From the NCBI GenBank assembly GCA_964526655.1, contig CAZGIZ010000002.1, positions 3,291 through 67,290 on the forward strand: a stretch of DNA of 64,000 nt, read 5' to 3'. Shown here in pieces: positions 1 to 64,000 of the stretch. The position numbers and the translations under genes were made by a program. A model generated the notes under the pieces. That model saw only the letters and a list, made by a program, of their open reading frames with translations, searched no databases and was not told the DNA's origin. The stretch is from an uncultured Desulfobacteraceae bacterium. Lineage in GTDB: Bacteria; Desulfobacterota; DSM-4660; Desulfatiglandales; HGW-15. Each line of letters starts with the position of its first letter. Within the stretch, counting starts at the first letter, position 1.

Positions 1-449
1 AGGCCACGGATGATATGACGCCCTATTATAACACCCATGCTATCATACTCAGTTCCAGGGGATTTGAAGACGAGGCTATGCGATACTGGGAAGAGGCCTC
101 CCGCATGGATACACAGGTGTCCTCCTATGTGAATGTCTCCCTGGCTGGAAAATATTATAGAAAAGGGGATGTCCGAAAGGCTCTCTTTTATCTTGAAAAG
201 ATCCCCGACGGCTCATTTGCGGCCTCTTATAAATATGAGATGATAGGCGACATAATTTTAGACCAGGGAGATGTTAAAAAGGCGGTATCGGCATATAAAA
301 AATCCCTGGAGGTAAATTCAGGGAGGAGAGAAATCAGGGAAAAACTGATCAAAATTTACTGGAGGATAGATAAAAAGAAGGCCTTGGATGAATACGAAAT
401 ATTGCAATATATCTCGTCATTCTATAATGAGTCTGATACTATTAAATAA
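1..449 (+). CDS. C-terminal TPR region of a GT-C/PMT_2-like membrane glycosyltransferase paralog (5' end lies outside the window)
   Basis: The frame is open from the window edge. The last ~140 aa align by hand at roughly 55-60% identity with the C-terminus of the 2855-4675 product (YYNTHAIILSS, SFAA..KYE, EKSLE.NSGRR, LIKI.WRIDK.KAL). Confidence 0.6.
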   Translation, partial: ATDDMTPYYNTHAIILSSRGFEDEAMRYWEEASRMDTQVSSYVNVSLAGKYYRKGDVRKALFYLEKIPDGSFAASYKYEMIGDIILDQGDVKKAVSAYKKSLEVNSGRREIREKLIKIYWRIDKKKALDEYEILQYISSFYNESDTIK

Positions 450-460
450 GGTTTCTATAG

Positions 461-548
461 ATGCCCCCGGATCAAGCCCGGGGCAGGCTTCTCAAGTCCG
501 GCATGACATCTGATACCCAGCTGCTCCGAGGCGAGGGAGTCCATTAAG
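461..548. repeat. GC-rich hairpin repeat module (CCCCGG-ATCAAGC-CCGGGG, TCAAGTCCGGCATGAC)
   Basis: Short palindromic GC-rich module in an otherwise AT-rich spacer. It shares the TCAAGCC(C)GGG core with the 134-nt repeat at 21958/33632/38898. It only supports a 28-codon ORF (MPPDQARGRLLKSGMT...). Confidence 0.5.
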
Positions 549-557
549 GGTCATAAA

Positions 558-1658
558 ATGCTCGATGTAAAATTTAAGCTTTTTCCTGGCCATATCACCG
601 AACGTGACTGGATGGCCCCTTCACCCCTCAGAACTCTTTTCTGGAATACGACCTATGCCTGCAACTTCAATTGCCGAATCTGTTTTACTGACGCGGGTAT
701 GGCTTCTTCTCGTGAACTGAACACACAGGAAGCCATGAACATGCTGGAGCATGCCCGTTCCGTAGGGGTAAAAAATATAATAATTTCAGGTGGAGAGCCC
801 TTTAAAAGAAAAGACATTTTAGATATCCTGAAATATATGGCCAAGCTGGGTCAAAGCACTCGTATAGCTTCAAACGGCAGTCTTTTAAATTATGAAGTCC
901 TTAAGATCTTGAGAGATGAGACTCTCACTAAATCTTTTCAAATAAGTATCGACACTTTAAATCCCGATCTCTACAGCAAATTTCACGGTGTATCAGCTGA
1001 TGAACTCGTAAATGTTCTAAATGTATTGAGGTATATCAAAAAGCTTGGTTTCCACACCACTGTTTCTTCTCGAATGACTCCACAAACACTGTCATCGATT
1101 CCCGAGCTTTTGGACAGGGCATACGAGGAGGGATGGGCCACTGTAACTGTGCATCTGCCATTGCTCACAGGCAGGGGGAAAAATGCCTTTTCCCAGGATA
1201 CGGACTTTTTGACCCTCTTGGAGCCTGCATTTGAGCATTTTTTGAAGTTGCCCGAAAAATGGCTTATTGAAATGTTCATACCATGGAGCCAATATCATCC
1301 AACATCAAAACATTTAGAAAAGAAAATAAAGACTGTTTATGCCGGTTGCCGGGGGGGACGAGACAGGTTGACGGTTAACCCAAACGGTGACATATCGTTT
1401 TGTGTCTGCCTGGATGTCCAGGAATTGTACCTGGGCAATATACGCGAAGACAATTTATTGGATATTTTCAGGAATTCATGGATTTGTGACATGCTACGAC
1501 ATCCCGAGAGTCACAACATCTGTAAAGATTGCAAACATGTTGCTGTATGCGGAGGTGGATGTAGAGTGGCAGCTTACGTTATTTCCGGAAGAATCGATGG
1601 GCAAGATGAATCATGCCCGCTTTATAGACATTATGGAACAGATACCGACAGCACTTGA
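558..1658 (+). CDS. radical SAM enzyme with C-terminal SPASM domain
   Basis: N-terminal CNFNCRIC (CX3CX2C) cluster motif and ISGGEPF. C-terminal CKDCKHVAVCGGGC (CX2CX5CX3C SPASM signature) plus an upstream C..GDISFCVC. Confidence 0.85.
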   Translation: MLDVKFKLFPGHITERDWMAPSPLRTLFWNTTYACNFNCRICFTDAGMASSRELNTQEAMNMLEHARSVGVKNIIISGGEPFKRKDILDILKYMAKLGQSTRIASNGSLLNYEVLKILRDETLTKSFQISIDTLNPDLYSKFHGVSADELVNVLNVLRYIKKLGFHTTVSSRMTPQTLSSIPELLDRAYEEGWATVTVHLPLLTGRGKNAFSQDTDFLTLLEPAFEHFLKLPEKWLIEMFIPWSQYHPTSKHLEKKIKTVYAGCRGGRDRLTVNPNGDISFCVCLDVQELYLGNIREDNLLDIFRNSWICDMLRHPESHNICKDCKHVAVCGGGCRVAAYVISGRIDGQDESCPLYRHYGTDTDST

Positions 1659-1673
1659 GGGAAACACACAATA

Positions 1674-2675
1674 TTGGCACTCTGGAAAGACGCAATCAGT
1701 GAGAGTATAGTCGGGAAAAGAGGCTTTTTTAAGATTTCCTCCCTATGGCTGCCACTTGCTCTTATCCTTCAAACTCATCCCATAGAAGATTTACGAGCCC
1801 GTTTATACTCATCCCTCTATTTGATAATTTCAATACAATGTTGGAGCATCGCCTGTAATCTGGTCAACGATCTATCCGATAAGAATGAAGACAAAGCGGC
1901 AGGGAAAAAGAGATGGATTTTCAAAGTATCAAGTCATGCAGGCATATTAATTATTATTCTCCTGGTTGGAACAGGTCTCTCCTTGATTATCTTGGTGAAA
2001 AGCAGGGGCGTTGTTATGATATCCTATGCTTTCGCGATGTTCTTGGGATTTATCTATTCTACTAGGCCGGTGCGATTCAAGGAACGCGGGGGTTATGGTT
2101 TACTCGCCTACAGTTTATCCGCAACACTTGCCTATGTCCTGGTTCCATGGACCCTATTCCATTCCAGTTTGACATTGTTGTTTATACTGATTTTTGTTGT
2201 CATGTCGGATAAATGGGTGAACCTTCATTTTCACCAGATTGTCGATTACTACGCGGATTTCAACTCTATGACGAGGACATATGCGGTTAAAGTGGGTCTC
2301 GAAAGGGCTCGCCTGTCTCTCCGGATTGCTTTCCTGCTGGCGTCTTTTTCAATGATAGTTGTCATAATGTATATATTATTGTCAGAGCAAGATATAACAT
2401 GGCGCATGATTATTTTATTGACATCCATAGGGATCATTATCGGAACCGGGGTCTACGCCTGTATCTTAAAAAAGAAAGCCAGTAAGGTATCAGAACTTAT
2501 CAATGAACTGCCATGGTTCTATCTGGGGTTAACATATCTTGCATTTCGTATTCTGCCTCCGGTTATATTTACTCATCTGTCGGTTAAGGTGCCGGTGATG
2601 TGGATACTGGTTACTCTGAGCTGTCTATCCTTACTGGGAGAATCATTCTATATGATTAGATATAAATATGAATGA
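1674..2675 (+). CDS. UbiA-family polyprenyl/prenyl transferase (integral membrane)
   Basis: Multi-TM protein with the Asp-rich NLVNDLSDKNED motif typical of UbiA prenyltransferases. Apparent TTG start at 1674, 16 nt after the rSAM stop. Confidence 0.7.
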   Translation: MALWKDAISESIVGKRGFFKISSLWLPLALILQTHPIEDLRARLYSSLYLIISIQCWSIACNLVNDLSDKNEDKAAGKKRWIFKVSSHAGILIIILLVGTGLSLIILVKSRGVVMISYAFAMFLGFIYSTRPVRFKERGGYGLLAYSLSATLAYVLVPWTLFHSSLTLLFILIFVVMSDKWVNLHFHQIVDYYADFNSMTRTYAVKVGLERARLSLRIAFLLASFSMIVVIMYILLSEQDITWRMIILLTSIGIIIGTGVYACILKKKASKVSELINELPWFYLGLTYLAFRILPPVIFTHLSVKVPVMWILVTLSCLSLLGESFYMIRYKYE

Positions 2676-2854
2676 AGATACCGTAGCATTAGTGTTAAAC
2701 AATTGTAATATTGAGATGAATTAGCTTTTGTAAGAAAATAAATTTATAAGTGTCCTATTTCCAATTGCTGCCCCCATGCGCACATCTGACATGTTAAATA
2801 TCCAGACATTAATAAGTAATATCTCCGAGCGTAGAAATCTGTGGTTAATTAAAT

Positions 2855-4675
2855 ATGGGAAAGAAGAGAAAAAGGGAATTAAAAAAGGGAGTTATTGATA
2901 GTATTATTGATATCTCTGATAGATATCCATACCAGTTATTATCAATCATTCTCCTTCTTGCCCTGATTTTAAGGATACTGGCCCTCCTGAGCCTTAAACA
3001 AAGTATCTATTCCGATTTTCTTATATGGGATGAGAGGGTATATCACAACTGGGCCATAAAAATCGCAAATGGAATATCTGTAACACCAGCCTATGATTTT
3101 GCCCCTCTTCCAGCCTATATAATGGCTATTATTTACAAATTATTCTCGCCGGATACCTTGTATATCAGGATCATGAATATCGGTTTTGGGGTCCTCACCT
3201 GTTTTTTAATCTATCTTATAGGAAAGGAGGTGGGAAATCGCATTACGGGTCTTGTTGCGTGTCTCATAGCATCTCTTTATAAACCTTTTATCTTTTTTAG
3301 TGTTACTCTTTTAAAGACATCTCTGTCACTGTTTCTTTTTGCATCTGCCATATACCTTGTAGCGGCCCTTATTGACAATCATTCGATGATAAAAGAGGTC
3401 CTGCTCGGGATTTTAATTGGTCTTATGATCAATGTCCGGCCTAACTGTGTGGTTCTTATCCCCCTTATCTTATTAATAATCCTTTGGGATAGTCGAAAAT
3501 GGAGACCTTCAATGAAGATGATTACCACAAAATTTATATCATACGTTGTTGGTCTATCCATAGCCATAGCTCCTTTTGCGATACTAAATTACCGCGTTTC
3601 CGGGGAATTTGGGCTGATCCCAATCGGCGGATTTAATCTTTATCTTGCAAATAATCTTCAGAATCCATATCCATATTATCGTCCCGTGCCCTTTGCCTCA
3701 TCATTGCCTTCCGAGCAGGCGATACATTTTATTATCGAGGCAAGCAAGAGGGAGGGCAAAAAGTTATCGCCGCGTGAAGCTTCATTATATTGGACCCATG
3801 AAGTTTTCAGGACCGCCTTAGAACGGCCAAATGCGATAACATTGAAGATATTTCAGAAGATAATGGCTTTTTTTAATCAATTCGAAGCGGCGGATAATTA
3901 TCACATAGGTTTTTTAAGCGACTACGTGAGGTTCTTAAAGTTTCCATTTTTAAGCTTCTTGCTGATTCTACCCTTCGGCATGGCAGGAATGGCAGTAAGT
4001 CTTACAGGCTCTAAAAAAGCCTTTGCTCTGGGCTCAATCTTTTTTTTATATGCCCTGACACTAATTATCTTTTTTACTAATATACGAATACGGCTGCCAA
4101 CATTGATAATCTTGATACCATTTGCGGTGATAGGGATCAATAGACTGCTCTTTTATATCAATAATCGCCGATTCAAAAGGATCATCGTCTATTTGGCCGT
4201 GGTTGCAGCTTTTTTCATCATAGAATTCCTCCCTCTCCGAGGCACAGGAGATATGACAGCCTATTACAACACCCACGCCATTATTCTCAGCTCAAAGGGA
4301 TTTGAAAGTGAAGCTGCCGCGTACTGGGAAAAATCATCCAAAATGAACAGGCCTTATTCCGCCTTCGCCAATCTCTCTCTGGCCGCGATGTATCTTAAAG
4401 GCGGAGAGATTAAGAAGACAAAATATTACATTGATAAGGTCTCCGATGAATCATTCGCAGCCGCTTCTAAATACGAACTCATGGGAGATATGATGATGCA
4501 TATGGGACAGAAGGAAAAGGCCGTGGCTGCGTATGAAAAATCACTCGAGATCAATTCCGGCCGGAGGGGAACCCGCTTGAAATTAATCAAGATACTCTGG
4601 CGGATTGATAAACAAAAGGCATTGGAAGAGCATGACAAGCTCGAATACATAAATTCATTTTATGATATCCTGTAA
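2855..4675 (+). CDS. GT-C fold (PMT_2/ArnT-like) membrane glycosyltransferase fused to a C-terminal TPR domain (TMTC-like architecture)
   Basis: 606 aa. About 450 aa form a polytopic membrane domain with ArnT/PMT_2-like hydrophobic organisation, followed by a ~140-aa TPR-like tail paralogous to ORF 1-449. Confidence 0.7.
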   Translation: MGKKRKRELKKGVIDSIIDISDRYPYQLLSIILLLALILRILALLSLKQSIYSDFLIWDERVYHNWAIKIANGISVTPAYDFAPLPAYIMAIIYKLFSPDTLYIRIMNIGFGVLTCFLIYLIGKEVGNRITGLVACLIASLYKPFIFFSVTLLKTSLSLFLFASAIYLVAALIDNHSMIKEVLLGILIGLMINVRPNCVVLIPLILLIILWDSRKWRPSMKMITTKFISYVVGLSIAIAPFAILNYRVSGEFGLIPIGGFNLYLANNLQNPYPYYRPVPFASSLPSEQAIHFIIEASKREGKKLSPREASLYWTHEVFRTALERPNAITLKIFQKIMAFFNQFEAADNYHIGFLSDYVRFLKFPFLSFLLILPFGMAGMAVSLTGSKKAFALGSIFFLYALTLIIFFTNIRIRLPTLIILIPFAVIGINRLLFYINNRRFKRIIVYLAVVAAFFIIEFLPLRGTGDMTAYYNTHAIILSSKGFESEAAAYWEKSSKMNRPYSAFANLSLAAMYLKGGEIKKTKYYIDKVSDESFAAASKYELMGDMMMHMGQKEKAVAAYEKSLEINSGRRGTRLKLIKILWRIDKQKALEEHDKLEYINSFYDIL

Positions 4676-4901
4676 ATAATCATTGTTATGTCGCGTAAAC
4701 TTGTTCTGGCAAGGATTTACAAAAACTTATGTCTTGACAAAGAGTTGTTTCTATAGAATTGTTGTTTCTTAGCTTTGTATCTTGCCAGTTGTACTGAACG
4801 ACCCTCGTCAACTTGCTTTGCCTGAAGGTGAGTGATCTCAACCATCCCTGAAAAGTACACGAATGGGGAAACAAGTAATATCAAATAAGAGGAGATGAAG
4901 C

Positions 4902-5420
4902 ATGAAAAGATTTTTTATCCTTACCGTAATATTCATTGGGATCATGCAGTTGTTGTCGTCAGCCGTGGTGCTGGCAGCGGATGTGAAAATAGGGGTGATC
5001 GATATCCAGAGAATAATGAAGGAATCCAGGGCCGCGAAGAATGCCCGTGCTGTTTTTTTTAAGGATGTTGAGCAAAAGAGAAAGCTCTTCAACGATAAAC
5101 AAAACGAGGTCCAGGCTATGGAGGAGGAGTTGAAGACTAAAGGAAAAGATATGACCCCGCAGGCAAGAAAAGAAAAGACCGATAATCTCGCAGATGAGAT
5201 CAAGGAACTGAAGCGCCTGAGGAGCGATCTGGAAGAGGAGTTGAAGAAAAAAGATAGAGAACTGACCCAGAGACTTTTAAGTGAGATTAGCGTGATAGTA
5301 GGGGAGTATCAAAAGAAAGAGAATTACACCATTATACTTGAAAAGAGATCGGTAGTCGCCTCTGATGAAGCAATCGATATCACGGATAAGATTATTAAAT
5401 TATATGATGTCGTGAAATAG
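4902..5420 (+). CDS. skp: OmpH/Skp family periplasmic chaperone
   Basis: Signal peptide (..VVLAADV). IGVIDIQRIM motif. Long charged coiled-coil region. 172 aa. AGGAG RBS. Confidence 0.85.
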   Translation: MKRFFILTVIFIGIMQLLSSAVVLAADVKIGVIDIQRIMKESRAAKNARAVFFKDVEQKRKLFNDKQNEVQAMEEELKTKGKDMTPQARKEKTDNLADEIKELKRLRSDLEEELKKKDRELTQRLLSEISVIVGEYQKKENYTIILEKRSVVASDEAIDITDKIIKLYDVVK

Positions 5421-5649
5421 CTTATTACCCATTTGAACCCGCGTTAATATGCAGACCTTATCAGACTGTCCCATCTAACAAAATCCACGCCCAAAGGAGA
5501 TGGCCTTGCCTTGAGGCAAAGACCACGAGATTTAAGTAATTTTTAAAAAAACAGGGAAAAGACACTGGATTTGGATTAAAGATTCACTCCGCTTCTGCCG
5601 ATTATTCATTTCAAGAGTTTTGATAAAAACATCGATATTTAGCTCATTC

Positions 5650-5815
5650 AGAACCACCGAGCAGATAATGAAGCTCCCCACCGCAAGCGGTGGGGTATCA
5701 AGCGGAATTCCGCCATAGCAACCCGGCTTCGCTTTTGCAAGCTTCGCCGTGGTTCACCTCGCCATTCATCCCCGCGGCAAGCCGCAGGGTATTCTGGCGA
5801 AGGCGAATAAAATCA
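5650..5815. repeat. GC-rich hairpin repeat cluster (CCCCACCGC-AA-GCGGTGGGG; CCCGCGGC-AA-GCCGCAGGG)
   Basis: Two 8-9 bp GC hairpins with AA loops (5676-5695, 5771-5789) and GGCGAA/TTCGCC inverted motifs, inside a 458-nt non-coding spacer. Confidence 0.5.
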
Positions 5816-5878
5816 TTAATGCCCGGTTAACTTCGGGACATTACTGAGTAAAAAGAATGAGTTAATTGGAGAACAATC

Positions 5879-8260
5879 ATGAAAAATCTCACCACCCTTT
5901 TCGCCGTTTTTACCCTGATTATCATCTCTCCATTTATCGCGCAGGCAGGGCCTGTAGGAAAATTCACAAATGTCGAGGGCAGGGTGGATATTACAAGACC
6001 GGACAAGGCTGCCGTTCCTGTCAAGGTCGGGGATGAGATTTATGAAAAGGATATTATCCGTACAAAGAGTAAATCAAAGGCTGAGATCGTCTTTTTTAAC
6101 GGCAACTCATTACGACTCGCCCAGAGCACAAGAGTGGAAATTTCGGAATGCATCACGGGAGAGCAGCGTAACAGTTCTGTTTTGAGGCTTTTCCGGGGCA
6201 AAATCCAGAGCAAGGTGAAAAAACTCGCTGGAAGGGTCTTTGGGATGAACAGGGACAGGTATGAGGTCCACACGCCCACAGCGGTATGCGGGGTGAGGGG
6301 AACCGATTTCTTCACATTCTACAGAAATGGGGTGACCGGCAATATCTTTAAGGAGGGAATAGGTTACGGCTATAGCAAAAACAAACCGGATGAGGTGAGG
6401 GAGATCCTGCCTGGTCAGACAATGCTTGTTACAAGCCCGGACCAGCCGCCCCTGGTGAGACCCACCACGGAGGAGGAGTTGATTCAGCACGAAGGGGATA
6501 CGGCACCTTCGAAAAAAGAGGAAGAGGGCGATGACGAGGAACAGACCGAGGACGAACAAAAGGATGAGCAGAAAGAGGTAAAAGAGGATTCCAGCGAGCA
6601 GGGTGAAGAAGACCAGGCCGTTGCAGAGGACGAGGGAGAGCAGCAGGTTGAAGCGGATGAAGAAGATCAGGGAAACGGCGGTAATGAGACTGAATCAGTT
6701 GATGCAGGAGCGGGAGTGAAGGCGGGTAAAGAGATTGATGCCGACCCACCGGGGAATGTTGTAAGTGGAGATAGTCCTTCAGAAGATAACGATTTGGGAG
6801 GATATAACGTCGGAAATTACGGTTCTGATGATACTATGGCCATTGATAATCTAAAGCCCGCCGATCCTGGCATAGAAAACGCACCGCCTGTTAAAACCGA
6901 TATGGGAAATACCGCCTCTCTTTTTGAAAATAATCCCCTCTATATTCCGCCCTCAATCCCTACAACAGAACCCTTTAAAATTGACAGTATCAAAATATCC
7001 GGCGACCTTATTGCGGGGCCATACATTTATTACGAGGATGGGAAAGAGGAATCGATATATAATTACTATCAAATGGATATGTCAGGCACCTTTTCAATGA
7101 CCCCTCCGTTTCTTCACATAAACGCTGGTGTTAGAGGAAACATCCTGACCGGGACCGGGCCGCTTAGCGGGGCCTATTATCTGGGCTTTGTCGGCGCGGA
7201 CTGGAGCGATCTCCGGTATGAGAGAGTCCGCGGGGTGGCCGTTATGTTTTATGTGGCCCCTGATGGGAGCGGAGGTATCCTTGACGGCGACATATTTGGA
7301 GATTACCTCAGCTCAGGAACCTGGCAGGCTAAGGGTTATATGGTACCCATAGAGATGGTCGATAGCGGACTCCCCTTTGACTTTCCCCCTATCACTAATA
7401 AACAACTCTTCCTTAATGAGGCGGCCGGTTTTTTTGAGGCGCCCGGCGACGGTACCATATCTGTGGACTGGGGTCACGGTCAAATGCTTTCCATCACCGA
7501 TCAGGACTGGGGGCTATGGCGGTCTGAATTTGGAGGCTCCTTTACAAACAACATATATGATAAATGGGTTATTGAGTGGAAAGACAGCTCTCCTACGCCT
7601 TCAGATGCCGTCCAGCGCTACTATTACACCCTGGGTAAATTCTGGAAAAGGGGTGAGATGGACGGAGATGTATCAGGTGGTTGGGTTGATCTGGAAAAGG
7701 TGACAACCGGTATATTTGAGGGGGGGATGCATGGCGTCTATAACCCCAATGATCCAGCAGGAAACTATTTTGCCGTGTCAGGAGGCGCCTGGATAGAGAC
7801 CAATAAATTTCTTGAGATGGTCTCCACCTCACAGGGACAGGAAAGGTTGAACGCCCTCTATATACCTTGCATTGAAGTGGGCAGGGCTGATCTTTCACTT
7901 TCAGGCAGTGACACGGTTTTTAACGCGGTCAACATGAATAATGTGATCTTCTTTGCCAATTCAACTGGAGGCGCCCCGCGAATCTGGGCCACGAATGAAG
8001 TTGATGGAACCTATTCCTCCATACCCTCGGTGGGTCACGCCGTAAACCTCACGGGAAACGGGCTAAGTGTGGACTTCACGGTTAAAAAATGGAACGACAG
8101 TGTCTGGAGCGCGGATGTCAAGGGCAGTGGAGTATACAGCGGGAGCGGCACACTGAATAATACGGACATCAGAATGGACGGAGGCGCTGCCGGGACCTAT
8201 TCAGGCAGCGATTTCTCGGGCACAGCGGCAGGGGCGTCCCGTGTGTTGCCGCCTCCATAA
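5879..8260 (+). CDS. secreted FecR-domain protein with acidic linker and large uncharacterised C-terminal region
   Basis: Signal peptide (..SPFIAQAG). N-terminal FecR-like region (GRVDITRPD.., VHTPTAVCGVRGTDF). E/D-rich low-complexity stretch at about nt 6490-6700. About 450 aa of G/W/Y/D-rich C-terminus. Confidence 0.7.
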   Translation: MKNLTTLFAVFTLIIISPFIAQAGPVGKFTNVEGRVDITRPDKAAVPVKVGDEIYEKDIIRTKSKSKAEIVFFNGNSLRLAQSTRVEISECITGEQRNSSVLRLFRGKIQSKVKKLAGRVFGMNRDRYEVHTPTAVCGVRGTDFFTFYRNGVTGNIFKEGIGYGYSKNKPDEVREILPGQTMLVTSPDQPPLVRPTTEEELIQHEGDTAPSKKEEEGDDEEQTEDEQKDEQKEVKEDSSEQGEEDQAVAEDEGEQQVEADEEDQGNGGNETESVDAGAGVKAGKEIDADPPGNVVSGDSPSEDNDLGGYNVGNYGSDDTMAIDNLKPADPGIENAPPVKTDMGNTASLFENNPLYIPPSIPTTEPFKIDSIKISGDLIAGPYIYYEDGKEESIYNYYQMDMSGTFSMTPPFLHINAGVRGNILTGTGPLSGAYYLGFVGADWSDLRYERVRGVAVMFYVAPDGSGGILDGDIFGDYLSSGTWQAKGYMVPIEMVDSGLPFDFPPITNKQLFLNEAAGFFEAPGDGTISVDWGHGQMLSITDQDWGLWRSEFGGSFTNNIYDKWVIEWKDSSPTPSDAVQRYYYTLGKFWKRGEMDGDVSGGWVDLEKVTTGIFEGGMHGVYNPNDPAGNYFAVSGGAWIETNKFLEMVSTSQGQERLNALYIPCIEVGRADLSLSGSDTVFNAVNMNNVIFFANSTGGAPRIWATNEVDGTYSSIPSVGHAVNLTGNGLSVDFTVKKWNDSVWSADVKGSGVYSGSGTLNNTDIRMDGGAAGTYSGSDFSGTAAGASRVLPPP

Positions 8261-8380
8261 AGTATTGAATTATGGGGTTAGCCGGATAACACAATATCAT
8301 TTGGTTGATTTTTCATCACTTCTGAGTTTATCATATCAATAATTGCTCTCTTGGATGTCAGTGGATAATTTCCTTTTTTC

Positions 8381-9802
8381 TTGGCAAAGGCTGCTCTGGT
8401 TATGTTCCATGGTTTCAATAATCAAAGGATGATAAGACTCGCTTTATTCTTAGGGTTGTTCCCATTGGTTTTCTTTGTATCTCCACGGCTCTCCGTGGCC
8501 TACAACCATCCATTACTTATAAAATTTATCATTGAATATAACCTCAGGGCCATTGAAAAGGGCCTGGTCAATGGCACTTACAGGGGAGAGGAGGGGATCC
8601 TTGGCATCAGGCCTGAAATAGCCGACTCCCTCGGATTGAAGGTCTATATTGACCAGGACTATCTGGATGCCAGCAGATTGTTGAAGGAGGCGGACAGGTA
8701 TCTCACGAAGGCCAAAATGTCCATGGCCTCAAGGGAGAAGGCGCCACATTCGGGTTATCATGAGAAGAAAATCGCTGACTATTTTATCTCCTACAGGACG
8801 AGTTCCGATGAGGCTATAAAGAAACTGATGCTTTATCATTCAAAGCTTGAACCGGGCATCGATGAAAGGCTTGATGAATCCCTTTGCTCTGGCCTGATCG
8901 ACAGTATCCTGGAAGAGGGCCTAAAAAAGGCGGATAATAGACTAAGGGACGGCCTGGGAAACTTTTTCAATAGGTGTCAGGGAGAAGCTGAAAAGGACTT
9001 TTCTTTGACACCCGAAAATGTCCGCTTTGTAAACTATGTGTTTAAAAAGTTCCTTGAAAATGCCCCGGAAAAAGAGATCAAAAAATATGATCTCGACAGA
9101 TACAGCAGTTACAGGGACAAGCAAACAGCCCACAACTGGAAAGAGGCGGCTGGAAATGACATAGCAAGGTTTTCCAGCTCACTGGAGGCGGCATTGAAGG
9201 ATCTGGAGAATGAGAACAATGTTGTGGATCCGCTGCTCTTCATAGCGCTCATGAAAAAGGAGTCCTCCTTTAATCCCCTGTCGGTTTCACACGTCGGGGC
9301 CGCCGGGTTGACACAGATCATGCCGAGGACGGCGAAGGATATGGGAATGAATAACATCCATATGCCCAACTATTTCCTTGAGGCGGAATCTCTCATGAAA
9401 AGTGAGCGCGAGACCAGGGAACAGGCCATGGAAGCACTTTACATGATAGAGGGAAAAGACAGCCTCAAGCACGCAAAACGGGCGCGGGAGCTTACGCAGA
9501 AATCTCTTGAGATGGGGAGGAAGAGGGGAAAATTATTTTACAAATACAGGAAGGATCTCCTGAGGAACCAGACCGATGAAAGGCTTCAGCCGGCCAAGGC
9601 CATCCGGTACGGTCTCAGGTATTTTGCGAGATCGCTGAGGGATCAAGGGGGCGATATCAGCCTTGCCCTGGCCTCCTATAATGCGGGCCCCCATCGAATA
9701 AAGAGGTTTAAAGGCATACCCCCCTACGATGAGACAGTGGCTTTCAGGAACAGGGTACTGGAATTCTACAGGGATTACTTAAAAAAGGCCGGGGGCAGAT
9801 AG
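8381..9802 (+). CDS. lytic murein transglycosylase (SLT domain) protein
   Basis: SLT catalytic motif ESSFNPLSVSHVGAAGLTQIMPRTA and AYNAGP. The ORF opens with TTG at 8381. A more likely start is the Met at 8429, which gives the signal peptide MIRLALFLGLFPLVFF. Confidence 0.8.
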   Translation: MAKAALVMFHGFNNQRMIRLALFLGLFPLVFFVSPRLSVAYNHPLLIKFIIEYNLRAIEKGLVNGTYRGEEGILGIRPEIADSLGLKVYIDQDYLDASRLLKEADRYLTKAKMSMASREKAPHSGYHEKKIADYFISYRTSSDEAIKKLMLYHSKLEPGIDERLDESLCSGLIDSILEEGLKKADNRLRDGLGNFFNRCQGEAEKDFSLTPENVRFVNYVFKKFLENAPEKEIKKYDLDRYSSYRDKQTAHNWKEAAGNDIARFSSSLEAALKDLENENNVVDPLLFIALMKKESSFNPLSVSHVGAAGLTQIMPRTAKDMGMNNIHMPNYFLEAESLMKSERETREQAMEALYMIEGKDSLKHAKRARELTQKSLEMGRKRGKLFYKYRKDLLRNQTDERLQPAKAIRYGLRYFARSLRDQGGDISLALASYNAGPHRIKRFKGIPPYDETVAFRNRVLEFYRDYLKKAGGR

Positions 9803-9812
9803 GGGCGTTTCA

Positions 9813-10094
9813 TCATATCTTAGAAATATGATGTGATTCTTCAACCCAGGTGAGCCATATCTTTTTACGATTCTGAAACTTATAGAGTACCCTGTCCAGG
9901 CCTTTCAATAGCTCCAGATCGAATATCTTCTTCCGGGAATATGCTATCAGCTCCCTTTCAAAACCTTCCCAGTCCGGCATTTTCTGCTGCTGATCAACGT
10001 GATATTTATAGAATTCCACGTGCATATCCTCTATCCTTTTATCAAATTCCACTATTTTGTTTCTTACTTCCAGGTTATTTTTGGAGATCAGCAT
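9813..10094 (-). CDS. hypothetical protein (93 aa)
   Basis: Isolated ORF with normal composition, divergent from purC. No motif recognised. Confidence 0.4.
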   Translation of the reverse strand: MLISKNNLEVRNKIVEFDKRIEDMHVEFYKYHVDQQQKMPDWEGFERELIAYSRKKIFDLELLKGLDRVLYKFQNRKKIWLTWVEESHHISKI

Positions 10095-10263
10095 GATATT
10101 AAAGGCCTTTCAGATTATAAGGGCTCCCTGATGCGTTCTGATAAAGCTTTTTCGATCCATTTCCCCCTATAGGACTGCCTCACTAACGAAAAAATACCCT
10201 CCCAAGGGGACCTATACTATCAATATAGATCATTAAATCCAAGGATTATCTAATTTATGTCGC

Positions 10264-10292
10264 TTGACAATAGTCTTTGGATAGGAAATTAT
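10264..10292 (+). promoter_or_regulatory. sigma70-type promoter candidate for purC
   Basis: TTGACA (10264-10269), 17-nt spacer, AATTAT (10287-10292). It lies downstream of the 10257 ATG, which argues for the 10329 start. Confidence 0.4.
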
Positions 10293-10328
10293 GCCTTTTC
10301 AGAATTACAGGAAAGAGAGGATTCAAAA

Positions 10329-11228
10329 ATGACAGAAAATATTGTGATGAAATCCAACTTCGAAGACCTGAAGCTCCTGAAGCGTGGAAAGGTGAGAGAC
10401 GTTTATGAAGTTGACGGCCAACTGCTTATTGTAGCGAGCGACCGGATGTCGGCCTTTGACGTGGTTATGGATGATCCCATACCGGACAAGGGCAAGATCC
10501 TGACGGCCATTTCCATCTTCTGGTTCCAGAAGGTCCAGCCCATTGTTGAAAATCATATTATATCAACCGATCCCGAGGAGTATCCAGAGAGGTGCAGGAA
10601 ATATAAAAACGTGCTAAAAGGCAGAAGCATGCTGGTCAAAAAGGCCAGGCCTTTGCCCGTGGAGTGCATTGTCCGGGGGTATGTCTCCGGATCAGGATGG
10701 CTTGAATATCAGTCAAAGGGTAGCATATGCGGCATCTCACTGCCCGTGGGATTATTGGAGTCGGAAAAGCTGCCCGAGCCCATATTCACACCTTCAACCA
10801 AGGCGGAGAGAGGACTACATGACGAAAACATCTCCTTTGAATCAGTCATCGAACTCCTGGGAAAAGATTCGGCGGAAGCGATTCGGGATCTGAGCCTCAA
10901 GATCTATGAGACCGGGCGCAGGATGGCCCTGGAAAGGGGAATCATAATAGCGGACACCAAATTTGAGTTTGGCTTTGAAGGGGATTCAATCATACTTATC
11001 GATGAAGTTCTGACACCGGACTCCTCAAGGTTCTGGCCAGTGGACAGCTATAAACCCGGCGGACCGCAACAAAGCTTTGACAAACAATTTTTAAGAGACT
11101 ACCTGAATGGCCTTGACTGGCCCAAGACACCTCCCCCCCCTAAGCTCCCGCCCGAGATCATAGAAAAGACCAGAGACAGGTATATAGAGGCCTTAAAAAG
11201 GCTCACAGGCCTTGAGACATGGAACTGA
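10329..11228 (+). CDS. purC: phosphoribosylaminoimidazole-succinocarboxamide (SAICAR) synthase
   Basis: [21 protein letters not shown] and ADTKFEFG motifs. The start is chosen at the Met preceded by AGAGAGG. Confidence 0.9.
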
Positions 11229-11455
11229 TAATCTGTTTTATCGATGACTCGGATTTCGAGCATGATCTCATGAAAAAAGAGATCGCCCCCCAGGCGCCCG
11301 GTCTGACCTTTGTGCAGGCCTATACATTTGAAGAGGCCCAAGATAGACCTGGGAAAAAGATCCCCATACTCTTCCTCCTTGACCTCTGGGGTCAGGAACT
11401 GGAAGCGGATGTGGAAAATCTCATAAGTAGCTGGAAAGAATTTACAATTAAATAA
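11219..11455 (+). CDS. hypothetical 78-aa protein resembling the N-terminal part of a receiver (REC) domain; possibly a gene remnant
   Basis: [15 protein letters not shown] ... ILFLLDLW resembles beta1-alpha1 ... beta3-Asp of CheY-like receivers but ends after ~78 aa. Its ATG overlaps the purC stop (ATGGAACTGA). Confidence 0.3.
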
Positions 11456-11476
11456 AAGGACCTTGCCCTCTATGCC

Positions 11477-11505
11477 TTGACAAAGTCCTTGTTGATGCTT
11501 AATCT
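11477..11505 (+). promoter_or_regulatory. sigma70-type promoter candidate for grpE-dnaK
   Basis: TTGACA (11477-11482), 17 nt, TAATCT (11500-11505). Confidence 0.35.
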
Positions 11506-11565
11506 ATTTTTTGTTTTCCGAATACCGAAATTCAGTTCAAATAAGGAGCGAATCAATCCAGGACG

Positions 11566-12213
11566 ATGAATGAAAAAAGAGGAGAAGAAGCGGTCAAAAT
11601 AGAAATATCTCAACCGGAATCCAAGGCACGGGATCAGGATAAGAACCCTGAAGACAGGCCGGTAAACGACAAAAAGTCCCTTGAAGATATGACAAAGGCT
11701 GAGTTGCTGACAAAGGCAAAGGAGCTCCGGGAAGAGGCGGAAAAAAATTACGATCTGTACCTGCGTTCTCAGGCAGAGATCGATAATATGATAAAGAGAA
11801 ACAAGAGAGAGAAAGAGGAATGGATCAAATTTTCCAATGAGACCCTTATAAAGGAGATACTGCCCGTAGTGGATAACCTGGAAAAGGCGATATCCCATTC
11901 CAACAATGAAAATTCACTTGACGCACTGAGAGAAGGGGTTGAACTGACCCTGAAAGGGTTGAAAGCTTCTTTGGCGAAATCAGGAGTGGAAGAAGTAAAG
12001 AGTGTGGGTGAGGTCTTTGACCCCTGCTTTCATCACGCAGTCTCCCAACGGGATGATGATAAAGTTGAAGCAGGTATCATACTTGATGAGCTTCAGAAGG
12101 GCTACACCCTCAACGAGAGGCTCATTCGACCCGCTATGGTTGTCTTGAGCAAGGGAAAATCCGGAAATCATAGAAACGATGGAAACACCCCCGATAAAGT
12201 GTGTGAAAAATAA
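11566..12213 (+). CDS. grpE: nucleotide exchange factor GrpE
   Basis: Charged N-terminus, then the conserved LR..AE..N..KR and LLPV.DNLE.A pattern and FDP..H.A. It lies immediately upstream of dnaK. Confidence 0.9.
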   Translation: MNEKRGEEAVKIEISQPESKARDQDKNPEDRPVNDKKSLEDMTKAELLTKAKELREEAEKNYDLYLRSQAEIDNMIKRNKREKEEWIKFSNETLIKEILPVVDNLEKAISHSNNENSLDALREGVELTLKGLKASLAKSGVEEVKSVGEVFDPCFHHAVSQRDDDKVEAGIILDELQKGYTLNERLIRPAMVVLSKGKSGNHRNDGNTPDKVCEK

Positions 12214-12242
12214 AATGATGGAGAGAGGATAAGGAGGAAAAA

Positions 12243-14156
12243 ATGGGAAAGATTATAGGAATAGATCTTGGGACGACAAATTCGTGTGTGTCCGTCATGG
12301 AAGGGGGAGATCCCGTGGTTATAGCCAATCAGGAGGGGAGCAGGACCACTCCCTCAATGGTTGCCTTCAATGATAAGGGAGAGAGGCTGGTAGGACAGAT
12401 CGCCAAGAGGCAGGCTGTTACTAACCCGGATAACACCATCTTCGCAGTGAAAAGACTTATAGGACGCAAGTATGATTCGGGAGAGGTACAGCGGGACATC
12501 AAGGTCCTCCCCTACAAGATCACCAAGGCATCGAACGGGGACGCGCATGTGTCTGCGAGGGGAAAGGATTATAGCCCCGCGGAGATATCCTCCATGATTC
12601 TCCAGAAGATGAAACAGACTGCCGAGGATTACCTTGGGGAGCCCGTAACCGAGGCCGTTATCACGGTGCCCGCCTACTTTAATGACAGTCAGAGGCAGGC
12701 CACCAAGGACGCGGGCAGAATCGCGGGCCTGAAGGTGGAGAGGATCATCAATGAGCCTACTGCGGCCTCTCTGGCCTACGGTCTTGACAAGAAGGGAGAC
12801 AAAAAAATTGCCGTCTTTGACCTTGGCGGCGGGACCTTTGATATCTCCATTCTGGAGATCGGGGAAGGAGTCTTTGAGGTCAAGGCCACGAACGGCGATA
12901 CCCACCTGGGTGGAGAGGATTTTGACCTGCGCATCCTGGACTACCTGGCTGACGAATTCAAGAAAGACCAGGGCATAGACCTGCGGAACGATAAGATGGC
13001 TCTCCAGAGACTAAAGGAGGCGGCTGAAAAGGCAAAGATGGAGCTCTCAAGCTCGTCCGAGACGGATATCAACCTGCCCTTTATCACCGCCGATGCCAGC
13101 GGCCCAAAACACCTCAACATCAAACTTTCCAGGTCAAAGCTGGAAAGCCTGGTCGACGATTTGATACAAAAGGTGGTCGCACCCTGCAACCAGGCCATCA
13201 AGGATTCCGGCCTGAGAACCGGCGATATCAACGAGGTAATCCTGGTCGGTGGAATGACGAGGATGCCCAAGGTCCAGGAAAAGGTAAAGGATGTCTTCGG
13301 CAAGGAACCCAGCAAGGGAGTCAACCCGGATGAGGTCGTGGCCGTTGGCGCCGCCATCCAGGGGGGTGTCCTGAGAGGGGATGTGAAGGATGTCCTCCTT
13401 CTTGACGTCACTCCACTTTCCCTGGGGATAGAGACACTGGGCGGTGTATTCACAAAACTTATTGAAAAGAATACGACAATACCCACAAAAAAGAGCCAGA
13501 TCTTTTCCACGGCTGCCGATAACCAGCCTGCCGTGGAGATCCATGTCCTCCAAGGGGAGCGCGAAATGGCCGCCAATAATAAGACCCTTGGCAGGTTCCA
13601 GCTTGTAGGCATTCCTCCTGCCCCGAGGGGCATCCCTCAGATCGAGGTCACTTTTGATATCGATGCAAACGGGATCGTGAGCGTATCGGCCAAGGATATG
13701 GGTACGGGAAAAGAGCAGTCCATCAAGATAACCGCGTCAAGCGGCCTTTCCGAGGAAGAGATCAGAAATCTTGTCAAGGACGCCGAGGCCCATGCGGATG
13801 ATGACAAGAAAAAGAGAGAGCTGGTAGATGCCCGCAATATGGCTGACTCCATGATCTACTCTACTGAAAAATCCCTCAAGGAAGAGGGCGATAACCTCGA
13901 TGAGACCACAAAGTCGGATATTAAGAGGGCCATAGAGAGCCTCAAAAAGGCAATGGAAGGCGAAAATACCGACGAGATAAAGCGCCTTACCGAGGAATTG
14001 ACCCAGGCCTCACACAAGCTCGCGGAGGCCATGTACGCAAAGGCGGCCGCAGAGCAGCAGGCCCATACGGGCGGGGCAGGCGCCTCTGGGTCATCCGCAG
14101 GCCAATCCAAGGACGATGATGTGGTTGACGCGGATTTCGAGGAAGTTCAGAAGTGA
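12243..14156 (+). CDS. dnaK: molecular chaperone DnaK (Hsp70)
   Basis: [19 protein letters not shown] and [11 protein letters not shown]. 637 aa. Confidence 0.97.
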
Positions 14157-16183
14157 GATATGATAGAAGCTTAATCAGAAAGGCTGTCTCCACCCTTGTG
14201 GTGGGGATGGCCTTTTTTTTATCTTCCTGCCAGGTAAAGACCGTATATGAAAGGCCTCCTGTTGAGAAACCTGTCCCTGACCTCTATCAAATGGCTGAAC
14301 TGGATTTTAAGGAAGGGCGATTTGAAGATGCCTTCAACAAATACAGGCTCTATCTGGAAAAGAGCCCGGCAGGCGAAAAATCCAGGACCGCCCTATACCG
14401 GATGGCCAGGATCCGTCTTGATAATCATCAAAATGAAGAGGCCTTAAGCCTCTTGGAAAGGATTGTCTCCGAGTACCCGGACCACCCTGAGACGCCCATT
14501 ATAAGACATGATATAGCCGATCTGTATTATGTTTTAGGAGATTACCAGAAGTCCAGGGATGTGTCCCTGGAATGGCTTAAAAAATACCCCAGCCACCCAC
14601 TGAAGGCCCAGGTACTTTTTATCTTGGGCAACAGTTATAAATCCCTCGGGAACAGGGTGGAGGCCTTTAGGTGGTGGCTTAATACGGCGACAGCCCTCTC
14701 CGCGGGATATAATCTTCCTGAAAGCCGGGCGGACCTGGATGACCTCATTATTGATCTCATAAATCAGAGTGAGGCCGATGAACTGATGGAGATGGCCGAA
14801 TACGGCGCGGGAAGCCTCTATATTCCCCCCATCTATCAAAGGATGGCTTCCCTATACTTTGATCAAGGCAGACTTGAAGAGGCCCGGAAATTCGCGATGC
14901 TGCTTGTCCGCTCTTCCCGGGATCCCTTCCTGATCTCATGGGGGCGCGAGTTTATCGACAGGATTTCAAAAAGAAAGGAAGAAGAGGTCGAGGTCAGAAA
15001 AGGGGCCATTGGCTGCCTGCTGCCCCTCAGCGGTCCCTTCGGGCTCTATGGTGAGGAGTTGCTGAACGGTATCCAGCTGGGCATGGGCCTCTTTAATCAA
15101 TCCGCGGGTGACCAGGGGCTTGAACTGATCATCAGGGATACCAGGGGCAGCGTGGAGGACACCATAGCCGGAATTGATGACCTGGTCCTAAAAGAGAAAG
15201 TCATGGCCATTGTCGGCCCCCTTGCCAGCGGGCCTGCCACTGCCGCTGTAAAAAGGGCTCAGGAGCTGGGAGTCCCGATCATTACCTTTACCCAGAAGGA
15301 CGGCATTGCCAAGGAAGGGGACATGGTCTTTAGGAATTTCCTTACCCCTGCAAAGGAAATAAATACGATCCTGGACAAATCGATGGATGAGATGGGAATG
15401 AGGAGATTCGGGATTTTTTATCCGGACAATCCTTACGGCCGCTTCTTCATGAACCTTTTCTGGGACAAGGTTGAAGAGAAGGACGGGACAATAACGGCGG
15501 TTGAATCCTATAAGGTGGGTGAGACGGATTTCGCCGTAGGGATCAAGAAGATGGTGGGTTTATACTACCCCAGGCCTGATTCCATCCGGCAGATGCTCGA
15601 GGAGATGGAAAATCCGGCTCCAGATGAGGCCGTGGCAGATGACCCGGAGCGGGAAGAAGAGGCGGGAGACGGAACCGGGCAGGAAAAAGATGATGAGCCT
15701 CCCCCCATCGTGGATTTTGACGCCGTCTTTGTCCCGGATAATTATCAACAGGTCGCCCTGATAGCGCCCCAGTTCCCCTTTTATAATGTGTTTAACGTGC
15801 CTTTCCTGGGAACCAGCCTGTGGCTGTCAAAGGATCTCCTTGAAACGACAGGGGACTATCTGCAGGGAGCCATTTTCCCGGCCGGTTTCTACCCGGACAA
15901 GGACTCTGAAACGGTCAGGGCCTTTGTCGAGGCCTATAGGGCGAATTTTCAGTCAGATCCCGGTGTCCTGGCGGCAAACGGATACGACACCATAGGGCTG
16001 ATCAAAGAGATTATGGGAATGGAAAGGGTCAAGACCAGGAGAGACTTCCGGGAAGAACTGGCACAGGATGCCTTTAATGGTGTCACGGGAAAGATATCAT
16101 TTGATCCACAGGGCGAGGTAGAAAAGGAACCTGTACTGCTCACCGTCTATGGAAAAAGTCTTCACCTCCTGAAACAGCCCTAA
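14153..16183 (+). CDS. lipoprotein with N-terminal TPR repeats and C-terminal type-1 periplasmic binding (Leu/Ile/Val-binding, LpoA/LppC-like) domain
   Basis: GTG start overlapping the dnaK stop (GTGA). Lipobox FFLSSC. TPR-like repeats. The PBP1-like region ([11 protein letters not shown].., AIVGPLAS) is interrupted by an acidic insert. Confidence 0.7.
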
Positions 16184-16206
16184 AAAATCCGTCCCCACAG
16201 GCCGCG

Positions 16207-16950
16207 TCAGGCCTGCTCCTTCTTCTCCTCCTTTTTCTTGCCAGCCATTACTGAGACGATAATTCCTATCTCATAGAGGGCTATCAAAGGGATTGCCATC
16301 ATGCACTGGGTGATCACGTCCGGCGGGGTCAGGATTGCCCCCAAAACAAAGGTCAGGAGAAGGGCATACTTTCGGTTCTTTCTGAGAAATTGAGGTGTCA
16401 CTATCCCTATCCTCGAAAGGAAATAGATTATTACCGGGAGTTCAAAGACAATTCCAAAGGCGAAGAGGAGTTTGATGGAAAAGGAAAAGTACTGTTTAAC
16501 AGAAGGGAGTGCCTGGACATAATCATTGGCATACCCAAGGAAAAACTTAAAGCCGAAGGGGAAGACGACCAGGTAGCCAAAGAGCGCTCCACCTATGAAA
16601 AGAATCGTGGAAAATATGACAAAGGGGATGACGTATCGTTTCTCGTTTTGATAAAGGCCAGGGGCAATAAACATCCATAACTGATAAAAGACCATGGGCG
16701 ATGCCAACAGTATGCCGGCAATAAAGGCCGTCTTGAGATAGGTGAGAAACATCTCGGGCAGACTGGTGAAGATAAGCCTGTCGCCTTCCGGAAGGCTTTC
16801 CTTCAAGGGAGATATGAGGACTCTGAAAAGATCCTCTGAAAAAAAATATGCGATGACAAAACCGATTCCTACGGCAAGTGCGCAATATATAAGCCTTTTT
16901 CTTAGTTCCTCCAGATGGCTCAGGAAGGGCTGCTTTTCATCCTCGGTCAT
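16207..16950 (-). CDS. tatC: twin-arginine translocase subunit TatC
   Basis: [13 protein letters not shown]-terminus, six-TM pattern and PPD motif (LTPPDVITQ). The start is placed at the internal Met (MTEDEK). The ORF itself extends to 17013. Confidence 0.85.
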
Positions 16951-17287
16951 CCTGGGTCTTCTCCTCATGCGTTTCATCCGACCGGGACTCGCCCTTCTCT
17001 TTCTGTGATTCATCGATTTCCAGGGCTTCTTTCTCTATATCCGGCCCTTCCATGCCCGGGGGTCTTTCCGGCTCGCTTACTGAATCCACGAGGTCGTCCT
17101 TGATGTCTTGCATGTCCTGGATTCCTCCATCCAGATCCAGGCTGTCCTTGATCTCCTGGGTGGCCTTCCTGAACTCCGCCATCCCTTTCCCAAGGGCCCG
17201 CGCAAGGTCCGGCAATTTGCTCGGGCCTATTACGATCAGGGCAATGACCATAATGACGATCAGTTCCGGAAATCCAATTCCAAACAT
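16937..17287 (-). CDS. twin-arginine translocase TatA/TatB family protein
   Basis: [26 protein letters not shown] hinge motif followed by an amphipathic helix and an acidic tail. It lies directly upstream of tatC. Confidence 0.85.
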
Positions 17288-17483
17288 GAGTTACTCCTAT
17301 TTTTAAACTTTGTTCTTCTCCCCACAAGTTGGGAGAAAGGGTTCAAGGGATCAAGAGTCTGTTTTTAATTCCGTCTTTTATTTTTTAATATTTCACTCGA
17401 ATCCTGGACCCCTTTATTATCGACCAACCCATCCTCCCCAACAGGCTGCCCGGAGGGTGGCAGTAAACCTGGGATCATCAAGT

Positions 17484-17942
17484 TTACAACTCCCTTATCA
17501 TCGCGGTCTCATCGCAGTCTGGAAACTTGGGACACTTGAGGCAGTCCGCCCAGATCTTGTGAGGCAATGTGGATTTCTCCACCTCCCTGAAACCCATCTT
17601 GGCAAAGAAATCAGGGACGTATGTGAGTGTAAATACCTTGGTCAATCCGAGTGATATTGCGTCCTCAAGGCATTTCTCGACGAGTTGGGTCCCGAGGTCT
17701 CTTCCCTGAAACTCCTCCTTAACGGCCAGGGACCTAATTTCGGCCAGGTCTTCCCAGCAGATTCCCAGGGCACAGACCGCGATTATGGAATCCGGATCTT
17801 CCGTGTCCTCCATAACAAAATAGTCCCTTAAATGGTCGTAAATTTCACTCAGGGACCTGGGCAATAAAAGCCCCTGGTCGGCGAAACGCCTTAACAGTTT
17901 ATGGATCTCACCGACCTCTCCAATAACGGCCTTTCTGATCAT
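17484..17942 (-). CDS. GNAT family N-acetyltransferase (ArgA C-terminal-like)
   Basis: Acetyl-CoA binding pattern RSLAVKEEFQGRDLGTQLV, plus a C-terminal Cys cluster CLKCPKFPDC. The start is placed at MIRKAV. Confidence 0.7.
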   Translation of the reverse strand: MIRKAVIGEVGEIHKLLRRFADQGLLLPRSLSEIYDHLRDYFVMEDTEDPDSIIAVCALGICWEDLAEIRSLAVKEEFQGRDLGTQLVEKCLEDAISLGLTKVFTLTYVPDFFAKMGFREVEKSTLPHKIWADCLKCPKFPDCDETAMIREL

Positions 17943-17946
17943 GATC

Positions 17947-18651
17947 TCATTCAATCCTGGAAACGAAGCCTTTGAAACCGGCCTCTTCAAGTTTTTTTAA
18001 GTAGTTATCAGCCTCTTCCCTGCCTTGGAATTTGCCGCAGCGGATTCGATAATAGTCCCTCCCATTTACCTTTGCCTCATTATAGTAGGCATCATACCCT
18101 TTTTCAATCAGTTCCTTGATCATCCTTTCAGCGCTGTCCATGTCTCCGAGAGACGCTACCTGAACGGCATACAGGTCTTCAGTTTTTAACGAGTCTTTCG
18201 CAATCTCACTATTTTGGGTCTCAAGAGTATCCGCCTCCAATTCATCATCTGTTTTTTTTGGGGCTGTCCCGAAATCGGCCGGAGGAGCCTTCTTTTTTGT
18301 CATATCTGCCTGTTTTTCCGCTTTGAGGGCCTTTTTTACTTCATCCTTTTTGCTGGCAAGTCTATCATAAAAGACCAGTTTAGGCATTTCATCCGGCTCT
18401 TTGGGCCTTTTTGTATCATCGATCTCTTTGCGGACAACCATATCCTGCAATCTCTTTATCTGACCCTTCAGCTCTGTGATGGTCATGACATTGCCCGGCA
18501 AGAATCCACGGCCCACAAGTATCCCCAGGACAAAGATCCAGGTCAAAAGAAAGAAAAAAAAGACGCCCCACAGGAGGGATGAAAATGGTGTCAGCTCTAT
18601 CTGGAACTTCTTTGTTGGCTTTTTCTTTTTTTTCTCCCTGGATTTAACCAT
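17947..18651 (-). CDS. SPOR domain membrane protein
   Basis: Basic N-terminus, one TM segment, charged linker, and a C-terminal SPOR-like fold (YAVQVASLGDMDSAE...YYRIRCGKFQGREEAD). Confidence 0.7.
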   Translation of the reverse strand: MVKSREKKKKKPTKKFQIELTPFSSLLWGVFFFFLLTWIFVLGILVGRGFLPGNVMTITELKGQIKRLQDMVVRKEIDDTKRPKEPDEMPKLVFYDRLASKKDEVKKALKAEKQADMTKKKAPPADFGTAPKKTDDELEADTLETQNSEIAKDSLKTEDLYAVQVASLGDMDSAERMIKELIEKGYDAYYNEAKVNGRDYYRIRCGKFQGREEADNYLKKLEEAGFKGFVSRIE

Positions 18652-18679
18652 CTCTTTAGAGACCTTTTTTTCGTCTGAT

Positions 18680-20356
18680 TCACATCTTCCTGGGTGCGTC
18701 GATTCCAAGGAGTCTCAGGCCGTTAAATATCACCAGTCTTACCGCCTCCGCCAGGACAAGTCTCGCCTGGCTCATTTCCTTGTCGGCCGCGACTATGCGA
18801 CATTCAGGGACCTTGGTGCCAAGGTTGAAATATTTGTGAAATCGGGAGGCCAACTCGGTCAGATAATAGGTCAACCTGTGTGCCTCGAAGGAGGCGCATA
18901 TATCTGCAAGAAGGTATGGAAACTCCTCCATCTTTCTGATAAGTTCCATCTCTTCATCCAGCACGAGCCTGTGTAATATCCTGTTAGGCCCTTTGGGCAA
19001 AGAGATCCCTTCCTGGGTAGCCTTCCTGAATACACTGCATATTCTGGCGTGGGCATACTGGACATAATAGACGGGATTGTCACTATCGTGCTTTTTTACG
19101 AGATCTATGTCAAAATCAAGGGGTGAGTCGTGACTCTTTGTGAGAAAAACAAATCGAACGGCGTCAACTCCCACCTCGTCAATCAACTCCTTGAGGGTCA
19201 CATACTGCCCAGCCCTCTTGGACATTTTGATCTCCTGGCCCTCTTTGTAGAGTTTCACCAGCTGGATGAGGAGGATGGAAAGCCAGGCCTCGTCTATCCC
19301 GCTGGCCTTTAGGGCCGATTTCACCCTCTGTATATATCCGTGATGGTCCGCCCCCCAGATATTGACGGCCTTTGAAAATCCCCTTTTCCATTTATCCAGG
19401 TGATAGGATATGTCCGAGGCAAAATATGTAAACTGCCCGTCCTGTTTCCTTATCACACGGTCTTTGTCATCACCGTAGGCCGAGGTCTTTATCCAAAGGG
19501 CCCCCTCCTCCTCGAAGAGTTCCCCCCTTCCCCTGAGATCCTGGAGAGATCTCTCCACCAGTCCGGAGGAGTATAGATCGCTTTCATTAAACCAGACATC
19601 AAAGCGGACACGGAAGAGTTCCAGGTCGCGCCTGATCTCCTCGAGCATCTTCTCCTTGGCCAGCCCTGCGCAGGCCTCGATGGCCATGTCAGGCTCCATC
19701 CCCGAGATATCGATCTCCTTTGAGATCTCCAATGCGAGATCCGTAATATACTCCCCGTGGTATCCCTTTTCAGGAAAGGGATATTCAGGGTCCCCCATCT
19801 GCTTCCAACGGCTGTATATCGATTCGCCCAGGAGTCTGACCTGCAGGCCTGCGTCATTTATATAGAATTCACGAACCACCTCGTACCCGCAGAAGGAGAG
19901 GATATTGCATAGGGTATCGCCCAGCGCGGCCCCCCTTCCGTGCCCCAGGTGGAGGGGACCCGTTGGATTGGCGCTTACATACTCGACCAGCACCTTCTCC
20001 CCTGCCCCGGAATCGCTCCCTCCATACCTCTCGCCTGATTCTATCAACCTCCCAAGAAACCTGAGCCATTGATCCCTGCTGATCCTGAAATTAATAAAGC
20101 CCGGCCCGGCTATCTCCACCTTTTCGATGAATTCTCCCTGTCCCCCCAGATGATCGACGATGATCCGGGCTATCTCCCTGGGGCTCTTTTTCTGGGATGA
20201 GGCCATGGTCAGGGGCAGGTTGGTGGCAAAATGGCCATGTTCCGGATTATTCGGTATCTCAATAACATACACCGGGAGGGTGGTTTCTTTAAGCAGCCCT
20301 TTCTCAAAACAGCTCCTAAGGGCCGTATGTAAAATTTTGTCTATAGTGGTTTTCAT
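18680..20356 (-). CDS. argS: arginine--tRNA ligase
   Basis: ANPTGPLHLGHGR (HIGH-type) and MSKRAG (KMSK-type). 558 aa. Confidence 0.95.
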   Translation of the reverse strand: MKTTIDKILHTALRSCFEKGLLKETTLPVYVIEIPNNPEHGHFATNLPLTMASSQKKSPREIARIIVDHLGGQGEFIEKVEIAGPGFINFRISRDQWLRFLGRLIESGERYGGSDSGAGEKVLVEYVSANPTGPLHLGHGRGAALGDTLCNILSFCGYEVVREFYINDAGLQVRLLGESIYSRWKQMGDPEYPFPEKGYHGEYITDLALEISKEIDISGMEPDMAIEACAGLAKEKMLEEIRRDLELFRVRFDVWFNESDLYSSGLVERSLQDLRGRGELFEEEGALWIKTSAYGDDKDRVIRKQDGQFTYFASDISYHLDKWKRGFSKAVNIWGADHHGYIQRVKSALKASGIDEAWLSILLIQLVKLYKEGQEIKMSKRAGQYVTLKELIDEVGVDAVRFVFLTKSHDSPLDFDIDLVKKHDSDNPVYYVQYAHARICSVFRKATQEGISLPKGPNRILHRLVLDEEMELIRKMEEFPYLLADICASFEAHRLTYYLTELASRFHKYFNLGTKVPECRIVAADKEMSQARLVLAEAVRLVIFNGLRLLGIDAPRKM

Positions 20357-21474
20357 TCAATGTATTCCCTTATTGAACTCTGTCCAATGGACAGGAAGAT
20401 CTCATATGAAATGGTGTCGCTCCATCCGGCAATGTCGTCCCCTGTTATGCCCTCTTCCCCCTGGGTCCCTAAAAAAACCGCCTCGTCTCCGTCCGCGACA
20501 TCCCTGACTCCCGTGATATCGCATATGACCATGTTCATGCATACCGTGCCGATGATATCGACCTTTTTTCCTGCGATCAGGACCTTTCCCCTGTTTGAAA
20601 GACTCCGGGGAAGGCCGTCACCGTAACCTGCCGAGACTATGGCTATTTTTTTCGGCCCTTCGGTGTAATATATTCTGCCGTAACTGACCGGTGTCTGATC
20701 CGGAAGATCCTTCACCTGGAGGACAATTCCGCTGAAGCCCATTACCGGCCTCAGGGGCAGGGGAGGATGAAATTCCGGTGAAGGGAGACCGCCATAGAGC
20801 ATAATGCCGGGCCTGACCATCTCAAAATGGGAGTCTCTATGCGCCATTATCCCGGCACTGTTGGCCAGATTATTCAGGGGGAGATCCAGGCCCAGGCCGC
20901 GGCCAGTATTGACCGCCCTCTGAAAATTCCCTATCTGTTCCCTTGTAAAGCCGTAATCCGGTTCGTCCGCTGACGAAAGATGGGACATCAGGCCCTCGAG
21001 ACGCAGCCCTGGATATTCCAGGATCTTTTTCATGAAAGGCCCGGCCTCCTCATGGGGTATACCGAGGCGTCCCATTCCCGTATCGATCTTGAGATGGATA
21101 TTGATCCTCTTCCCTTTTCTCAGGGCCTCTCCAGCCAGGAGATCCAATGACTGAAGGTCAAAGACCACGGGCGTAAGGTCATTGTTCACGACTTCCTCGG
21201 AATCTTGCCCCGATCTTATACCGCACAGGATAATGATGGGCAGTCTTATCCCGTGCTTCCTGAGTTTCAGGGCCTCGTGTATATGGGCCACTCCAAGGGA
21301 TTCTATCCCGTTTCTTTCCAGTAATCGCGCTACCTCCAGGAGACCATGGCCGTAGGCGTCTGATTTTACGATCCCCATTATCCTGGTCTTTGGATCGATA
21401 AGTCTCTTGACCTGGGTCAGGTTAAATCCAAGGTTTTGGAGATCTATTTTCACGATGTTCGGAGAAAAGGTCAT
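20353..21474 (-). CDS. alr: alanine racemase
   Basis: PLP-lysine motif GIVKSDAYGHG. 373 aa. 4-nt overlap with argS. Confidence 0.9.
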   Translation of the reverse strand: MTFSPNIVKIDLQNLGFNLTQVKRLIDPKTRIMGIVKSDAYGHGLLEVARLLERNGIESLGVAHIHEALKLRKHGIRLPIIILCGIRSGQDSEEVVNNDLTPVVFDLQSLDLLAGEALRKGKRINIHLKIDTGMGRLGIPHEEAGPFMKKILEYPGLRLEGLMSHLSSADEPDYGFTREQIGNFQRAVNTGRGLGLDLPLNNLANSAGIMAHRDSHFEMVRPGIMLYGGLPSPEFHPPLPLRPVMGFSGIVLQVKDLPDQTPVSYGRIYYTEGPKKIAIVSAGYGDGLPRSLSNRGKVLIAGKKVDIIGTVCMNMVICDITGVRDVADGDEAVFLGTQGEEGITGDDIAGWSDTISYEIFLSIGQSSIREYIE

Positions 21475-21559
21475 GTTTCAATTCCTGAAATTAAGAACTT
21501 GATACGTTAACTGATATGGGTCTATATAGCAAGAACTATATGAATTCAGGGGGCTTAGG

Positions 21560-21588
21560 TTGACACAACACCTGCTTGCAAGTATCAT
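21560..21588 (+). promoter_or_regulatory. sigma70-type promoter candidate
   Basis: TTGACA (21560-21565), 17 nt, TATCAT (21583-21588), upstream of the DUF2065-like gene. Confidence 0.35.
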
Positions 21589-21732
21589 GAATCGCAGTTT
21601 AGGAACGTGGATCAGCCTAATTCATCAATATCGTTCATGTTTGTCGGCACAACCTCTTTAAGATAATATTTTCAGATATCTCTTTGAAAATTGTCTTATA
21701 ATGGCCTCGAGCCTTTGGGGATTATTTGTATC

Positions 21733-21915
21733 ATGAGACTCTTTTTTTGTCTGATCGGTCTTGTCCTTATTGTGGAAGGACTCCCCTATTTTGCCTTCCC
21801 TGATAAGATGAAACAGTGGATGAAGCTTATCCGGGAAACCCCTGATCGCAAGCTCAGGATTATCGGTTTCACATCGATGTGTCTCGGATTGGTGATCGCC
21901 TACCTGGCGAGGTGA
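21733..21915 (+). CDS. small membrane protein, DUF2065-like
   Basis: MRLFFCLIGLVLIVEGLPYFAFPDKMKQW... has two hydrophobic helices and is about 60 aa. Confidence 0.6.
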   Translation: MRLFFCLIGLVLIVEGLPYFAFPDKMKQWMKLIRETPDRKLRIIGFTSMCLGLVIAYLAR

Positions 21916-21957
21916 CCAACATGCGCTATCTAAATTCAATTTTTTTATAAAGAATTG

Positions 21958-22091
21958 GGATTTTGGTATAACCCTGGGCACCAGCAAGGAGATGCCTGCA
22001 AGTTGAGCCTGCGAACTCCCGCTGAAGAGCGGGAGCGCCGCTCCATAGATCCCGGCTTGACGGGGAGATGACACCTTGATGGTGGATCAGG
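21958..22091 (-). repeat. 134-nt MITE-like interspersed repeat, copy A
   Basis: Reverse complement matches 38898-39031 at 130/134 positions (hand alignment). It ends 15 nt before a TTGACA hexamer. Confidence 0.9.
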
Positions 22092-22106
22092 GGACAGAAA
22101 AACCCC

Positions 22107-22135
22107 TTGACAGTGGAGTTTACATAAAATATACA
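22107..22135 (+). promoter_or_regulatory. sigma70-type promoter candidate adjacent to repeat copy A (faces trpB)
   Basis: TTGACA (22107-22112), 17 nt, TATACA (22130-22135). Confidence 0.35.
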
Positions 22136-22287
22136 AAAAGTTTTAATATTTATTTTCGATAGGGCGGTTATATCAAATAGCTTCGGCTCATTGAGCGGCG
22201 TATTTATAATACAGGCCTGGATTACGGGGGATTTAGAGATCGCCCGCTCAGGGGCGTAACAAAAATAATAACAAAAGGAGGATATTT

Positions 22288-23676
22288 ATGGAGGTCAAAA
22301 AAATATTTCTGCCAGAGTCTGAACTGCCGCGTCAATGGTACAACATCATGGCTGATATGCCAACACCCATGGAGCCGCCACTTCACCCCGGGACAGGGAA
22401 TCCCGTCGGTCCGGACGACTTGTCTCCAATATTCCCGATGCCCCTCATTCTGCAGGAAGTAAGCCAGGAGAGGTTCATCGATATCCCTGAAGAGGTCCTG
22501 GAGAAATATCTCTTATGGCGTCCGACCCCCCTTTACAGGGCCTACAGCCTTGAAAAGTATCTTGATACGCCCGCAAGGATCTATTTCAAGAATGAGGGGG
22601 TAAGCCCGGCCGGCAGTCATAAGCCAAACACCGCCATTCCGCAGGCCTATTATAACAAGATTTCCGGGACAAAGAGAATCACAACGGAGACGGGCGCCGG
22701 CCAGTGGGGTAGCGCCCTGGCCTTTAGCTGCGCCCTTTTCGGCCTTGAATGCAAGGTGTTTATGGTCAAGGTAAGTTATAATCAAAAGCCCTATCGCCGG
22801 ATTATGATGGAGACATGGGGCGCCAGTTGCGTCCCGAGCCCGAGCCCTGAGACCAAGGCAGGCCAGCAGATCCTTGAGAAAAACCCGGACTCCCCGGGCA
22901 GCCTGGGAATTGCCATTAGCGAGGCGGTTGAGGCCGCGGTAACGGATGAAAATTCAAAATACGCCCTGGGAAGCGTCCTTAATCATGTCATGCTCCACCA
23001 GACTGTCAATGGGCTTGAGTGCCAGAAACAGATGGCCATCGCTGGTGATTATCCTGACGTGATTATAGGATGCGCCGGGGGCGGCAGTAATTTCGCGGGG
23101 CACTGTCTCCCATTTGTGAGGGATAAGATCAACGGCAAGGAAATCGATATTATCGCTGTTGAGCCCGCGTCCTGTCCAACAATGACTCGGGGACCTTTCG
23201 CCTATGATTTCGGAGACACGGTCCAGATGACACCGCTGCTCCCCATGTATACCCTTGGTCACAGTTTTGTGCCTGCACCGATCCACGCCGGTGGTCTGAG
23301 GTATCATGGAATGGCGCCTATCGTGAGCCAGCTTATACTGGATAACCTCATAAGGGCGGAGGCGGTTCCCCAGTTGGAGACATTCCAGGCGGGACTGACC
23401 TTTGCGAGGACTGAAGGGTTTATAAGCGCCCCTGAGACCAACCACGCCGTGGCAATGGTCATAAGAGAGGCCATTAAGGCAAAAGAGGAAGGCAAGGAGA
23501 AGGTCATTCTCTTTAACTGGAGTGGGCATGGTCTCGTGGACATGGCCGCATATGAGGCGTATTTGGGCGGGAAGCTTTCAGATTATATTTTGCCCGAAGA
23601 TGAGATCCACAGGGCCCTGGAAGACATCGGTCCCCTTCCCAAACCGAAACAGTATAGACCCGGAACAATCTCCTGA
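22288..23676 (+). CDS. trpB: TrpB2-type tryptophan synthase beta chain-like PLP enzyme (stand-alone)
   Basis: 462 aa long form. [22 protein letters not shown] (PLP-Lys) and [11 protein letters not shown] motifs. No trpA is adjacent. Confidence 0.85.
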
Positions 23677-23704
23677 ATTCCGGTTTAATGTTTTACCATC
23701 CATG

Positions 23705-23741
23705 CCGGGGACCGACGCCTTCGGTCTCCGGTTATCTTTCT
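23705..23741 (+). terminator. rho-independent terminator candidate after trpB
   Basis: CCGGGGACCGA-CGCCT-TCGGTCTCCGG stem (11 bp including one G-U) followed by TTATCTTTCT. Confidence 0.55.
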
Positions 23742-23761
23742 AAAGGGATAACCATAAGGGC

Positions 23762-24640
23762 ATGAAAAGAAAAAGCCTGCCTCCTGATGATGATTATCTG
23801 GTCCGCTGCCCCAGACTCGGTCATCAGATCTATTTCTCATACTGCCGTTCGGAAAACATGGGTTCTCCCTGTTTCAAGATCCTGGACTGCTGGTTTAATC
23901 ATTTCCCGGTGGAAGAATATCTGCGCGAAGAGCTGGATCCTGAGGAATGGAACAGGCTCCTTGAAAGTCGTCCAAGGTCAAAGGTCCTGTCCTTAATGGA
24001 ACTGATAGAGCAGGCAAAGGAGGCCAGGAAAAGAAGGGCCGCAGGTGTCATCCTGGCCGCCGGTTCTTCCTCCAGAATGGGGGAACCGAAGCAGCTCCTC
24101 AAAATTGGAGATTGCGGACTCCTGGATTATGTCCTGGGGGAGGCCTTAAAATCCAAACTGGATCTTGTCGTACTTGTCCTGGGGCACCGGGCCGGAGAGA
24201 TAAGGAAAGAATTGACGACCGACCTGAATAACAGGAGACTGAAAATTGTTGAAAACAGCGAATGGAGCGATGGAATAAGCTCCTCAATTATCGCCGGTCT
24301 GTCGGAAGTGGAAGATAGCTTTGATCACTGTATGGTGATCCTTGCGGACATGCCCTACATAACAACAGGCCTCATTGATCATCTCCTGCATCAGTATCTC
24401 TCCTCGGGATTGGCCCTGGGCGCGATTAAAAAGGGGGACCGGAGATCACTGCCGGCCATCTTCGGCCGTTCCCTATATAATGAACTCCATCAACTGAGGG
24501 GCGATGTGGGGGCCAGAAATCTTTTTTTAAAGTATCCAAACAGGATATGCCTTGTTGAACCTGAAGGTGAGTATAGGGACATGGACATAGACACCCCGGA
24601 GGATTACGCCGCGTTTGTAAGGTCTCTCGATAATACCTGA
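23762..24640 (+). CDS. MobA/MocA-like nucleotidyltransferase (molybdenum cofactor cytidylyl/guanylyl-transferase family) with a ~95-aa Cys-rich N-terminal extension
   Basis: The C-terminal ~195 aa carry AAGVILAAGSSSRMGEPKQLL (NTP_transf_3 P-loop-like) and ADMP. The N-terminus carries CPRLGH..YCRSENMGSPCFKILDC. Confidence 0.7.
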   Translation: MKRKSLPPDDDYLVRCPRLGHQIYFSYCRSENMGSPCFKILDCWFNHFPVEEYLREELDPEEWNRLLESRPRSKVLSLMELIEQAKEARKRRAAGVILAAGSSSRMGEPKQLLKIGDCGLLDYVLGEALKSKLDLVVLVLGHRAGEIRKELTTDLNNRRLKIVENSEWSDGISSSIIAGLSEVEDSFDHCMVILADMPYITTGLIDHLLHQYLSSGLALGAIKKGDRRSLPAIFGRSLYNELHQLRGDVGARNLFLKYPNRICLVEPEGEYRDMDIDTPEDYAAFVRSLDNT

Positions 24641-24754
24641 ATCTGAGGGCAAGGGACCTTTCAGGCTGCTGTTTCCCGGAAGGTGCCGAGGCGACCTATG
24701 ATCGCTCCTTTGAGCATTTCGCACGACTTGTCAGCGCCGGTGGGGTATAGAAAA

Positions 24755-25057
24755 ATGGAAGACAGGGATATCTATCTGCTCTTCTCCAGAGTGGCAGGAG
24801 ACAAGGCAGGGAATAATGAATCTGCAAGAGAGGTGTTTTCTGCGCTCGTCAAGTCCACCCTGAGGTACAGGGACCATCTGCTTAAATCCAGAGGGATCGT
24901 TGTGACCGTTGAAGATGTCCGATCCGCTCTGGACTGGCTTGTGCCGACCCTAAGGACAGGCAGGCTGCCGAAGACGGATAATAATGTGAGACTGGACCTG
25001 ATGAAGCTCTGGCTGGATGAACTTAGAATGATTGGATATCCTTCCTTAAACCACTAA
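24755..25057 (+). CDS. hypothetical protein (~100 aa)
   Basis: ORF with ordinary composition. The start is placed at MEDRDIY. No motif recognised. Confidence 0.4.
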   Translation: MEDRDIYLLFSRVAGDKAGNNESAREVFSALVKSTLRYRDHLLKSRGIVVTVEDVRSALDWLVPTLRTGRLPKTDNNVRLDLMKLWLDELRMIGYPSLNH

Positions 25058-25204
25058 GAATCAGATAAATATATCGCTCATAGGGCCTTCAATAGAAATC
25101 GCAGGACGAATATAGGCTATTGAACGGAAAAAATCATTTGCTTCGTAAATTGATCCTCATTATTTTATCGGGCGCAAAAGTGGGAAAGGAATGTCTGTTC
25201 TGTA

Positions 25205-25558
25205 TCAGTCGGATCCGGAATCGGTCTCCCTTAACATCCCCTTGGCCCTCTTGCCTGCCATGTCGTAGAGATTCAGGCCCAGGTCCAGAAAGGCCTCGGA
25301 AGCCTTTTTATTCAGCTCTATGAAAACGGCCTTTAAAATAGTGACCTTCTGATCAATGGCTTCAAAGGAGGAATCAGTAGACGGGTCATCATCCGCGGGC
25401 ACACGAGGCAGTCCCACAAGCAAATAGCAGACCATGTTGTCAGGGTCCGGCAGGACGCCGCTCTTCGAGAAATCGATGGAATCTCTAAATTCGTGATAGG
25501 CCTTGATAAATGGGTCCGGTGAATTGCACATGTCAGGTCTCATGTCATTACTGGTCAT
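25205..25558 (-). CDS. hypothetical protein (117 aa)
   Basis: Overlaps the 3' end of the upstream phosphoribosyltransferase gene by 11 nt, which suggests co-transcription. No motif recognised. Confidence 0.45.
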   Translation of the reverse strand: MTSNDMRPDMCNSPDPFIKAYHEFRDSIDFSKSGVLPDPDNMVCYLLVGLPRVPADDDPSTDSSFEAIDQKVTILKAVFIELNKKASEAFLDLGLNLYDMAGKRAKGMLRETDSGSD

Positions 25559-26312
25559 TGTTTCCGTAAATTTTCAGGTAATTGTCAAATTCCTTTTTTA
25601 TTTTTTCATCAATGGGCCTTCGGCTCCCGTTGACAAGCAGCGGCACCTTTTCCTTATAGAGATAATCAACAATCTCCCTTATGCCTGCAACTGAAAAGAC
25701 CGGTATGTTTGTCTGCCCCGTGAATTTTTTGATCGTGTCCTCTCCCTTTACACCGGTGATGACCTTTCCCCCCTTATCATACACGGCGGTGCTCTGCTCC
25801 CTGTCAACTGCGATTCCTATTCCTATCACATTGATTGATATACTGTTCGCCTCTCCCTCCCTGCGCAGGGTGTCGAGTAGCTCGTATTTGGTCCCCATGG
25901 TGGTGGCGACGTCGTCCAGGATTAATATCCTGCACCCGTCAAAGAGGGTCCTGTTGACCATGAGGCTTACGGACTTGCTGCCCTCCCCGTGGGTCTTGAC
26001 TTCCTTACGGTCGTATTCAAAAAAGAGGTCATAACCATGCTTGCTATAAAGGGCTATGGATGCGGCCAGGGCTATGGAGCTGCCCTTATAGGAAGGGCCG
26101 AGGATGATGTCGATCCTGTCGGCAAGACTGCGGGCCACGATCATGTCGGCAAAAAAGGAGCCCAGTTCCATGCTCAACCTCCCTGTCCTGAACATCCCGA
26201 AATTAAGAAAGTAGGGGGTCGGCCGTCCATCCTTTAAGATAAGATTTTCATCAAAAAAGAGCGCCCCTGTCTCCGCCAGTATAATGGCCATGCGTTTTTT
26301 GTATTCTTCCAT
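25548..26312 (-). CDS. type I phosphoribosyltransferase, orotate PRT (PyrE)-like, with C-terminal extension
   Basis: PRPP-binding loop ILILDDVATTMGT and N-terminal LKDGRPTPYFLNFG as in OPRT-like enzymes. 254 aa, longer than typical PyrE. Confidence 0.65.
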   Translation of the reverse strand: MEEYKKRMAIILAETGALFFDENLILKDGRPTPYFLNFGMFRTGRLSMELGSFFADMIVARSLADRIDIILGPSYKGSSIALAASIALYSKHGYDLFFEYDRKEVKTHGEGSKSVSLMVNRTLFDGCRILILDDVATTMGTKYELLDTLRREGEANSISINVIGIGIAVDREQSTAVYDKGGKVITGVKGEDTIKKFTGQTNIPVFSVAGIREIVDYLYKEKVPLLVNGSRRPIDEKIKKEFDNYLKIYGNNDQ

Positions 26313-26430
26313 GAATTAGGTCCTGCCGTTGAATCTTAAATCGATATCCTCACTCGGAATGAATTCTACATGACTTATACCCATCAATCAATAAATTATG
26401 GACAAGACTGCCTGGGACTCTTCTGTTTTC

Positions 26431-26459
26431 TTGACAATCGCAATAAAGAATGATATATA
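26431..26459 (+). promoter_or_regulatory. sigma70-type promoter candidate
   Basis: TTGACA (26431-26436), 17 nt, TATATA (26454-26459). It lies 46 nt upstream of the 26505 ATG. Confidence 0.45.
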
Positions 26460-26504
26460 ATTATTTAAATTCTGTTAACCTTGTTAATATTAGGAGGATA
26501 TATC

Positions 26505-26762
26505 ATGCCCGAAGAAGAGGTTGGCACCATTGTTAAATTTTTTTCGAAGCCCAGTGTGGCCGCCATTGAAATGAAGCAGGGGAGTATAAAGAAGGGTGAT
26601 CTGTTAAGGTACCTGGGTCATACCACGGATTTCACCCAGGAGGTAGACAGTATGGAGGTTGACAACCAGCCGATCGAGGAGGCCAAGGCCGGTGATCTTG
26701 TGGGCATAAAGGTAAGGGAAAGGGTCCGGGAAAACGATAAGGTCTACAAGGTCGTCGAGTGA
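26505..26762 (+). CDS. small translation-factor domain II-like beta-barrel protein (elongation factor-like protein)
   Basis: 85 aa. AGGAGG RBS. The G.IKKGD.L...G......V.SM......I.EAKAGD.VGIKV pattern resembles EF-Tu domain 2. Confidence 0.55.
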   Translation: MPEEEVGTIVKFFSKPSVAAIEMKQGSIKKGDLLRYLGHTTDFTQEVDSMEVDNQPIEEAKAGDLVGIKVRERVRENDKVYKVVE

Positions 26763-27283
26763 CCCTGGATTTCTTTGATGGCTTCGGGAACCAGCTTTCT
26801 TATAAACTCCTCCTTTTCAAAGAGGTTCATTTTACAAAATATTTCATATTCAGGATGATCTTTGCAGAGGAGGGGCGGCCTGGCCTGCGTGCCTGGTGCT
26901 ATAAGGTCGAACCTCGTTATAAGCTCCACCAGGGTGAACTCCTCTCCCGGGTAGCTTTCCAGCCATCCTAAGCGCTTCATGTATTCAAATCGGATCCTGT
27001 CAAGCAAAAAGAGATACCGTTCCATAACCGCCATCTTGTCTTTTGCGCTCAATTCATTAAACTCAAATCCCGAACCCTGGCCCTGGAGATTCATGATAAG
27101 ATCATAGATGTAAAAGGAATTATCCCCTTTTCCCTGGCCCAGAAATCTTAACGCCTCTATGGAGATATGGTCGAGACGGGTAGTTAATCCAAAATCTTCC
27201 CTGAACCGGCTCACCCAGTTGCGATATCCTTTTCTGGCTTTTAGCTCCAGCCTAACTCTCTCAAGGTCGACGACCGCGTTCAT
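26744..27283 (-). CDS. hypothetical protein (179 aa)
   Basis: Well-formed ORF in the same orientation as pyrG. No motif recognised. Confidence 0.5.
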   Translation of the reverse strand: MNAVVDLERVRLELKARKGYRNWVSRFREDFGLTTRLDHISIEALRFLGQGKGDNSFYIYDLIMNLQGQGSGFEFNELSAKDKMAVMERYLFLLDRIRFEYMKRLGWLESYPGEEFTLVELITRFDLIAPGTQARPPLLCKDHPEYEIFCKMNLFEKEEFIRKLVPEAIKEIQGHSTTL

Positions 27284-27302
27284 TTCTCCATCCCCTGAGA
27301 GA

Positions 27303-27662
27303 TCAGCCGTCTTGTAAGATAGAGCCGCATCTTACGCAGGCCTCGGCCTTCAATTGTTTATGACCGCAATGAGGGCACATGGTAAAATTTTTCAAGGGCT
27401 CAATTCTCAAGGCCCTGCTTCCCCCTCCGGAATTTTTCAGACCAACACATTCCTGGATCCTGACCCTGCCGCCCGCTTTCCGAACCGCATCCGCGTATCT
27501 ACTCGCATAGTCAAAGGACATATCAGCCTTCAGGACAACGGGCGCCTTCCTGATGATACGCTCTGAGGTCGAAGGAGATACCCCTAATTCTGCCATGGCC
27601 TTTTTAAAAGAATCTTCCCTATCAAGGAGATCCAGGAAGACGACCTGATACCTCTTATCCAT
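27303..27662 (-). CDS. hypothetical protein with C-terminal zinc ribbon
   Basis: C-terminal CPHCGH...CVRCG. The N-terminal ~70 aa have an alpha/beta pattern reminiscent of the L7/L12 C-terminal domain; that resemblance is inference only. Confidence 0.5.
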   Translation of the reverse strand: MDKRYQVVFLDLLDREDSFKKAMAELGVSPSTSERIIRKAPVVLKADMSFDYASRYADAVRKAGGRVRIQECVGLKNSGGGSRALRIEPLKNFTMCPHCGHKQLKAEACVRCGSILQDG

Positions 27663-27804
27663 TTATATTAACCATAATAGGAGTTCCGCCTGACCCCATT
27701 CCAGTTCATTTTATGTGTTGAAATATTGCCTGCCTTGGCATATCTATTTCCAAGCTATTTCCGGGACATGATGCTCGGCACAGGACCGGAAAGGTCTCAA
27801 GGGA

Positions 27805-29385
27805 TCATTCAAGGCAGGCCTTAACAAAGCCGTAGAAGAGAGGCGCCGGGTGTTCCATTCGGGATTTCAATTCCGGGTGGGCCTGGGTGGCTACAAAGTA
27901 TTTGAGATTGGGTAATTCAATGAATTCCACCAGCCTGCCATCAGGGGAGCAGCCGGAAAAAACCATCCCGTTTTTGGCGATTATCTCATGATACTCAGGG
28001 TTCACCTCGTATCTGTGCCGGTGTCTCTCAGAGGCCTCGCCCGTACCGTAAAGAGCCCTGACTAGGGTCCCTTCCTTAAGAAGGGCCGGGTAGGCGCCGA
28101 GTCTCATTGTCCCGCCCATCTCCTTTATCCCCTTCTGCTCGGGGAGTATGTCGATAACCGGATGAGGCGTTTCAGGATCCATCTCGGTCGAGTTCGCCCC
28201 TTCAAGGTGACAGACGTTCCGAGAGAATTCGATTACGGCCATGTGAAGGCCCAGGCAGAGGCCCAAAAAAGGAATATCACGCTCCCTTGCCTGCCGAATC
28301 GCCTCTATCTTGCCCTCAGTACCCCTTGATCCGAAGCCTCCGGGGACCACTATGCCGTTCACACCATCCAAAAAGGAGGTGTCGCAGAGATCAGTAGTCT
28401 CGACCCATTTCAGTTCTATCCGGCATCCAAAATGGGCCGAGCAGTGATTAAAGGACTCAATAATGGAGGCGTAGGAATCCTCCAGCTTGGTATATTTGCC
28501 GCACATGGCGACAACAATCTCTTTTTCCGGATTTCTGAGATTATGAATGAGCTGTTTCCATTTTCTTAGGTCCGGGGGGCTGTAGATACTCAATTTCTTA
28601 TGCAGGATTCCCGGAAGGCCCTCCTCCTCAAAGACAAGGGGAATTTCGTAGATATCATCCACATCGAGACCGGTAATTACAGCCTCCGGTTCAACATCGC
28701 AAAAACTTGAGATCTTCGCCTTGATTTCTTTTGTCAGATACTCGGAGCATCTGCCAATTATAATATCAGGGAAAATACCCCTCTGTTTCAGGAGGTCAAC
28801 GCTCTGCTGGGTTGGTTTGGATTTTTGCTCGTTTACTCCGTAGGGAATGGGTACATAGGTGAGATGCACGTAACAGGTATTCTCTCTTCCTGCATCCGCC
28901 TTCATCTGTCTCATGGCCTCAAGAAACAGCTCGTTCTCTATATCACCAACAGTCCCCCCGATCTCTATGATGACAAGATCGGCCGATTCTTCGCTCGCGA
29001 CATTAAAAATATGATCCTTTATTACATCGGTAACGTGCGGGATATATTGAACGGTTTTTCCAAGATAATCGCCCTTTCTCTCCTTCTGCCTGACCATGTC
29101 GAATACCTTTCCCATGGTCAGATTCCATTTTGATTTGCAGGTGACACCCAAAAAACGTTCGTAATGCCCGAAATCCATATCCACTTCACCGCCGTCATCA
29201 AGCACAAAGACCTCTCCATGCTCATAGGGATTCATGGTCCCGGGATCCACATTGAGATATCCGTCGCATTTTATGGGGACGATTTTGAGCCTGGAGGATA
29301 GGAGATGACCTATCGAGGCAGCAGCAATGCCTTTACCGAGACCGGAAAGGACTCCCCCTGTGACGATTATAAATTTTGTAGGCAT
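27805..29385 (-). CDS. pyrG: CTP synthase
   Basis: TKFIIVTGGVLSGLGKG N-terminus and glutamine amidotransferase GLCLGLH. 526 aa. Confidence 0.95.
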   Translation of the reverse strand: MPTKFIIVTGGVLSGLGKGIAAASIGHLLSSRLKIVPIKCDGYLNVDPGTMNPYEHGEVFVLDDGGEVDMDFGHYERFLGVTCKSKWNLTMGKVFDMVRQKERKGDYLGKTVQYIPHVTDVIKDHIFNVASEESADLVIIEIGGTVGDIENELFLEAMRQMKADAGRENTCYVHLTYVPIPYGVNEQKSKPTQQSVDLLKQRGIFPDIIIGRCSEYLTKEIKAKISSFCDVEPEAVITGLDVDDIYEIPLVFEEEGLPGILHKKLSIYSPPDLRKWKQLIHNLRNPEKEIVVAMCGKYTKLEDSYASIIESFNHCSAHFGCRIELKWVETTDLCDTSFLDGVNGIVVPGGFGSRGTEGKIEAIRQARERDIPFLGLCLGLHMAVIEFSRNVCHLEGANSTEMDPETPHPVIDILPEQKGIKEMGGTMRLGAYPALLKEGTLVRALYGTGEASERHRHRYEVNPEYHEIIAKNGMVFSGCSPDGRLVEFIELPNLKYFVATQAHPELKSRMEHPAPLFYGFVKACLE

Positions 29386-29510
29386 GTTAATGGCGTCTAA
29401 AATTTTCGAAATTTCTTAAAATCAGGGGCATCTGGAAATGTCAGGATCTCCTTTAAATGATCAGAGGATTCCAGCTGTCATGGAGCCCATAGGGCCAAGA
29501 TATTGTCAGA

Positions 29511-29539
29511 AAATTATCCATATTAGCCTCTTTAGTCAA
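29511..29539 (-). promoter_or_regulatory. sigma70-type promoter candidate for pyrG
   Basis: Minus strand TTGACT (29539-29534), 17 nt, TAATTT (29516-29511). Confidence 0.3.
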
Positions 29540-29710
29540 GGCAAAAAGTCCGGGGATCTCAATTAGGGAGTCATGTTGAATTGTTGAAAAGTGATTTATC
29601 CTCGTAAAATAGCAGAAAATTTTGGAAATGAAAATTGTCAAAAAAAATCGCATTTACTACAACATATATTATTTTTTCTCCCATTTAATACAATATATTG
29701 TAGTTTTTTA

Positions 29711-29739
29711 TTGACATATGTGTCCACAGGAATTAATAT
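29711..29739 (+). promoter_or_regulatory. sigma70-type promoter candidate for the REC-der unit
   Basis: TTGACA (29711-29716), 17 nt, TAATAT (29734-29739). Confidence 0.45.
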
Positions 29740-29784
29740 CTTCCCAAAGAAATCACACTAAAACATGATGCTATGGGGGGAAGC

Positions 29785-30159
29785 ATGCAGAAGAAGGTCC
29801 TTGTTGTGGATGACGAAATATCCCTTTCTGAACTTATCATGGAATCGCTCCACATGGCAGGCGATTATAGTGTGGAGAGGGCCTTTAACGGACAGGAGGC
29901 CCTTGAAAAGTATAAATCTTTCCAGCCGGACATCGTGTTAATGGATGTTGAGATGCCTGTTATGGATGGTTATGAGTCATCATCCAAGATCAAATCCTTT
30001 GACCCGAACGCCAGGATATTAGTGTTGACGGGAAACGCGACCGATTGCAGGGCCCGCAGGACCATCGAAGAAGGCATAGCCCTGATTCTCCTCCAGAAGC
30101 CGGTGAGATTAATGGATCTGAACCGCACCATCAATGAAAATCTGCCGGCTTGCGCCTGA
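29785..30159 (+). CDS. single-domain response regulator (CheY-like receiver)
   Basis: KKVLVVDDE, DIVLMDVEMPVMDG and LTG. No output domain. Confidence 0.85.
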   Translation: MQKKVLVVDDEISLSELIMESLHMAGDYSVERAFNGQEALEKYKSFQPDIVLMDVEMPVMDGYESSSKIKSFDPNARILVLTGNATDCRARRTIEEGIALILLQKPVRLMDLNRTINENLPACA

Positions 30160-30191
30160 ATATAAATCTCCCTTATAATATATCTCCGGTC

Positions 30192-31520
30192 ATGACCCCT
30201 GTATTAGCCATAGTGGGCCGGCCCAACGTGGGCAAATCGACCCTTTTTAACCGCCTCTCAAGGTCAAGGGATTCCCTTGTAGACGACCAGCCCGGCGTTA
30301 CAAGGGACCGTCTTTATGCGCCGGCCATGTGGGGAGATACTCCCTTTATCGTTATCGATACAGGCGGCTTTGATGATCAAGGCGAGGACATGCTGGTGGA
30401 CCAGGTCAGGGAACAGGTGGCAAAGGCGATCAAAGAGGCCGACCGGATCCTTTTCCTGATGGACGGTCACGAGGGCCTTATGCCGGGTGATGAGGAGATT
30501 GCTGATATCCTGCGGAGGGTTGATAAGAGGGTTTTTTCGGTTGTCAACAAGGTCGACGGGCCTGAGCAGGAGCACCTCGTACATGATTTTTACAGGCTTG
30601 GGGTGGAAAAGATCTACCCCATCTCAGCGGCTCATGGCTATGGTCTGAAGATTCTTATGGAGGATGTCACCGCGGACCTGCCTGGGCCGGAGCCGGCAGT
30701 TGAAAGGGAAGGAGTCCATCGTGTCAGGGTTGCCGTACTTGGGAGGCCCAATGCGGGCAAATCCTCTCTGATAAACAGGATCCTGGGGTCTGAGAGGTTG
30801 CTGGTCAGCGAGTTACCGGGAACCACGCGTGATTCCATTGACATCCTTTTTCCCTGGAAGGGCAAGGAATATCTCTTTATAGACACCGCGGGCATAAGGA
30901 GGAAGAGCAGGGTAAAGGAGAGGATAGAAAAATTTTCCATGATTAAGGCCCTCAGGAGTCTGGACAGGTGTCATATAGCAGTTATTCTTCTTGACGCCGG
31001 AGCCGGAGTCGCGGAACAGGACGCGCGGATCTGCGGGTATGCCCTTGATCGAGGCCGGGGCATTGTCCTGGCCGTCAATAAATGGGACCTTGTAAAGGGG
31101 GAACCCGATAGAAAGAGATACCTGGATGAATCCATTAAACGTCAATTCAGATTCGTTTCTTTTGCCCCCAGGATAAACCTCTCAGCCCTCACGGGCGAAA
31201 GAGTGAAAAAACTTATTGAGAAGATTGAGCTGGTCCAGGTGCAATTTTCTTCGAGGGTCAGCACAAGCAGTGTCAATAAGGCCCTTGAAGAAATAATTAA
31301 CAATAGACCTCCACCAAAGATCGGTGGGTCCAGGCTGAAGTTCCTCTATGCTACACAGACGGGTACAAATCCACCTAACTTCGTCATTTTTGTGAACAGG
31401 CCGGAGATTGTCCAGGTCCCCTACAGGCGTTATATTATTAATCAATTCAGGGAACGTCTTGATCTCAGGAATACACCCATAAGACTAATTTTCAGAAAAA
31501 GGAGGGGCGATCAGAAATAG
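30192..31520 (+). CDS. der: ribosome-associated GTPase Der (EngA)
   Basis: Two tandem G domains (GRPNVGKST / GRPNAGKSS, DTGG / DTAG, NKVD / NKWD) plus a KH-like C-terminus. Confidence 0.95.
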   Translation: MTPVLAIVGRPNVGKSTLFNRLSRSRDSLVDDQPGVTRDRLYAPAMWGDTPFIVIDTGGFDDQGEDMLVDQVREQVAKAIKEADRILFLMDGHEGLMPGDEEIADILRRVDKRVFSVVNKVDGPEQEHLVHDFYRLGVEKIYPISAAHGYGLKILMEDVTADLPGPEPAVEREGVHRVRVAVLGRPNAGKSSLINRILGSERLLVSELPGTTRDSIDILFPWKGKEYLFIDTAGIRRKSRVKERIEKFSMIKALRSLDRCHIAVILLDAGAGVAEQDARICGYALDRGRGIVLAVNKWDLVKGEPDRKRYLDESIKRQFRFVSFAPRINLSALTGERVKKLIEKIELVQVQFSSRVSTSSVNKALEEIINNRPPPKIGGSRLKFLYATQTGTNPPNFVIFVNRPEIVQVPYRRYIINQFRERLDLRNTPIRLIFRKRRGDQK

Positions 31521-32251
31521 GTCTTGTTTTTAAAAATCATCTCCACACGGCGGTTGTTGGCCCTTCCTGAAGGACTGTCATTGGGGTGGGCGGGGTGATT
31601 CTCTCCATACCCCGCGAGGGCCAGGGCCTCAGGCGGCACTCCCTCCTTATTTACCAGGTAGTCCATGATATTATAGGCCCTCGCAAGGGACAGCTCCTCA
31701 TTGTCGGAATAGGGGCCGCCATAGACAGGGACATTGTCCGTGTGTCCGTCTATATAGACCTGAAAAGATGAGGCATTGATAAAGCGGCCGATCTGTTCCA
31801 GGACAGGTTCCATCTCCTCTTTTATTTCAGCCCTGCCCGATTCAAACAGGAGTTTATGCCCGAAGACCAGTTTGAAACCGTCTTCAAGATCCTCCAGAAT
31901 GACCTGGCCGCCGCTCTCCTCAAGGAATGTCTCATCCACCTCGGAAGGTATTTCAGCCTGATCATCTATCCTTTTAATGACAAGTGTGTCCTTTAGTTTC
32001 TGATATATCCCTTCTATCAGGATCTCTTTTGGCCTGTAGATCTCCCCGTATTCCTTAAAATTGAGTATCCCGCAGGCGCTGGTAAAGTTGGTAAAAAGGC
32101 TCTTTAAGGTCTTGTCATCCATGGAAGCCATGGACAGCAACAGGACAAAGAATGTGAGGAGGAGGGTTGCGAGGTCGGAAAAGGTTATCATCCAGGAGGG
32201 GATCCCTTCCTGTTTTTCATCTCTCTGACTCACCGTCCGGTTATTATCCAT
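31511..32251 (-). CDS. MotB-like / OmpA-family peptidoglycan-binding protein (paralog 2)
   Basis: N-terminal TM segment with conserved Asp (WMITFSDLATLLLTFFVLLL). C-terminal OmpA-like domain (GHTDN...NRRVEM). Confidence 0.8.
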   Translation of the reverse strand: MDNNRTVSQRDEKQEGIPSWMITFSDLATLLLTFFVLLLSMASMDDKTLKSLFTNFTSACGILNFKEYGEIYRPKEILIEGIYQKLKDTLVIKRIDDQAEIPSEVDETFLEESGGQVILEDLEDGFKLVFGHKLLFESGRAEIKEEMEPVLEQIGRFINASSFQVYIDGHTDNVPVYGGPYSDNEELSLARAYNIMDYLVNKEGVPPEALALAGYGENHPAHPNDSPSGRANNRRVEMIFKNKTYF

Positions 32252-33035
32252 CTATCTTCCCGCCGTACCTGAAAAAAAAGCCATTAAAGTCCAGTACCGA
32301 GTCAGGCCTTTCCGGCTTCTTATATCGATGGGGAATTTCCTCTCTGTAATCCAGTATGATCTCCACCTGGCGGTTAATAGGATGCCTTTTACCGGTATTC
32401 TTTCCTCCCTCGGGATTCAAGCCAAATCCATGGGCCACAATGACCTTGCCGGAAATGCCGCTTTTTTCCTTTAAAAAATCGAAGACAGCCATGGCTCGTT
32501 TAGAGGAGAGGTACATGGAATATTTCAACCTGTCGGTCTGAAAAGCGATTTCAGTGGAGTCGGTGTATCCCCGAAGTTCTATGAGCCTCGGGGTTCCCCT
32601 TATGACATCGGCCAGGTCGTAGAGGAACTTCATGCTTTCCGGATTAATCTGATCCGAACCCTGGGCAAAGAGCACCCTGTTTTTAAAGGTAATGACTATT
32701 CGTTCGAGCTGTTTGGACATATCAATGTCGGATTTCACGCCGTTCCTGAGGGCGACATTTCGCAGTCTCTCGAATTGGATATCCTCCTCAACGAGAGGGG
32801 CGGAACCCGCGGTTATATTCAATCCTTTTTCTTTTCCGAGAATAGAATGGGCACCAGGTTTAAAACCAAAGGCACCCACAAGTGAATTTACGGCGAGCCG
32901 TTTTCTCCTCTTATCAACCGTGGAAAGGCTCAAGAGGAGGACAAAAAAGGTCAGGAGCAGGATCATAAGATCCGTGTATGTGGCCATCCACGAATTGGAA
33001 TCCTGTTTAAAGCTCTTTTTTCTATTTGCTGCCAA
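32244..33035 (-). CDS. MotB-like / OmpA-family peptidoglycan-binding protein (paralog 1)
   Basis: WMATYTDLMILLLTFFVLLL TM segment with Asp. C-terminal OmpA-like domain (GYTDS...NRQVEI). 8-nt overlap with paralog 2. Confidence 0.8.
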   Translation of the reverse strand: MAANRKKSFKQDSNSWMATYTDLMILLLTFFVLLLSLSTVDKRRKRLAVNSLVGAFGFKPGAHSILGKEKGLNITAGSAPLVEEDIQFERLRNVALRNGVKSDIDMSKQLERIVITFKNRVLFAQGSDQINPESMKFLYDLADVIRGTPRLIELRGYTDSTEIAFQTDRLKYSMYLSSKRAMAVFDFLKEKSGISGKVIVAHGFGLNPEGGKNTGKRHPINRQVEIILDYREEIPHRYKKPERPDSVLDFNGFFFRYGGKIDG

Positions 33036-33368
33036 CTCCCTCCCTTTCCTTCAAATCCTAAATAGTCAAAAAATTGACCCTGACGTCAAAAAAGTCTTCT
33101 CATACCCATACAGCATCAGTTTGTTCAGATGCCCGGACCTGTCCTGATGGGGTGTGTCAAAGAGACCGCTTTCCCGGATTTGGTCTCTTACCTCCCGTGG
33201 ATACACAGAATTCTTGATGGGTAATTAATTTCTTGAGATCAACAGGCGGATCAGATTTTCGTTTGTAAAAAAAGCAAATCCTGTGCCAACAGAATATCAG
33301 TTATTGATGTTAATTCTTGCCATCGTGTCCGGAAATAGCATGGAAATAGATATACCAAGGCAGGCACT

Positions 33369-33516
33369 GTTATCTCTTCAAGGTGATATAATAAAAGTAG
33401 GCGCAAGGCGTAAGGCACAAGGCTAAAGGTTCCTCAAAAATAAAGCTTAGGGAGTTCATTGTTTCTCCCTGTGCCCTACGCCCTTAGCCCTCGGCTAATA
33501 TCACCTTGAAGAGATA
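33369..33516. repeat. 148-nt long-hairpin element: perfect 20-bp terminal inverted repeat enclosing complementary 7-nt oligo-repeat arms
   Basis: TTATCTCTTCAAGGTGATAT (33369-33388) is the exact reverse complement of 33497-33516. Inner arms CGTAAGGCACAAGG (33408-33421) and CCCTGTGCCCTACG (33466-33479) pair 12/14 on the + strand. Both mismatches are A-C, which becomes G-U on the minus strand. Confidence 0.85.
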
Positions 33517-33539
33517 ATATTGCCGGAACAATACGCCGC

Positions 33540-33683
33540 CGCTTGCCAAAGTCTTGTACGGCGGACAGGCAAGGAGGAGCGATCGCTTGCCCGCCGGCGG
33601 GAAGGCAATCCACCAGAGGCGGATAAACGCAGCTCCTTAGATCCCGGCTTGACGGGGAGATGACACCTTGATGGTGGATCAGG
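33540..33683 (-). repeat. Diverged/partial copy B of the 134-nt repeat
   Basis: 33632-33683 matches the promoter-proximal 52 nt of copy A at 51/52. The distal part is only architecturally similar (GCAAGGAG, CCCGCCGGCGGG hairpin). It ends 15 nt before TTGACA (33699-33704). Confidence 0.75.
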
Positions 33684-33738
33684 GAGGCCCATCGCTGCTT
33701 GACAAATCATATCCCATCTGTTTGAGTTCAAATCACTA

Positions 33739-33767
33739 TTTGACGTTATCATGTTATTTCGTCATAA
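33739..33767 (+). promoter_or_regulatory. sigma70-type promoter candidate for the 33822-36149 gene string
   Basis: TTGACG (33739-33744), 17 nt, CATAAT (33762-33767). Confidence 0.4.
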
Positions 33768-33821
33768 TGTTGACACTTATAAAGAAGACCAAAATATCGG
33801 AATATTCTTTAAGGAGGAAAT

Positions 33822-34190
33822 ATGAGAATCAGGATTAGTATAGGCGGCCTTTCCCTTGAAGGAGAGCTCTATGACACCCCCACAGCCCGAAAGGTAGCGG
33901 AGGCCCTTCCCATAAGGACGGATTTCAATACCTGGGGCGAAGAGATATATTTTCCCATTCCAGTGGAAGCGGAGCTGGATGACGGCGCCAGGGAGGAGGT
34001 GGAGCCTGGAGACCTGGGCTACTGGCCGACCGGAAGGGCATTCTGCATCTTTTTTGGAGAGACCCCCATGAGCACACCCGGAAAAATCATCCCCGCGAGT
34101 GCGGTAAATATTATAGGAAAGGTCTTGGCAGATGTGGAGGAGCTCAAGGATGTGATGGGCGAGAAGGAGATTTTTCTGGAGGCCGTCTGA
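33822..34190 (+). CDS. cyclophilin-like superfamily protein (small beta-barrel, uncharacterised)
   Basis: 122 aa. The pattern G.LYDTPTA..V...LP.....NTWGEEIYF......GDLGYWP.G.AFCIFFG is typical of the cyclophilin-like DUF family. AGGAGG RBS. Confidence 0.6.
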   Translation: MRIRISIGGLSLEGELYDTPTARKVAEALPIRTDFNTWGEEIYFPIPVEAELDDGAREEVEPGDLGYWPTGRAFCIFFGETPMSTPGKIIPASAVNIIGKVLADVEELKDVMGEKEIFLEAV

Positions 34191-34208
34191 GTGTTGGGAA
34201 AAGCGGGC

Positions 34209-35138
34209 ATGAAAAGATTCCGTGATTACAACAGCTACCTGAGAGAGACCTTCGGGGAGCGTGTACAGAAGATACCCCTGGATGCGGGATTTAGCTGCCC
34301 GAACAGGGACGGGACTATCTCGGAAAAGGGATGCCTCTTCTGTGACTCGAAAGGCTCGGGAACCGGCGCCATGAAAGACCGCGGCCTCTCAATCGATGAA
34401 CAGCTTTCAGAAGGTCGCAGGTTCGCACAGAAACGCTATGGCGCCAGGAAGTTCATCGCATACTTTCAGTCATATACCAATACATACGCACCGGTCCCGC
34501 TGCTCAGGGACCTCTACGCCAGGGCCCTGGCCCATGAAAATATGGTGGGTCTTGCCGTGGGCACGAGACCTGACTGCGTGGACCGGGATGTCCTGGAGCT
34601 TTTCCGCTCATTCGCGAAGGATTACCTCGTGTGGATCGAGCTCGGTCTTCAATCAGCGCATGATGTTACCCTTTCAAGAATAAACCGTGGTCACGATGTG
34701 GCCTGTTTTGAAAGATGCGTGTTAATGGCAGGGGAGCATGGCCTGAACATCTGCGCCCATGTCATACTCGGATTGCCTGGAGAGACGCGGGAGATGATGA
34801 TGGACACTGCCCGCTTCATAGCCGGTCTCCCCGTAAAGGGGGTAAAGATCCACCTGCTCTATGTGTCGAGGGACGCGCCCATTGCCGCCCTCTATCATAG
34901 GGGGGAATACCATTGCCTTGAAAGGGAAGAATATGTGGAGAGGGTCGTGGATTTTCTTGAACTGCTCCCTCCGGATGTTGTAATACAGAGATTGACCGGA
35001 GATCCTTTCCGGTCTGATCTTGTGGCCCCCCTGTGGGCGGGGGATAAATCAGGAAACCTGAGACTGATCCACAGGAGGTTGGAAGAGAGGGATACATGGC
35101 AGGGGAAAAGGTACCGGAGGTCTACTGCTGGAAGGTAG
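34209..35138 (+). CDS. radical SAM protein, TIGR01212 (YhcC-like) family
   Basis: FSCPNRDGT....GCLFCD cluster motif and YFQSYTNTYA. About 310 aa. Confidence 0.8.
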   Translation: MKRFRDYNSYLRETFGERVQKIPLDAGFSCPNRDGTISEKGCLFCDSKGSGTGAMKDRGLSIDEQLSEGRRFAQKRYGARKFIAYFQSYTNTYAPVPLLRDLYARALAHENMVGLAVGTRPDCVDRDVLELFRSFAKDYLVWIELGLQSAHDVTLSRINRGHDVACFERCVLMAGEHGLNICAHVILGLPGETREMMMDTARFIAGLPVKGVKIHLLYVSRDAPIAALYHRGEYHCLEREEYVERVVDFLELLPPDVVIQRLTGDPFRSDLVAPLWAGDKSGNLRLIHRRLEERDTWQGKRYRRSTAGR

Positions 35139-35617
35139 AATCGGATGAGCTTGACATCTTCATGGCCTCTTCAGGAATGGGCGCCATGCGGATAGGAATG
35201 GAGCTCAATAAAGGAACCGACTGTCTTGATTTTTTTTACGGCATATTTCCAGGGAACCGGTTAATCAAAGACGAGCCTATGAATCGTTATCTCCTGGATG
35301 CAGTAAAGGCGGTATTGGGGGGCGGTCCCGTTCCGGAGGATCTCCCACTTGATATCAAATCCACCCCTTTTCAGGGGATGGTATGGAAGGCCATCGCCCG
35401 CATCCCCTTTGGGCAAAAGAGGACCTACGGGGAGGTGGCTACCATAATAGGCAGGCCTGGAGGGGCAAGGGCAGTGGGACAGGCCATGAACAAGAATCCC
35501 CTCCCGCTCATCTACCCTTGACACAGGGTAGTGGCCGCCGGGGGTCTCGGCGGTTTCAGGGGAGGACTTGCCCTGAAGAAATATCTCCTTGAGAGGGAAG
35601 GGGTGGAGATTTTATAG
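35096..35617 (+). CDS. ogt: methylated-DNA--protein-cysteine methyltransferase (Ogt/MGMT) with in-frame TGA (35519-35521) at the active-site Cys position; candidate selenoprotein
   Basis: TPFQ..VW..I..IPFG..RTYGEVA...G.P.AARAVG.A...NPLPLIYP-[TGA]-HRVVAAGGLGGFRGGLALKKYLLEREG matches the canonical ...NP.P...PCHRVV...G.LGGY.GG...K..LL..EG. The frame stays open to the TAG at 35615-35617, just before the next gene's RBS and ATG. Confidence 0.7.
35534..35554 (+). promoter_or_regulatory. SECIS-like stem-loop downstream of the ogt TGA
   Basis: The 7-bp stem GCCGCCG/CGGCGGU (one G-U) starts 12 nt after the UGA. The 7-nt loop GGGGUCU contains GGUC, as in the E. coli fdhF SECIS apical loop. Confidence 0.55.
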
Positions 35618-35627
35618 GGAGGACATT

Positions 35628-36149
35628 ATGGAACTCACAGGCAAAAATGTTATTATCCTGGTTGAGCAGAGCTTTAACGACCACGAATTCTGGTATCCCT
35701 ATTACAGGCTGAAGGAGGCCGGGGCCCGGGTAGTGGTTGTAGGCTCGGGCACCGCCACTAAATACGTTGGAAAGTCAGGTACGGAGGCCTTTGTGGACGC
35801 TGCCGCCGGAGATATTTCCTCCTCCGAATTTGACGGAATAATAATCCCTGGAGGATACGCGCCGGACCATATGCGGCGCTATAAAGAGATGGTCGGATTG
35901 GTGAAGGAGCTCTATGAGGCGGGAAAGGTCGTTGCAGCCATATGTCACGCGGGCTGGATGCTGGCATCTGCGGATATCCTAAAGGGCCGCACGGTTACAT
36001 CCTTTTTTGCCATAAAGGACGACCTGGTTCATGCCGGCGCCAATTGGGTGGATCAGGAGGTGGTTGAAGACGGTCACCTGATAACCAGCAGGAAACCGGA
36101 AGATCTGCCCGCCTTCATGAGGAGTTTTATTAAGAAATTGGCCGGATAG
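35628..36149 (+). CDS. DJ-1/PfpI family protein (class I glutamine amidotransferase-like)
   Basis: IIPGG..P and nucleophile elbow AAICHAG. The start is placed at MELTGKNV, preceded by AGGGAGG. Confidence 0.85.
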   Translation: MELTGKNVIILVEQSFNDHEFWYPYYRLKEAGARVVVVGSGTATKYVGKSGTEAFVDAAAGDISSSEFDGIIIPGGYAPDHMRRYKEMVGLVKELYEAGKVVAAICHAGWMLASADILKGRTVTSFFAIKDDLVHAGANWVDQEVVEDGHLITSRKPEDLPAFMRSFIKKLAG

Positions 36150-36224
36150 TAGTTAGATATTAGCAAAATAGAATTGTTGCGGGAAGACCTTGGATTTCCG
36201 GAGGGGTTATCGGCAGTTAAAGGC

Positions 36225-37166
36225 TCAATTCACGGCCTCGAGGAAGAGGTTAAGGCTTTTCACGTCCTCTACATTGAATATCTTCGGGTCACTTTCAGCG
36301 GGGATTATCTTTTTCAGGAGTCCGGTCAGGACCCTTTTGGGGCCTACCTCCACAAAGGTGTTAACTCCCTGTTCCAGCATCTTGACGATGATCTCATACC
36401 ATTTGACCGGGCTTATCAATTGACGGGCCATAATTTCTTTTATCCTGCCCGGGTCCTCCTCAGTGTCGGCCGTGGCATTGAAAAGCATGGAAGTATCAGG
36501 CCTGGAGAATGAAATATCTTCCATAAATTGCCTGAAATCATTAACCGCGTTTTTCATCAATAGGCAGTGCCAGGCGCCGCTTACCTTCAAAGGGATGCCT
36601 TTGCCCCCCTGTTCTTTTACAAGGTCAAGGGCGTAGGAGAGGGGCTTCTGTTCCCCGGTTATCACGACCTGTTCTGCCGTATTGTGGTTGGCAATGGCAA
36701 GGACTCCCCCTTTCGATGCCTGTCCAACGATGTCTTCGACGGCCTCTATGCCCATACCGAGGATAGCAGCCATTACCCCGGGATTTGACAGGGATTCCCT
36801 GTGCATCAGCTCTCCCCGCTTGTTAACCAGCCTGAGGGCGTCATAGCCCGTGATCGCTCCGGCGGAGGTCAGGGCGGCGTATTCGCCGAGGCTGTGCCCG
36901 GCGGAAAAGGAGGAGCGAACTCCGGATCTGTTCAAGGCAGCCAGGCAAAGGAGGTTGACAGCGGTAATGGCAGGCTGAAGGTTCTTAGTGAGCGTCAGCT
37001 CGTCCATGGGGCCCTCGAAACAGAGCCTGGAAATGGGTTTCCGGCAGATATCGTCCACCTGTTCAAAAATTTCTTTTCCTTCCTGGAACTCATCAGCCAT
37101 GTCCTTTCCCATACCCACTGTCTGGGAGCCCTGACCGGGGAAGAGGAAGGCGATTTTTTCAGGCAT
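36225..37166 (-). CDS. fabD: malonyl CoA-ACP transacylase
   Basis: FLFPGQGSQ.VGMG and GHSLGEYAAL. 313 aa. It is not flanked by other fab genes. Confidence 0.92.
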   Translation of the reverse strand: MPEKIAFLFPGQGSQTVGMGKDMADEFQEGKEIFEQVDDICRKPISRLCFEGPMDELTLTKNLQPAITAVNLLCLAALNRSGVRSSFSAGHSLGEYAALTSAGAITGYDALRLVNKRGELMHRESLSNPGVMAAILGMGIEAVEDIVGQASKGGVLAIANHNTAEQVVITGEQKPLSYALDLVKEQGGKGIPLKVSGAWHCLLMKNAVNDFRQFMEDISFSRPDTSMLFNATADTEEDPGRIKEIMARQLISPVKWYEIIVKMLEQGVNTFVEVGPKRVLTGLLKKIIPAESDPKIFNVEDVKSLNLFLEAVN

Positions 37167-37232
37167 AAAAACTCCTTTTTTTATATAGGACCTATTTGAC
37201 GGGAAACGTAAAAAAAGTATCTTCGCCGAACA

Positions 37233-37790
37233 TTATTGATGAGTGCTGCTCCGGGGTTCCCCCATTGCCTTGAGGAATAACTGATCAAGGGCGATATCGT
37301 AATCCCTGGATCCCGGTATCAGCGACTTGTTATGGGAAAGCTGCTGGAGGATCTTCTCTTCCGTCTTCTCAAATTTGAGATTTATTTTTGTAATAACGTT
37401 GTTCACCACCTGGTATATCTCTATATCGGTGCCATACACGTCGATAACGCTCGGGTCATTAAGCACCACTTCCAGGATGTATTGAGTGATATACAGGGAA
37501 ACGGGGTTTGGTCGCTGTACTATGCTGCGGATGGGCGCTATAAAGTATTTGAAATCAAAATCGCTTGTCTTAGGGATCTTTTTCAGTCCCCTCAACAGGA
37601 GATCCGAAAAGGCGGCGGAATTATCCGTCTCGACGATCTTTTCCATCAAAAGCGCCTGGGTGAGACTCGTGTGTATCTCGGGGAGCTTGAATCTAAAGAA
37701 CCTATCCCTCTGGAACGCCTGCTGTTTTTCCTGCCTCTCCAGCCTGTTTATAAGCTTTTCCTGGACTCTCCCGCTGTCAAAATTTTTCAT
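37233..37790 (-). CDS. hypothetical protein (185 aa)
   Basis: Well-formed ORF in an AT-rich stretch. The competing + strand ORF 37332-37943 looks compositionally spurious. Confidence 0.5.
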   Translation of the reverse strand: MKNFDSGRVQEKLINRLERQEKQQAFQRDRFFRFKLPEIHTSLTQALLMEKIVETDNSAAFSDLLLRGLKKIPKTSDFDFKYFIAPIRSIVQRPNPVSLYITQYILEVVLNDPSVIDVYGTDIEIYQVVNNVITKINLKFEKTEEKILQQLSHNKSLIPGSRDYDIALDQLFLKAMGEPRSSTHQ

Positions 37791-37804
37791 GAGCTGTTTT
37801 TCTT

Positions 37805-38131
37805 CTATTTTTTACGAGGAGTTTTTGCTTCGCTTTCAACCGAGGGTTTTTCTTTTTTGGCCGTGTCAGATGCAGCCTTTGTCTCTTTAGTGGATTCGGT
37901 TGCCTTAACGGTGTTTTCCCCTGACCCCGTTTTGCCGTCATAGCCTCCTGATTTGGAGGCATAGTCGGTTACATACCAGCCAGATCCCTTCAGGTGGAAG
38001 GTGCTCTGGGAGATGAGTTTTTTCATTTTACCTTTACATAATTTACACCTGGTAAGGGGTGGATCAGTTATCTTTTGCAATAGCTCCGTATGATTTCCAC
38101 ATTCGGTGCACTCGTATTCGTAGACAGGCAT
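37805..38131 (-). CDS. FmdB-family zinc-ribbon protein
   Basis: MPVYEYECTECG...CKLCKG (CxxC...CxxC) followed by a low-complexity tail. Confidence 0.8.
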   Translation of the reverse strand: MPVYEYECTECGNHTELLQKITDPPLTRCKLCKGKMKKLISQSTFHLKGSGWYVTDYASKSGGYDGKTGSGENTVKATESTKETKAASDTAKKEKPSVESEAKTPRKK

Positions 38132-38158
38132 TTAAATCACCTCACACAAAATTTGGTC

Positions 38159-38689
38159 TTAAGCAACAGCCAGGTCACAGACCCTGTGTCCCTGGTATGA
38201 TTCGAGGATATAATCCATCCGCGGCAATGTGATGTCCTTCAAGATATCATAGGTGGTAGCGTGTACCAGCCTCTCTTCGCTTTCCTTGCCTTTTCCGGAA
38301 ATATCATATCTCTGATGAAAATTGCAAAACCTTACTATATGAATCAATTCATGGGTAAAGATATACACAAGAAGCGATAGAAAAATAAGATTTTTGTCCC
38401 TTAGAAGGGCGTTAAGTATATGATGATCCTGGAGACAGATGAAATAGAAATCCTCATTTTTTGTCCGGTTTTCATATCCGGAAATCTCACTTGAATATCT
38501 GTTCAAGAGGGCGAACCCATAGGAGCTTATCTCGTCTTTATTCAGGGATTTCAAAGTCTTAACATCATACCTGTGTCTCTTCCATTGCTCAAAGGAGAAC
38601 TTATAATAATCCCCCGTTTTATCTTCCGCGATTTCAAGGGCTTCGCTGATGATCCCAAAATTGCTATCTTCAAAAGACGTATAGAGCAT
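38159..38689 (-). CDS. hypothetical protein with HExxH motif (putative small zinc metallopeptidase-like)
   Basis: FTHELIHIVRF contains HELIH. 176 aa. It lies directly downstream of the tRNA. Confidence 0.45.
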   Translation of the reverse strand: MLYTSFEDSNFGIISEALEIAEDKTGDYYKFSFEQWKRHRYDVKTLKSLNKDEISSYGFALLNRYSSEISGYENRTKNEDFYFICLQDHHILNALLRDKNLIFLSLLVYIFTHELIHIVRFCNFHQRYDISGKGKESEERLVHATTYDILKDITLPRMDYILESYQGHRVCDLAVA

Positions 38690-38765
38690 CCAGGTGCCCC
38701 CTTACGATATTATTACCAGTGAAGATAAAACCAATTAAAAGAATGTCAATACGTTAGGTCTTCTG

Positions 38766-38841
38766 TTGGTGGCGGTGACTGGATTTGAACCAGTGACTCT
38801 GCGGATATGAGCCGCATGCTCTGACCACTGAGCTACACCGC
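38766..38841 (-). tRNA. tRNA with CAT anticodon (elongator Met, or Ile2 if lysidine-modified); CCA encoded
   Basis: The reverse complement folds as a cloverleaf: acceptor GGCGGTG/CACCGCC, D arm GCTC-AGTGGTCA-GAGC, anticodon arm TGCGG-CTCATAT-CCGCA, T arm ACTGG-TTCAAAT-CCAGT, 3' ACCA. There is no C1-A72 mismatch, so it is not an initiator. Confidence 0.9.
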
Positions 38842-38853
38842 CAATAAACTTTC

Positions 38854-38881
38854 TAATTTATAAAAAAATTGTCTTTTGTCA
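38854..38881 (-). promoter_or_regulatory. sigma70-type promoter candidate for the tRNA(CAT) gene
   Basis: Minus strand TTGACA (38881-38876), 16 nt, TAAATT (38859-38854). The mature tRNA 5' end at 38841 lies about 13 nt downstream of the -10. Confidence 0.5.
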
Positions 38882-38897
38882 ATCAAATAATCACTTT

Positions 38898-39075
38898 CCT
38901 GATCCACCATCAAGATGTCATCTCCCCGTCAAGCCGGGATCTATGGAGCGGCGCCCCCGCTCTTCAGCGGGATTTCGCAGGCTCAACTTGCAGGCATCAC
39001 CTTGCTGGTGCCCAGGGTTATACCAAAATCCATCGCCATTACTATCGAAATTGTAATTTGATGGTGGATTTTGGC
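38898..39075 (+). repeat. MITE-like interspersed repeat, copy C (full length with terminal inverted repeats)
   Basis: 38898-39031 matches the reverse complement of copy A at 130/134. ATCCACCATCAA (38902-38913) is the exact inverse of TTGATGGTGGAT (39058-39069). Confidence 0.9.
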
Positions 39076-39102
39076 TGTCCCCTTATACCTGGGGATCTTG
39101 CT

Positions 39103-41112
39103 TCAGACCTTCAACCCAGTAAAAAAACCCTCTTTTATGGCCTCGAGGGCATTTCGCGGCTCCCTGGCATCGCCGATGATATGAGTTTCTATTCCCATGC
39201 CCTTGATCTCTCTTTCGATCGTTTTTTCCGGTTTTGATCCCGCCGCGATTACAATGGAATCCGCTGGCAACAGCCTGCGGCCTTCCCCCTTTTCAATCTC
39301 CAAGCCGTCCATCTTGATCTCGACGGCCCTGGCGCCTGTGAAAATCTTTACCCCCAACCGTTTCAGTTCCCCCATGATCGTCCATCGGGTAGAGCCACCG
39401 ATATCGCCTCCGACTCTATTAAGCATCTCCACGACGGTGACCTCCTTGTTTCCGTGATTAATCAATGTCTCCAGGGTTTCCCATGTCTCGGCCCTGTTGG
39501 CGGCTAAAAAGTGCAGGACCCCGGGAGAGATGGTCCCCTGAGAGGCAAGGTATAGAGCTGTCTCCAATCCCACGGCGTTTCCCCCAACAATGATAACCCT
39601 CTCTCCAACCCTGACATTCCCGGCCAGCAGTTCCCAGGCCATTACCACCCTTGTGTCCTCTATCCCCACTATATCGGGTAATAACTGCCTTGCCCCCGCT
39701 GCAATTATAACGACATCGGGCGCTACCTTTTTGACGAAAGGGGCGTCCACTTCCCTGTTGAGAAAGATATCAACATCAAGGGAATTCAAATTTTTAGAGA
39801 GGTCAACTGCCGCTGAGACTATCTCGAATCTGCCGGGGATGTCTCTGTTTAGAAGCAATTGTCCGCCAAGTTGGTCACTCCTCTCAGCCAGGACCACCTC
39901 ATGCCCGCGTTCCGCAGCCGCGCACGCGGACTTCATCCCGGCCACCCCTCCCCCTATAATGAGGACCTTTTTTGCCTTTCCGGCGGGTATTATTTCCGTG
40001 TCTCTTTCCATGCCCGCCCTCGGGTTTACCAGACAGGTGACAGGCTGGCGCAGAAATATCCTGTCAAAACATCCCTGATTACAGGCCACACAGTGGTAGA
40101 TCAGGCCGGTCTTCCCATTCTTTGACTTGTTGGGGAGGTCTGGATCAGCGATAAGGGCCCTGGCCATAGTAACAAGGTCCGCCTCCCCATTCCTTAATAT
40201 CTCTTCACCGACATGGGGATCATTGATCCGGTTGCTGGCAAGTACAGGGACAGACACGGCGGACTTGACGCCCTGGGCGAGGTATACAAAGGCCCTGCGT
40301 GGAACGGACATGGTCAACTGCGGAACCCGTGTCTCATGCCAACCCCCGGTGATGTCAAAAAGGTCTATACCCGCCTTTTCCAGCCTGGAGGCAAAAATTG
40401 CCGCCTCTTGATTGCTGTTTCCCCCCTTCATAAAGTCATTGCCCGCCAGACGCATAAAGACGGGAAAATCGTCTCCGACCGCATTACGCACCTTTTCAGC
40501 CACTTCCAGACCGAAGAGCATCCTATTATCCAAGGAACCGCCATACTTATCATCACGGAGATTGGTCAGGGGAGAAAGGAACTGGCTGATAAGGTAGCCG
40601 GCGCTGCCAAGGATTTCCACGGCGTCAAAACCGGATCTCTTTGCCCTTAAAGCCGCCTCCGCGAAACTGCCCTGGACCTTGGGGATCTCTTCCAGGTCAA
40701 GAGCCCTTGGTGTCTCACCCGTGAATGTTGATCGCACAGCGGATGCGGAAAAGGGCCTTTTGCCTCCAATCATGGAGGAATGCACATAGCGTCCTGCCTG
40801 ATAGAGCTGTGCAGCGATCTTTGCGCCTCCATTCCGGACCGCTCCTGTCAATTTTTTGAGTCCAGGGATATAGCGGTCTTCGTCGATGCGTACCATGCCC
40901 GCCATACTGCCCTGATCATCGATGGGGCAGCCCCCAACAATAATCATCCCGACTCCCCCTTTTGCCCTTGTTTCATAAAAATCCACCAGCCGGTCCGTCA
41001 CGTTTCCCTCCGGCGTGTAACCAAGGTGCATGGCCGTCATTACAATCCGGTTTTTCAACTCCATATCTTTTATCTTTATTGGTGAGAACAGGCAGGGGAA
41101 TTCCATATCCAT
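39103..41112 (-). CDS. Old Yellow Enzyme-family FMN/[4Fe-4S]/FAD oxidoreductase (2,4-dienoyl-CoA reductase-like; candidate dienoyl-/aryl-CoA-acting enzyme)
   Basis: N-terminal OYE TIM barrel (LKNRIVMTAMH), CVACNQGC Fe-S motif, C-terminal Rossmann folds (VLIIGGGVAGM, VIIVGGNAVG). The start is placed at MDMEF after AAGGAG. The ORF extends to 41124. Confidence 0.8.
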   Translation of the reverse strand: MDMEFPCLFSPIKIKDMELKNRIVMTAMHLGYTPEGNVTDRLVDFYETRAKGGVGMIIVGGCPIDDQGSMAGMVRIDEDRYIPGLKKLTGAVRNGGAKIAAQLYQAGRYVHSSMIGGKRPFSASAVRSTFTGETPRALDLEEIPKVQGSFAEAALRAKRSGFDAVEILGSAGYLISQFLSPLTNLRDDKYGGSLDNRMLFGLEVAEKVRNAVGDDFPVFMRLAGNDFMKGGNSNQEAAIFASRLEKAGIDLFDITGGWHETRVPQLTMSVPRRAFVYLAQGVKSAVSVPVLASNRINDPHVGEEILRNGEADLVTMARALIADPDLPNKSKNGKTGLIYHCVACNQGCFDRIFLRQPVTCLVNPRAGMERDTEIIPAGKAKKVLIIGGGVAGMKSACAAAERGHEVVLAERSDQLGGQLLLNRDIPGRFEIVSAAVDLSKNLNSLDVDIFLNREVDAPFVKKVAPDVVIIAAGARQLLPDIVGIEDTRVVMAWELLAGNVRVGERVIIVGGNAVGLETALYLASQGTISPGVLHFLAANRAETWETLETLINHGNKEVTVVEMLNRVGGDIGGSTRWTIMGELKRLGVKIFTGARAVEIKMDGLEIEKGEGRRLLPADSIVIAAGSKPEKTIEREIKGMGIETHIIGDAREPRNALEAIKEGFFTGLKV

Positions 41113-41333
41113 TATCTCCTTCATTTAAAGATTTTCCTGGTTGAAAAGCGTTATTCGATGATTTTATAGCTGCAAACATGGGATTGTTCAAGCAATTCTG
41201 TCATGCAAATATGGATAGTATTGATATATTCTTTTTTTTATCATAAAAGTTAAAGGGCGGCCATGTATTGTCCAATAGCCCGGGTATCAGGTGAGTTGGC
41301 TAAATCTCCTTACGACAAAGGGTGGTAGAAAAA

Positions 41334-41987
41334 ATGAAAAGATATTCCTTTATTTTGGCCATTGCTGCCGGATTATGCATTATAAGCCAACCGGTCTGGG
41401 CCTCAAAGGCCTTTGTAACGGATAATTTTCGGATAAGCCTCCGCAGGGGACCGAGCATTGAGAATAAGATACTCAAATTCCTCCCTTCAGGTCTCCCTGT
41501 TGAAGTCCTGGAGTCTGAAGAGGGATGGAGCCGGGTCCGTCCCCTGGAGCCTGATGAGGCCAATCTGGAAGGCTGGGTATTGAGCCGTTATCTGATTGTG
41601 CGCCTCCCCTGGAAGGAACAGGCTGAATCATTGAAAAAAGATAACGATCGTCTCACAGAGGAACTTGCGAGCACGAAAAACAAGCTGAAGGATGCTATTC
41701 AAAAGGAGCAGATCCTCTCTTCGGAAGTAAAGAGATATACCGATATCCTTGGAAAGTCCCAGGCTGAATTTAATGCCCTTAAAAAGGACGCCTCAAATTA
41801 TCTGGACCTCAAGGCTGACTATGAGATGCTCAAGAAGGATACTAAGAGATTGGAAAAGGAGAACGAGGCATTGAGGACATCCCAGAGAAATCAATGGTTT
41901 GCCACAGGGGCACTGATATTACTCTGCGGCCTAATGATCGGTCTCCTTTTCGGGAAACAGGAAAAAAAACGAAAAGGCTATTATTGA
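41334..41987 (+). CDS. SH3-domain membrane-anchored protein (YgiM/TIGR04211-like)
   Basis: Signal peptide, bacterial SH3 region (RISLRRGPS...GWSRVR...EGWVLSRYL), coiled coil and a C-terminal TM anchor. Confidence 0.7.
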   Translation: MKRYSFILAIAAGLCIISQPVWASKAFVTDNFRISLRRGPSIENKILKFLPSGLPVEVLESEEGWSRVRPLEPDEANLEGWVLSRYLIVRLPWKEQAESLKKDNDRLTEELASTKNKLKDAIQKEQILSSEVKRYTDILGKSQAEFNALKKDASNYLDLKADYEMLKKDTKRLEKENEALRTSQRNQWFATGALILLCGLMIGLLFGKQEKKRKGYY

Positions 41988-42051
41988 TTTATCTTTTACT
42001 GATATCTAAACAAGATAACTTTAATGTACTAACCTGCAACAATCCTTGGAG

Positions 42052-42142
42052 TACCAAGAAGTCAGAAGAAAGGAGCCAGAAGTCAGAAAAACAACCGAAC
42101 ATAATGGCAATTTTATCATTTTTTCTTCTGGCTTCTGGCTAC
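42052..42142. repeat. oligo-repeat hairpin between convergent genes
   Basis: CCAGAAGTCAGAA (42076-42088) pairs with TTCTGGCTTCTGG (42126-42138) over 13 bp, including one U-G on the + strand. It is preceded by a direct AGAAGTCAGAAGAAAGG repeat. Confidence 0.7.
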
Positions 42143-42172
42143 TGGATCCTTAATATTTTCTGTTCTTTTCTC

Positions 42173-42940
42173 TTACTCATTCTTCCACTCAGGCTTGCGC
42201 TTTTCTAAGAAAGCCTTTAATCCCTCCTGGGCGTCATGGCTCTTCATGAGCTGATCAAGATAGATATCCTCAATCAGTTTCAATGAAGGCTCCAGGTCAT
42301 CCCTCAATCCGGACATCATGGCCTTTTTTGTCAGTCTCAGCACAGCCGAACTCATACCCAGATATGGCCCTATAAAGGTCTCGGTCTCCTTCTCTAATTC
42401 CTCAGACTTGACCACCTTGTTTATGAGCCCCATCTTAAGTGCCTCATCACCTGAAATAATTTTTCCCGAGAATATAAGCTCGGCCGCGGCCTTGCGACCG
42501 ATGATCCGGGGCATGATCTGTGCCGCTATGGGCGGAAATACGCCGACCAGGATTTCGGGCTGTCCGAATTTGGCGCTGTCAGAGGCCACAACCAGGTCGC
42601 AAAAAATGGCCAGCTCGCAGCCCCCGCCGAGGCAAGAACCATACACCGAGGCCACGGTCAGGGCGCCGAGTTTATCCATACGGCGGAAGATGCCGTGAAA
42701 GACATCGATCATTTTCGGGGCCAGGTCTCCCATATGCTCGCCCACATCCACCCCGGCGGAGAAGCACTTCCCCTTGGCCTTAAAAAGCACGGCTTTCAGG
42801 TCCCTGTTGCCCTGCCACGAATCGAGGGCCTTGTTGATCTCCTCCATCATGGCGATGTTCAGGATGTTGACAGGGGGTCTATTCAAGGTGATGCTTCCCA
42901 GTCCCTTTTCAAGGGTGACTTCGATATGTTCATAGGCCAT
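42173..42940 (-). CDS. dch: enoyl-CoA hydratase/crotonase family; by context cyclohexa-1,5-diene-1-carbonyl-CoA hydratase (Dch/BamR-like)
   Basis: Crotonase fold (FSAGVDV, GGGCELA). 255 aa. It is the last gene of the had-oah-dch string. AAGGAG RBS. Confidence 0.7.
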   Translation of the reverse strand: MAYEHIEVTLEKGLGSITLNRPPVNILNIAMMEEINKALDSWQGNRDLKAVLFKAKGKCFSAGVDVGEHMGDLAPKMIDVFHGIFRRMDKLGALTVASVYGSCLGGGCELAIFCDLVVASDSAKFGQPEILVGVFPPIAAQIMPRIIGRKAAAELIFSGKIISGDEALKMGLINKVVKSEELEKETETFIGPYLGMSSAVLRLTKKAMMSGLRDDLEPSLKLIEDIYLDQLMKSHDAQEGLKAFLEKRKPEWKNE

Positions 42941-43141
42941 GGTGATAGACTCCTTTCTTCTTTGATTACCCCATTATGCCAATTAATGACCATGCAGCCC
43001 CGCAGACGGTATCCGGGACAAAACGGGATTTCTGTTTCCCTATAACAATCCGCAGGGTTTTTTGGCGAAGGCGAATTAAAAAGGCAGGCGGGCCTTTCAA
43101 CCCTGCCTGCCATAATAATAACATGATTTAATTCGTTAATG

Positions 43142-44278
43142 CTACTCTTTCGGTTTGCCCAGTACCTCGGCAAACATTCCTTCGTCCCAGCTCCTGCTAT
43201 CCGCGATATTCTGACGGAACTTGATAAAGTCTATGGTATCCTGGCCAGTAATCTTCTTTGTGTTGAAGGCGGCAAAGCCCAGGAAGGCCTCTCCCGCCAT
43301 ATTTGCGGCCAGCCAATGCCTGTGGGCATTCTTCATGGTATCCCAGAAGAATTTCTTCTTCTGCCTGATGCTGTCGATTGATTCGATGAGACAGCCGGGA
43401 AACAGGTTGGCGAAGGTCCAGACTATCTTATTGACTTCCTTGTCCAGCAGCTCGAAATCGGCGTTTTCCTGGTGTTCCTTTACAAAGGCCCGGGCCTCTT
43501 TGGCCTCATCGCCAGTCTTGTATTCGCCGTAGACAATCTCACCGTCCTGGACGTATTTCTCAGTAATGATCATTGGATTGCGGACCCATTTGCCATCAAC
43601 CTTCAAGACCGGGACCACCTTGCTGATAAGGTTTTTTGCCTTCATCTTGTAGGCTGACCACATCTCGCAGGAGACGCAGTTCCACATGGCGTCCTCAGCG
43701 CTGAGGTACCATGGGAGGAAGTCAGAGGCACCTCCTACCGGCGCGGAGCCGTGCCTTGGACCGGCCTGTCCGAAGATTGCGAGGTCGGAAGCTATGGCAA
43801 GATCACATGCCATACCGATCTCCTGACCCCCGGCCACCCTCATGCCGTTGACCCTGCAGATAACCGGCTTCTTGCACATGAGGATGGAATCCACCATACC
43901 GTTAAAAAGCTCCATGTACTGGCCATACTCATCCGGCCTGCTGCTGTAATATTCGCTGTATTCCTTGGTATTACCGCCGGTGCAGAAGGCGTATGGTCCT
44001 GTGCCTGTAAAGACAACCGCCACGACACTCCTGTCAAGGGATGAATTTTGAAAACCGGCAATCACGCCCTTGACCATTTCCGTTGTATAGGAATTATACT
44101 GACGCGGGTTGTTTAATCGAATCCATGCGGTATACAGCCCTTCCACCACATTCCCCGCAGAATCTTTAATAGGTCTTTTTTCATAGACCACGGTGGGGGC
44201 CTCTTTTCCCCAATGTATGTCAGTGTGTAAAAGATGATCCTTTTTCCCATTGTCTCTCGGAATCCACTCTAAAGCCAT
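43142..44278 (-). CDS. bamA: 6-oxocyclohex-1-ene-1-carbonyl-CoA hydrolase (ring-cleaving; Oah/BamA)
   Basis: 378-aa crotonase-superfamily protein of the long Oah type (VVFTGTGPYAFCTGGN, RVAGGGQEIGMACDL, extended C-terminus), adjacent to the Zn-ADH Had. AGGAGG RBS. Confidence 0.8.
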   Translation of the reverse strand: MALEWIPRDNGKKDHLLHTDIHWGKEAPTVVYEKRPIKDSAGNVVEGLYTAWIRLNNPRQYNSYTTEMVKGVIAGFQNSSLDRSVVAVVFTGTGPYAFCTGGNTKEYSEYYSSRPDEYGQYMELFNGMVDSILMCKKPVICRVNGMRVAGGQEIGMACDLAIASDLAIFGQAGPRHGSAPVGGASDFLPWYLSAEDAMWNCVSCEMWSAYKMKAKNLISKVVPVLKVDGKWVRNPMIITEKYVQDGEIVYGEYKTGDEAKEARAFVKEHQENADFELLDKEVNKIVWTFANLFPGCLIESIDSIRQKKKFFWDTMKNAHRHWLAANMAGEAFLGFAAFNTKKITGQDTIDFIKFRQNIADSRSWDEGMFAEVLGKPKE

Positions 44279-44315
44279 AATATTATCCTCCTTTTTATTT
44301 CATTTCTTCTAAATT

Positions 44316-45422
44316 TTAAAAATCGGGCGTCAGGACAATCCTCTTCATGGGAGGTGTCCTGTGGGCCTCGGCAAATGTCTCCGCGATAGTGCTCATCGGC
44401 CTTGTCTCCACGAACTCTTTCATATTGATCTTCCCGCTGAGGACCATATCCAGTACAATAGGGTAGTACTCCGGAAGGCATCCCCATGTGCCGATTATCT
44501 CCGCGTCAAATGCCATAAGCCGTCCGATGGCGTATTCCGTCGTCTGAAGCCCGAATCCCACCACGATCAATTTACCTGTAAAACTCAGGATCGTCAACGC
44601 GATCTCCTGACCGGCCTTGACTCCTGTAACCTCAAATATCTTCCAGCCTGTGTTGGGGAATCCGTTCTCCTTGCAGATACCCCTGAACTCCTTGGATACG
44701 GTCTTCGCGTCTTTATCCGTTGAATTGATGACAAAATCGGCGCCAAAATTAAGGGCCCTTTCAAGCTTTTCCTGATTCCGGGCGATGCCGATCACTGTTT
44801 TGGCGCCAAGTGCCTTTGCGGTCTGCCCCACATATTGCCCGACGCCGCCCGTTATTCCCACTACGACGACATTGTCTCCAGGCTGCAAATCGGCCCTCTT
44901 GGCCGCCTGATATGGGGTTGTAGCCGCGTCCGCAACCACGGCAAGATTTGAGAGGGGAATATCGCCACGGCCTTTCACCTCGCACAGATCCACGCTCGGC
45001 ACTGGAATATGACTGGAAAAGCCACCATATATCCCTGTGCTGTTGCCCGGCATCTTTTGATTAAGGCACCGGTTGCCCCTCCCAGTCTTACAGAGGATAC
45101 ATTTCCGGCAGGGCATGACCGCGGGTATTATCACTTCTTTACCTATCCATGCCTCATCCCCGGCCACAACCGTTCCAGATATCTCGTGGCCCAAGGTAAG
45201 GGGAGGTTTCGAAACAGTGGGAACCCCGTCATAGAAGTATCCCAGGTCCGTGTGGCAAACCCCGCATCCGGCGACTTCAACGAGGACTTCATCGGGTTTA
45301 AGCTCGGGGACGGGGATCTCGGTCTTTTCAAGCTTGCCGGGCGTGGATTCTTTGGTCTCTTTGTTGAACGTTGTGGGCTGTACCATTTGCCAAGTTGATA
45401 TTTTGTCAGGTATGGTTGCCAT
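44316..45422 (-). CDS. had: zinc-dependent alcohol dehydrogenase family; by context 6-hydroxycyclohex-1-ene-1-carbonyl-CoA dehydrogenase (Had)
   Basis: GCGVCHTDL zinc motif and GITGGVGQY Rossmann fold. 368 aa. It lies immediately upstream of oah. Confidence 0.75.
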   Translation of the reverse strand: MATIPDKISTWQMVQPTTFNKETKESTPGKLEKTEIPVPELKPDEVLVEVAGCGVCHTDLGYFYDGVPTVSKPPLTLGHEISGTVVAGDEAWIGKEVIIPAVMPCRKCILCKTGRGNRCLNQKMPGNSTGIYGGFSSHIPVPSVDLCEVKGRGDIPLSNLAVVADAATTPYQAAKRADLQPGDNVVVVGITGGVGQYVGQTAKALGAKTVIGIARNQEKLERALNFGADFVINSTDKDAKTVSKEFRGICKENGFPNTGWKIFEVTGVKAGQEIALTILSFTGKLIVVGFGLQTTEYAIGRLMAFDAEIIGTWGCLPEYYPIVLDMVLSGKINMKEFVETRPMSTIAETFAEAHRTPPMKRIVLTPDF

Positions 45423-45566
45423 CTTATTCCTCCTTCAGATAGGGTTAATAACGTTGTCAAATACCTTCCGAATGCCCGGCGATTGAGAAAGGCCTGAGAT
45501 TTTCCCAAGGATCAATTCAGGCATTCAGACTGAAATCATAATTCTAAATAATACCATGAAAAGGCG

Positions 45567-46319
45567 TCAAATCATCCCATAACCGCCGTCCACGCAAAGG
45601 AGCTGGCCGGTGATGTAGTTGCTTTCGTCGGATGCCATGAATACAAAGGCCGGCGCTATATCTCCCGCTTCGGCAAACCGTTTTAAGAGGACGCGGTTCA
45701 TATAGATCTCTTTGAGTTTTTCATCGCCCCTTATTTTTTCGGTCATGTCCGTGGCCACAATACCCAATGATATCACGTTTGCACAGATATTGTAGCGGGC
45801 GAGCTCACGCGCGATGGACTTGGTCATGCTGAGGATTCCACCCTTTGCCGCGGAATAGTTGATCTGACCAACGGTCCCCACCAGTCCGGCCACGGACATT
45901 ACATTGATGATCTTACCGCTCTTTTGTTCCTTCATATGACGGCCGGCGGCCTGGGAGCATAGGAAAGCGCCCTTCAGATGTATGTCAACCACCTGATCCC
46001 ACTCTTCTTCTTCCATTTTGAGCATCATGGCGGGACGTGTAAACCCTGCATTGTTAACCAGGATATCAATCCTGCCGAATTCGTCCATGGCTGCCTTAAC
46101 AAGCCTTTCCACATCGGCTTTTTGAGCCACATCCGCCTTTACCGCTATGGCCTTGCTCCCCATATTTTGTATGTTCCTTACCACTTCGTCCGCGGCTTTC
46201 TGGTTGGAAGTGTAATTTACTACCACATTGGCCCCGTTTTTCCCATAGGCCTCTGCGATAGCCCTCCCGACTCCACGGCTGCTGCCAGTCACTATTGCTG
46301 TCTTTTCCTTTAATTTCAT
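45567..46319 (-). CDS. short-chain dehydrogenase/reductase (FabG/BadH-like)
   Basis: TGSSRGVGRA, NNAG and YSAAK motifs. The start is placed at the ATG (MKLKEK); the ORF track start at 46331 is a TTG. Confidence 0.85.
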   Translation of the reverse strand: MKLKEKTAIVTGSSRGVGRAIAEAYGKNGANVVVNYTSNQKAADEVVRNIQNMGSKAIAVKADVAQKADVERLVKAAMDEFGRIDILVNNAGFTRPAMMLKMEEEEWDQVVDIHLKGAFLCSQAAGRHMKEQKSGKIINVMSVAGLVGTVGQINYSAAKGGILSMTKSIARELARYNICANVISLGIVATDMTEKIRGDEKLKEIYMNRVLLKRFAEAGDIAPAFVFMASDESNYITGQLLCVDGGYGMI

Positions 46320-46525
46320 AGGCGCTCTCAAGGATTGGATGAAAAATAAACGAAAATATGATTACATTATGATCACAATATAATCACAAAACCCTGATCC
46401 CCTGTCAAGTAAAATTAAGTTTATATCATATTAAAGATGCCATGACAAGAGAGGTCTTAATATATCAGGATATAATATCTTTTTTATGACCTGTCCTGAC
46501 AGTTAGGCATAAGTGTAAAAATTTG

Positions 46526-46553
46526 TTGAACAAACCACCTATTCTGTTAATAT
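46526..46553 (+). promoter_or_regulatory. sigma70-type promoter candidate for the K+ channel operon
   Basis: TTGAAC (46526-46531), 16 nt, TAATAT (46548-46553). Confidence 0.35.
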
Positions 46554-46575
46554 TGAAATACTTAAAAGCAGAAGG

Positions 46576-47829
46576 ATGGCGGCATTGAGATCGGAGAATA
46601 GCTTAAAGGGCCTCTCGGGATTATTCGATCGGGTTAAGGAGTTATATATCCTCCTTAAACATGAAAGGTTCTTCAAGATTCTCGCCGCTACAATGTTTAT
46701 TATCCTTGCCGGGGCCACGGCCATATTCTTTGCCGACCGTTTTTATGTCACAAGGGGGGCTGGAGGCATCTTTGACGCCATATACTGGGCCGTGGTTACT
46801 CTTACCACTGTTGGTTATGGGGACATTGTCCCCACTTCCAAGGCCGGAAAACTATTTGCCCTTTTAATAATATTGAGCGGTCCGGCAGTCTTATCGCTCA
46901 TTACCGCATCCATCGCCTCAATCTTCGTGGAAAAGAGGATAAAGGAGGGAAAGGGTTTGGAAGCCATCAAGGACAAAGGCCATATTATCATCTGCGGGTG
47001 GAACGAGAACGGCGAAAAGGTGATAGATGGGCTCCTGGTACAGGCCGGTGGGGCTTCCCCGAAGATAGCGATCATCAGCGAACTCGACAGGGACGAAGTC
47101 CAATCCCTTCAGTATAAATTCAATGGGCATGATCTTCGATTCGTTAGAGGGAATTTCGTGAAGGAGGACGTGCTCGCTAGGGCCAATTTAAACAGGGCTT
47201 CATCGGTTATCGTACTGGCGGATGTCTCAGGGGGACACGGTATCGAGAAAGCTGATGAAAGGACTATCTTCGGATGCATGGCCATAAAATCCATGGCCCC
47301 CAAGGTCAGGGTCTCTGCAGAACTGGTGAAAGGCGAAAACAGGGAGCATTTGAAAAGGACCAAGGTGGAAGAAATTATTGTCAGGGGAGAAACCGCCGGT
47401 TCTCTGCTGGCAACAGCGGCCCTGTCCCCGGGCCTGGCGGATTCTATCAGATTGCTTGTCAACAATAAGGACGATAACAAACTGTGGCGGATCCCTGTTC
47501 CCTCGAGATATGCTAATGCCACCTTTGGAGAGGCAGCCGCGCATCTTAGAGAAAAATATGGGGCCCTGTTGCTGGCCCTGGTGAAGGAGGAGGAAAAGAT
47601 AAAACTTGACGATATCCTTTCGGATGATTCCACATTTATAGATGCATTCATCAAGCGGAAATTCGAGGAATCAGGGAAGGACTTCTTCGAGGCCAAAGGT
47701 GATATCTCTGTTACAATCAATCCACCGGATGATTACAGATTGTCGAAAAATGACTGGCTGGTTGTCATATCCAAAGAGCGGCCCTTGGACGCCGGTCTTG
47801 TTGAGAGACTGATAGGGGGGACTGGTTAG
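46576..47829 (+). CDS. two-TM potassium channel with cytoplasmic RCK/TrkA-N domain (MthK-like)
   Basis: Selectivity filter TLTTVGYGD between two TM helices. Rossmann-like HIIICGWNENG. Confidence 0.85.
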   Translation: MAALRSENSLKGLSGLFDRVKELYILLKHERFFKILAATMFIILAGATAIFFADRFYVTRGAGGIFDAIYWAVVTLTTVGYGDIVPTSKAGKLFALLIILSGPAVLSLITASIASIFVEKRIKEGKGLEAIKDKGHIIICGWNENGEKVIDGLLVQAGGASPKIAIISELDRDEVQSLQYKFNGHDLRFVRGNFVKEDVLARANLNRASSVIVLADVSGGHGIEKADERTIFGCMAIKSMAPKVRVSAELVKGENREHLKRTKVEEIIVRGETAGSLLATAALSPGLADSIRLLVNNKDDNKLWRIPVPSRYANATFGEAAAHLREKYGALLLALVKEEEKIKLDDILSDDSTFIDAFIKRKFEESGKDFFEAKGDISVTINPPDDYRLSKNDWLVVISKERPLDAGLVERLIGGTG

Positions 47830-47837
47830 AATTCATC

Positions 47838-48341
47838 ATGCAGCTCATCGAGGCCACTAAAAAATCTTTTATTTTCAGCAATCTGGAAGAAAAGGAACTG
47901 GCAGAGGTCCTGAAAATCGCCAGAGAGAAACGGTTCCATAAAGGCGAAATAATCATGCGGGAGGGTGATAAGGGCGATACCATGTATCTGGTTGTTGAGG
48001 GCGAGGTAGGGGTATCAAAGAGCCTTACCATGAAGTTCGGGGATGATGACTACAGAAAGGCGGAAAAGGTCTTGACCCGTTTTAGCCCCGAAGACCACGT
48101 GATATTCGGTGAAATGGCCCTGATCGGTCAGGATAGCCGGTCGGCTTCCGTTTCCGCGAGTTCCGATTGTCTTTTTCTTGAGATAAAACGAGACGATTTT
48201 ATGAGATTGATAGGGGATAATCCGGGGCTCGGTTTAAAAATATTATTAAAACTCTCCGAATTACTGGCAGATAGGCTGAAACAGTCAAGCCAGGATGTTA
48301 TACGGCTGACCACGGCCCTTTCAATTGCGCTCAGCAGATGA
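47838..48341 (+). CDS. stand-alone cyclic nucleotide-binding (CAP_ED) domain protein
   Basis: GD.GD.MYLVVEG...FGEMAL......RSASV pattern. 167 aa. Confidence 0.8.
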   Translation: MQLIEATKKSFIFSNLEEKELAEVLKIAREKRFHKGEIIMREGDKGDTMYLVVEGEVGVSKSLTMKFGDDDYRKAEKVLTRFSPEDHVIFGEMALIGQDSRSASVSASSDCLFLEIKRDDFMRLIGDNPGLGLKILLKLSELLADRLKQSSQDVIRLTTALSIALSR

Positions 48342-49123
48342 AGAGACGATTCTGTATATATCTGATCCTTTTTTTATTACTCACTTCCTGTGCGAGGGAA
48401 AGGTCCTATGTCGAGATCATAAAACCTCCTCCTCCCAAAACCTTCCCCCTGCCGGAAAATAAGACAGGAGAGGTTCCCGATTTTTACGTGGTTAATGGCG
48501 AACGTTATTATCCCTTGCCTGACTCGGTAGGATTTGTTCAGACAGGCAAGGCATCATGGTATGGGGAAAAATTCCATGGCCGTCCAACTTCAAGCGGCGA
48601 AACATTCGATATGAATATTAAGAGTGCCGCGCACAAAATACTTCCATTGGGGACCTATGTCAAAGTGCTGAATCTGTCCAACAACAAACATACAATCGTG
48701 CGCATAAACGACCGGGGGCCCTTTATAAAGGGGAGGATAATAGATCTTTCCTATAAGGCCGCCCAGGAGATATCGCTAATCGGCCCTGGCGTGGCGGAGG
48801 TCAAGATTACCGCCCTTGGAAAAGAGACCGGAGAAATCATGTCAGAAAAGGGACCTCAGCCCCTCCTCGAGATTCAAGACCTGAAAACAGGTGAATTCAC
48901 CGTTCAGATAGGTGCCTTTATGGAGAAAGGAAATGCCGAAAGGCTTGCCAGCCGTCTAAAGGTAATTTTTAATTACGTAAATATCTCAAGATATGTTGAC
49001 GCGAATAATAACACCCTCTTCAGGCTGCAAGTATCAAAATCAAGCACCTTGGCCCAGGCGGGAGAGTTCGAAAAGAAGCTGGAGGATCTGGGTTTTACAG
49101 AGGCCTTCATTGTAAGGATTTAG
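48338..49123 (+). CDS. rlpA: septal ring lytic transglycosylase RlpA (DPBB + SPOR) lipoprotein
   Basis: Lipobox LLTSC. ASWYG..FHGR.T.SGE.FD and VRINDRGPF. C-terminal SPOR-like domain (FTVQIGAF...). Confidence 0.88.
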   Translation: MKRRFCIYLILFLLLTSCARERSYVEIIKPPPPKTFPLPENKTGEVPDFYVVNGERYYPLPDSVGFVQTGKASWYGEKFHGRPTSSGETFDMNIKSAAHKILPLGTYVKVLNLSNNKHTIVRINDRGPFIKGRIIDLSYKAAQEISLIGPGVAEVKITALGKETGEIMSEKGPQPLLEIQDLKTGEFTVQIGAFMEKGNAERLASRLKVIFNYVNISRYVDANNNTLFRLQVSKSSTLAQAGEFEKKLEDLGFTEAFIVRI

Positions 49124-49124
49124 A

Positions 49125-49406
49125 TCAGCCATTTATTTTTTTTCGGAGGACACCCGAGGCCTTAAACACGACAACCTTTCTCGCCCTCAGACGGAGATCC
49201 TCCGTGGTTTGTGGATTTCGCCCCCTTCTTTCTTCCTTTCCTTTGACCACAAATTTACCGAATCCGCTGATGAGGAGGTCTTCGCTTTTTTCAAGTGTCC
49301 CTTTAATGATCTCAAAAAAATTTTCTATGACCGAGCGGGATTTGGTTTTGCTGAGTCCTACATGATTGTAGATATCATTAATAATTTTTTCCTTGGTCAA
49401 AGACAT
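49125..49406 (-). CDS. HU/IHF family DNA-binding protein (IHF alpha-like)
   Basis: MSLTKEKI...GLSK......FFE.I...L.....L.ISGFGKF....K..R.GRNPQT.E. Confidence 0.85.
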   Translation of the reverse strand: MSLTKEKIINDIYNHVGLSKTKSRSVIENFFEIIKGTLEKSEDLLISGFGKFVVKGKEERRGRNPQTTEDLRLRARKVVVFKASGVLRKKING

Positions 49407-49492
49407 CTTTCAACCTCCTCTTGCATCCAGATGGAATTTAGAGACCTATCAAATTTTTCGAGTCTTAATAATGGATTATGGCAATAATCGTG

Positions 49493-49990
49493 TCAAGTTT
49501 TTTTTAAGTAGCCGTATCTTTCTTTCAGTCTTCTGCAGACAAAGGGGGGCGCAAGTCCGGTTATGTCGCCACCCAGGCTTGCGGCTTCTTTTATAATGGT
49601 TGAGCTGATATAAAACCATTTGTAATCAGTCATTAAAAATATGGACTGCACATCCCTGTTCAGCTTCCTATTCATGAGGGCTAACTGAAACTCATATTCA
49701 AAATCGGATAATGCCCTCAGACCCCTCACAATAACGTTTGACCTTTTTTTTACCGCATAATCAACCAGCAGGCCGTCAAATGTGTCGATCTCTATATTCG
49801 GCTTATCTTTTAGGACCTCTTCCATCATTGATTTCCGTTCCTCAAGGGAGAAAAGGGGCGTCTTCTTGGGATTTATCAGAATGGCAACTACAAGTTTGTC
49901 AAATATCTTTAAGGCCCTGTTTAAGATACTCAGGTGACCGTTGGTTAATGGATCAAAGGTCCCGGGATAAATAGCAATTCTTCCATTCAT
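49493..49990 (-). CDS. coaD: pantetheine-phosphate adenylyltransferase
   Basis: IAIYPGTFDPLTNGH and ISS..IKE. Confidence 0.92.
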   Translation of the reverse strand: MNGRIAIYPGTFDPLTNGHLSILNRALKIFDKLVVAILINPKKTPLFSLEERKSMMEEVLKDKPNIEIDTFDGLLVDYAVKKRSNVIVRGLRALSDFEYEFQLALMNRKLNRDVQSIFLMTDYKWFYISSTIIKEAASLGGDITGLAPPFVCRRLKERYGYLKKT

Positions 49991-50551
49991 TCAACTGACC
50001 TCGCTGTTATAAATATCTATCTTCGTTTGGCCGTAGATCCTGGTATCGGACAAAGATATATTGCCCACCCTGGAAGGCAGCCTGTCTCTTCTTGATGATT
50101 CCGCAACCACCAAAGAATTCGATGTCAGGATCTTGCTTTTGCTGAGTTTCATCAGCGTGGGTGAAATTAGATCTTTTCCATAGGGAGGGTCAAGAAATAC
50201 TATATCAACCCCGTCCTTTAACAAATTCTGTTCCATGGGCAACTTCACCCTCAGGTCCCTCTTCATGACAAATCCGACATCTTCAAATCCGCACGATACC
50301 AGGTTCTTCCAAATAAGGTCCGTGGACTTTTTCGAACTGTCAATAAAGAAGGCCCATAAAGCTCCTCTGCTGAGGGCCTCTATGCCCAGGCTTCCCGTTC
50401 CAGCAAACAGATCAAGTACCGTCAGGCCGGTGATATCCTGCCCCAGGAGATTGAATACGGCTTCTCTTACCTTGTCGGAGGTGGGCCTGATGCTCATTCC
50501 TTTTAACGAAGCAAGGAGTCGGCCTTTGGCCTTTCCTCCTGTTATTCTCAT
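49991..50551 (-). CDS. rsmD: 16S rRNA (guanine966-N2)-methyltransferase
   Basis: MRITGGKAKGR, DLFAGTGSLGIEALSRGA and FLDPPY. Confidence 0.88.
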   Translation of the reverse strand: MRITGGKAKGRLLASLKGMSIRPTSDKVREAVFNLLGQDITGLTVLDLFAGTGSLGIEALSRGALWAFFIDSSKKSTDLIWKNLVSCGFEDVGFVMKRDLRVKLPMEQNLLKDGVDIVFLDPPYGKDLISPTLMKLSKSKILTSNSLVVAESSRRDRLPSRVGNISLSDTRIYGQTKIDIYNSEVS

Positions 50552-50557
50552 GGGACA

Positions 50558-51385
50558 TTACCCGGATGTCCCCTGATCGCCATACTCCTCCAGATCTTCC
50601 CTGCCCTCCCCCTTCGAGGGGATAGTGATCGAGGTCTCTTTTGCACCGGAACGGCTTTTAAAATAAAGGTATAAAGTGACCACCGGTCCAGACAGGACGT
50701 ATATCAGCAGGATAAGGAAAAGGAGGACCTTCGGTTTATAGGCAATAACTATAAAAATCAGTATTACCGACACAAGGACATTAAAGGGTTTCTGGTGCCT
50801 TATGTTAAATTCTTTGAAGCTATAGTATTTCATGGAGCTGACCATCAGAAAGGAGAGGACATAGATCATTAAGATAATAATTATGTCCCTCTTTTCCGCA
50901 AATCCCTTCATAGTGCTTGCGAATAGTATTAGAGAGGCGATAAAGCAGGCCGCGGCAGGGATCGGGAGTCCCCTGAAATAGTTATGAGGCAAGGTCCCCT
51001 TTTCCACATTGAACCTGGCCAGTCTCAGGGCCCCGCATATAACAAACATAAATGCCGCCAGCCATCCGAGACGGCCAAATGGTTCCAGGGCCCATAGGAA
51101 TGCCAGAACAGCAGGCGCCACGCCAAAGGAGATAAGGTCCGAAAGGGAATCATACTCTGTGCCGAAATGACTCGTGGTTCGCGTAAAGCGGGCTATTCTT
51201 CCGTCAAGGCCATCGAATACTGCTGAAATGATGATTGCGATGGAAGCCGCCTCAAATCTCCCCTGTATTGCGGCTACAATCGCGTAAAAACCTCCAAAAA
51301 GGCTCGCCGATGTAAAGAGATTAGGCAGTATAAAGATGCCCTTTATGCCCTTTTTTTTTGACCTTTTTCTCTTTTTTGTTTTCAT
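50558..51385 (-). CDS. pssA: CDP-diacylglycerol--serine O-phosphatidyltransferase
   Basis: CDP-alcohol phosphatidyltransferase motif DGLDGRIAR.......G.EYDSLSD. Multi-TM protein. Confidence 0.85.
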   Translation of the reverse strand: MKTKKRKRSKKKGIKGIFILPNLFTSASLFGGFYAIVAAIQGRFEAASIAIIISAVFDGLDGRIARFTRTTSHFGTEYDSLSDLISFGVAPAVLAFLWALEPFGRLGWLAAFMFVICGALRLARFNVEKGTLPHNYFRGLPIPAAACFIASLILFASTMKGFAEKRDIIIILMIYVLSFLMVSSMKYYSFKEFNIRHQKPFNVLVSVILIFIVIAYKPKVLLFLILLIYVLSGPVVTLYLYFKSRSGAKETSITIPSKGEGREDLEEYGDQGTSG

Positions 51386-51561
51386 GGCAGATATCCTCTA
51401 ATGGTTTTGCCTGCCTTTACCCTTTTACCTGGCCGGATAATGACACAGCTGTCAGATGGAATATAGGTATCAGGTCACAAGCCAAACCTGACAAGCCCGA
51501 TTCTCCCCTTTAATGGTCTGAATAAGGATTAATTTTGACAGCAATGATTCTATAACTCAAG

Positions 51562-51590
51562 AATTATATTATTAAAATGTCTTTTGTCAA
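51562..51590 (-). promoter_or_regulatory. sigma70-type promoter candidate facing pssA
   Basis: Minus strand TTGACA (51590-51585), 17 nt, ATAATT (51567-51562). The core TTGACAAAAGACA(A/T)TTT is shared with the tRNA promoter at 38881. Confidence 0.45.
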
Positions 51591-51608
51591 CGCCAATGTC
51601 TCCTTCCT

Positions 51609-51704
51609 CCCGGATAAGGGAGATTAGGACCGTTAACCTTAGACCTTGGACCTTAAACCTCATAATCAGACGGAACCTAATGACTCTGTCTCCCTAAGAC
51701 CGGG
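51609..51704. repeat. imperfect inverted repeat enclosing ACCTT(A/G)-type 7-nt tandem repeats
   Basis: CCCGGATAAGGGAGATTAGG (51609-51628) pairs with CCTAA..TCTCCCTAAGACCGGG (51676-51704). The centre is AACCTTAGACCTTGGACCTTAAACCTC. It lies 18 nt upstream of the -35 at 51590. Confidence 0.65.
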
Positions 51705-51746
51705 ATATCGCCAAATGCAGTTGCCGATGAAATTATTTTAGAGTTA

Positions 51747-52451
51747 CTAATATTTATCGGACTTGACGGGCCCGTAGCCGGGCCTTATGTCAGGAGGCCT
51801 CAAATACACGGGGACAAGATCTCGAATATCATCAAAATCCCCCCTATGAAATCGGTCCAACCCCAGGAATCCGATTGAGGATGCCCTTAGGCCCCAGAGA
51901 TGGGGTGGAGCCAGAAATGCATCTTCTCCAAGCATTTCTTTGATAGGCGCCCGCTGATTAATCAGATCGTTCCCTATAAAAAGTGTCGGGCCGTTAATAA
52001 TGGCGGTGAGATGCGAAAATTTTATGGAGGCGTCCTCTCCCTTCCTTATCATCCCTTCTTTCTTATCCCAATTAAAAAGGGCGATAATAACCTCCCCTTT
52101 TCTCGAAGATATCATGGCGTATACAGGGAGACTGACGTGAGTCAATTGGTTCGCCATGGCTTCAAGATTGGATACCCCGATTACTGGTATCTTAAGGCCT
52201 TGCGCAATACCCTTTGCAGCGGATAGACCCACCCTGAGCCCGGTAAAACTCCCTGGCCCTATTGCGACGATTATCGCCTCTAAATCCTCTTTCAGTGTTC
52301 CGCTTGACGTAAGCAGTGAAGCAAGGGCAGGCATGAAACCGCCAAAATTTTTAGTCCCGGAAGAGATAAGATATTCCGCCATAATAGTGCCCCTTTTTTG
52401 CATGAGGGCGAGGCCGTATTGCAATGTGGAGGTGTTGATGGCTAATATCAT
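51747..52451 (-). CDS. tsaB: tRNA threonylcarbamoyladenosine biosynthesis protein TsaB
   Basis: MILAINTST..., AIIVAIGPGSFTGLRVGL. Confidence 0.85.
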   Translation of the reverse strand: MILAINTSTLQYGLALMQKRGTIMAEYLISSGTKNFGGFMPALASLLTSSGTLKEDLEAIIVAIGPGSFTGLRVGLSAAKGIAQGLKIPVIGVSNLEAMANQLTHVSLPVYAMISSRKGEVIIALFNWDKKEGMIRKGEDASIKFSHLTAIINGPTLFIGNDLINQRAPIKEMLGEDAFLAPPHLWGLRASSIGFLGLDRFHRGDFDDIRDLVPVYLRPPDIRPGYGPVKSDKY

Positions 52452-52456
52452 GGGAC

Positions 52457-53569
52457 CTATTGAAAAAGTCGAAGAATATCATAATAAAAGACCACCGCCA
52501 TCAGGATCACGAGCAGAGAAAGCCCTATTTTTTGTGCAAGTTCCCTCTTTTTGACACTAATGGGTCTGCCCAGAACTAATTCCGCAAATAGGAATAGGAT
52601 AACCCCCCCATCAAGTATGGGGATGGGAAAAAAGTTTAATATCCCCAGGTTGATGCTTATAGCGGCCATGAACGGGATTAGGGATAGGATGCTCACCTGC
52701 GCCATCTGACCGGTCATCTGCCCGATCATTATTGGTCCGCCCACCATCCTTATGGAGGAGGCCCCTGTCAACAGCTTAACAATAAATTTGCATATCCGTA
52801 CAATCCAGTTCCATGTCTCAAGTGCAGCCTCTTTCAGTGAACCTAACAGGCTCAAATCCTTTTTCAGATATTTGCCTGAAGAGACTATTCCTATCAGGGC
52901 GGTCTTGATCTCCTGGCCGAAGACCTTTTCCTTGGACTCTTCCGGTATCACAGTTAGCGTTAGGATCTCATTGCCTCTCTCTATGGTCAATTCAAGAGGT
53001 ATACCCGCCTTGTCATAGACTATCTCCTTTATCTCAAACCAGTCCTTTATGGTCTTTCCGTCAATAGATTTTATGATGTCTCCCTTTTTAAGCCCCGCCC
53101 TGCTGGCCGGGGAATCAGGTGTAACCTGCCCTATCTCAGGGGAGTTGATATAGCTCCCCGTGAAGAAAAAGAGACCCCAGTACAGAAAAAACGCAAGTAT
53201 GAGATTAAAAAAAGGCCCGGCCGCGACAATGGCCATTCTCTTTACGGGATGTTTATTACTGAATGACCTCTCGGCGTTTTCAGGGGAAAGCTCTTGAGAT
53301 TCTTCTTCCTCGTCTTCACCCAGCATCTTGACAAACCCGCCAAGTGGGAAATAGCGTATAGAGTATTCGGTCTCTCCGACCACCTTCCCCGCAATCTTTG
53401 GTCCAAAGCCCAGGGCAAACTTGAGGACCTTGACCCCGAAATACTTGGCTGTGAGGAAATGCCCCAGCTCATGAAAAAAAATCATGATCCCCAGAACGAC
53501 AACAAAGGGCAACAGGTAGTAGAGGAGAATATGACCGGTATGTTGAAAAAAATCCAGGATTACATCCAT
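52457..53569 (-). CDS. rseP: RIP metalloprotease RseP (site-2 protease)
   Basis: HELGHF zinc motif, PDZ region (AGLKKGDIIKSIDG), C-terminal NLLPIP-type motif (NFFPIPILDGG). Confidence 0.92.
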   Translation of the reverse strand: MDVILDFFQHTGHILLYYLLPFVVVLGIMIFFHELGHFLTAKYFGVKVLKFALGFGPKIAGKVVGETEYSIRYFPLGGFVKMLGEDEEEESQELSPENAERSFSNKHPVKRMAIVAAGPFFNLILAFFLYWGLFFFTGSYINSPEIGQVTPDSPASRAGLKKGDIIKSIDGKTIKDWFEIKEIVYDKAGIPLELTIERGNEILTLTVIPEESKEKVFGQEIKTALIGIVSSGKYLKKDLSLLGSLKEAALETWNWIVRICKFIVKLLTGASSIRMVGGPIMIGQMTGQMAQVSILSLIPFMAAISINLGILNFFPIPILDGGVILFLFAELVLGRPISVKKRELAQKIGLSLLVILMAVVFYYDILRLFQ

Positions 53570-53609
53570 TTTTTACCTTTTTATTAAAGTGGGCATTTTG
53601 CCCATAAAA

Positions 53610-54773
53610 TCAAGAATGAAGTTGGAGCAACTCTTCTTCAGCCGCCTTTCGCGCCCACCTGTCCGCCTCAATGATACTTTCTATGCTGTCAGGGGAAAAG
53701 GTCTCGTGTCTCTTCATTACCCTTTCTATCAACAAAGGGATCTGTAAAAACCCGATTCTGCCTCCAAGGAAATATTCAACAGCCATCTCATTGGCCCCAT
53801 TAAGGGCGGCCGGCATGCTCCCCCCTGTATCAGCTGCCTTGAGCGCAAGACCAAGGCATTTAAACCTCTCAACATCTGGTTTCTTAAAGGTCAATGTCCC
53901 TGTCTCCTCGAGCCTTAAAGGAGGAAGATTTGTCGCCCTGTGACGGGGAAATGATAGGGCGTATGAGATGGGAGTTATCATGTCAGGAATGCCTAACTGC
54001 GCGATCACGGAACCGTCTTGGTATTCGACCATGGAGTGGACAATACTCTCGGGATGGATCAGGATATCTATCTGCTCCATCTTCAGATCAAAAAGCCATC
54101 TTGCCTCAATAGCCTCAAGTCCTTTATTCATGAGCGTGGCGGAATCAATGCTTACCTTTTTCCCCATTTTCCAGTTGGGGTGTTTCAGGGCGGAGGAGGG
54201 ATTCAGTTTCTCCATTTTTTCAAGCGGCAGATCCCTGAAGGGACCGCCCGAGGCGGTGAGTATGACTCTCTTAAGATCTTCCCTCCGGTGCCCCTGAAGA
54301 GACTGAAAAATGGCGCTATGTTCACTGTCAATAGGAAATATGGTCACTTTATTTTTTTTTGCAAGTTCCATGACAATGGGTCCCGCCATGACCATGGTCT
54401 CCTTATTGGCCAGGGCTATATCCTTTCCGGCCTTAATGGCCCAATAGGTGGGCATCAGCCCTGAGGCTCCTGTAATCGCTGAGATCACCATATCCACTTC
54501 ATTTAGAGAGACCAGCCTTGAAAATCCTTCCGCCCCTGAAAAGACCTCTATCTCCCCCCTGTTATGGAGCCGCTCTTTTAAAAGGGCCGCGGTCTCTCTT
54601 TCGGCAAGGGCAACAGCCGCCGGATGATACTTTTCTATCTGCCTGATCAGGAGTTCTACATTTCTACCCGCTGCCAGGGCGTGTACTTTATATTCTTCGG
54701 GATTCGACTCGATCACCCTGAGGGCATTCGAGCCGATGGAGCCGGTGGAGCCCAATATCGCAATCCTTTTCAT
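53610..54773 (-). CDS. dxr: 1-deoxy-D-xylulose 5-phosphate reductoisomerase
   Basis: [16 protein letters not shown] and DSEHSA. Confidence 0.95.
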
Positions 54774-55732
54774 GTCTTCGAGATAATCTCTTTAAAATAT
54801 TTAATAGTCTTTTCCAAGCCCTCTTCAAGGCTGGTTCTGGGCTCCCATCCGAGCCTTTCCTTTGCAAGGCCGATTTCAGGCCTGCGTCTTTTGGGATCAT
54901 CCATTGGTTGGGGGAAAAACTCGATTTTCGACTTGGATTTCGTGAAGCCAATGATAAGCCGGGCGAGGTCAAGGATCTTGAATTCCGATGGATTACCCAG
55001 ATTTACAGGGCCGATAAAGTCATCAGGGCCGTTCATCATCTTTATGATGCCGTCGATCATGTCGTCAATAAAACAGAATGATCGTGTCTGGTTTCCATCC
55101 CCAAAGATTGTAATAGGCTCGCCTCTTAAGGCCTGAACGATAAAGTTACTTACAACCCTCCCGTCATTCGGATGCATTCGAGGCCCGTAGGTATTGAAGA
55201 TGCGCACAACCCTGATATCAACATTATTCTGCCTGTAGTAATCAAAAAACAGTGTTTCCGCACATCGCTTTCCTTCATCGTAACAGGCCCTAAGACCTAT
55301 CGTGTTCACATTTCCCCAGTATTCCTCCCCCTGGGGATGTACGGCCGGATCACCATAGATTTCACTGGTAGAGGCCTGAAGTATCCTGGCCTTCACTCTC
55401 TTGGCAAGCCCCAACATGTTGATGGCACCCATGACACTTGTCTTTGTGGTCTTTACCGGATTATATTGATAGTGGACTGGAGAAGCAGGGCAGGCCAGAT
55501 TGTATATCTGATCAACTTCAAGAAAAATGGGATTGACCAAATCATGTCTTATGACCTCGAACCGCCTGTCATCCATCAGGTGAAAGATATTTCGTTTCTG
55601 TCCGGTAAAATAGTTATCGAGGCAGATTGCATAATGCCCCGCGTCCAATAATCTTTCGCAAAGGTGTGAACCGATGAAACCGGCCCCTCCGGTTACGAGG
55701 ATCCTTGTCCTGTCATAATTGTTAAGCCCCAT
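54770..55732 (-). CDS. UDP-glucuronate decarboxylase (UDP-xylose synthase), extended SDR
   Basis: [19 protein letters not shown] and YDEGKR catalytic region. 320 aa. Its stop overlaps the dxr start by 4 nt. Confidence 0.85.
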
Positions 55733-55776
55733 AATTATCTGTGACTCCTCTTGTTTGCATTTTACCAGATATCAAT

Positions 55777-56595
55777 TCACGGCATGGTCCAGACAAGGAA
55801 TAAATAGAGTACGGGGATTGAAAAAAGGAGGCTGTCGATTCTGTCCAGGACCCCGCCATGCCCTGGGAGGATACTTCCCGAATCCTTTACTCCCTGACTC
55901 CTTTTTAACATGGATTCCGCAAGATCGCCCAGTTGTCCTATCGCGGATAGGGCCATAACCAGGATGATCACCCATGGATCAACGGGGCGCGGGCCTAATA
56001 TCCTGAGAAACAATATTGATATGATAACGCTGCATATGAGACCTCCAGCGGCCCCTTCCCACGTCTTTTTGGGGCTGATTGTTTCATAAAGCTTGTGTTT
56101 TCCAAAGAGCCTCCCGAAATAAAAGGCCCCGGTGTCGCTCGCAAAGGTCACGGACAACAGGAAAAAGATCCAGATACCCTTGACTGGATAATTGATAAGA
56201 TAAAACCGGTCGATAGGAATTAGCAGGGCGAGGGGCAATCCCACATATACAGGTCCCATGACCGCCTTTCCGATATCCGCAACAGTCTGCCCGTCAACGG
56301 GAGAATCCTTAAACAGGGAGAATATCATGGGGATTAAAACCATGAATATAATAATTACAATCAAAAAAAATACCTGCCCCCTGTAGAGGCTAATAAATAC
56401 TAAAAAGGTGAGGAGAAAGCAGGAGTACCGGATAAGCCTGGATAAACCTGGGGCCGCCACCCTGTAAAACTCATACTGACCGACAATTGAGACAAGAAAA
56501 AGCAGTGAATAAAAAATCCATCTGTGACCAAAGCCTATCAGATAGATCAGAATAGGTACAGCAACTAAACCGGTCAGCCATCTTTGAAAATGCAT
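55777..56595 (-). CDS. cdsA: phosphatidate cytidylyltransferase
   Basis: C-terminal signature SMLKRSQGVKDSGSILPGHGGVLDRIDS. Confidence 0.92.
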   Translation of the reverse strand: MHFQRWLTGLVAVPILIYLIGFGHRWIFYSLLFLVSIVGQYEFYRVAAPGLSRLIRYSCFLLTFLVFISLYRGQVFFLIVIIIFMVLIPMIFSLFKDSPVDGQTVADIGKAVMGPVYVGLPLALLIPIDRFYLINYPVKGIWIFFLLSVTFASDTGAFYFGRLFGKHKLYETISPKKTWEGAAGGLICSVIISILFLRILGPRPVDPWVIILVMALSAIGQLGDLAESMLKRSQGVKDSGSILPGHGGVLDRIDSLLFSIPVLYLFLVWTMP

Positions 56596-56625
56596 AATCC
56601 TTCTATGTCTTTTAGATTTTTCCGG

Positions 56626-57348
56626 CTATTCGCCCGCGGCGCCGAACCTTCTCTCCCTTTTTTGGAATTCCTCAATGGCCGAAAGGTATTCCTCTTTTCG
56701 AAAATCGGGCCACAGAGTGGGGGTAATAAAGATTTCCGTGTATTCAATCTGCCACAACATAAAATTGCTTAACCTGCACTCGCCGCTTGTTCGTATGAGG
56801 AGGTCAGGATCCGGCATCCCTGCCGTGTAAAGTGAATCGGAGATATGGTCTTCCGTAATCTCGTTTGGTTCAATCTCACCGGATTTCACCTTCCCGGCGA
56901 TCTTTTGAACCGCGTGCAATATCTCCTGTCTTCCTCCGTAACTCAGCGCTAAAGAAAGGACCATGTCCCTGTTTTCAGATGTATTTTCAATGGTTTCATA
57001 AACAAGCTTCTGGACATCTTTGGGGAGTTTATCAGTCCTCCCGATAGTCTGAAATCGTATCCCGTTTTCCATCATCTCATCCAGCTCGCTTCTGAGAAAC
57101 CGCTTCAGAATTCCCATCAGTGCATCGATCTCATACTTAGACCTTTTCCAGTTCTCCTCGGAAAACGCATAAAGAGTCAGCCAGGGAATACCAATTTCCC
57201 TGCTCGTTCTAACGATAACCCTGACGGATTCAGTACCCTCCTCGTGTCCCTTTATCCGGTTCATCATCCTTTGTCTGGCCCACCGGCCGTTTCCGTCCAT
57301 GATGACCGCGACATGAGTTGGTATTCTATTATTATCGATATTAGGCAT
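56626..57348 (-). CDS. uppS: di-trans,poly-cis-undecaprenyl-diphosphate synthase
   Basis: HVAVIMDGNGRWA, FSEENW.R and RTSGE.RLSNF. Confidence 0.95.
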   Translation of the reverse strand: MPNIDNNRIPTHVAVIMDGNGRWARQRMMNRIKGHEEGTESVRVIVRTSREIGIPWLTLYAFSEENWKRSKYEIDALMGILKRFLRSELDEMMENGIRFQTIGRTDKLPKDVQKLVYETIENTSENRDMVLSLALSYGGRQEILHAVQKIAGKVKSGEIEPNEITEDHISDSLYTAGMPDPDLLIRTSGECRLSNFMLWQIEYTEIFITPTLWPDFRKEEYLSAIEEFQKRERRFGAAGE

Positions 57349-57495
57349 ATCAGAATATAGGAAATATCATATACTTAATTGATGCTATTTACAACAGCAA
57401 AGGGATACAAACCTACGTCAGGTAAATGGGAGTCGGCGCAACTTCTCTGGACCTCTGTTGTGGAGAGAGGCCTTGTTGAATTTTGGAGGAGGAAT

Positions 57496-58053
57496 TTAGA
57501 ATTCGAGAATCTCTCTTTCTTTCTCAGCGGTTATTTTATCGATATTTTTAATAAATTCGTCTGTTATCTTTTGCACTTCGTCCTGGAAACGGTGCATTTC
57601 GTCTTCCGAGATCTCTTTTTCGTTCTTCAACTCTTTAAACATCTCATTAGCTTCACGGCGGTGATTACGTATGGAAATCTTTCCGTCTTCGGCCATCTTT
57701 CTCGCAAGTTTTGCCAGTTCCTTTCGACGTTCTTCGGTCAAGGGAGGTATGGAGATCCGGATGATCTTTCCGTCGTTCATCGGGGTCAGACCCAATTCAG
57801 ACTTTAAAATGCTTTTTTCCACCTCACCAATAATTGATTGATCCCATGGCTTGATGGTAATTAATCGGCTTTCAGGGACCGAAAGGGATGCGATCTGTTC
57901 CAGAGGCATCTGGGTCTCATAGCATTTGACCTTTATTCCATCGAGAAGGGCGGTTGAAGCCCGGCCGGTTCTCAGTCTTACGTAGTCTTTCCTGAGGGCC
58001 TCAACCGCGTTTGTCATCTTCTGACGTAATTCCTTAAGGATATCTTCATTCAT
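57496..58053 (-). CDS. frr: ribosome recycling factor
   Basis: 185 aa. LRTGRAS..LLD and IPPLTEERR. Confidence 0.95.
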   Translation of the reverse strand: MNEDILKELRQKMTNAVEALRKDYVRLRTGRASTALLDGIKVKCYETQMPLEQIASLSVPESRLITIKPWDQSIIGEVEKSILKSELGLTPMNDGKIIRISIPPLTEERRKELAKLARKMAEDGKISIRNHRREANEMFKELKNEKEISEDEMHRFQDEVQKITDEFIKNIDKITAEKEREILEF

Positions 58054-58781
58054 GTTTCTTCCCCTGATATTAATGTTCCGACATCCTGTCCTTTAACGAC
58101 CTTTACAATATTCCCTTTTTCACGGAGATTAAATACGATAATGGGCAGGTTTTGACCCATGGCAAGCGTCACGGCGGTCATGTCCATTACCTTTAGCCCC
58201 CTTTCCAGATATTCCTGGTAAGTCAGCCTCTTAAAGGGCTTGGACGAAGGGTTTTTCGCCGGATCGGAATCATAGACCCCGTTGACCTTGGTTGCCTTCA
58301 AAAGGACCTCTGCGTCAACCTCCACCGCCCTCAGGGCCGCAGCAGTGTCTGTGCTGAAAAAGGGATTTCCTGTGCCGCCCCCAAAAAGCACGATACGATT
58401 CTTTTCGAGATGCCTGATGGCCCTCTTCCTGATAAACGGCTCCGCTATCTTATTCATGTCAATCGCGGACATGATCCTGGTTTCTATTCCAAGGCCGTTG
58501 AGGGCCTCGCCCAGGGCAAGGGCATTAATTACTGTTGCCAACATTCCCATATGATCAGCAGGCGCGCGTCCCATGTCGTACTCGGACGAATTCAATCCTC
58601 GAAAAATATTTCCTCCCCCTATCACGATGGTCGTCTCCAGGCCCATATCATGTATCTTATGGATCTCACCCGCAACGGTTTTTAGCATGGCCGGATCAAT
58701 TCCGTATGGTCTGTCTCCCATCAGGGCCTCACCGCTCAATTTGAGCATGACGCGCCTGAACCTGACCCGGATATTATTCAT
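58050..58781 (-). CDS. pyrH: UMP kinase
   Basis: RVMLKLSGEAL, VIGGGNIFRG and TKV.GVY..DP. Confidence 0.95.
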   Translation of the reverse strand: MNNIRVRFRRVMLKLSGEALMGDRPYGIDPAMLKTVAGEIHKIHDMGLETTIVIGGGNIFRGLNSSEYDMGRAPADHMGMLATVINALALGEALNGLGIETRIMSAIDMNKIAEPFIRKRAIRHLEKNRIVLFGGGTGNPFFSTDTAAALRAVEVDAEVLLKATKVNGVYDSDPAKNPSSKPFKRLTYQEYLERGLKVMDMTAVTLAMGQNLPIIVFNLREKGNIVKVVKGQDVGTLISGEET

Positions 58782-59376
58782 TCGCCTCTCCTAATTGAAA
58801 GCGGACGAATCTATTGATAATTATGTTTTCTCCTGTCTTGGCTATCATTTCATTAAGGAGATCCTGTATCGTAATATCGGGATTTTTTACATATTGCTGC
58901 TCAAGGAGGGTTGACTCTGAATAGAACTTGTCCATCTTTCCTTCGACAATCTTTTCAATAACCTTTTCAGGTTTTCCGGTCTCCCTTGCCTGGGTGGAAT
59001 AGATCTCCCTCTCCTTTTCCAATATATCTGAAGGGATACCCTTCCGGTCAATGGCGATGGGATTGGTCGCAGCGATATGCATGGCTATATTCTTGACAAA
59101 TTCCGAAAAATCATCTGTTTTCGCCGAAAAATCGGTTTCACAATTTATTTCCACAAGGACTCCGATCTTACCGCCTGTATGGATGTATGATTGTATCTGA
59201 CCTTCGGTAGTGGTGCGGCCACCCCTCTTTTTTGCGGTTGCGATCCCTTTCTTTCTGAGATAATCGATGGACTGATCCATGTCCCCGTTGCATTCCTTAA
59301 GGGCCTCTTTACAGTCCATTATTCCTACCCCTGTCCTCTCCCGTAATTCCTTTACTAATGATGCTGATATTTCCAA
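58774..59376 (-). CDS. tsf: translation elongation factor Ts (short form)
   Basis: ISASLVKELRERTGVGIMDCKEAL. 200 aa. Confidence 0.93.
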   Translation of the reverse strand: MEISASLVKELRERTGVGIMDCKEALKECNGDMDQSIDYLRKKGIATAKKRGGRTTTEGQIQSYIHTGGKIGVLVEINCETDFSAKTDDFSEFVKNIAMHIAATNPIAIDRKGIPSDILEKEREIYSTQARETGKPEKVIEKIVEGKMDKFYSESTLLEQQYVKNPDITIQDLLNEMIAKTGENIIINRFVRFQLGEANE

Positions 59377-59380
59377 TTTG

Positions 59381-60232
59381 CTACTCCTCTATTATGTCTT
59401 CCCTGTCTTCTTTTTTATCCCTTTTGGCAACAATGATCACTTCAGGGCCTTCCTTCTCCCGTTCATCACCAGCGGGCTCCATCACTTCCGGCTGAGCTTC
59501 CGCTGACTTTTTTTCCTCCTCCGCCTCGGCCCTCAACCTCTCTTCAGCCAGCTCATGACCGCTAATGCAGGCATCGGCTATCTTCGAACAGATCAATTTA
59601 ATGGATCTGATAGCATCGTCATTACCGGGAATAATGTAGTCTATATCGTCTGGATCGCAGTTGGTATCCGTAATGGCAATCACGGGTATACCCATTTTTT
59701 TTACCTCCTTAACAGCGATATGCTCCCTTTTAGGGTCCACTATAAAGACCGCTCCCGGCAGTTCATCCATATCTTTTATGCCGCCCAGGTTCTTATCGAG
59801 CTTGAAGAGCTCCTTCTCCATCTTTAATATCTCTTTTTTTGTATAACGATTAATTGAGCCGTCCGTTTTCATACCTTCCAGTTCCTTTAACCGTGCGATA
59901 CTTTTTCTTATGGTCTGAAAATTGGTCAGAGTTCCACCGAGCCAGCGGTTTACCACATAAAACATGCCGCAACGTTCGCTCTCCGATATAATCGCATCAT
60001 GACTCTGTTTTTTCGTCCCTACAAAAAGAACTGAATAACCTTCCGATACTGTTCGAACAATAAAATTATGTATCTCATTAAAAAGGCCGACTGTTTTTTG
60101 AAGATCTATAATATGGATTCCATTACGCGATCCAAAAATATAGGGCTTCATCTTGGGGTTCCAACGCCTTGTCTGGTGCCCGAAATGGACGCCCGCCTCA
60201 AGTAACTCCTTCATGTTTAATACTGGTGCCAT
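59381..60232 (-). CDS. rpsB: 30S ribosomal protein S2 with acidic C-terminal extension
   Basis: [22 protein letters not shown]. The start is placed at MAPVLN after AGGAGG. The C-terminal ~60 aa are E/K-rich. Confidence 0.95.
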
Positions 60233-60538
60233 CAATTCCTCCTGTTTCCATGAGACCCTCAAAGGTCTCTAACCCACGGTTGTACCTCCGTTCAGGACCT
60301 TGCATATTCCCATATGGTGGGGCACCGGGGCCAGTCCTGAACGTGCGAAATTATTGAGAAAAGATTTTTGATCCAGGTTGCAGGAATCGAAAAATCCATA
60401 ACCTATTATATTAATCATTATTAAACTCTATTTGCAAGAAAAAATTCAATGGGTTATTTGAACTTGAATACCCTTCCACCCCCCGTAGTAAAGCTAATGC
60501 AGGGGAAAGGTCGCTCCCCGGTTGGGCCCGGTCAAAAG

Positions 60539-60697
60539 GGAATATTGGAATACTGGAATGATTGAGTGCTGCCTGCCCCAGGCAGGGGGCCCGGAAAAGT
60601 AGGTCAATAGTAAAATTTCATTTGACAGAAAAGCCAATAAAGCGAATATATTAATCGCTTCCTTATTAAAATCAACATTCCAATACTCCAATATTCC
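60539..60697. repeat. 159-nt hairpin element with 21-nt GGAAT-oligo-repeat arms
   Basis: GGAATATTGGAATACTGGAAT (60539-60559) pairs with ATTCCAATACTCCAATATTCC (60677-60697). There are 19/21 Watson-Crick pairs on the + strand. Both mismatches are A-C, which gives 21/21 with G-U on the minus strand. Confidence 0.85.
60622..60650 (+). promoter_or_regulatory. sigma70-type promoter candidate inside the hairpin loop, facing the HD-domain gene
   Basis: TTGACA (60622-60627), 17 nt, AATATA (60645-60650). Confidence 0.3.
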
Positions 60698-60807
60698 ATT
60701 ATTCCATGTGCGGAGCAGAATCTCAGACATCGATAAAAGCTTTTATTATCAATAAGTTGTAGAAATATCGAGGGGTTCAATAATAGAGATCAGGATATTT
60801 GAATCAC

Positions 60808-61968
60808 ATGAAAGACCTAAATCAAATAAAAAACGAGCTTGATCAGGAGGAGAAAAAGAGATTCTCACCATGGGCATGCCTCAGCATCCAGGCAATCAGG
60901 AGACGAAGCGAAGAGAATATCGACAAGGGGCATAGACAGCATTTTTCCCTTGATACGGACAGGATCCTACACTCCCTGGCCTATTCCAGATATATCGATA
61001 AGACGCAGGTATTTTATCTGATTAAGAATGATCATATAACCCATCGTGTGCTCCATGTTCAATTGGTCTCAAAGATATCCCGCACTATCGGCCGCCTGCT
61101 CAGGCTTAACGAGGACCTGATTGAGGCCATATCCCTTGGCCATGACATCGGCCATGCCCCCTTTGGCCATGATGGGGAAAAATTTCTCTCCAGCCTTTCC
61201 GAGCGTTACGGGCTCGGGAAATTCCTCCATAATTTACAAAGCGTAAGGTTCCTGGAAAAAATCGAAAGAAAGGGTCGTGGCTGGAACCTGACGCTTCAGG
61301 TCCTTGACGGCATTTTGTGTCACGATGGCGAGGTCCATAGCCAGGCCCTGCGTCCTGAAGGAGAAAAGGATTTTCAGAAATTCAATAAAGAGATCAAGGA
61401 AAAAGAGAGCGACCCCATGATCGACCTTCTCCCCATGACCCTTGAGGGTTGCGTGGTGAGGATGGCTGATACCATAAGCTATATTGGAAGGGATATTGAA
61501 GATGCCATCAGACTCGGGCTTATTAAGAGATCCGACCTCCCTGAAGACTGCGTGCGTGTCCTGGGCGAGACTAACGGGACCATCGTCTACACCCTTGTTG
61601 AGGACCTTGTAGGCAACAGCCTGGATAAACCATATATATGTTTCAGCAGAGAGGTCGGCGAGGCGCTCGAAAAGCTCAAGGAGTTTAACCGGGAAAATGT
61701 CTATGCGAGCGAGCTAAGCTGGAAACAGACTGCAAAGATTAAATTGATGTTTGAGCTGATGTTTGAGAAGTATCTGGATGACCTGGAAAAGGGGAATGAA
61801 AGTTCCGATATCTACAGGGAATACATGGAAGGCATGTCTCTGGACTACCTGAAAGACGCTTTAAACGCTGAAATAGTGCGTGACTTTATTGCGGGCATGA
61901 CAGATGAATACTTTCTGGCCCAGTGCAGGAGAGAGTTTTTCCCCCAGATAAGATCGAAACTTTTTTAA
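60808..61968 (+). CDS. dGTPase-like HD-domain phosphohydrolase
   Basis: RTRLTHSLEV-type region (HITHRVLHVQLV), HDIGHAPFGHDGE and a C-terminal DYIAGMTD-like motif (DFIAGMTDEY). ATG at 60808; the ORF opens with TTG at 60799. Confidence 0.85.
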   Translation: MKDLNQIKNELDQEEKKRFSPWACLSIQAIRRRSEENIDKGHRQHFSLDTDRILHSLAYSRYIDKTQVFYLIKNDHITHRVLHVQLVSKISRTIGRLLRLNEDLIEAISLGHDIGHAPFGHDGEKFLSSLSERYGLGKFLHNLQSVRFLEKIERKGRGWNLTLQVLDGILCHDGEVHSQALRPEGEKDFQKFNKEIKEKESDPMIDLLPMTLEGCVVRMADTISYIGRDIEDAIRLGLIKRSDLPEDCVRVLGETNGTIVYTLVEDLVGNSLDKPYICFSREVGEALEKLKEFNRENVYASELSWKQTAKIKLMFELMFEKYLDDLEKGNESSDIYREYMEGMSLDYLKDALNAEIVRDFIAGMTDEYFLAQCRREFFPQIRSKLF

Positions 61969-61978
61969 TCTATTAAAG

Positions 61979-62719
61979 ATGAATAGCTGTAACTCCCAAG
62001 CAATCATCATGCGAATTAAAGAGATTGGAGAATCAGATCTTCTGGTAACATTTCTGACCCCTGACAGGGGTCGTTTAAGGGGTATCGCCAAGGGCGCCCG
62101 TAGGAGCCGGAAACGTTTTGTCAATTGTCTCGATATCTTTTCTCTTGTAAATCTTGAATACGTATCCAGGAAGGGAGGCCTGTATCTCATCAATTCAGGC
62201 AAACTCGTTGACTCCTTTCCAGGACTCAGGAGGAATTTCTCAATCCTTTCAAGGGCAAGCTACATGGTCGAGCTTACGGAGATACTTTTTCCCTGGGAAT
62301 TACCCGACCGGAATATCTTTGAGATATTGAAAAAGAGTTTCCACTTGCTCTCAGAAGGGAAAAGGATTGATCTGATTCCCCTGTTCTTCGAGGTCGTTGC
62401 CATGTCCCTGGGCGGATATGGCATTAACCTTGAAAAATGCTGTGTCTGCGCGAGAAAATACGCTGGCGAGGGAAAGGCGGTGTTCAAACCTGAGAAAGGA
62501 GGAATCGCCTGTATGAGATGTCAACAGGTTACTGCAGCGACACCTGGAATAAGCCCGGACTCGGTCAATATAATAGGGCTTATGCAATCAGGGTCCATCG
62601 CCGCCTTTGAAGAGATGGATGTTCCTTATGAAGCCATCATGGAGATAAGGCCCATACTCAAGCTTCACAGGGAGTATCACCTGGGACAAAGGCCGAGGAC
62701 GGCTAATTACCTGGATTAG
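61979..62719 (+). CDS. recO: DNA repair protein RecO
   Basis: N-terminal OB fold (..GESDLLVTFLT...G...G.AKGARRS..RF) and a C-terminal Cys4 zinc motif (CCVC...CMRC). Confidence 0.88.
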   Translation: MNSCNSQAIIMRIKEIGESDLLVTFLTPDRGRLRGIAKGARRSRKRFVNCLDIFSLVNLEYVSRKGGLYLINSGKLVDSFPGLRRNFSILSRASYMVELTEILFPWELPDRNIFEILKKSFHLLSEGKRIDLIPLFFEVVAMSLGGYGINLEKCCVCARKYAGEGKAVFKPEKGGIACMRCQQVTAATPGISPDSVNIIGLMQSGSIAAFEEMDVPYEAIMEIRPILKLHREYHLGQRPRTANYLD

Positions 62720-62940
62720 ACGCCTTTCCCATGATCCGCCTGTAATATCTTCAGGATCTCCGCTGTAAGTTCATCGCTGTCAAAAGAGAATGATACTCTT
62801 CCATGGGCCACTTCAAAAGAAACGAGACGGCATTTATATCCTTCAGCCACCTCCTCCAACAGCTCCCGGAAGCTGCCTGCCACGGGGTGCTCAGGACTAT
62901 CAACGTCCTCTTCAAACATATCCACTTCTATGACACCCAA
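62716..62940 (-). CDS. hypothetical small acidic protein (74 aa)
   Basis: Follows the FG-GAP gene by 15 nt on the same strand. No motif recognised. Confidence 0.4.
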   Translation of the reverse strand: MGVIEVDMFEEDVDSPEHPVAGSFRELLEEVAEGYKCRLVSFEVAHGRVSFSFDSDELTAEILKILQADHGKGV

Positions 62941-62955
62941 AAATGCCTATCCTTT

Positions 62956-64000
62956 TTACTCAAACCATACAATATGTCCCGAACCGCTGGATATGTAAGA
63001 ACGCTTTCCCTTTTGTGTAGCCAGATAGAGTGTCTTGCCGTCGGTCTGCATATCGACGATGCACTCCCTGACAGTCGGGGACGTCCATATCTGAGTTAGT
63101 CCTGTACCATCTGCCTTGAATGCGATCACCACACCTTTTGTATAGAGCTTCAAGTCGGCCAAAATTCCAAGCTCGGCATCATTTTTGACGACCAGGACCT
63201 CTTCCCTGCCGTCCCTGTCGATATCCATCAGGACCACCCTGCTGTTTAGCTCAAAGGATGGTTTAGGAGGGGTATACTGATCTCTCTCCTCCTGAATGGC
63301 ATGGTTCGTGCCCCCCAGCCTTTCACCGCTGTCCCACAGGCTCTTTCCTCCCTGGTCCCAGATATGGAGGTAGGAATCACTGCCAAGGCCTATATACTCC
63401 ATATTGCCGTCCCTGTTGACATCGAAAAAGGTTAGGGTGTAGATCTGCACCTTTTTCAAATTTGACAAGGGCTCCTTCCGGGTCAACCCGCTCCCGGAAT
63501 ACTCCATAAGGTATATGTCCCCGTAAAAGGGCTCATCGGTCCTGGAATTCTGAAAGAGCAGGAGGGGCCTGTCTTGAAAGGGCGCCCTGATGAGTCTCAC
63601 ATTGCCGTCAATGTCAAAAAGCTTTTTAAATGTCCCCTCCCATTCCCAGACCACGGTCCTTATCCTCTTTCCGTAAAGGCTAACGAGATAGATCTCCGGC
63701 CTGCCGTTCATGTCCGCATCCCCTGCACTCACTTTCAGAAAAATCTCTCCATGGGATGGTTCGAGGCTGTCCTTAAGGACATGCTTCCCCTCTTTATTGG
63801 AATAGATCTGCAGCTCCTGCAGGCCTAGGACCAGCCATTCCAAAGCCCCGTCTCCATTTAAATCGGCCATATCAAAGGCCCCTACAGTCATACCGGATAT
63901 AGACTTTTCACCCTTCTTTGTAAGACCCCTGACCGGCTCCGGCGAGGCAGAAGGGAATTCTGCAATCCTTGCGGGAACGTAGGGCCTGCCCTCTATTATC
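62956..64000 (-). CDS. FG-GAP/VCBS-repeat beta-propeller protein (5' end outside the window)
   Basis: Repeated D.N.DG...E/D motifs (DLNGDGALEW, DADMNGRPEIY, DVNRDGNMEY, DIDRDGREEV). The reading frame stays open upstream of the first Met to the window edge. Confidence 0.7.
   Translation of the reverse strand, partial: IIEGRPYVPARIAEFPSASPEPVRGLTKKGEKSISGMTVGAFDMADLNGDGALEWLVLGLQELQIYSNKEGKHVLKDSLEPSHGEIFLKVSAGDADMNGRPEIYLVSLYGKRIRTVVWEWEGTFKKLFDIDGNVRLIRAPFQDRPLLLFQNSRTDEPFYGDIYLMEYSGSGLTRKEPLSNLKKVQIYTLTFFDVNRDGNMEYIGLGSDSYLHIWDQGGKSLWDSGERLGGTNHAIQEERDQYTPPKPSFELNSRVVLMDIDRDGREEVLVVKNDAELGILADLKLYTKGVVIAFKADGTGLTQIWTSPTVRECIVDMQTDGKTLYLATQKGKRSYISSGSGHIVWFE

Follow-up and report, generated by a model that had tools for sequence, protein, structure and literature searches.

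At one end of the window (the whole 64-kb stretch of DNA that was analysed), a radical-SAM/SPASM enzyme, rSAM-A, and a UbiA-family membrane transferase are encoded between two GT-C glycosyltransferases with TPR tails. The arrangement raises the question of whether the enclosed pair serves the glycosyltransferases and, if so, by what chemistry. Our leading, though tentative, answer is that the pair makes or tailors a putative isoprenoid-linked membrane molecule, which would be used by the GT-Cs or be modified by them. The features concerned are as follows:

3-449, + strand: GT-C/TPR paralogue no. 1, 3' end, 148 codons plus stop; TPR_21, TPR_2
558-1658, + strand: radical-SAM/SPASM enzyme rSAM-A, 366 aa; Radical_SAM, SPASM
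1674-2675, + strand: UbiA-family membrane transferase, 333 aa; PF01040
2855-4675, + strand: GT-C/TPR glycosyltransferase no. 2, 606 aa; PMT_2, TPR_21
5879-8260, + strand: secreted FecR-domain protein, tentatively associated, 793 aa; FecR

ORF calls and Pfam matches agree with the gene order, single strand and short gaps described in a sequence-only reading of this DNA: the four genes are separated by 108, 15 and 179 nt, with UbiA starting 15 nt past the rSAM-A stop codon. Genes for Skp (OmpH, 1.6e-25), the FecR-domain protein and an SLT protein were found downstream of the four-gene block, as had been noted. The lower GC content claimed relative to dnaK was likewise recovered (0.39–0.43 at positions 1–5000 versus ∼0.52 in the dnaK region and ∼0.48 for the whole window). 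It does not imply foreign origin, since several other 1-kb bins of the window are equally low and AT-rich coding is expected for membrane proteins.

The complete glycosyltransferase, GT-C no. 2, matched PMT_2 at 3.2e-14 (53.9 bits versus a cutoff of 26.1) and TPR_21 at 7.6e-08. Its PMT_2-type membrane domain has 11 TM segments with the N-terminus inside (positive-inside rule), and the TPR tail (approximately residues 465–604) is predicted to be periplasmic. Within the first periplasmic loop, D59, E60, Y63 and H64 are invariant across 37 homologues. Annotations of homologues read ‘glycosyltransferase family 39’ or ‘ArnT-like’. The best PDB structural matches to the model (pLDDT 89.3, pTM 0.88) were STT3, AglB, PglB and Pmt4. 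We are confident of the predicted GT-C fold, and the claim of a GT-C/PMT_2 membrane domain stands. Only the periplasmic TPR tail of the upstream gene falls within the window (TPR_21, 1.9e-08; TPR_2). Over 142 aa this tail shares 57% identity with residues 463–604 of GT-C no. 2, inside the 55–60% estimated previously. At two related loci (L084 and L085) a complete 610-aa PMT_2/TPR protein is encoded in the same position, upstream of the rSAM gene, and identity to its tail is 66%. The partial ORF is therefore a genuine GT-C/TPR paralogue; it matched the GT-C HMM built for the analysis at 5e-67.

The cytoplasmic enzyme rSAM-A matched Radical_SAM (4.3e-23) and SPASM (1.6e-10), and the CX3CX2C and CX2CX5CX3C motifs quoted for it were located at C35x3C39x2C42 and C322x2C325x5C331x3C335. 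Invariant in its family are C35, C39, C42, C264, C282, C284, C322, C325, C331, C335 and C353; the eight C-terminal cysteines besides CX3CX2C would be enough for two auxiliary clusters. The best NCBIfam match was NirJ2, whose 146 bits are far under the cutoff of 500 and place the enzyme outside every curated family. Identity within the family is 53–73% across phyla, and in a 50%-identity library the family corresponded to a single full-length representative (425 bits), the next full-length sequences scoring 180–210 bits. The family is a sharply delimited orthologue group present in many anaerobic phyla. Such conservation (at least ∼50% identity across phyla) is easier to reconcile with a housekeeping pathway for a cofactor or lipid than with one for surface glycans, as pathways of the latter kind are usually variable.

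UbiA matched PF01040 at 4.6e-11 (42.9 bits versus a cutoff of 34.2), and the motif quoted for its first Asp-rich stretch is present as N62-LVNDLSDKNED-73. The motifs N65-D-x2-D69-x3-D73, YSxxPxRxKxRG and D191-x3-D195 are invariant in the family, the second Asp-rich motif being canonical (D191x3D195 then GxxT, as in ChlG, AfUbiA and DGGGPS). NCBIfam returned weak matches only, to ChlG, BchG, MenA, HPT and archaeal prenyltransferases, and the top PDB match by sequence was AfUbiA (4tq3, 2e-6). For the structure model (pLDDT 93), Foldseek ranked AfUbiA (1e-5) above DGGGPS (5e-4) and DPPRS (8j8j, 1.2e-2), with identities of 15–19% to AfUbiA/DGGGPS and, in structural alignment, 10% to 8j8j. The protein is a divergent superfamily member whose nearest relatives are the archaeal prenyl-diphosphate enzymes AfUbiA and DGGGPS. 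A DPPR-synthase-like identity was considered and rejected: besides the low identity to 8j8j, the NCBIfam DPPRS model NF008978 did not match the window UbiA (and matched 2/22 of the family, at 4e-4), and a search of the PDB with the family profile, at E ≤ 10, recovered no DPPRS chain, though 8j8j is in that database. The role in a DPA-like donor pathway previously given to UbiA was thus not upheld by HMM, profile or fold.

The GT-C/rSAM/UbiA grouping was seen in five related Thermodesulfobacteriota lineages. Two loci (L089, L090) have the exact order GT-C–rSAM–UbiA–GT-C and two (L084, L085) have GT-C–rSAM–UbiA, while at L082 the downstream GT-C gene overlaps the UbiA gene by 8 nt. At L091 the rSAM and UbiA genes are swapped (GT-C–UbiA–rSAM), the only such case, and are followed by OmpH–SLT as in the window. 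Co-conservation of GT-C with the pair, which the sequence-only reading had put forward for checking in related genomes, therefore holds at L082, L083/L084/L085, L089/L090 and L091. Each of the three findings named in advance as contrary to that reading (membrane domains that do not score as GT-C, a pair not co-conserved with them, and a peptide substrate gene) was looked for, and none was encountered. One or two GT-C/TPR enzymes, rSAM and UbiA constitute a conserved operon-like envelope module of a Thermodesulfobacteriota lineage. PMT_2 genes also adjoin the pair in Aminicenantes (L003), Brocadiaceae/Planctomycetota (L004/L011) and Elusimicrobia (L015, with three copies). These genes of three other phyla are non-orthologous, and outside the core PMT_2 is one of the neighbour families that recur most often (115 flanking ORFs).

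GT-C homologues at 50–60% identity also occur without rSAM and UbiA, beside GT2 genes (L086, L087, L088), and in one protein (P0285) a GT2 domain is fused to PMT_2/TPR; the GT-C family is thus not generally dependent on a UbiA-made donor. Six GT2 genes from related loci were compared with the 64-kb window and no homologue turned up (0/6), which leaves UbiA as the sole lipid-handling enzyme encoded beside the GT-Cs.

Across 30 loci of other phyla, the core partners of rSAM were a QueG-like Fe-S protein, F1 (27), UbiA (22), a second rSAM/SPASM (20) and an IDI-like Nudix protein (14) that lacks the catalytic cysteine and retains all diphosphate and metal ligands. GT-Cs were a minority among the partners, and ∼22 of the 30 loci had no GT-C within 4 kb of the cassette. 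Top matches were NirJ2 and AhbD for both rSAMs, and QueG and RDH for F1. In three Aminicenantes loci the gene immediately upstream of the cassette encodes a GPAT-like acyltransferase; L082 carries a GGR-like gene and a small GT2 gene beside its GT-C homologue, and a Wzx-type flippase gene flanks its module. Homologues of these QueG-like F1, GGR-like, GT2 and Wzx-type flippase proteins are all absent from the 64-kb window. No phosphatase or flippase was found when the seven genes at 1–9802 were scanned with Pfam and NCBIfam, and neither these scans nor the window homologue search found a MATE, SMR or GtrA flippase or a 5'-phosphatase. The rSAM–UbiA pair belongs to a sharply delimited cross-phylum anaerobe cassette, of which no description was found in the literature searched. 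The self-containment originally proposed for the module is not supported, in view of the homologues missing from the window. Nor are GT-Cs the constant partners of the pair in other phyla, that place being taken by the QueG-like, second rSAM/SPASM and Cys-less IDI-like proteins.

What points to a product shared with the GT-Cs is the coupling within the clade together with the independent PMT_2 adjacency in other phyla, and an isoprenoid theme is suggested by the IDI-like protein, the GGR-like gene of L082 and the affinity of UbiA to AfUbiA/DGGGPS. There is precedent for UbiA-family enzymes supplying GT-C enzymes by way of lipid-linked donors (PMC11127046). The explanation is weakened by the many loci of other phyla without a nearby GT-C, by the GT-C homologues that occur without the pair, by scans that found no flippase or phosphatase gene in the module, by the high conservation of rSAM-A and by the absence of the QueG-like partner from the window. 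In a less likely alternative, the pair would take no direct part in glycosylation. With its usual partners it would instead build an anaerobe isoprenoid membrane lipid or lipid-anchored cofactor (possibly an ether-type prenyl lipid, a quinone-like compound or a prenylated tetrapyrrole), the GT-C/TPR enzymes would be protein O-glycosyltransferases acting on FecR/Big_13 proteins with a GT2-made polyprenyl-phosphate sugar as donor, and the adjacency would reflect shared envelope synteny. The make-up of the core cassette, the high conservation and sharp limits of the rSAM family, the sequence and fold affinities of UbiA with its weak HMM matches, the NirJ2/AhbD and QueG/RDH rankings, the GPAT-like and GGR-like genes, the pair-less GT-C/TPR homologues with neighbouring or fused GT2, and the joint presence (window) or absence (L083) of GT-C no. 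2 and the FecR gene all fit it. Mere synteny sits poorly, however, with GT-C/TPR genes that stay beside the pair in five lineages despite a swap, with overlapping stop/start codons, and with non-orthologous PMT_2 genes adjoining it in three other phyla. Furthermore, no GGGPS, G1PDH, Ahb or Mqn genes, which would indicate glycerol-ether, tetrapyrrole or quinone synthesis, are among the recurrent cassette neighbours, and the resemblances to NirJ/AhbD and ChlG fall well short of curated cutoffs and would be given by any minimal SPASM or UbiA protein.

We feel that a pentofuranose scheme along the lines of the sequence-only reading is improbable. Here UbiA would be a polyprenyl-phosphate 5-phosphoribosyltransferase of the DPPRS/PPPRS type, rSAM-A would replace DprE1/DprE2 as an anaerobic 2'-epimerase or oxidase, and the GT-Cs would transfer the pentofuranose. 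BtrN and NeoN are radical-SAM enzymes known to dehydrogenate or epimerise sugar-like secondary alcohols, UbiA–GT-C adjacency is conserved, the window is without a GT2 homologue, and the Cys-less IDI-like Nudix protein might be able to convert prenyl diphosphate to a monophosphate acceptor by hydrolysis. Known three-component pentofuranose systems and the mycobacterial DPA pathway join a PPPRS or DPPRS (Rv3806c), a flippase and a GT-C, with auxiliary epimerases that vary between systems (DprE1/E2 or SDR; Kelly et al. 2024, PMC11127046). The locus is like them in having a UbiA-superfamily enzyme encoded beside GT-Cs, an extra redox-type enzyme that could diversify a lipid-linked head group, and a last transfer that would be extracytoplasmic. 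Yet characterised PPPRS enzymes share 31–34% identity with DPPRS and each other, and the loop IV motif of DPPRS/PPPRS is described as R...E (PMC11127046), whereas the window UbiA keeps D191x3D195-GxxT and, with the low identity and missing HMM match given above, is no DPPRS/PPPRS orthologue. Nor was a 5'-phosphatase or flippase gene found; the GT-C is PMT_2 (GT39/GT83-like) with a TPR tail and not GT136, Emb or Aft, and the auxiliary enzyme is a radical-SAM/SPASM protein, ‘radical’ having 0 occurrences in PMC11127046. The data do not favour a ribose-to-arabinose scheme. Least probable by far is maturation by rSAM-A of a small peptide encoded nearby, with prenylation of the product by UbiA, although its closest solved sequence relatives are the peptide-modifying SPASM enzymes PqqE (1e-20), SuiB (5e-20) and CteB. 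No RRE domain was found in rSAM-A, and its radical-SAM motif begins at residue 35, so there is no space for an RRE/PqqD domain; a PqqD-like gene was found at 0/35 loci, and comparison of the short intergenic gaps with related loci revealed no conserved small ORF (tblastn, all E > 0.03), in line with the earlier statement that no precursor peptide is evident.

Under the explanation we favour, in which the pair supplies an isoprenoid-linked molecule, UbiA would use its two Asp-rich Mg2+ sites to attach a polar head group to an isoprenoid (di)phosphate at the cytoplasmic face, and rSAM-A would tailor the membrane-bound intermediate by O2-independent radical chemistry. On the periplasmic side, the GT-C/TPR enzymes would then take the product as donor or acceptor, and their TPR tails may recruit targets, most plausibly the large secreted FecR/Big_13 proteins of neighbouring genes.

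SPASM-type radical-SAM enzymes acting on membrane-embedded isoprenoid lipids are an established class; radical-SAM enzymes that tailor archaeal lipids include Tes, Gms and GrsA/B (review PMC13459092). The archaeal AfUbiA/DGGGPS system provides the top sequence and structural matches to the window UbiA, and the IDI-like and GGR-like genes of the wider cassette add to the likeness; unlike in Archaea, the hosts are bacteria, UbiA identity is only 15–19%, genes for GGGPS and G1P dehydrogenase are missing from the neighbourhood, and the match of rSAM-A (366 aa) to the Tes-type enzyme 7tol (526 residues) is confined to the radical-SAM core. With the GT2 plus GT-C pairs (Ppm1/Dpm1-PMT, ArnC-ArnT, GtrB-Gtr*) the locus shares the PMT_2 domain and the invariant Asp-Glu of the first periplasmic loop, and GT-C homologues do lie beside small GT2 genes (L082, L086, L087, L088) or are fused to GT2 (P0285); in the window, rSAM and UbiA are coupled to the GT-C instead. 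A GT-C membrane domain with a C-terminal, non-cytoplasmic TPR array is also the layout of the eukaryotic TMTC1–4 protein O-mannosyltransferases. The resemblance is one of architecture only and does not imply family membership. The bacterial protein has a much shorter TPR tail (∼140 aa) and matches PMT_2 but no TMTC-specific Pfam family.

The FecR-domain protein (FecR, 9.8e-11), which has an N-terminal hydrophobic segment (residues 3–21) and a long acidic low-complexity linker, is tentatively considered a candidate target protein for the GT-C/TPR enzymes. Its gene and that of GT-C no. 2 are both missing at the syntenic L083. Over its N-terminal 213 aa the FecR-domain protein shares 50% identity with a FecR protein of L086 whose gene lies directly upstream of a GT-C/TPR homologue, and giant secreted FecR/Big_13 proteins are encoded directly upstream of GT-C/TPR genes at L082, L087 and L091.

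The window opens with four ORFs in 4.7 kb, all on the same strand and separated by gaps of 108, 15 and 179 nt:

3–449, +, 3' end of GT-C/TPR gene no. 1 (truncated, 148 codons; Pfam TPR_21 and TPR_2)
558–1658, +, rSAM/SPASM gene (366 aa; Pfam Radical_SAM 4.3e-23, SPASM 1.6e-10)
1674–2675, +, UbiA gene (333 aa; Pfam UbiA, PF01040, 4.6e-11, above the gathering score)
2855–4675, +, GT-C no. 2 (606 aa; PMT_2 3.2e-14, plus TPR_21)

The truncated TPR tail (3–449) is 57% identical to the tail of GT-C no. 2 and 66% identical to that of a complete 610-aa PMT_2/TPR protein found at the same upstream position in two related loci, L084 and L085; the window therefore carries two paralogous GT-C/TPR genes. 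ORFs, Pfam matches and tail identities all agree with the sequence-only reading, in which two such paralogues bracket the rSAM/SPASM and UbiA genes (hereafter the pair). The cysteine and UbiA motifs that it quoted were found in the window proteins, Pfam confirmed the Skp, FecR-domain and SLT proteins that it placed downstream, and the block is indeed more AT-rich than the dnaK region (GC 0.39–0.43 versus ∼0.52 around dnaK). Horizontal transfer was considered as the cause of this low GC and rejected: L083 and L091 share synteny with the locus, which lies upstream of Skp-SLT-GrpE-DnaK, and its GC content is thus attributed to membrane-protein composition rather than foreign origin. Exact-sequence look-ups with the window rSAM and UbiA, aimed at reaching further upstream, gave no match; as the source contig measures 67.8 kb, no more than ∼3.7 kb of it falls beyond the window. 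Promoter and terminator scanning of window positions 1–6000 returned counts no higher than the shuffle expectation, and Rfam and tRNA scans of the region gave no matches. An inverted repeat (GCCCCCGG-ATCAAG-CCCGGGGC, window ∼461–482) lies inside the 108-nt gap between GT-C no. 1 and the rSAM gene; it has no T-run behind it and the terminator scan made no call there.

The membrane domain of GT-C no. 2, earlier read as GT-C from its sequence, scores as PMT_2 above the curated threshold (PF13231, residues 83–232, 53.9 bits against a gathering cutoff of 26.1). Structural modelling using 37 homologues gave a confident model (pLDDT 89.3, pTM 0.88) whose best Foldseek matches were the GT-C enzymes STT3, AglB, PglB and Pmt4 (E 1e-5 to 7e-4). 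The first extracytoplasmic loop carries four residues that do not vary among the 37 homologues (D59, E60, Y63 and H64). The family is abundant in Desulfobacterota, where its members go under the source names ‘glycosyltransferase family 39’ and ‘ArnT-like’. From hydropathy and loop charge the protein is predicted to have 11 TM segments, its Lys/Arg-rich N-terminus lying in the cytoplasm, and since the TPR tail (∼465–604) follows TM11 it is predicted to be periplasmic. Pfam places TPR_21 and TPR_2 at residues 486–570, and the helical repeat tail of the model spans 468–604. The enzyme thus resembles the TMTC protein O-mannosyltransferases in combining a membrane domain with a C-terminal TPR region on the predicted non-cytoplasmic side. 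The description ‘TMTC-like’ stands for this layout but not for family membership, because the only Pfam matches at E ≤ 0.01 were to PMT_2 and TPR families, with none to DUF1736, the TMTC-specific domain.

Two Asp-rich Mg2+-binding motifs, a fold of the ∼9-TM type and a PF01040 score above cutoff place the third protein in the UbiA superfamily; the motifs (N65-D-x2-D69-x3-D73 and D191-x3-D195) are invariant across the family, and its model (pLDDT 93) matches UbiA-fold structures. Family-level HMM matches to ChlG, BchG, archaeal prenyltransferases, MenA and HPT were weak. The family profile recovered AfUbiA (4tq3, 2e-6) and ChlG (3e-4) from the PDB, and the fold search recovered AfUbiA (4tq4, 1e-5) and DGGGPS (5e-4 to 9e-4; 7bpu at 5e-4). 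The best sequence and fold matches are AfUbiA and DGGGPS, lipid prenyltransferases that depend on prenyl diphosphate and have the canonical second Asp-rich motif, but identity is just 15–19% and does not allow a substrate to be assigned. The sequence-only reading had likened this enzyme to DPPR synthase, a comparison that failed: the DPPRS model NF008978 did not match the window protein and matched 2 of 22 family members, at 4e-4; the family profile retrieved no DPPRS chain from the PDB even at E ≤ 10; and DPPRS 8j8j came 14th in the fold search, at 10% identity. Characterised polyprenyl-phosphoribose synthases (DPPRS/PPPRS) are 31–34% identical to one another (PMC11127046). The DPPR-synthase assignment is not supported by any of these sequence or model comparisons.

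Across phyla the rSAM protein retains 53–73% identity, and its cysteines (C35/C39/C42 as CX3CX2C, C322x2C325x5C331x3C335, and C264, C282, C284 and C353) are all invariant in 24 sequences. In a library clustered at 50% identity the family appeared as a single full-length representative at 425 bits, followed by full-length proteins at 180–210 bits, so that the orthologue group has a sharp boundary. Curated NCBIfam models were all distant: the best, NirJ2, scored 146 bits where 500 are required. SPASM enzymes invite comparison with RiPP maturases, a role that we consider extremely improbable here. With just 34 residues ahead of the radical-SAM motif the protein has no RRE/PqqD domain, the flanking-gene survey of the loci showed no PqqD-type neighbour, and the gaps of the four-gene block hold no conserved small ORF, matching the earlier remark that no precursor peptide is evident. 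A tetrapyrrole reading was likewise set aside, the similarities to NirJ/AhbD, ChlG and QueG all being far below family cutoffs, and is kept only within a rival explanation. The genome scan also returned a coherent rSAM/SPASM group from Bathyarchaeia (L033–L073; ∼25% identity to the window rSAM), usually with a second rSAM gene 4–6 kb away; it was dropped as uninformative, there being no UbiA, F1 or F2 neighbour (the latter two described below) in any of these loci.

Among close relatives in the Thermodesulfobacteriota the pair is co-conserved with GT-C genes (L082, L084, L085, L089–L091). The exact order GT-C - rSAM - UbiA - GT-C recurs in L089 and L090, where the rSAM is 67% identical to that of the window, and L084 and L085 carry GT-C - rSAM - UbiA. 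The same rSAM protein as in L084 and L085 is found in L083, followed by OmpH-OmpH-SLT...GrpE-DnaK as in the window. Three GT-C paralogues are present in L082, one of them overlapping the UbiA stop codon by 8 nt, and in L091 (7925–12043) the pair is flipped compared with the window, giving GT-C - UbiA - rSAM, and OmpH-SLT again follows. The L091 UbiA is a shorter form of 276 aa. As the grouping outlives internal rearrangement and extends to reading-frame overlap, there is good evidence for functional coupling of the GT-C/TPR genes and the pair within this clade. Given a membrane domain that scores as GT-C, co-conservation of the pair with it in relatives and no peptide substrate gene found, the module is real and conserved, and the skeleton of the sequence-only reading stands.

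Scanning one genome per species yielded 30 orthologous rSAM loci, all from MAGs, of Aminicenantes, Brocadiaceae/Planctomycetota, Sumerlaeota, Elusimicrobia, Acidobacteriota and Desulfaltia. Partner genes were counted in an HMM survey of these loci.

Recurrent partners of the rSAM gene in 30 orthologous loci
F1, ∼305 aa: 27/30 loci; QueG/RDH-like Fe-S protein, immediately upstream of the rSAM gene
UbiA: 22/30 loci; immediately downstream of the rSAM gene in 19
rSAM-B, a second rSAM/SPASM: 20/30 loci
F2, ∼190 aa: 14/30 loci; Nudix protein

F2 (L012 8532–9065, L013 1612–2146 and 12 other loci) scores just below the IDI-1 equivalog cutoffs. Its positions were referred to the E. coli Idi sequence, in which Cys67 is the catalytic residue. 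Against that reference every IDI-1 metal and diphosphate ligand is kept (H25, H32, H69, E114, E116, R51, K55, Y104 and W161 are retained), and Ala occupies the Cys67 position in 14 of 14 copies. Judged by these residues, F2 may act on an isoprenoid diphosphate by binding or hydrolysis rather than isomerisation. The conserved partners of the pair point to isoprenoid and Fe-S radical chemistry. As for F1 itself (L005 4621–5559, L082 9082–10008 and 25 other loci), the protein is of 305 aa with two ferredoxin-type Cys motifs, and its gene often overlaps the rSAM start codon; neither the window nor L084, L085, L089 or L091 has it. Because tblastn found none of F1, F2 and rSAM-B in the 64-kb window, the window is seen as a reduced cassette with GT-C genes at its flanks.

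Outside the clade, PMT_2 is among the most recurrent non-core families in the 115 flanking ORFs. PMT_2 genes other than orthologues of the window GT-C adjoin the pair in Aminicenantes (L003) and in Brocadiaceae and Planctomycetota (L004 and L011, mutually orthologous and convergent with the UbiA gene), and an Elusimicrobia locus (L015) has three PMT_2 copies and a GT2 gene beside the pair. This association is real, yet confined to a minority of roughly 8 of the 30 loci or fewer. Three further proteins were tried as cryptic GT-Cs (L015:11982, L008:12208 and L021:11054) and rejected, hhalign having matched only the TPR part of the first and nothing in the other two. Applied to other membrane proteins beside the pair, jackhmmer linked just L004, L011 and L026 to one another.

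There is also evidence that dependence on the pair is not general among the GT-C/TPR enzymes. Three loci encode homologues at 50–60% identity to the window GT-C but neither rSAM nor UbiA: the neighbours are GerE, a FecR protein and a GT2 gene in L086, a Big_13 protein of 3236 aa together with a GT2 gene and sulfotransferases in L087, and two GT2 genes and a sulfatase in L088. One homologous protein, P0285 (848 aa, 56% identity to the window GT-C), joins GT2 (1–167), PMT_2 (320–471) and TPR (728–808) in one polypeptide, although it comes from a JGI contig of 5054 bp and could be a gene-calling artefact. Such a fusion is a Rosetta-stone hint that the donor of this GT-C family may normally be supplied by a Dpm1/GtrB-like GT2. 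Giant FecR/Big_13 proteins are encoded directly upstream of GT-C genes in L082 (1–2064), L087 (1–9397) and L091 (1393–7656); over its N-terminal 213 aa, the window FecR protein (5879–8260) shares 50% identity with the FecR protein (8068–9108) encoded next to the GT-C of L086, and the syntenic L083 has neither GT-C no. 2 nor the FecR gene. Secreted FecR/Big_13 proteins are the most plausible candidates for TPR-recruited glycosylation substrates, and their recurrent pairing with GT-C/TPR genes suggests a protein O-glycosylation system in sulfate-reducer-type bacteria.

Taken together, we tentatively favor, at somewhat under even chances, a reading in which the pair would make or tailor an isoprenoid-linked membrane molecule and the GT-C/TPR enzymes would use that molecule as donor or modify it as acceptor. 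Its main rival, which we rate as somewhat unlikely, is that the pair serves an independent lipid or cofactor pathway, with a GT2-fed protein O-glycosylation system as no more than its neighbour; the GT-Cs found without the pair and the GT2 fusion are consistent with this rival, and the rearranged and overlapping gene orders of the clade argue for coupling. The specific DPA-like scheme proposed earlier, with UbiA as a DPPRS-like donor maker, the rSAM as an anaerobic counterpart of DprE1 and the GT-Cs as periplasmic transferases, appears quite improbable. As in DPPRS/PPPRS systems, the window GT-C is encoded with a UbiA-family enzyme (also in L082 and L089–L091); however, it is of the PMT_2 type rather than GT136, Emb or Aft, and the UbiA is unlike DPPR synthase and not orthologous to Rv3806c. 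Nor is the module self-contained, as that scheme had it: in addition to lacking F1, F2 and rSAM-B, it shows no 5'-phosphatase (PAP2, HAD-PRP) or flippase (MATE, SMR, GtrA) by Pfam and NCBIfam among the genes at window 1–9802, and nothing homologous to the L082 Wzx-type flippase occurs in the window. Across the 115 flanking ORFs of the 30 loci, neither a phosphatase nor a flippase nor a polyprenyl synthase was recurrent.

Only a few sources of lipid-linked donors are known for GT-Cs: polyprenyl-phosphate sugar synthases of the GT2 type, and UbiA-family synthases that depend on PRPP. Radical-SAM/UbiA chemistry would be a third, oxygen-independent way to make or tailor such lipids, and would give a first functional handle on a strongly conserved rSAM family that has no curated family or name and spans Thermodesulfobacteriota, Aminicenantes, Planctomycetota/Brocadiaceae, Elusimicrobia, Sumerlaeota, Acidobacteriota and Spirochaetota. 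More broadly, the pair could be the core of an unrecognised cross-phylum pathway of anaerobes, usually with F1, rSAM-B and F2, in which radical chemistry would create a new isoprenoid-linked head group that is transferred to secreted or envelope targets or decorated by PMT_2 GT-Cs. We consider this unlikely as a whole; if true, it would represent a new class of lipid-linked donor chemistry, apart from GT2-made and PRPP-derived donors. Even if the pair is independent of glycosylation, a five-gene cassette whose IDI-like protein lacks the catalytic Cys suggests that uncultured anaerobes have isoprenoid chemistry yet to be explored. A UbiA-family enzyme with a GT-C is of a known kind, and the radical-SAM family found beside it is widespread, conserved and without curated assignment. 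Full-text literature searching found no description of the rSAM-UbiA-GT-C grouping or the five-gene cassette, and no such enzyme is among those covered by a review of radical-SAM lipid enzymes (PMC13459092).

Two further features of the gene neighbourhoods were observed. In Aminicenantes, a GPAT/PlsB-like glycerol-3-phosphate acyltransferase is encoded immediately upstream of the five-gene cassette (L012 7034–8446, L013 120–1532, L020 7004–8407), a possible link of the cassette to glycerolipid metabolism. Genes for sulfotransferases, sulfatases and arylsulfotransferases lie near both GT-C and rSAM-UbiA loci (L082 15111–19815, L087 11969–12892 and 20367–21077, L088 15151–17233, L003 6857–8533) and hint at sulfated glycans there.

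Follow-up and report, generated by a model that had tools for sequence, protein, structure and literature searches.

Bacterial MITEs such as MITEAba12, Chunjie, Nezha and BrickBuilt are small, non-coding, multi-copy and intergenic elements, bounded by terminal inverted repeats and target-site duplications, and their presence varies between orthologous sites. A 2024 review (PMC10969869) describes the known bacterial MITEs with promoters, IHF sites, or RNA-processing sites and effects, and reports a fixed distance upstream of host -35 boxes for none of them. The Correia elements of Neisseria (CREE/NEMIS) are about 100-150 bp long, carry terminal inverted repeats, often lie just 5' of genes, have been linked to promoter activity and form hairpins once transcribed. 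Their own ends supply the promoter hexamers, their TA target is duplicated, and their terminal repeat is 26 nt long (see also PMC10969869).

Tn7 (through TnsD at attTn7), the CRISPR-associated transposons and Ty3 (at Pol III start sites) offer a looser analogy, in that they insert at a set distance, in a preferred orientation and at a harmless site. Tn7 produces a 5-bp duplication, and its TGT...ACA termini are accompanied by arrays of TnsB-binding repeats. For elements of the IS900 type, the landing place is the gap separating ribosome-binding site and start codon; they recombine at a specific sequence, and are devoid of terminal inverted repeats and typical duplications. The palindromes derived from IS200/IS605, together with REP/BIME, also have no terminal inverted repeats or target duplication, and their subterminal hairpins lie by a fixed tetra- or pentanucleotide. 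To our knowledge, and in the literature searched, nucleotide-precise targeting of ordinary promoters has not been described for bacterial transposons.

This study addresses a repeat family found in a window from an uncultured Desulfobacteraceae bacterium, the window being the whole stretch of 64,000 nucleotides that was analysed (GenBank assembly GCA_964526655.1, contig CAZGIZ010000002.1, positions 3,291 to 67,290). Three copies, called A, B and C, were delineated in it together with the hexamers that follow them:

21958..22091, plus strand: MITE copy A, 5'-truncated and without the left terminal repeat, aligned to copy C and to copy L031 from GGATTTTGG on
22075-22091, plus strand: right terminal repeat of copy A, CTTGATGGTGGATCAGG
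22107..22135, plus strand: predicted host promoter of the TrpB-like gene (22288-23676), with -35 TTGACA at 22107-22112, a 17-nt spacer and -10 TATACA at 22130-22135
33528..33683, plus strand: MITE copy B (about 155 nt), a 5'-truncated longer variant with extra interior modules (compare L031)
33667-33683, plus strand: right terminal repeat of copy B
33699..33704, plus strand: TTGACA 15 nt past copy B, with a poor -10 at 17 nt (TTGAGT)
38898..39074, minus strand: MITE copy C, full length, 177 nt
39074-39057, minus strand: left terminal repeat of copy C, CCAAAATCCACCATCAAA
38914-38898, minus strand: right terminal repeat of copy C, whose left hairpin extends to about 39022, with the long rod next
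38855..38882, minus strand: predicted host promoter of tRNA-Met (38842-38767), with -35 TTGACA at 38882-38877, a 16-nt spacer and -10 TAAATT at 38860-38855

A sequence-only reading of this DNA had described 21958-22091 and 38898-39031 as inverted copies, which holds: over 134 nt they are 97% complementary, with 4 differences. The length of 134 nt, taken there as the repeat unit, is only the part common to A and C, as copy C reaches 39074 and measures 177 nt. Copy A starts within the 3' arm of the left hairpin. The third copy had been read correctly as showing 1 mismatch within 52 nt (repeat at 33628-33684, 57 nt, 96%), but copy B, at about 155 nt, is no mere 52-nt fragment. A TTGACA does follow the conserved end in all three copies; the spacers counted from ...CAGG are 15, 15 and 15 nt rather than 15, 15 and 16, one position given earlier (38881) being off by one. 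The plausible -10 elements claimed for copies A and C were recovered as TATACA after 17 nt and TAAATT after 16 nt, and the pseudo-palindrome TTGAT-N5-ATCAG was found in the conserved end, as described. Three occurrences of the 25-mer GATGACAYCTTGATGGTGGATCAGG were counted in the window, where 100 shuffles predict 0.00. The predicted promoter at 22107..22135 is best read as the insertion target, outside the element. Near copy B, a better promoter-like site lies at 33740-33768, 5' of the cyclophilin-like gene at 33822.

Other features of the window adjoin these copies. A second, unrelated palindromic repeat with 27-nt inverted ends (GGCACTGTTATCTCTTCAAGGTGATAT / ATATCACCTTGAAGAGATAATATTGCC) spans 33363-33524 and occupies the exact place of the missing 5' half of copy B, cutting that copy on the left; a related 43-nt piece is present in inverted form (27722-27764 versus 33329-33371). 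This palindromic repeat may be another MITE family. Copies A (+) and C (-), 97% identical and with right ends turned toward each other, delimit a segment of 16.8 kb. The reductase on the C side and the TrpB-like gene on the A side have homologues in relatives that both adjoin one and the same GAF-MshEN-T2SSE gene, missing from the window; this arrangement may reflect a rearrangement linked to the element. The predicted tRNA-Met -10 (window 38842-38860) ends 12 nt before the 5' end of the mature tRNA; the precursor leader would be very short.

The family was sampled through exact matches to short probes. Among 185,579 species representatives, the interior 26-mer matched 3 copies in one genome, an uncultured Desulfobacteraceae MAG, and the 21-mer of the promoter-proximal end matched 66 metagenome loci; many sediment metagenomes are represented. 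After identical flanks were removed, and with the window copies counted in, 63 distinct copies were obtained; these counts are not fully independent, because some copies (L024/L043) are orthologous in related strains. A few loci (L040, L057) match the probe and nothing else of the element, and are probably fortuitous. Most copies came from the exact right-end 21-mer, which would bias the sample toward promoter-adjacent copies if that end were conserved only next to promoters. The copies found without this 21-mer, 3 in the window and 3 by the interior 26-mer, are promoter-adjacent in 6 of 6 cases. An nhmmer profile search for diverged copies in 452 kb of locus DNA yielded none beyond those known, and the right-end sampling bias therefore stays. 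A blastn search of the plasmid collection with a full copy gave no match. As a negative control, viral contigs were scanned with a 17-mer of the right end; the 21 matches are all chance matches in coding sequence (LDGGSG), without a TTGAC at the set distance.

Two irregular kinds of loci were encountered during sampling. In a short ENA contig (L075, 1-440), one copy has its flank on the phosphatase side combined with another left flank; this seems to be a chimera assembled through the repeat, and MAGs in which the element abounds call for caution. In L016 and L051, short tandem units (GGTTATAGG, GCTGATAGCTGACGG and similar) lie directly 5' of the right-end remnant and represent a different repeat class.

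Judged by its structure and its footprints, the repeat is a non-autonomous, non-coding DNA transposon (MITE) family of uncultured, sulfate-reducer-like bacteria akin to Desulfobacterales. The MITE reading proposed earlier is upheld: the family has terminal inverted repeats and target-site duplications, its copies are many and dispersed, and element-free orthologous sites exist. A full copy runs from CCAAAATCCACCATCAAA at the left end to CTTGATGGTGGATCAGG at the right end, and the terminal inverted repeats contain a perfect 12-nt core, ATCCACCATCAA on the left and TTGATGGTGGAT on the right. Both ends are recognisable in 42 of the 63 copies, and the left end pairs with the right end in the consensus fold. 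A degenerate copy of the motif closes the left hairpin, the loop of which is hypervariable, and a further motif copy (CCTGGGCACCAGCAAGG) forms the base of the long rod together with the right end. Inside, GC-rich hairpin modules make up a mosaic and differ in number between copies. Because this module set varies, full copies range from 147 to 333 nt, the commonest form being 183 nt, which is within the size of less than about 500 bp used to recognise MITEs.

The element has no coding capacity; stop codons are present in all frames of the interior, and only short, unsupported ORFs overlap it. As it encodes no protein, a transposase encoded elsewhere must move it. Distant pairs of end motifs were sought in all loci, and the 452 kb examined yielded no transposase gene between such ends, so that mobility is read from sequence footprints only. 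One copy (L059, about 4935-6270) contains an insertion sequence in its left hairpin loop, with a 392-aa DDE-type transposase, ends CAGTGATTTCCGGTTAAGGACTTGCA and a 9-bp duplication ACTTATGAT. This transposase was considered as the partner and rejected, since it belongs to an unrelated insertion sequence inside the copy, with its own ends and its own 9-bp duplication.

The flanks of the copies are those of inserted DNA. Direct repeats of at least 5 nt flank 17 of 42 copies, whereas random pairing of left with right flanks would give 0.35. If ...CAGGR is taken as the right end, each end extends 5 nt past the shared core, and 20 of 41 copies then show flush duplications of 4-6 bp, mostly 5 bp. 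Their boundary is uncertain by 1-2 nt, since G(G) closes the element and G opens many targets. The best duplication is that of L030/L054, with GGCCCTGA on either side. Dispersal is evident in the 63 distinct flanks, and in the element-free orthologous sites found for the L054 locus and for window copy A.

When distances were tabulated across the family, as had been suggested from the window, a positional preference for -35-like hexamers was found: a TTGAC starts 13-19 nt past ...GATCAG in 33 of 63 copies, and 15-16 nt past it in 28. Elsewhere in the flanks TTGAC occurs about once per 1000 positions, and its reverse complement shows no peak. An alignment of 43 copies on the TTG displays no conservation in the spacer adjacent to the element, and shows T/A at +23/+24 and T at +28, which corresponds to a TAnnnT -10 after a 17-nt spacer. 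Of the 63 copies, 35 have a strict -35 plus -10 at an end, compared with 1.9% of control windows. Beyond the left end, an outward-facing TTGAC lies at 14-15 nt in 8 of 42 copies, mostly those without a right-side promoter, and the gene on that side reads outward in 7 of these 8. Among the 41 full copies, a -35-like hexamer (TTGnn 12-19 nt beyond the end) was located on the right only in 23, on the left only in 7, at both ends in 5 and at neither in 6; at least one end thus has such a hexamer in 35 of 41 (85%), compared with 13% of controls, and about 15% of full copies have none at either end. The right end faces a promoter 3-4 times more often than the left end. By motif and spacing, the flanking hexamers can be taken as real sigma-70-type promoters at a fixed distance from most copies, in several genomes.

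The ORFs downstream are co-oriented and start 20-280 nt downstream. These genes are mostly housekeeping and have no functional theme in common; they include gltX (glutamyl-tRNA synthetase), a starch synthase, a member of the DAHP/KDO8P-synthase family, uppS (undecaprenyl-diphosphate synthase), queA, purD, ETF, mdh (malate/lactate dehydrogenase), rpsB (ribosomal protein S2), tRNA-Met, a TrpB-like gene and alpha-ribazole phosphatase. Where no promoter is present on the right side, copies mostly adjoin convergent genes at their ends. In right-side cases, the gene upstream reads in the same direction 10 times and divergently 10 times. With this 10:10 split, the orientation of the element is independent of the direction of the upstream gene, and the possibility that upstream transcription sets the orientation was ruled out.

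The age of the promoter relative to the element can be read from two sets of element-free sites. The L054 copy has a perfect 8-bp flanking repeat, and its left end lies 15 nt from the TTGACA-N17-TATGAT-N8-ATG of the alpha-ribazole phosphatase gene. Four syntenic orthologues from other genomes (L076-L079; 71-73% protein identity) are element-free and retain AAAGCCCAAATTCA-TTGACA-N17-TATGAT-N8-ATG. The TrpB2 orthologues of the copy A locus (L082-L085; 90-94% identical) are also element-free and retain ACAGAAAAAyCCC-TTGACA-N17-TATACA, their homology with the window extending right to the element junction. This set includes one orthologue from a MAG bearing the family elsewhere, and the TrpB2 of the uncultured Desulfobacteraceae MAG CAYTUL01 is 92% identical to that of the window. 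Since the element-free orthologues keep the same promoter, the element neither carries nor creates it. It inserted some 9 bp upstream of a pre-existing -35 box. The sequence-only reading had proposed that the element either carries or targets promoters; the copies do end at a fixed distance upstream of promoters, but carrying or delivering them fails, as -35 and -10 are both external to the duplicated target and persist in element-free orthologues. For the other option of that reading, a putative site for a dimeric regulator, the observations are a pseudo-palindrome off the FNR/CRP half-site spacing, downstream genes of no common theme and an equal spacing at either element end. An empty site was also sought through the identical L054 phosphatase, and all contigs with the identical protein bear the element as well, one of them being the chimeric L075; for copy C, a search through reductase homologues showed that synteny with tRNA-Met is not conserved. 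At the alpha-ribazole phosphatase gene, the TATGAT lies only 8 nt before the ATG in five genomes (L054 4030-4071; L076-L079), and the mRNA is probably leaderless or nearly so.

What remains to be weighed is why the element and the promoter keep this distance. An element carrying an outward-facing promoter or its -35, and so creating promoters where it lands, would account for the first impression that TTGACA always follows the conserved end. Yet copies share no sequence over the 13-16 nt that separate element and -35, the duplicated target falls within this interval, and both empty-site comparisons, with the same -35 and -10 at an equal distance from the gene, refute it, which leaves this explanation with almost no standing. 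It is also quite improbable that the conserved unit is a structured RNA at the 3' end of the upstream gene, acting as a stabiliser, processing site or terminator, with promoter adjacency being secondary. The pairing of left and right ends in the consensus fold would suit such an RNA, as would the long rod (-59 kcal/mol, z = -3.2) and an excess of G.U over A.C variants of 36 versus 14 by cell count. Counted by pairs, however, G.U and A.C variants are nearly equal (14 versus 12), so that the excess reflects shared ancestry and is no strand-specific evidence for RNA. Moreover, both strands fold about equally well, just 3 of the 44 predicted pairs vary on both sides, the rod is not followed by a T-run, and the target duplications and empty sites are those of inserted DNA. 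With half of the upstream genes divergent, the element strand would often not be transcribed from upstream. There is no Rfam match either: with Rfam 15, only tRNA-Met was detected in the whole window at the gathering score, and nothing relevant at 21900-22300 at E up to 10. The earlier judgement that a structured RNA is unlikely is thus sustained by the Rfam result, the 3 of 44 pairs and the lack of a real wobble asymmetry between strands.

On balance, the spacing is probably fixed at integration, with the element choosing promoters as its landing sites. Integration would take place some 9 bp ahead of the -35 hexamer in existing sigma-70-type promoters, with the duplicated target at about -49 to -45, and either end could face the promoter. 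A transposase or partner protein would read the -35 box or the promoter-bound RNA polymerase and act as a ruler; the insertion would move the DNA upstream of about -50 away by 150-330 bp, and put a stable hairpin in its place. Untargeted insertion is the less probable alternative, and an unlikely one, in which copies persist where the terminal repeat, about 15 nt from the -35 and centred near -58, serves the promoter as an exapted upstream regulatory module. Such a module could be a site for an activator or nucleoid protein, possibly derived from a transposase, or an insulator against read-through. The pseudo-palindrome TGAT-N5-ATCA in the promoter-proximal end fits this exaptation, as does the 3-4:1 bias of the right end toward the promoter, and the mostly housekeeping genes downstream would suit a global factor. 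The truncated copies A and B and the remnants L016 and L058 also retain the promoter-proximal 25-60 nt, although this survival of the right end is partly an artefact of the right-end search. The palindrome is, however, unlike FNR (TTGAT-N4-ATCAA) or the CRP spacing, and orthologous promoters stay conserved where the element is missing. Insertion at random would need to strike a slot of 2-3 nt per promoter, which is far too small to be hit frequently, with every other intergenic insertion being purged; neutral insertions elsewhere, expected to be common if insertion were random, are uncommon. The copies with intact duplications are promoter-adjacent in 11 of 14 cases (79%) versus 24 of 27 (89%) decayed copies, a difference that is not significant. 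We infer from this similarity that target choice is favoured over slow selection, and the same spacing at either end points in the same direction. Within target choice, the -35 sequence itself may be read, given its unusually strong TTGAC match compared with the -10; tethering to the polymerase is equally open.

If target choice is true, the family would represent a new safe-haven strategy, in which the gene and its core promoter are left intact and hundreds of landing sites are available per genome. At many housekeeping promoters, upstream regulatory DNA would be displaced by 150-330 bp and the DNA beyond about -50 rewired, so that the element is a likely source of regulatory change among Desulfobacterales. 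The targeting protein would be a natural promoter-recognising integration tool, and in uncultured genomes the copies flag real promoters at no extra cost.

A full-text literature search for the terminal-repeat sequences returned no paper, and keyword searches returned no description of such a MITE. Set against the described systems, the family is alike to the bacterial MITEs in the traits listed at the outset, and different in that its ends match those of no known partner insertion sequence. It shares with the Correia elements the general size, the terminal inverted repeats, the position 5' of genes, the link to promoters and the hairpins; membership was rejected, as here the promoter is older than the element and wholly external to it, and the duplication is varied and about 5 bp long. 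The terminal repeats of the two are unrelated except for a short GTGGAT stretch. An origin from IS200/IS605-derived palindromes or REP/BIME was set aside on account of the terminal inverted repeats and the variable flanking duplications. Class I activator sites (CRP/FNR) and UP elements are alike in presenting a conserved sequence near -58 of sigma-70 promoters, with a weak palindrome. An FNR or CRP site was rejected, because TTGAT-GGTGG-ATCAG has N5 and an imperfect right half, versus TTGAT-N4-ATCAA or TGTGA-N6-TCACA; the end is not A/T-rich, unlike UP elements, and in contrast to all three the site lies within an inserted element of 150-330 bp with duplications, next to genes that form no regulon-like set. 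Elements of the IS900 type (IS110 family) also have a gene-expression signal as their target and a set orientation, whereas the present family possesses terminal inverted repeats and duplications.

The analogy in targeting is with Tn7, the CRISPR-associated transposons and Ty3. The family is no Tn7-like element, its termini being CC...GG(R) without TGT...ACA, and only the duplication length is similar. The target of those systems is one locus or a guide-defined site, whereas the putative target here is the generic sigma-70 promoter, with hundreds of possible sites per genome. We consider it an even matter whether this transposon family reads sigma-70 promoters, through the -35 box or the bound RNA polymerase, and integrates about 9 bp upstream of them, as a bacterial counterpart to promoter-tethered Ty3 integration in yeast.

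What the first reader, a model, noticed from the sequence alone, without database searches (positions are those of the whole stretch)
35096..35617. Ogt/MGMT alkyltransferase with TGA at the catalytic cysteine plus a SECIS-like hairpin: candidate selenocysteine DNA-repair enzyme
Seen in sequence:
- The ORF ends ...NKNPLPLIYP at a TGA (35519-35521).
- The same frame then reads HRVVAAGGLGGFRGGLALKKYLLEREGVEIL up to a TAG at 35615-35617.
- The next gene's RBS (AGGGAGG) and ATG (35628) follow immediately.
- Joined, the product is a full-length ~173-aa Ogt in which the TGA sits exactly where the invariant P-C-H-R-V alkyl-acceptor cysteine belongs.
- The post-TGA segment keeps the family pattern (HRVV...G.LGG[YF].GG...K..LL..EG), so it does not look decayed.
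- Twelve nt after the TGA there is a 7-bp stem (35534-35540 / 35548-35554) with a 7-nt loop GGGGUCU containing GGUC.

Established knowledge: bacterial Sec insertion requires a SECIS hairpin just 3' of the UGA, with a G/U-containing apical loop (the fdhF paradigm). Sec almost always replaces a catalytic Cys. Anaerobic deltaproteobacteria are selenoprotein-rich.

Inference: this is a Sec-containing suicide alkyltransferase. From memory, and needing verification, MGMT-like selenoproteins have been predicted in metagenomic selenoproteome surveys. I know of none characterised biochemically.
Basis: partly seen in the sequence, partly recalled or inferred. Interest (0 to 1): 0.8.

Follow-up and report, generated by a model that had tools for sequence, protein, structure and literature searches.

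The report
Selenocysteine-encoding Ogt/MGMT DNA-repair gene
This is a DNA alkylation-repair gene (Ogt/MGMT) whose catalytic cysteine codon is a UGA followed by a conserved selenocysteine-insertion hairpin, so it almost certainly encodes a selenoprotein; the kind has been predicted since 2005, so this is a well-supported new member, not a new discovery.

Summary
ORF 35096-35518 ends at TGA 35519-35521, and the frame continues HRVVAAGGLGGF...YLLEREG to TAG 35615-35617. The joined 173-aa product is a full-length Ogt/MGMT (Pfam PF01035 E=7e-31; M. tuberculosis OGT E=2e-26) with the TGA on the PCHR cysteine.

Evidence for selenocysteine:
- 23 other loci, from Desulfobacterota/Deltaproteobacteria MAGs and metagenomes, carry TGA at this codon. 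None carries TAA or TAG.
- Downstream of the TGA, dN/dS is 0.16, against 0.12 upstream.
- All 24 have the same hairpin about 21 nt after UGA, and it fits the published bacterial SECIS model.
- Syntenic Cys (TGC/TGT) orthologues lack the hairpin and use other synonymous codons.
- Third-codon positions are nearly fixed in the stem and free in the loop.
- TGA is otherwise this window's commonest stop.
- In protein databases, 81 of 90 subfamily clusters stop just before the catalytic residue, so they are annotated as truncated.

Sec-MGMT is already a listed predicted selenoprotein family (Carboxydothermus CHY0809, 2005; Olavius symbionts; GOS). Engineered human AGT-U145 is active in vivo.

Not shown here: Sec machinery in this genome (none in the window) and actual selenium incorporation.

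Verdict: new member of a known kind, modest interest.

The parts
35096..35518 (+). Ogt/MGMT coding part 1: 141 codons, comprising the N-terminal domain and most of the DNA-binding/alkyltransferase domain. Includes Tyr111, Arg125 and Asn134, the equivalents of human Y114, R128 and N137.
   Evidence: At least 61 database clusters are exactly 141 aa long with the same start, MAG(E/K)K.
35519..35521 (+). In-frame UGA at the alkyl-acceptor position of the P-C-H-R-V motif; proposed selenocysteine codon (residue 142).
   Evidence: It aligns to the PCHR Cys of M. tuberculosis OGT. TGA occupies the same codon in 23 other loci, and TGC/TGT in 134.
35522..35617 (+). Ogt/MGMT coding part 2: 31 codons, HRVVAAGGLGGFRGGLALKKYLLEREGVEIL, followed by the TAG stop. 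Contains His143 and Glu168, the equivalents of human H146 and E172.
   Evidence: The frame stays open and dN/dS is 0.16 in the TGA-carrying orthologues.
35533..35555 (+). SECIS-like hairpin inside the coding sequence. Core arms are 35535-35541 and 35547-35553 (RNAalifold consensus); the stem can extend to 10 bp. The apical loop is G-rich (GGGGUCU, or GGU when extended).
   Evidence: It is present in all 24 TGA forms and absent from the 12 Cys forms of the subfamily. Spacing is 21 nt and energy -15.5 kcal/mol, which meets the bSECIS model.
34191..35138 (+). Upstream gene for the radical-SAM tRNA-modification protein MnmL/YtqA (TIGR01212). It overlaps the Ogt start by 43 nt and is a likely operon partner. 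Context only; not part of the recoding device.
   Evidence: The adjacency is conserved in Sec and Cys orthologue loci.

Best explanation
The locus encodes one 173-residue O6-alkylguanine-DNA alkyltransferase (Ogt/MGMT) in which UGA 35519-35521 is recoded as selenocysteine.

Proposed mechanism. While the ribosome approaches the UGA, the hairpin about 21 nt downstream (35533-55) binds SelB-GTP-Sec-tRNASec. Sec is then inserted instead of terminating, and translation runs on to TAG 35615. The selenolate of Sec142 takes the place of the Cys thiolate. It accepts the alkyl group from O6-alkylguanine in a single-turnover (suicide) reaction.

Shown here:
- gene structure and family membership;
- conservation of TGA plus hairpin across a clade;
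- loss of the hairpin in Cys orthologues;
- purifying selection after the TGA.

Inferred:
- SelB-dependent Sec insertion;
- alkyl transfer to selenium.
For: (1) Family. PF01035 E=6.7e-31 over the full profile. TIGR00589 scores 99.6 bits. The protein aligns to M. tuberculosis OGT at E=2e-26, with the TGA on the PCHR Cys and with Y, R, N, H and E of the active site conserved.

(2) Conservation of the TGA. Twenty-three other loci carry TGA at the same codon, none TAA or TAG, and keep the in-frame HRVxA..G[LPI]GGF..G..K.YLL..E. In the protein database, 81 of 90 subfamily clusters end exactly before the catalytic residue.

(3) Translation past the TGA. dN/dS downstream is 0.16 (0.25 without the stem codons), against 0.12 upstream, with dS of 1.4-1.9.

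(4) Hairpin.
- It sits at the same place in all 24 TGA forms.
- Mean dG is -14.1 kcal/mol, against -8.2 in 134 Cys forms (Mann-Whitney p=2e-11).
- 22 of 24 TGA forms pass a strict version of the bSECIS model. So do 15 of 134 Cys forms, and 0 of 12 Cys forms of the same subfamily (model from PMC13188914).
- The RNAalifold consensus is a 7-bp stem.

(5) Synonymous-site signature. Stem third positions are nearly fixed: column 21 is C in 23/23, and columns 30 and 33 are C in 21/23. Loop column 27 uses all four bases. Cys orthologues vary freely at the stem columns.

(6) True orthology. Sec and Cys forms share the synteny MnmL - Ogt - FabD - hyp185 and are interspersed in the tree.

(7) Genetic code. 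TGA is the commonest ordinary stop in the window, 33 of 66 ORFs, so there is no code reassignment.

(8) Plausibility. Engineered human AGT with Sec145 protects E. coli from MNNG (PMC4150793). Sec-MGMT is a listed predicted selenoprotein family.
Against: - No selA, selB, selD or tRNA-Sec is in the 64-kb window (28 of the larger ORFs scanned). The rest of the genome could not be searched.
- Base-pair covariation within the clade is weak. There is one compensatory pair (G-C to A-U in L098), and the scores do not exceed column shuffles. The stem is conserved in sequence, and it overlaps conserved Ala-Ala-Gly-Gly-Leu-Gly-Gly codons.
- No Rfam family matches.
- The GU of the window's loop is not conserved across the clade; only the G run is.
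- There is no protein-level evidence.
Confidence: 0.87

Rival explanations
1. Termination product: the UGA is a real stop. The cell makes a 141-residue protein that lacks the acceptor residue and the C-terminal helix. It would act as a damage sensor like the alkyltransferase-like (ATL) proteins, or be inactive. The downstream conservation would be incidental.
For: Gene callers and GenBank annotate 141-aa products. SelB-dependent recoding is never fully efficient, so some truncated product is expected in any case (established knowledge).
Against: - The 25 codons after the TGA are under purifying selection as strong as upstream (dN/dS 0.16 against 0.12).
- They reproduce the family's HRV...GGF..G..K..LL..E pattern, including the Glu of the catalytic network.
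- The frame stays open in 23 of 24 forms.
- Known ATLs keep the full domain with Trp or Ala at the Cys site, but no TGG or GCN was seen at this codon in the clade.
- The hairpin is specific to TGA forms.
Confidence: 0.05
2. Sec-independent read-through: the hairpin stimulates near-cognate decoding of UGA as Trp or Cys. The result would be an ATL-like PWHRV protein or an ordinary PCHRV Ogt, with no selenium involved.
For: UGA is the leakiest stop, and downstream structures can stimulate read-through (established knowledge). PWHRV is the ATL motif (from memory). Sec machinery was not seen in the window.
Against: - The hairpin fits the SelB-type bSECIS model in spacing, loop size and G-rich loop start.
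- The clade alternates only between TGA and TGC/TGT, the classical Sec/Cys pair, and never shows TGG.
- The host lineage, Thermodesulfobacteriota, is among the most selenoprotein-rich (PMC13188914).
- Keeping a leaky stop in 81 of 90 clusters when TGC is one mutation away needs a benefit that read-through does not give.
Confidence: 0.05
3. Pseudogene or sequencing error: a nonsense mutation or base-call error in an ordinary ogt gene.
For: A single TGC/TGT to TGA change would produce exactly this picture in one sequence.
Against: The same TGA occurs in 23 independent assemblies at 44-99% protein identity. The downstream frame is intact, dS is saturated and dN/dS is low. The RNA hairpin co-occurs with the TGA.
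Confidence: 0.01

Closest known systems
Sec-containing methylated-DNA-protein-cysteine methyltransferase of Carboxydothermus hydrogenoformans (CHY0809, ABB14497.1), and the 'Methylated-DNA-protein-cysteine methyltransferase' entry in prokaryotic selenoprotein family lists
   Same: PF01035 alkyltransferase with an in-frame UGA in place of the active-site Cys, followed directly by a stem-loop. It was predicted by Sec/Cys homology (PMC1287953). Further sequences were reported from the Olavius symbiont metagenome (2) and GOS (1) (PMC1976440, PMC2398784). The family is listed in reviews (PMC9312934, PMC13188914).
   Different: - This one belongs to a Desulfobacterota clade with its own N-terminal domain and synteny (MnmL-Ogt-FabD).
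- The Sec form predominates in that clade (81 of 90 clusters) and is interspersed with Cys reversions.
- In 2005 CHY0809 was described as a unique, recent invention in a Firmicute.
- I did not compare the CHY0809 sequence or its SECIS with this one, so common or independent origin is untested.
Cys-type Ogt/MGMT (E. coli Ogt/Ada-C, M. tuberculosis OGT 4bhb, human AGT 1eh6)
   Same: Two-domain architecture. Conserved TYGE, ARAVG, NP....P-x-HRV and LL..E motifs. The proposed chemistry is the same: single-turnover alkyl transfer from O6-alkylguanine.
   Different: The acceptor codon is UGA, not UGY. The subfamily has GLGGF where most Ogt proteins have G.LTGY, making it one residue shorter.
E. coli fdhF SECIS (the paradigm of SelB-dependent recoding)
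   Same: A hairpin within the coding sequence directly 3' of the UGA. The apical loop contains GGUCU (fdhF AGGUCU; window GGGGUCU). Even the codon after UGA is CAC in both.
   Different: - The loop lies one codon further from the UGA here.
- The stem is a perfect GC-rich helix without the bulged U of fdhF.
- Across the clade, the U of the loop GU is not conserved (column 27 uses all four bases).
Engineered human AGT C145U (Haruna et al. 2014, PMC4150793)
   Same: Sec at the alkyl-acceptor position of an AGT. It was shown to protect E. coli delta-ada delta-ogt from MNNG, so the chemistry works.
   Different: It is artificial: UAG-encoded, EF-Tu-delivered and SECIS-free. The present gene is natural, UGA/SECIS-encoded and untested.
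Alkyltransferase-like proteins (ATL: S. pombe Atl1 3gva, E. coli YbaZ)
   Same: The same PF01035 fold. They appear as weaker hits (3gva E=1.6e-10).
   Different: ATLs are single-domain and carry Trp or Ala at the Cys site. Here there are two domains and a TGA/TGY alternation.

Membership tests
Ogt/MGMT O6-alkylguanine-DNA alkyltransferase (PF01035 / TIGR00589) | Complete C-terminal DNA-binding/alkyltransferase domain | tested here: met
   PF01035 positions 1-81 of 81, E=6.7e-31, 106 bits against a cut-off of 27. TIGR00589 scores 99.6 bits against a cut-off of 46.4. This holds only when the two ORF halves are joined.
Ogt/MGMT O6-alkylguanine-DNA alkyltransferase (PF01035 / TIGR00589) | Nucleophilic alkyl acceptor in the P-C-H-R-V motif | tested here: inconclusive
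   The motif reads P-[UGA]-H-R-V, and the UGA aligns with the Cys of 4bhb/4wxc. The feature is met only if UGA is read as Sec (or Cys). That is strongly indicated but not shown at protein level.
Ogt/MGMT O6-alkylguanine-DNA alkyltransferase (PF01035 / TIGR00589) | Active-site and DNA-binding residues equivalent to human Y114, R128 (arginine finger), N137, H146 and E172 | tested here: met
   Y111, R125, N134, H143 and E168 align with the conserved TYGE, ARAVG, NP, HR and LLE.E positions of M. tuberculosis OGT. The human numbering comes from established knowledge.
Ogt/MGMT O6-alkylguanine-DNA alkyltransferase (PF01035 / TIGR00589) | Stoichiometric alkyl transfer from O6-alkylguanine DNA | not testable with these tools
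   This needs biochemistry. The only indirect support is that engineered hAGT-U145 is active in vivo (PMC4150793).
Bacterial SelB/SECIS-dependent selenoprotein gene | In-frame UGA aligned with a conserved Cys of homologues (Sec/Cys pair) | tested here: met
   TGA in 24 sequences against TGC/TGT in 134 at the same codon, including syntenic orthologues L003, L091 and L095.
Bacterial SelB/SECIS-dependent selenoprotein gene | bSECIS model: apical loop of 3-9 nt, upper stem of 4-16 bp, G in the first two loop positions, 16-37 nt between UGA and loop, MFE at or below -7.5 kcal/mol (PMC13188914, Fig. 2 legend) | tested here: met
   Window: loop 3 nt (GGU), stem 10 bp, spacing 21 nt, -15.5 kcal/mol. 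22 of 24 TGA forms pass my own script's version, which requires an unbroken stem. So do 0 of 12 subfamily Cys forms and 15 of 134 of all Cys forms.
Bacterial SelB/SECIS-dependent selenoprotein gene | UGA and hairpin co-conserved in orthologues, with coding constraint continuing after the UGA | tested here: met
   True base-pair covariation is weak. The support is the stem-specific freezing of synonymous sites and the loss of the hairpin in Cys forms.
Bacterial SelB/SECIS-dependent selenoprotein gene | selA, selB, selC (tRNA-Sec) and selD present in the genome | not testable with these tools
   None is in the window: the only tRNA is tRNA-Met, and no SelA, SelB or SelD domains occur in the 28 larger ORFs scanned. 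The rest of the genome is not available, and the exact protein is not on record.
Bacterial SelB/SECIS-dependent selenoprotein gene | Selenium actually incorporated at the UGA | not testable with these tools
   Needs 75Se labelling or mass spectrometry.
Alkyltransferase-like (ATL) damage sensors | Trp or Ala in place of the acceptor Cys; single domain without the Ogt N-terminal domain | tested here: not met
   No TGG or GCN occurs at the codon in any of the 158 classified loci. A 90-residue N-terminal domain is present and aligns partly with the Sulfolobus OGT N-domain (4zye, query 38-172).

The most novel reading that the evidence does not exclude
The Ogt-like selenoprotein may not be only a DNA-repair enzyme. 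It may be functionally coupled to the tRNA U34-modification radical-SAM enzyme MnmL/YtqA. The two genes overlap by 43 nt, and the adjacency is conserved across the clade. In Bacillus the gene next to ytqA is the methyltransferase ytqB (MnmM; from memory). The Sec/Cys nucleophile would then serve in alkyl or methyl handling on RNA, or in a selenium-linked tRNA pathway.

A more sober novel reading is that Sec is the ancestral and predominant state of a whole Desulfobacterota Ogt clade, with repeated reversion to Cys. Each repair event would then consume one costly Sec residue.
Probability: 0.05. Interest if true: 0.65.

Novelty: new member of a known kind. Interest (0 to 1): 0.3.

Why it matters
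A suicide enzyme that spends one selenocysteine per repaired base is an unusual use of an expensive amino acid. No natural Sec-Ogt has been characterised.

This clade offers matched natural Sec and Cys orthologues in the same gene neighbourhood. That is good material for testing what Sec buys in alkyl transfer, such as a lower pKa, independence from the Asn137-type activation seen in PMC4150793, or resistance to oxidation in sulfidic anaerobes.

There is also a practical point. Public annotation calls these genes as 141-aa truncated MGMT proteins (for example UCF57407.1, MFC1532735.1 and MFC1883376.1). Selenoproteome counts and DNA-repair inventories for Desulfobacterota therefore miss them.

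The concept itself is not new, so the gain is incremental.

Tried and rejected
- Rfam. A search of 35450-35650 at E up to 10 returned only chance miRNA and sRNA hits and no SECIS family. The whole-window search at gathering scores found only tRNA-Met. This is uninformative, because short bacterial SECIS elements are poorly modelled there.
- Covariation on 23 aligned TGA forms. 85% of cells are paired, against 30-53% for slid partners. But there is only one double change, and the scores are not above column shuffles. I therefore do not claim covariation support and rely on the synonymous-site and Sec-versus-Cys contrasts.
- Other selenoprotein genes in the window. I screened 80 ORF pairs joined by an in-frame TGA. 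None besides the Ogt looks real; the long pairs are adjacent genes that share a frame.
- sel genes in the window. None was found.
- Exact look-up of the window's 141-aa product, to find the source contig or genome. It is not on record. The nearest is P0001, 99% identical, on a 1.3-kb JGI contig.
- Code reassignment (UGA read as Trp or Gly). Rejected, because TGA ends 33 of 66 ORFs.
- Second hairpin at 35555-35577. It is not conserved in the relatives, so it is not part of the element.
- Sequence comparison with CHY0809.
Full report
**1. The observation**

- An ORF starts at ATG 35096 and runs 141 codons to ...NKNPLPLIYP, followed by TGA at 35519-35521.
- The same frame continues HRVVAAGGLGGFRGGLALKKYLLEREGVEIL to TAG at 35615-35617.
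- AGGGAGG (35616-35622) and ATG 35628 start the next gene.
- The hairpin arms 35534-35540 and 35548-35554, with loop GGGGUCU, begin 12 nt after the TGA. RNAfold extends the stem to 9-10 bp with a GGU triloop.

The signal is above chance. The 62 nt from the TGA fold at -28.5 kcal/mol (z = -2.57; 2 of 200 shuffles fold as well). Among all 80 places in the window where two ORF pieces are joined by an in-frame TGA, this one has the most stable downstream fold; the next best is -20.7.

**2. What the gene is**

Joined, with Cys substituted for the TGA, the 173-residue product behaves as a complete Ogt/MGMT:
- It matches the whole PF01035 profile (E=6.7e-31).
- It matches TIGR00589 'ogt' at 99.6 bits.
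- It aligns to solved alkyltransferases. M. tuberculosis OGT 4wxc/4bhb gives E=2e-26. Sulfolobus OGT 4zye aligns over residues 38-172, so the N-terminal domain is covered too. Ada-C and human AGT also match.
- The TGA falls on the Cys of P-C-H-R-V.
- The residues that matter in the family are in place. These are Tyr111 (TYGE), Arg125 (ARAVG), Asn134 (NP), His143 and Glu168 (LLEREG). They correspond to human Y114, R128, N137, H146 and E172; the human numbering is from established knowledge.

Neighbours:
- Upstream is the radical-SAM tRNA-modification gene MnmL/YtqA (TIGR01212, 358 bits), which overlaps the ogt start by 43 nt.
- Downstream is a DJ-1/PfpI deglycase gene.
- Beyond that, on the other strand, lie fabD and a conserved 185-aa protein of unknown function.

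**3. Relatives: the TGA is a conserved feature of a clade**

A search with the 141-aa part found 181 proteins. Of the 90 subfamily clusters (44-99% identity), 81 end exactly before the catalytic residue, and 61 of those are exactly 141 aa. Nine continue with CHRV.... GenBank entries such as UCF57407.1, MFC1532735.1 and MFC1883376.1 are annotated as 141-aa MGMT proteins of Deltaproteobacteria or Thermodesulfobacteriota MAGs.

At DNA level, scans of genome and metagenome collections gave 160 loci.
- 23 of them have TGA at the catalytic codon: L001, 2, 4-8, 12, 81-90, 92-94, 96 and 98. None has TAA or TAG.
- 134 have TGC or TGT.
- After the TGA, every locus keeps HRVxA..G[LPI]GGF..G..K.YLL..E in frame. 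The one exception is L092, a contig with 1.7x coverage, which loses the pattern late.
- Pairwise dN/dS of the 25 codons after the TGA is 0.16, or 0.25 without the stem codons. For the 50 codons before it, the value is 0.12. dS is 1.4-1.9.

The segment after the TGA is therefore translated and selected. This excludes a pseudogene or a sequencing error.

**4. The hairpin**

All 24 TGA forms have the same hairpin at the same distance, with consensus GC[CU]GCCGG-GGGNC-[UC]CGGCGG. RNAalifold gives a 7-bp consensus stem at alignment columns 17-23 and 29-35, at -11.7 kcal/mol.

Cys forms of the same subfamily encode nearly the same peptide, (A/V)xxG(L/I)GG, but with other codons: Leu as UUA or UUG rather than CUC, and Gly as GGU or GGA rather than GGC. 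They have no hairpin.

Quantitatively:
- Mean fold energy of the 35-nt segment is -14.1 kcal/mol in TGA forms and -8.2 in the 134 Cys forms (Mann-Whitney p = 2e-11).
- I applied the published bSECIS model. It requires a loop of 3-9 nt, a stem of 4-16 bp, G in the first two loop positions, 16-37 nt between UGA and loop, and MFE at or below -7.5 kcal/mol (PMC13188914). I tested a strict version requiring an unbroken stem.
- The window passes, with loop 3 nt, stem 10 bp, spacing 21 nt and -15.5 kcal/mol.
- 22 of 24 TGA forms pass. L081 and L098 each have one internal mismatch.
- 15 of 134 Cys forms pass, and 0 of 12 Cys forms of the subfamily.

Classical covariation is weak. There is one compensatory G-C to A-U pair (L098), several C-G to U-G and G-U to G-C or A-U changes, and no excess over column shuffles. 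I do not count this as support.

The informative signal is at synonymous sites:

| Third-codon column | Location | TGA forms | Cys orthologues (entropy) |
|---|---|---|---|
| 21 | stem | C in 23/23 | 1.57 |
| 30 | stem | C 21, T 2 | 1.10 |
| 33 | stem | C 21, T 2 | 1.31 |
| 18 | stem | pyrimidine in 22/23, opposite G | not compared |
| 27 | loop | T6 G7 A5 C5 | not compared |
| 12, 15, 36, 42, 45 | flanks | entropy 1.5-1.9 | not compared |

This is the pattern expected of an RNA structure selected on top of a coding sequence, and only where the UGA is present.

For comparison, I read the E. coli fdhF SECIS from NC_000913.3: UGA CAC GGC CCA UCG GUU GCA GGU CUG CAC C. Its loop AGGUCU resembles the window's GGGGUCU. 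Here the motif lies one codon further downstream, there is no bulged U, and the loop U is not conserved across the clade.

**5. Orthology and history**

Sec and Cys forms share the same gene order: MnmL overlapping Ogt, then fabD and the 185-aa gene on the opposite strand. This holds in L001, L006-L008 and L098 (Sec) and in L003 and L095 (Cys); L091 (Cys) has MnmL upstream only.

In a neighbour-joining tree, Sec and Cys forms are interspersed within one clade. A sister clade (L009-L014, L097, L100) is all Cys and lacks MnmL upstream. Given the near-identical SECIS throughout, the simplest reading is one gain of Sec followed by several reversions to Cys. This is an inference from an unrooted-quality tree.

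The named sources are Deltaproteobacteria, Desulfobacteraceae, Desulfatiglans and Thermodesulfobacteriota MAGs. A recent review describes this lineage as among the most selenoprotein-rich (PMC13188914).

**6. Other explanations considered**

- Code reassignment is excluded. TGA ends 33 of the 66 larger ORFs in the window.
- A functional truncated, ATL-like product is unlikely, because of the selection on the downstream codons. Also, no TGG or GCN codon, the ATL signature, occurs at this position in any locus.
- Sec-independent read-through cannot be formally excluded without protein data. It does not explain the strict TGA/TGY alternation or the SelB-type geometry of the hairpin.

**7. What is not shown**

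- The window contains no tRNA-Sec; the only tRNA is tRNA-Met.
- No SelA, SelB or SelD domain occurs in the 28 larger ORFs scanned.
- The rest of the genome could not be reached.
- Selenium incorporation and alkyl-transfer activity are inferred, not demonstrated.

**8. Comparison with what is known, and novelty**

Sec-containing MGMT is not new.
- It was reported for Carboxydothermus hydrogenoformans CHY0809 in 2005, with a stem-loop after the UGA, and was then thought unique (PMC1287953).
- It appears as a known family in the Olavius symbiont metagenome (2 sequences) and in GOS (1 sequence).
- It is listed in reviews from 2022 and 2026.
- An engineered human AGT with Sec145 protects E. coli from MNNG. 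It even tolerates N137A, which inactivates the Cys enzyme (PMC4150793). The chemistry is therefore established in principle.
- I found no paper that characterises a natural Sec-Ogt. The library searched is limited to open-access texts.

What this analysis adds is modest:
- There is a sizeable Desulfobacterota clade in which Sec is the majority state.
- The clade has syntenic Cys revertants and a well-defined SECIS.
- Its members are systematically annotated as truncated proteins.

**9. Verdict**

- Observation: confirmed.
- Interpretation: supported.
- Confidence that this is a Sec-decoded Ogt: about 0.87.
- Novelty: new member of a known kind.
- Interest: 0.3.

Noticed in passing
window 34191-35138 (+), overlapping 35096-35138: The radical-SAM tRNA-modification gene MnmL/YtqA (TIGR01212, 358 bits) overlaps the ogt start by 43 nt. 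The MnmL-Ogt adjacency is conserved in Sec and Cys orthologue loci, but not in the all-Cys sister clade or in other phyla. This could be plain lineage synteny or a functional link.
   Followed up: partly
window 35628-36149 (+): A DJ-1/PfpI-family deglycase gene (TIGR01382, 184 bits) lies directly after ogt, with its RBS overlapping the ogt TAG stop. None of the related loci has it between ogt and fabD, so it appears to be an insertion specific to this genome.
   Followed up: partly
window 37233-37790 (-): A 185-aa protein with no Pfam or NCBIfam match is conserved at 53-78% identity. It is syntenic next to ogt and fabD in nearly all related loci, including the all-Cys sister clade. Function unknown.
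   Followed up: no
protein P0092 (ENA contig of 851 nt): A 121-aa MGMT fragment lies outside the subfamily: it has the ordinary PF02870 N-domain. It also ends exactly before the catalytic residue (...NKNPLPIIFP). This may be a second Sec-Ogt lineage, or a contig-end or assembly effect.
   Followed up: no
GenBank UCF57407.1, MFC1532735.1, MFC1883376.1 (P0024, P0006, P0088): Public records annotate the Sec-type orthologues as complete 141-aa MGMT proteins. The recoded UGA is treated as a stop, and the 27-51 C-terminal residues are missing.
   Followed up: partly
L092:834-930: In this low-coverage contig (1.7x) the post-TGA frame loses the family pattern after GGFGGG, reading IPAQSGKH.... An assembly indel is more likely than real decay.
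   Followed up: no
window 35555-35577 (+): A second hairpin (UCAGGGG...CCCUGA) directly follows the SECIS-like stem in the window. It is not conserved in relatives, so it is probably incidental.
   Followed up: yes
window 558-2675 (+): A radical-SAM/SPASM gene (558-1658) and a UbiA-family prenyltransferase gene (1674-2675) lie in the same frame, separated by a TGA and 15 nt. They surfaced in the in-frame-TGA screen but are two ordinary adjacent genes.
   Followed up: yes
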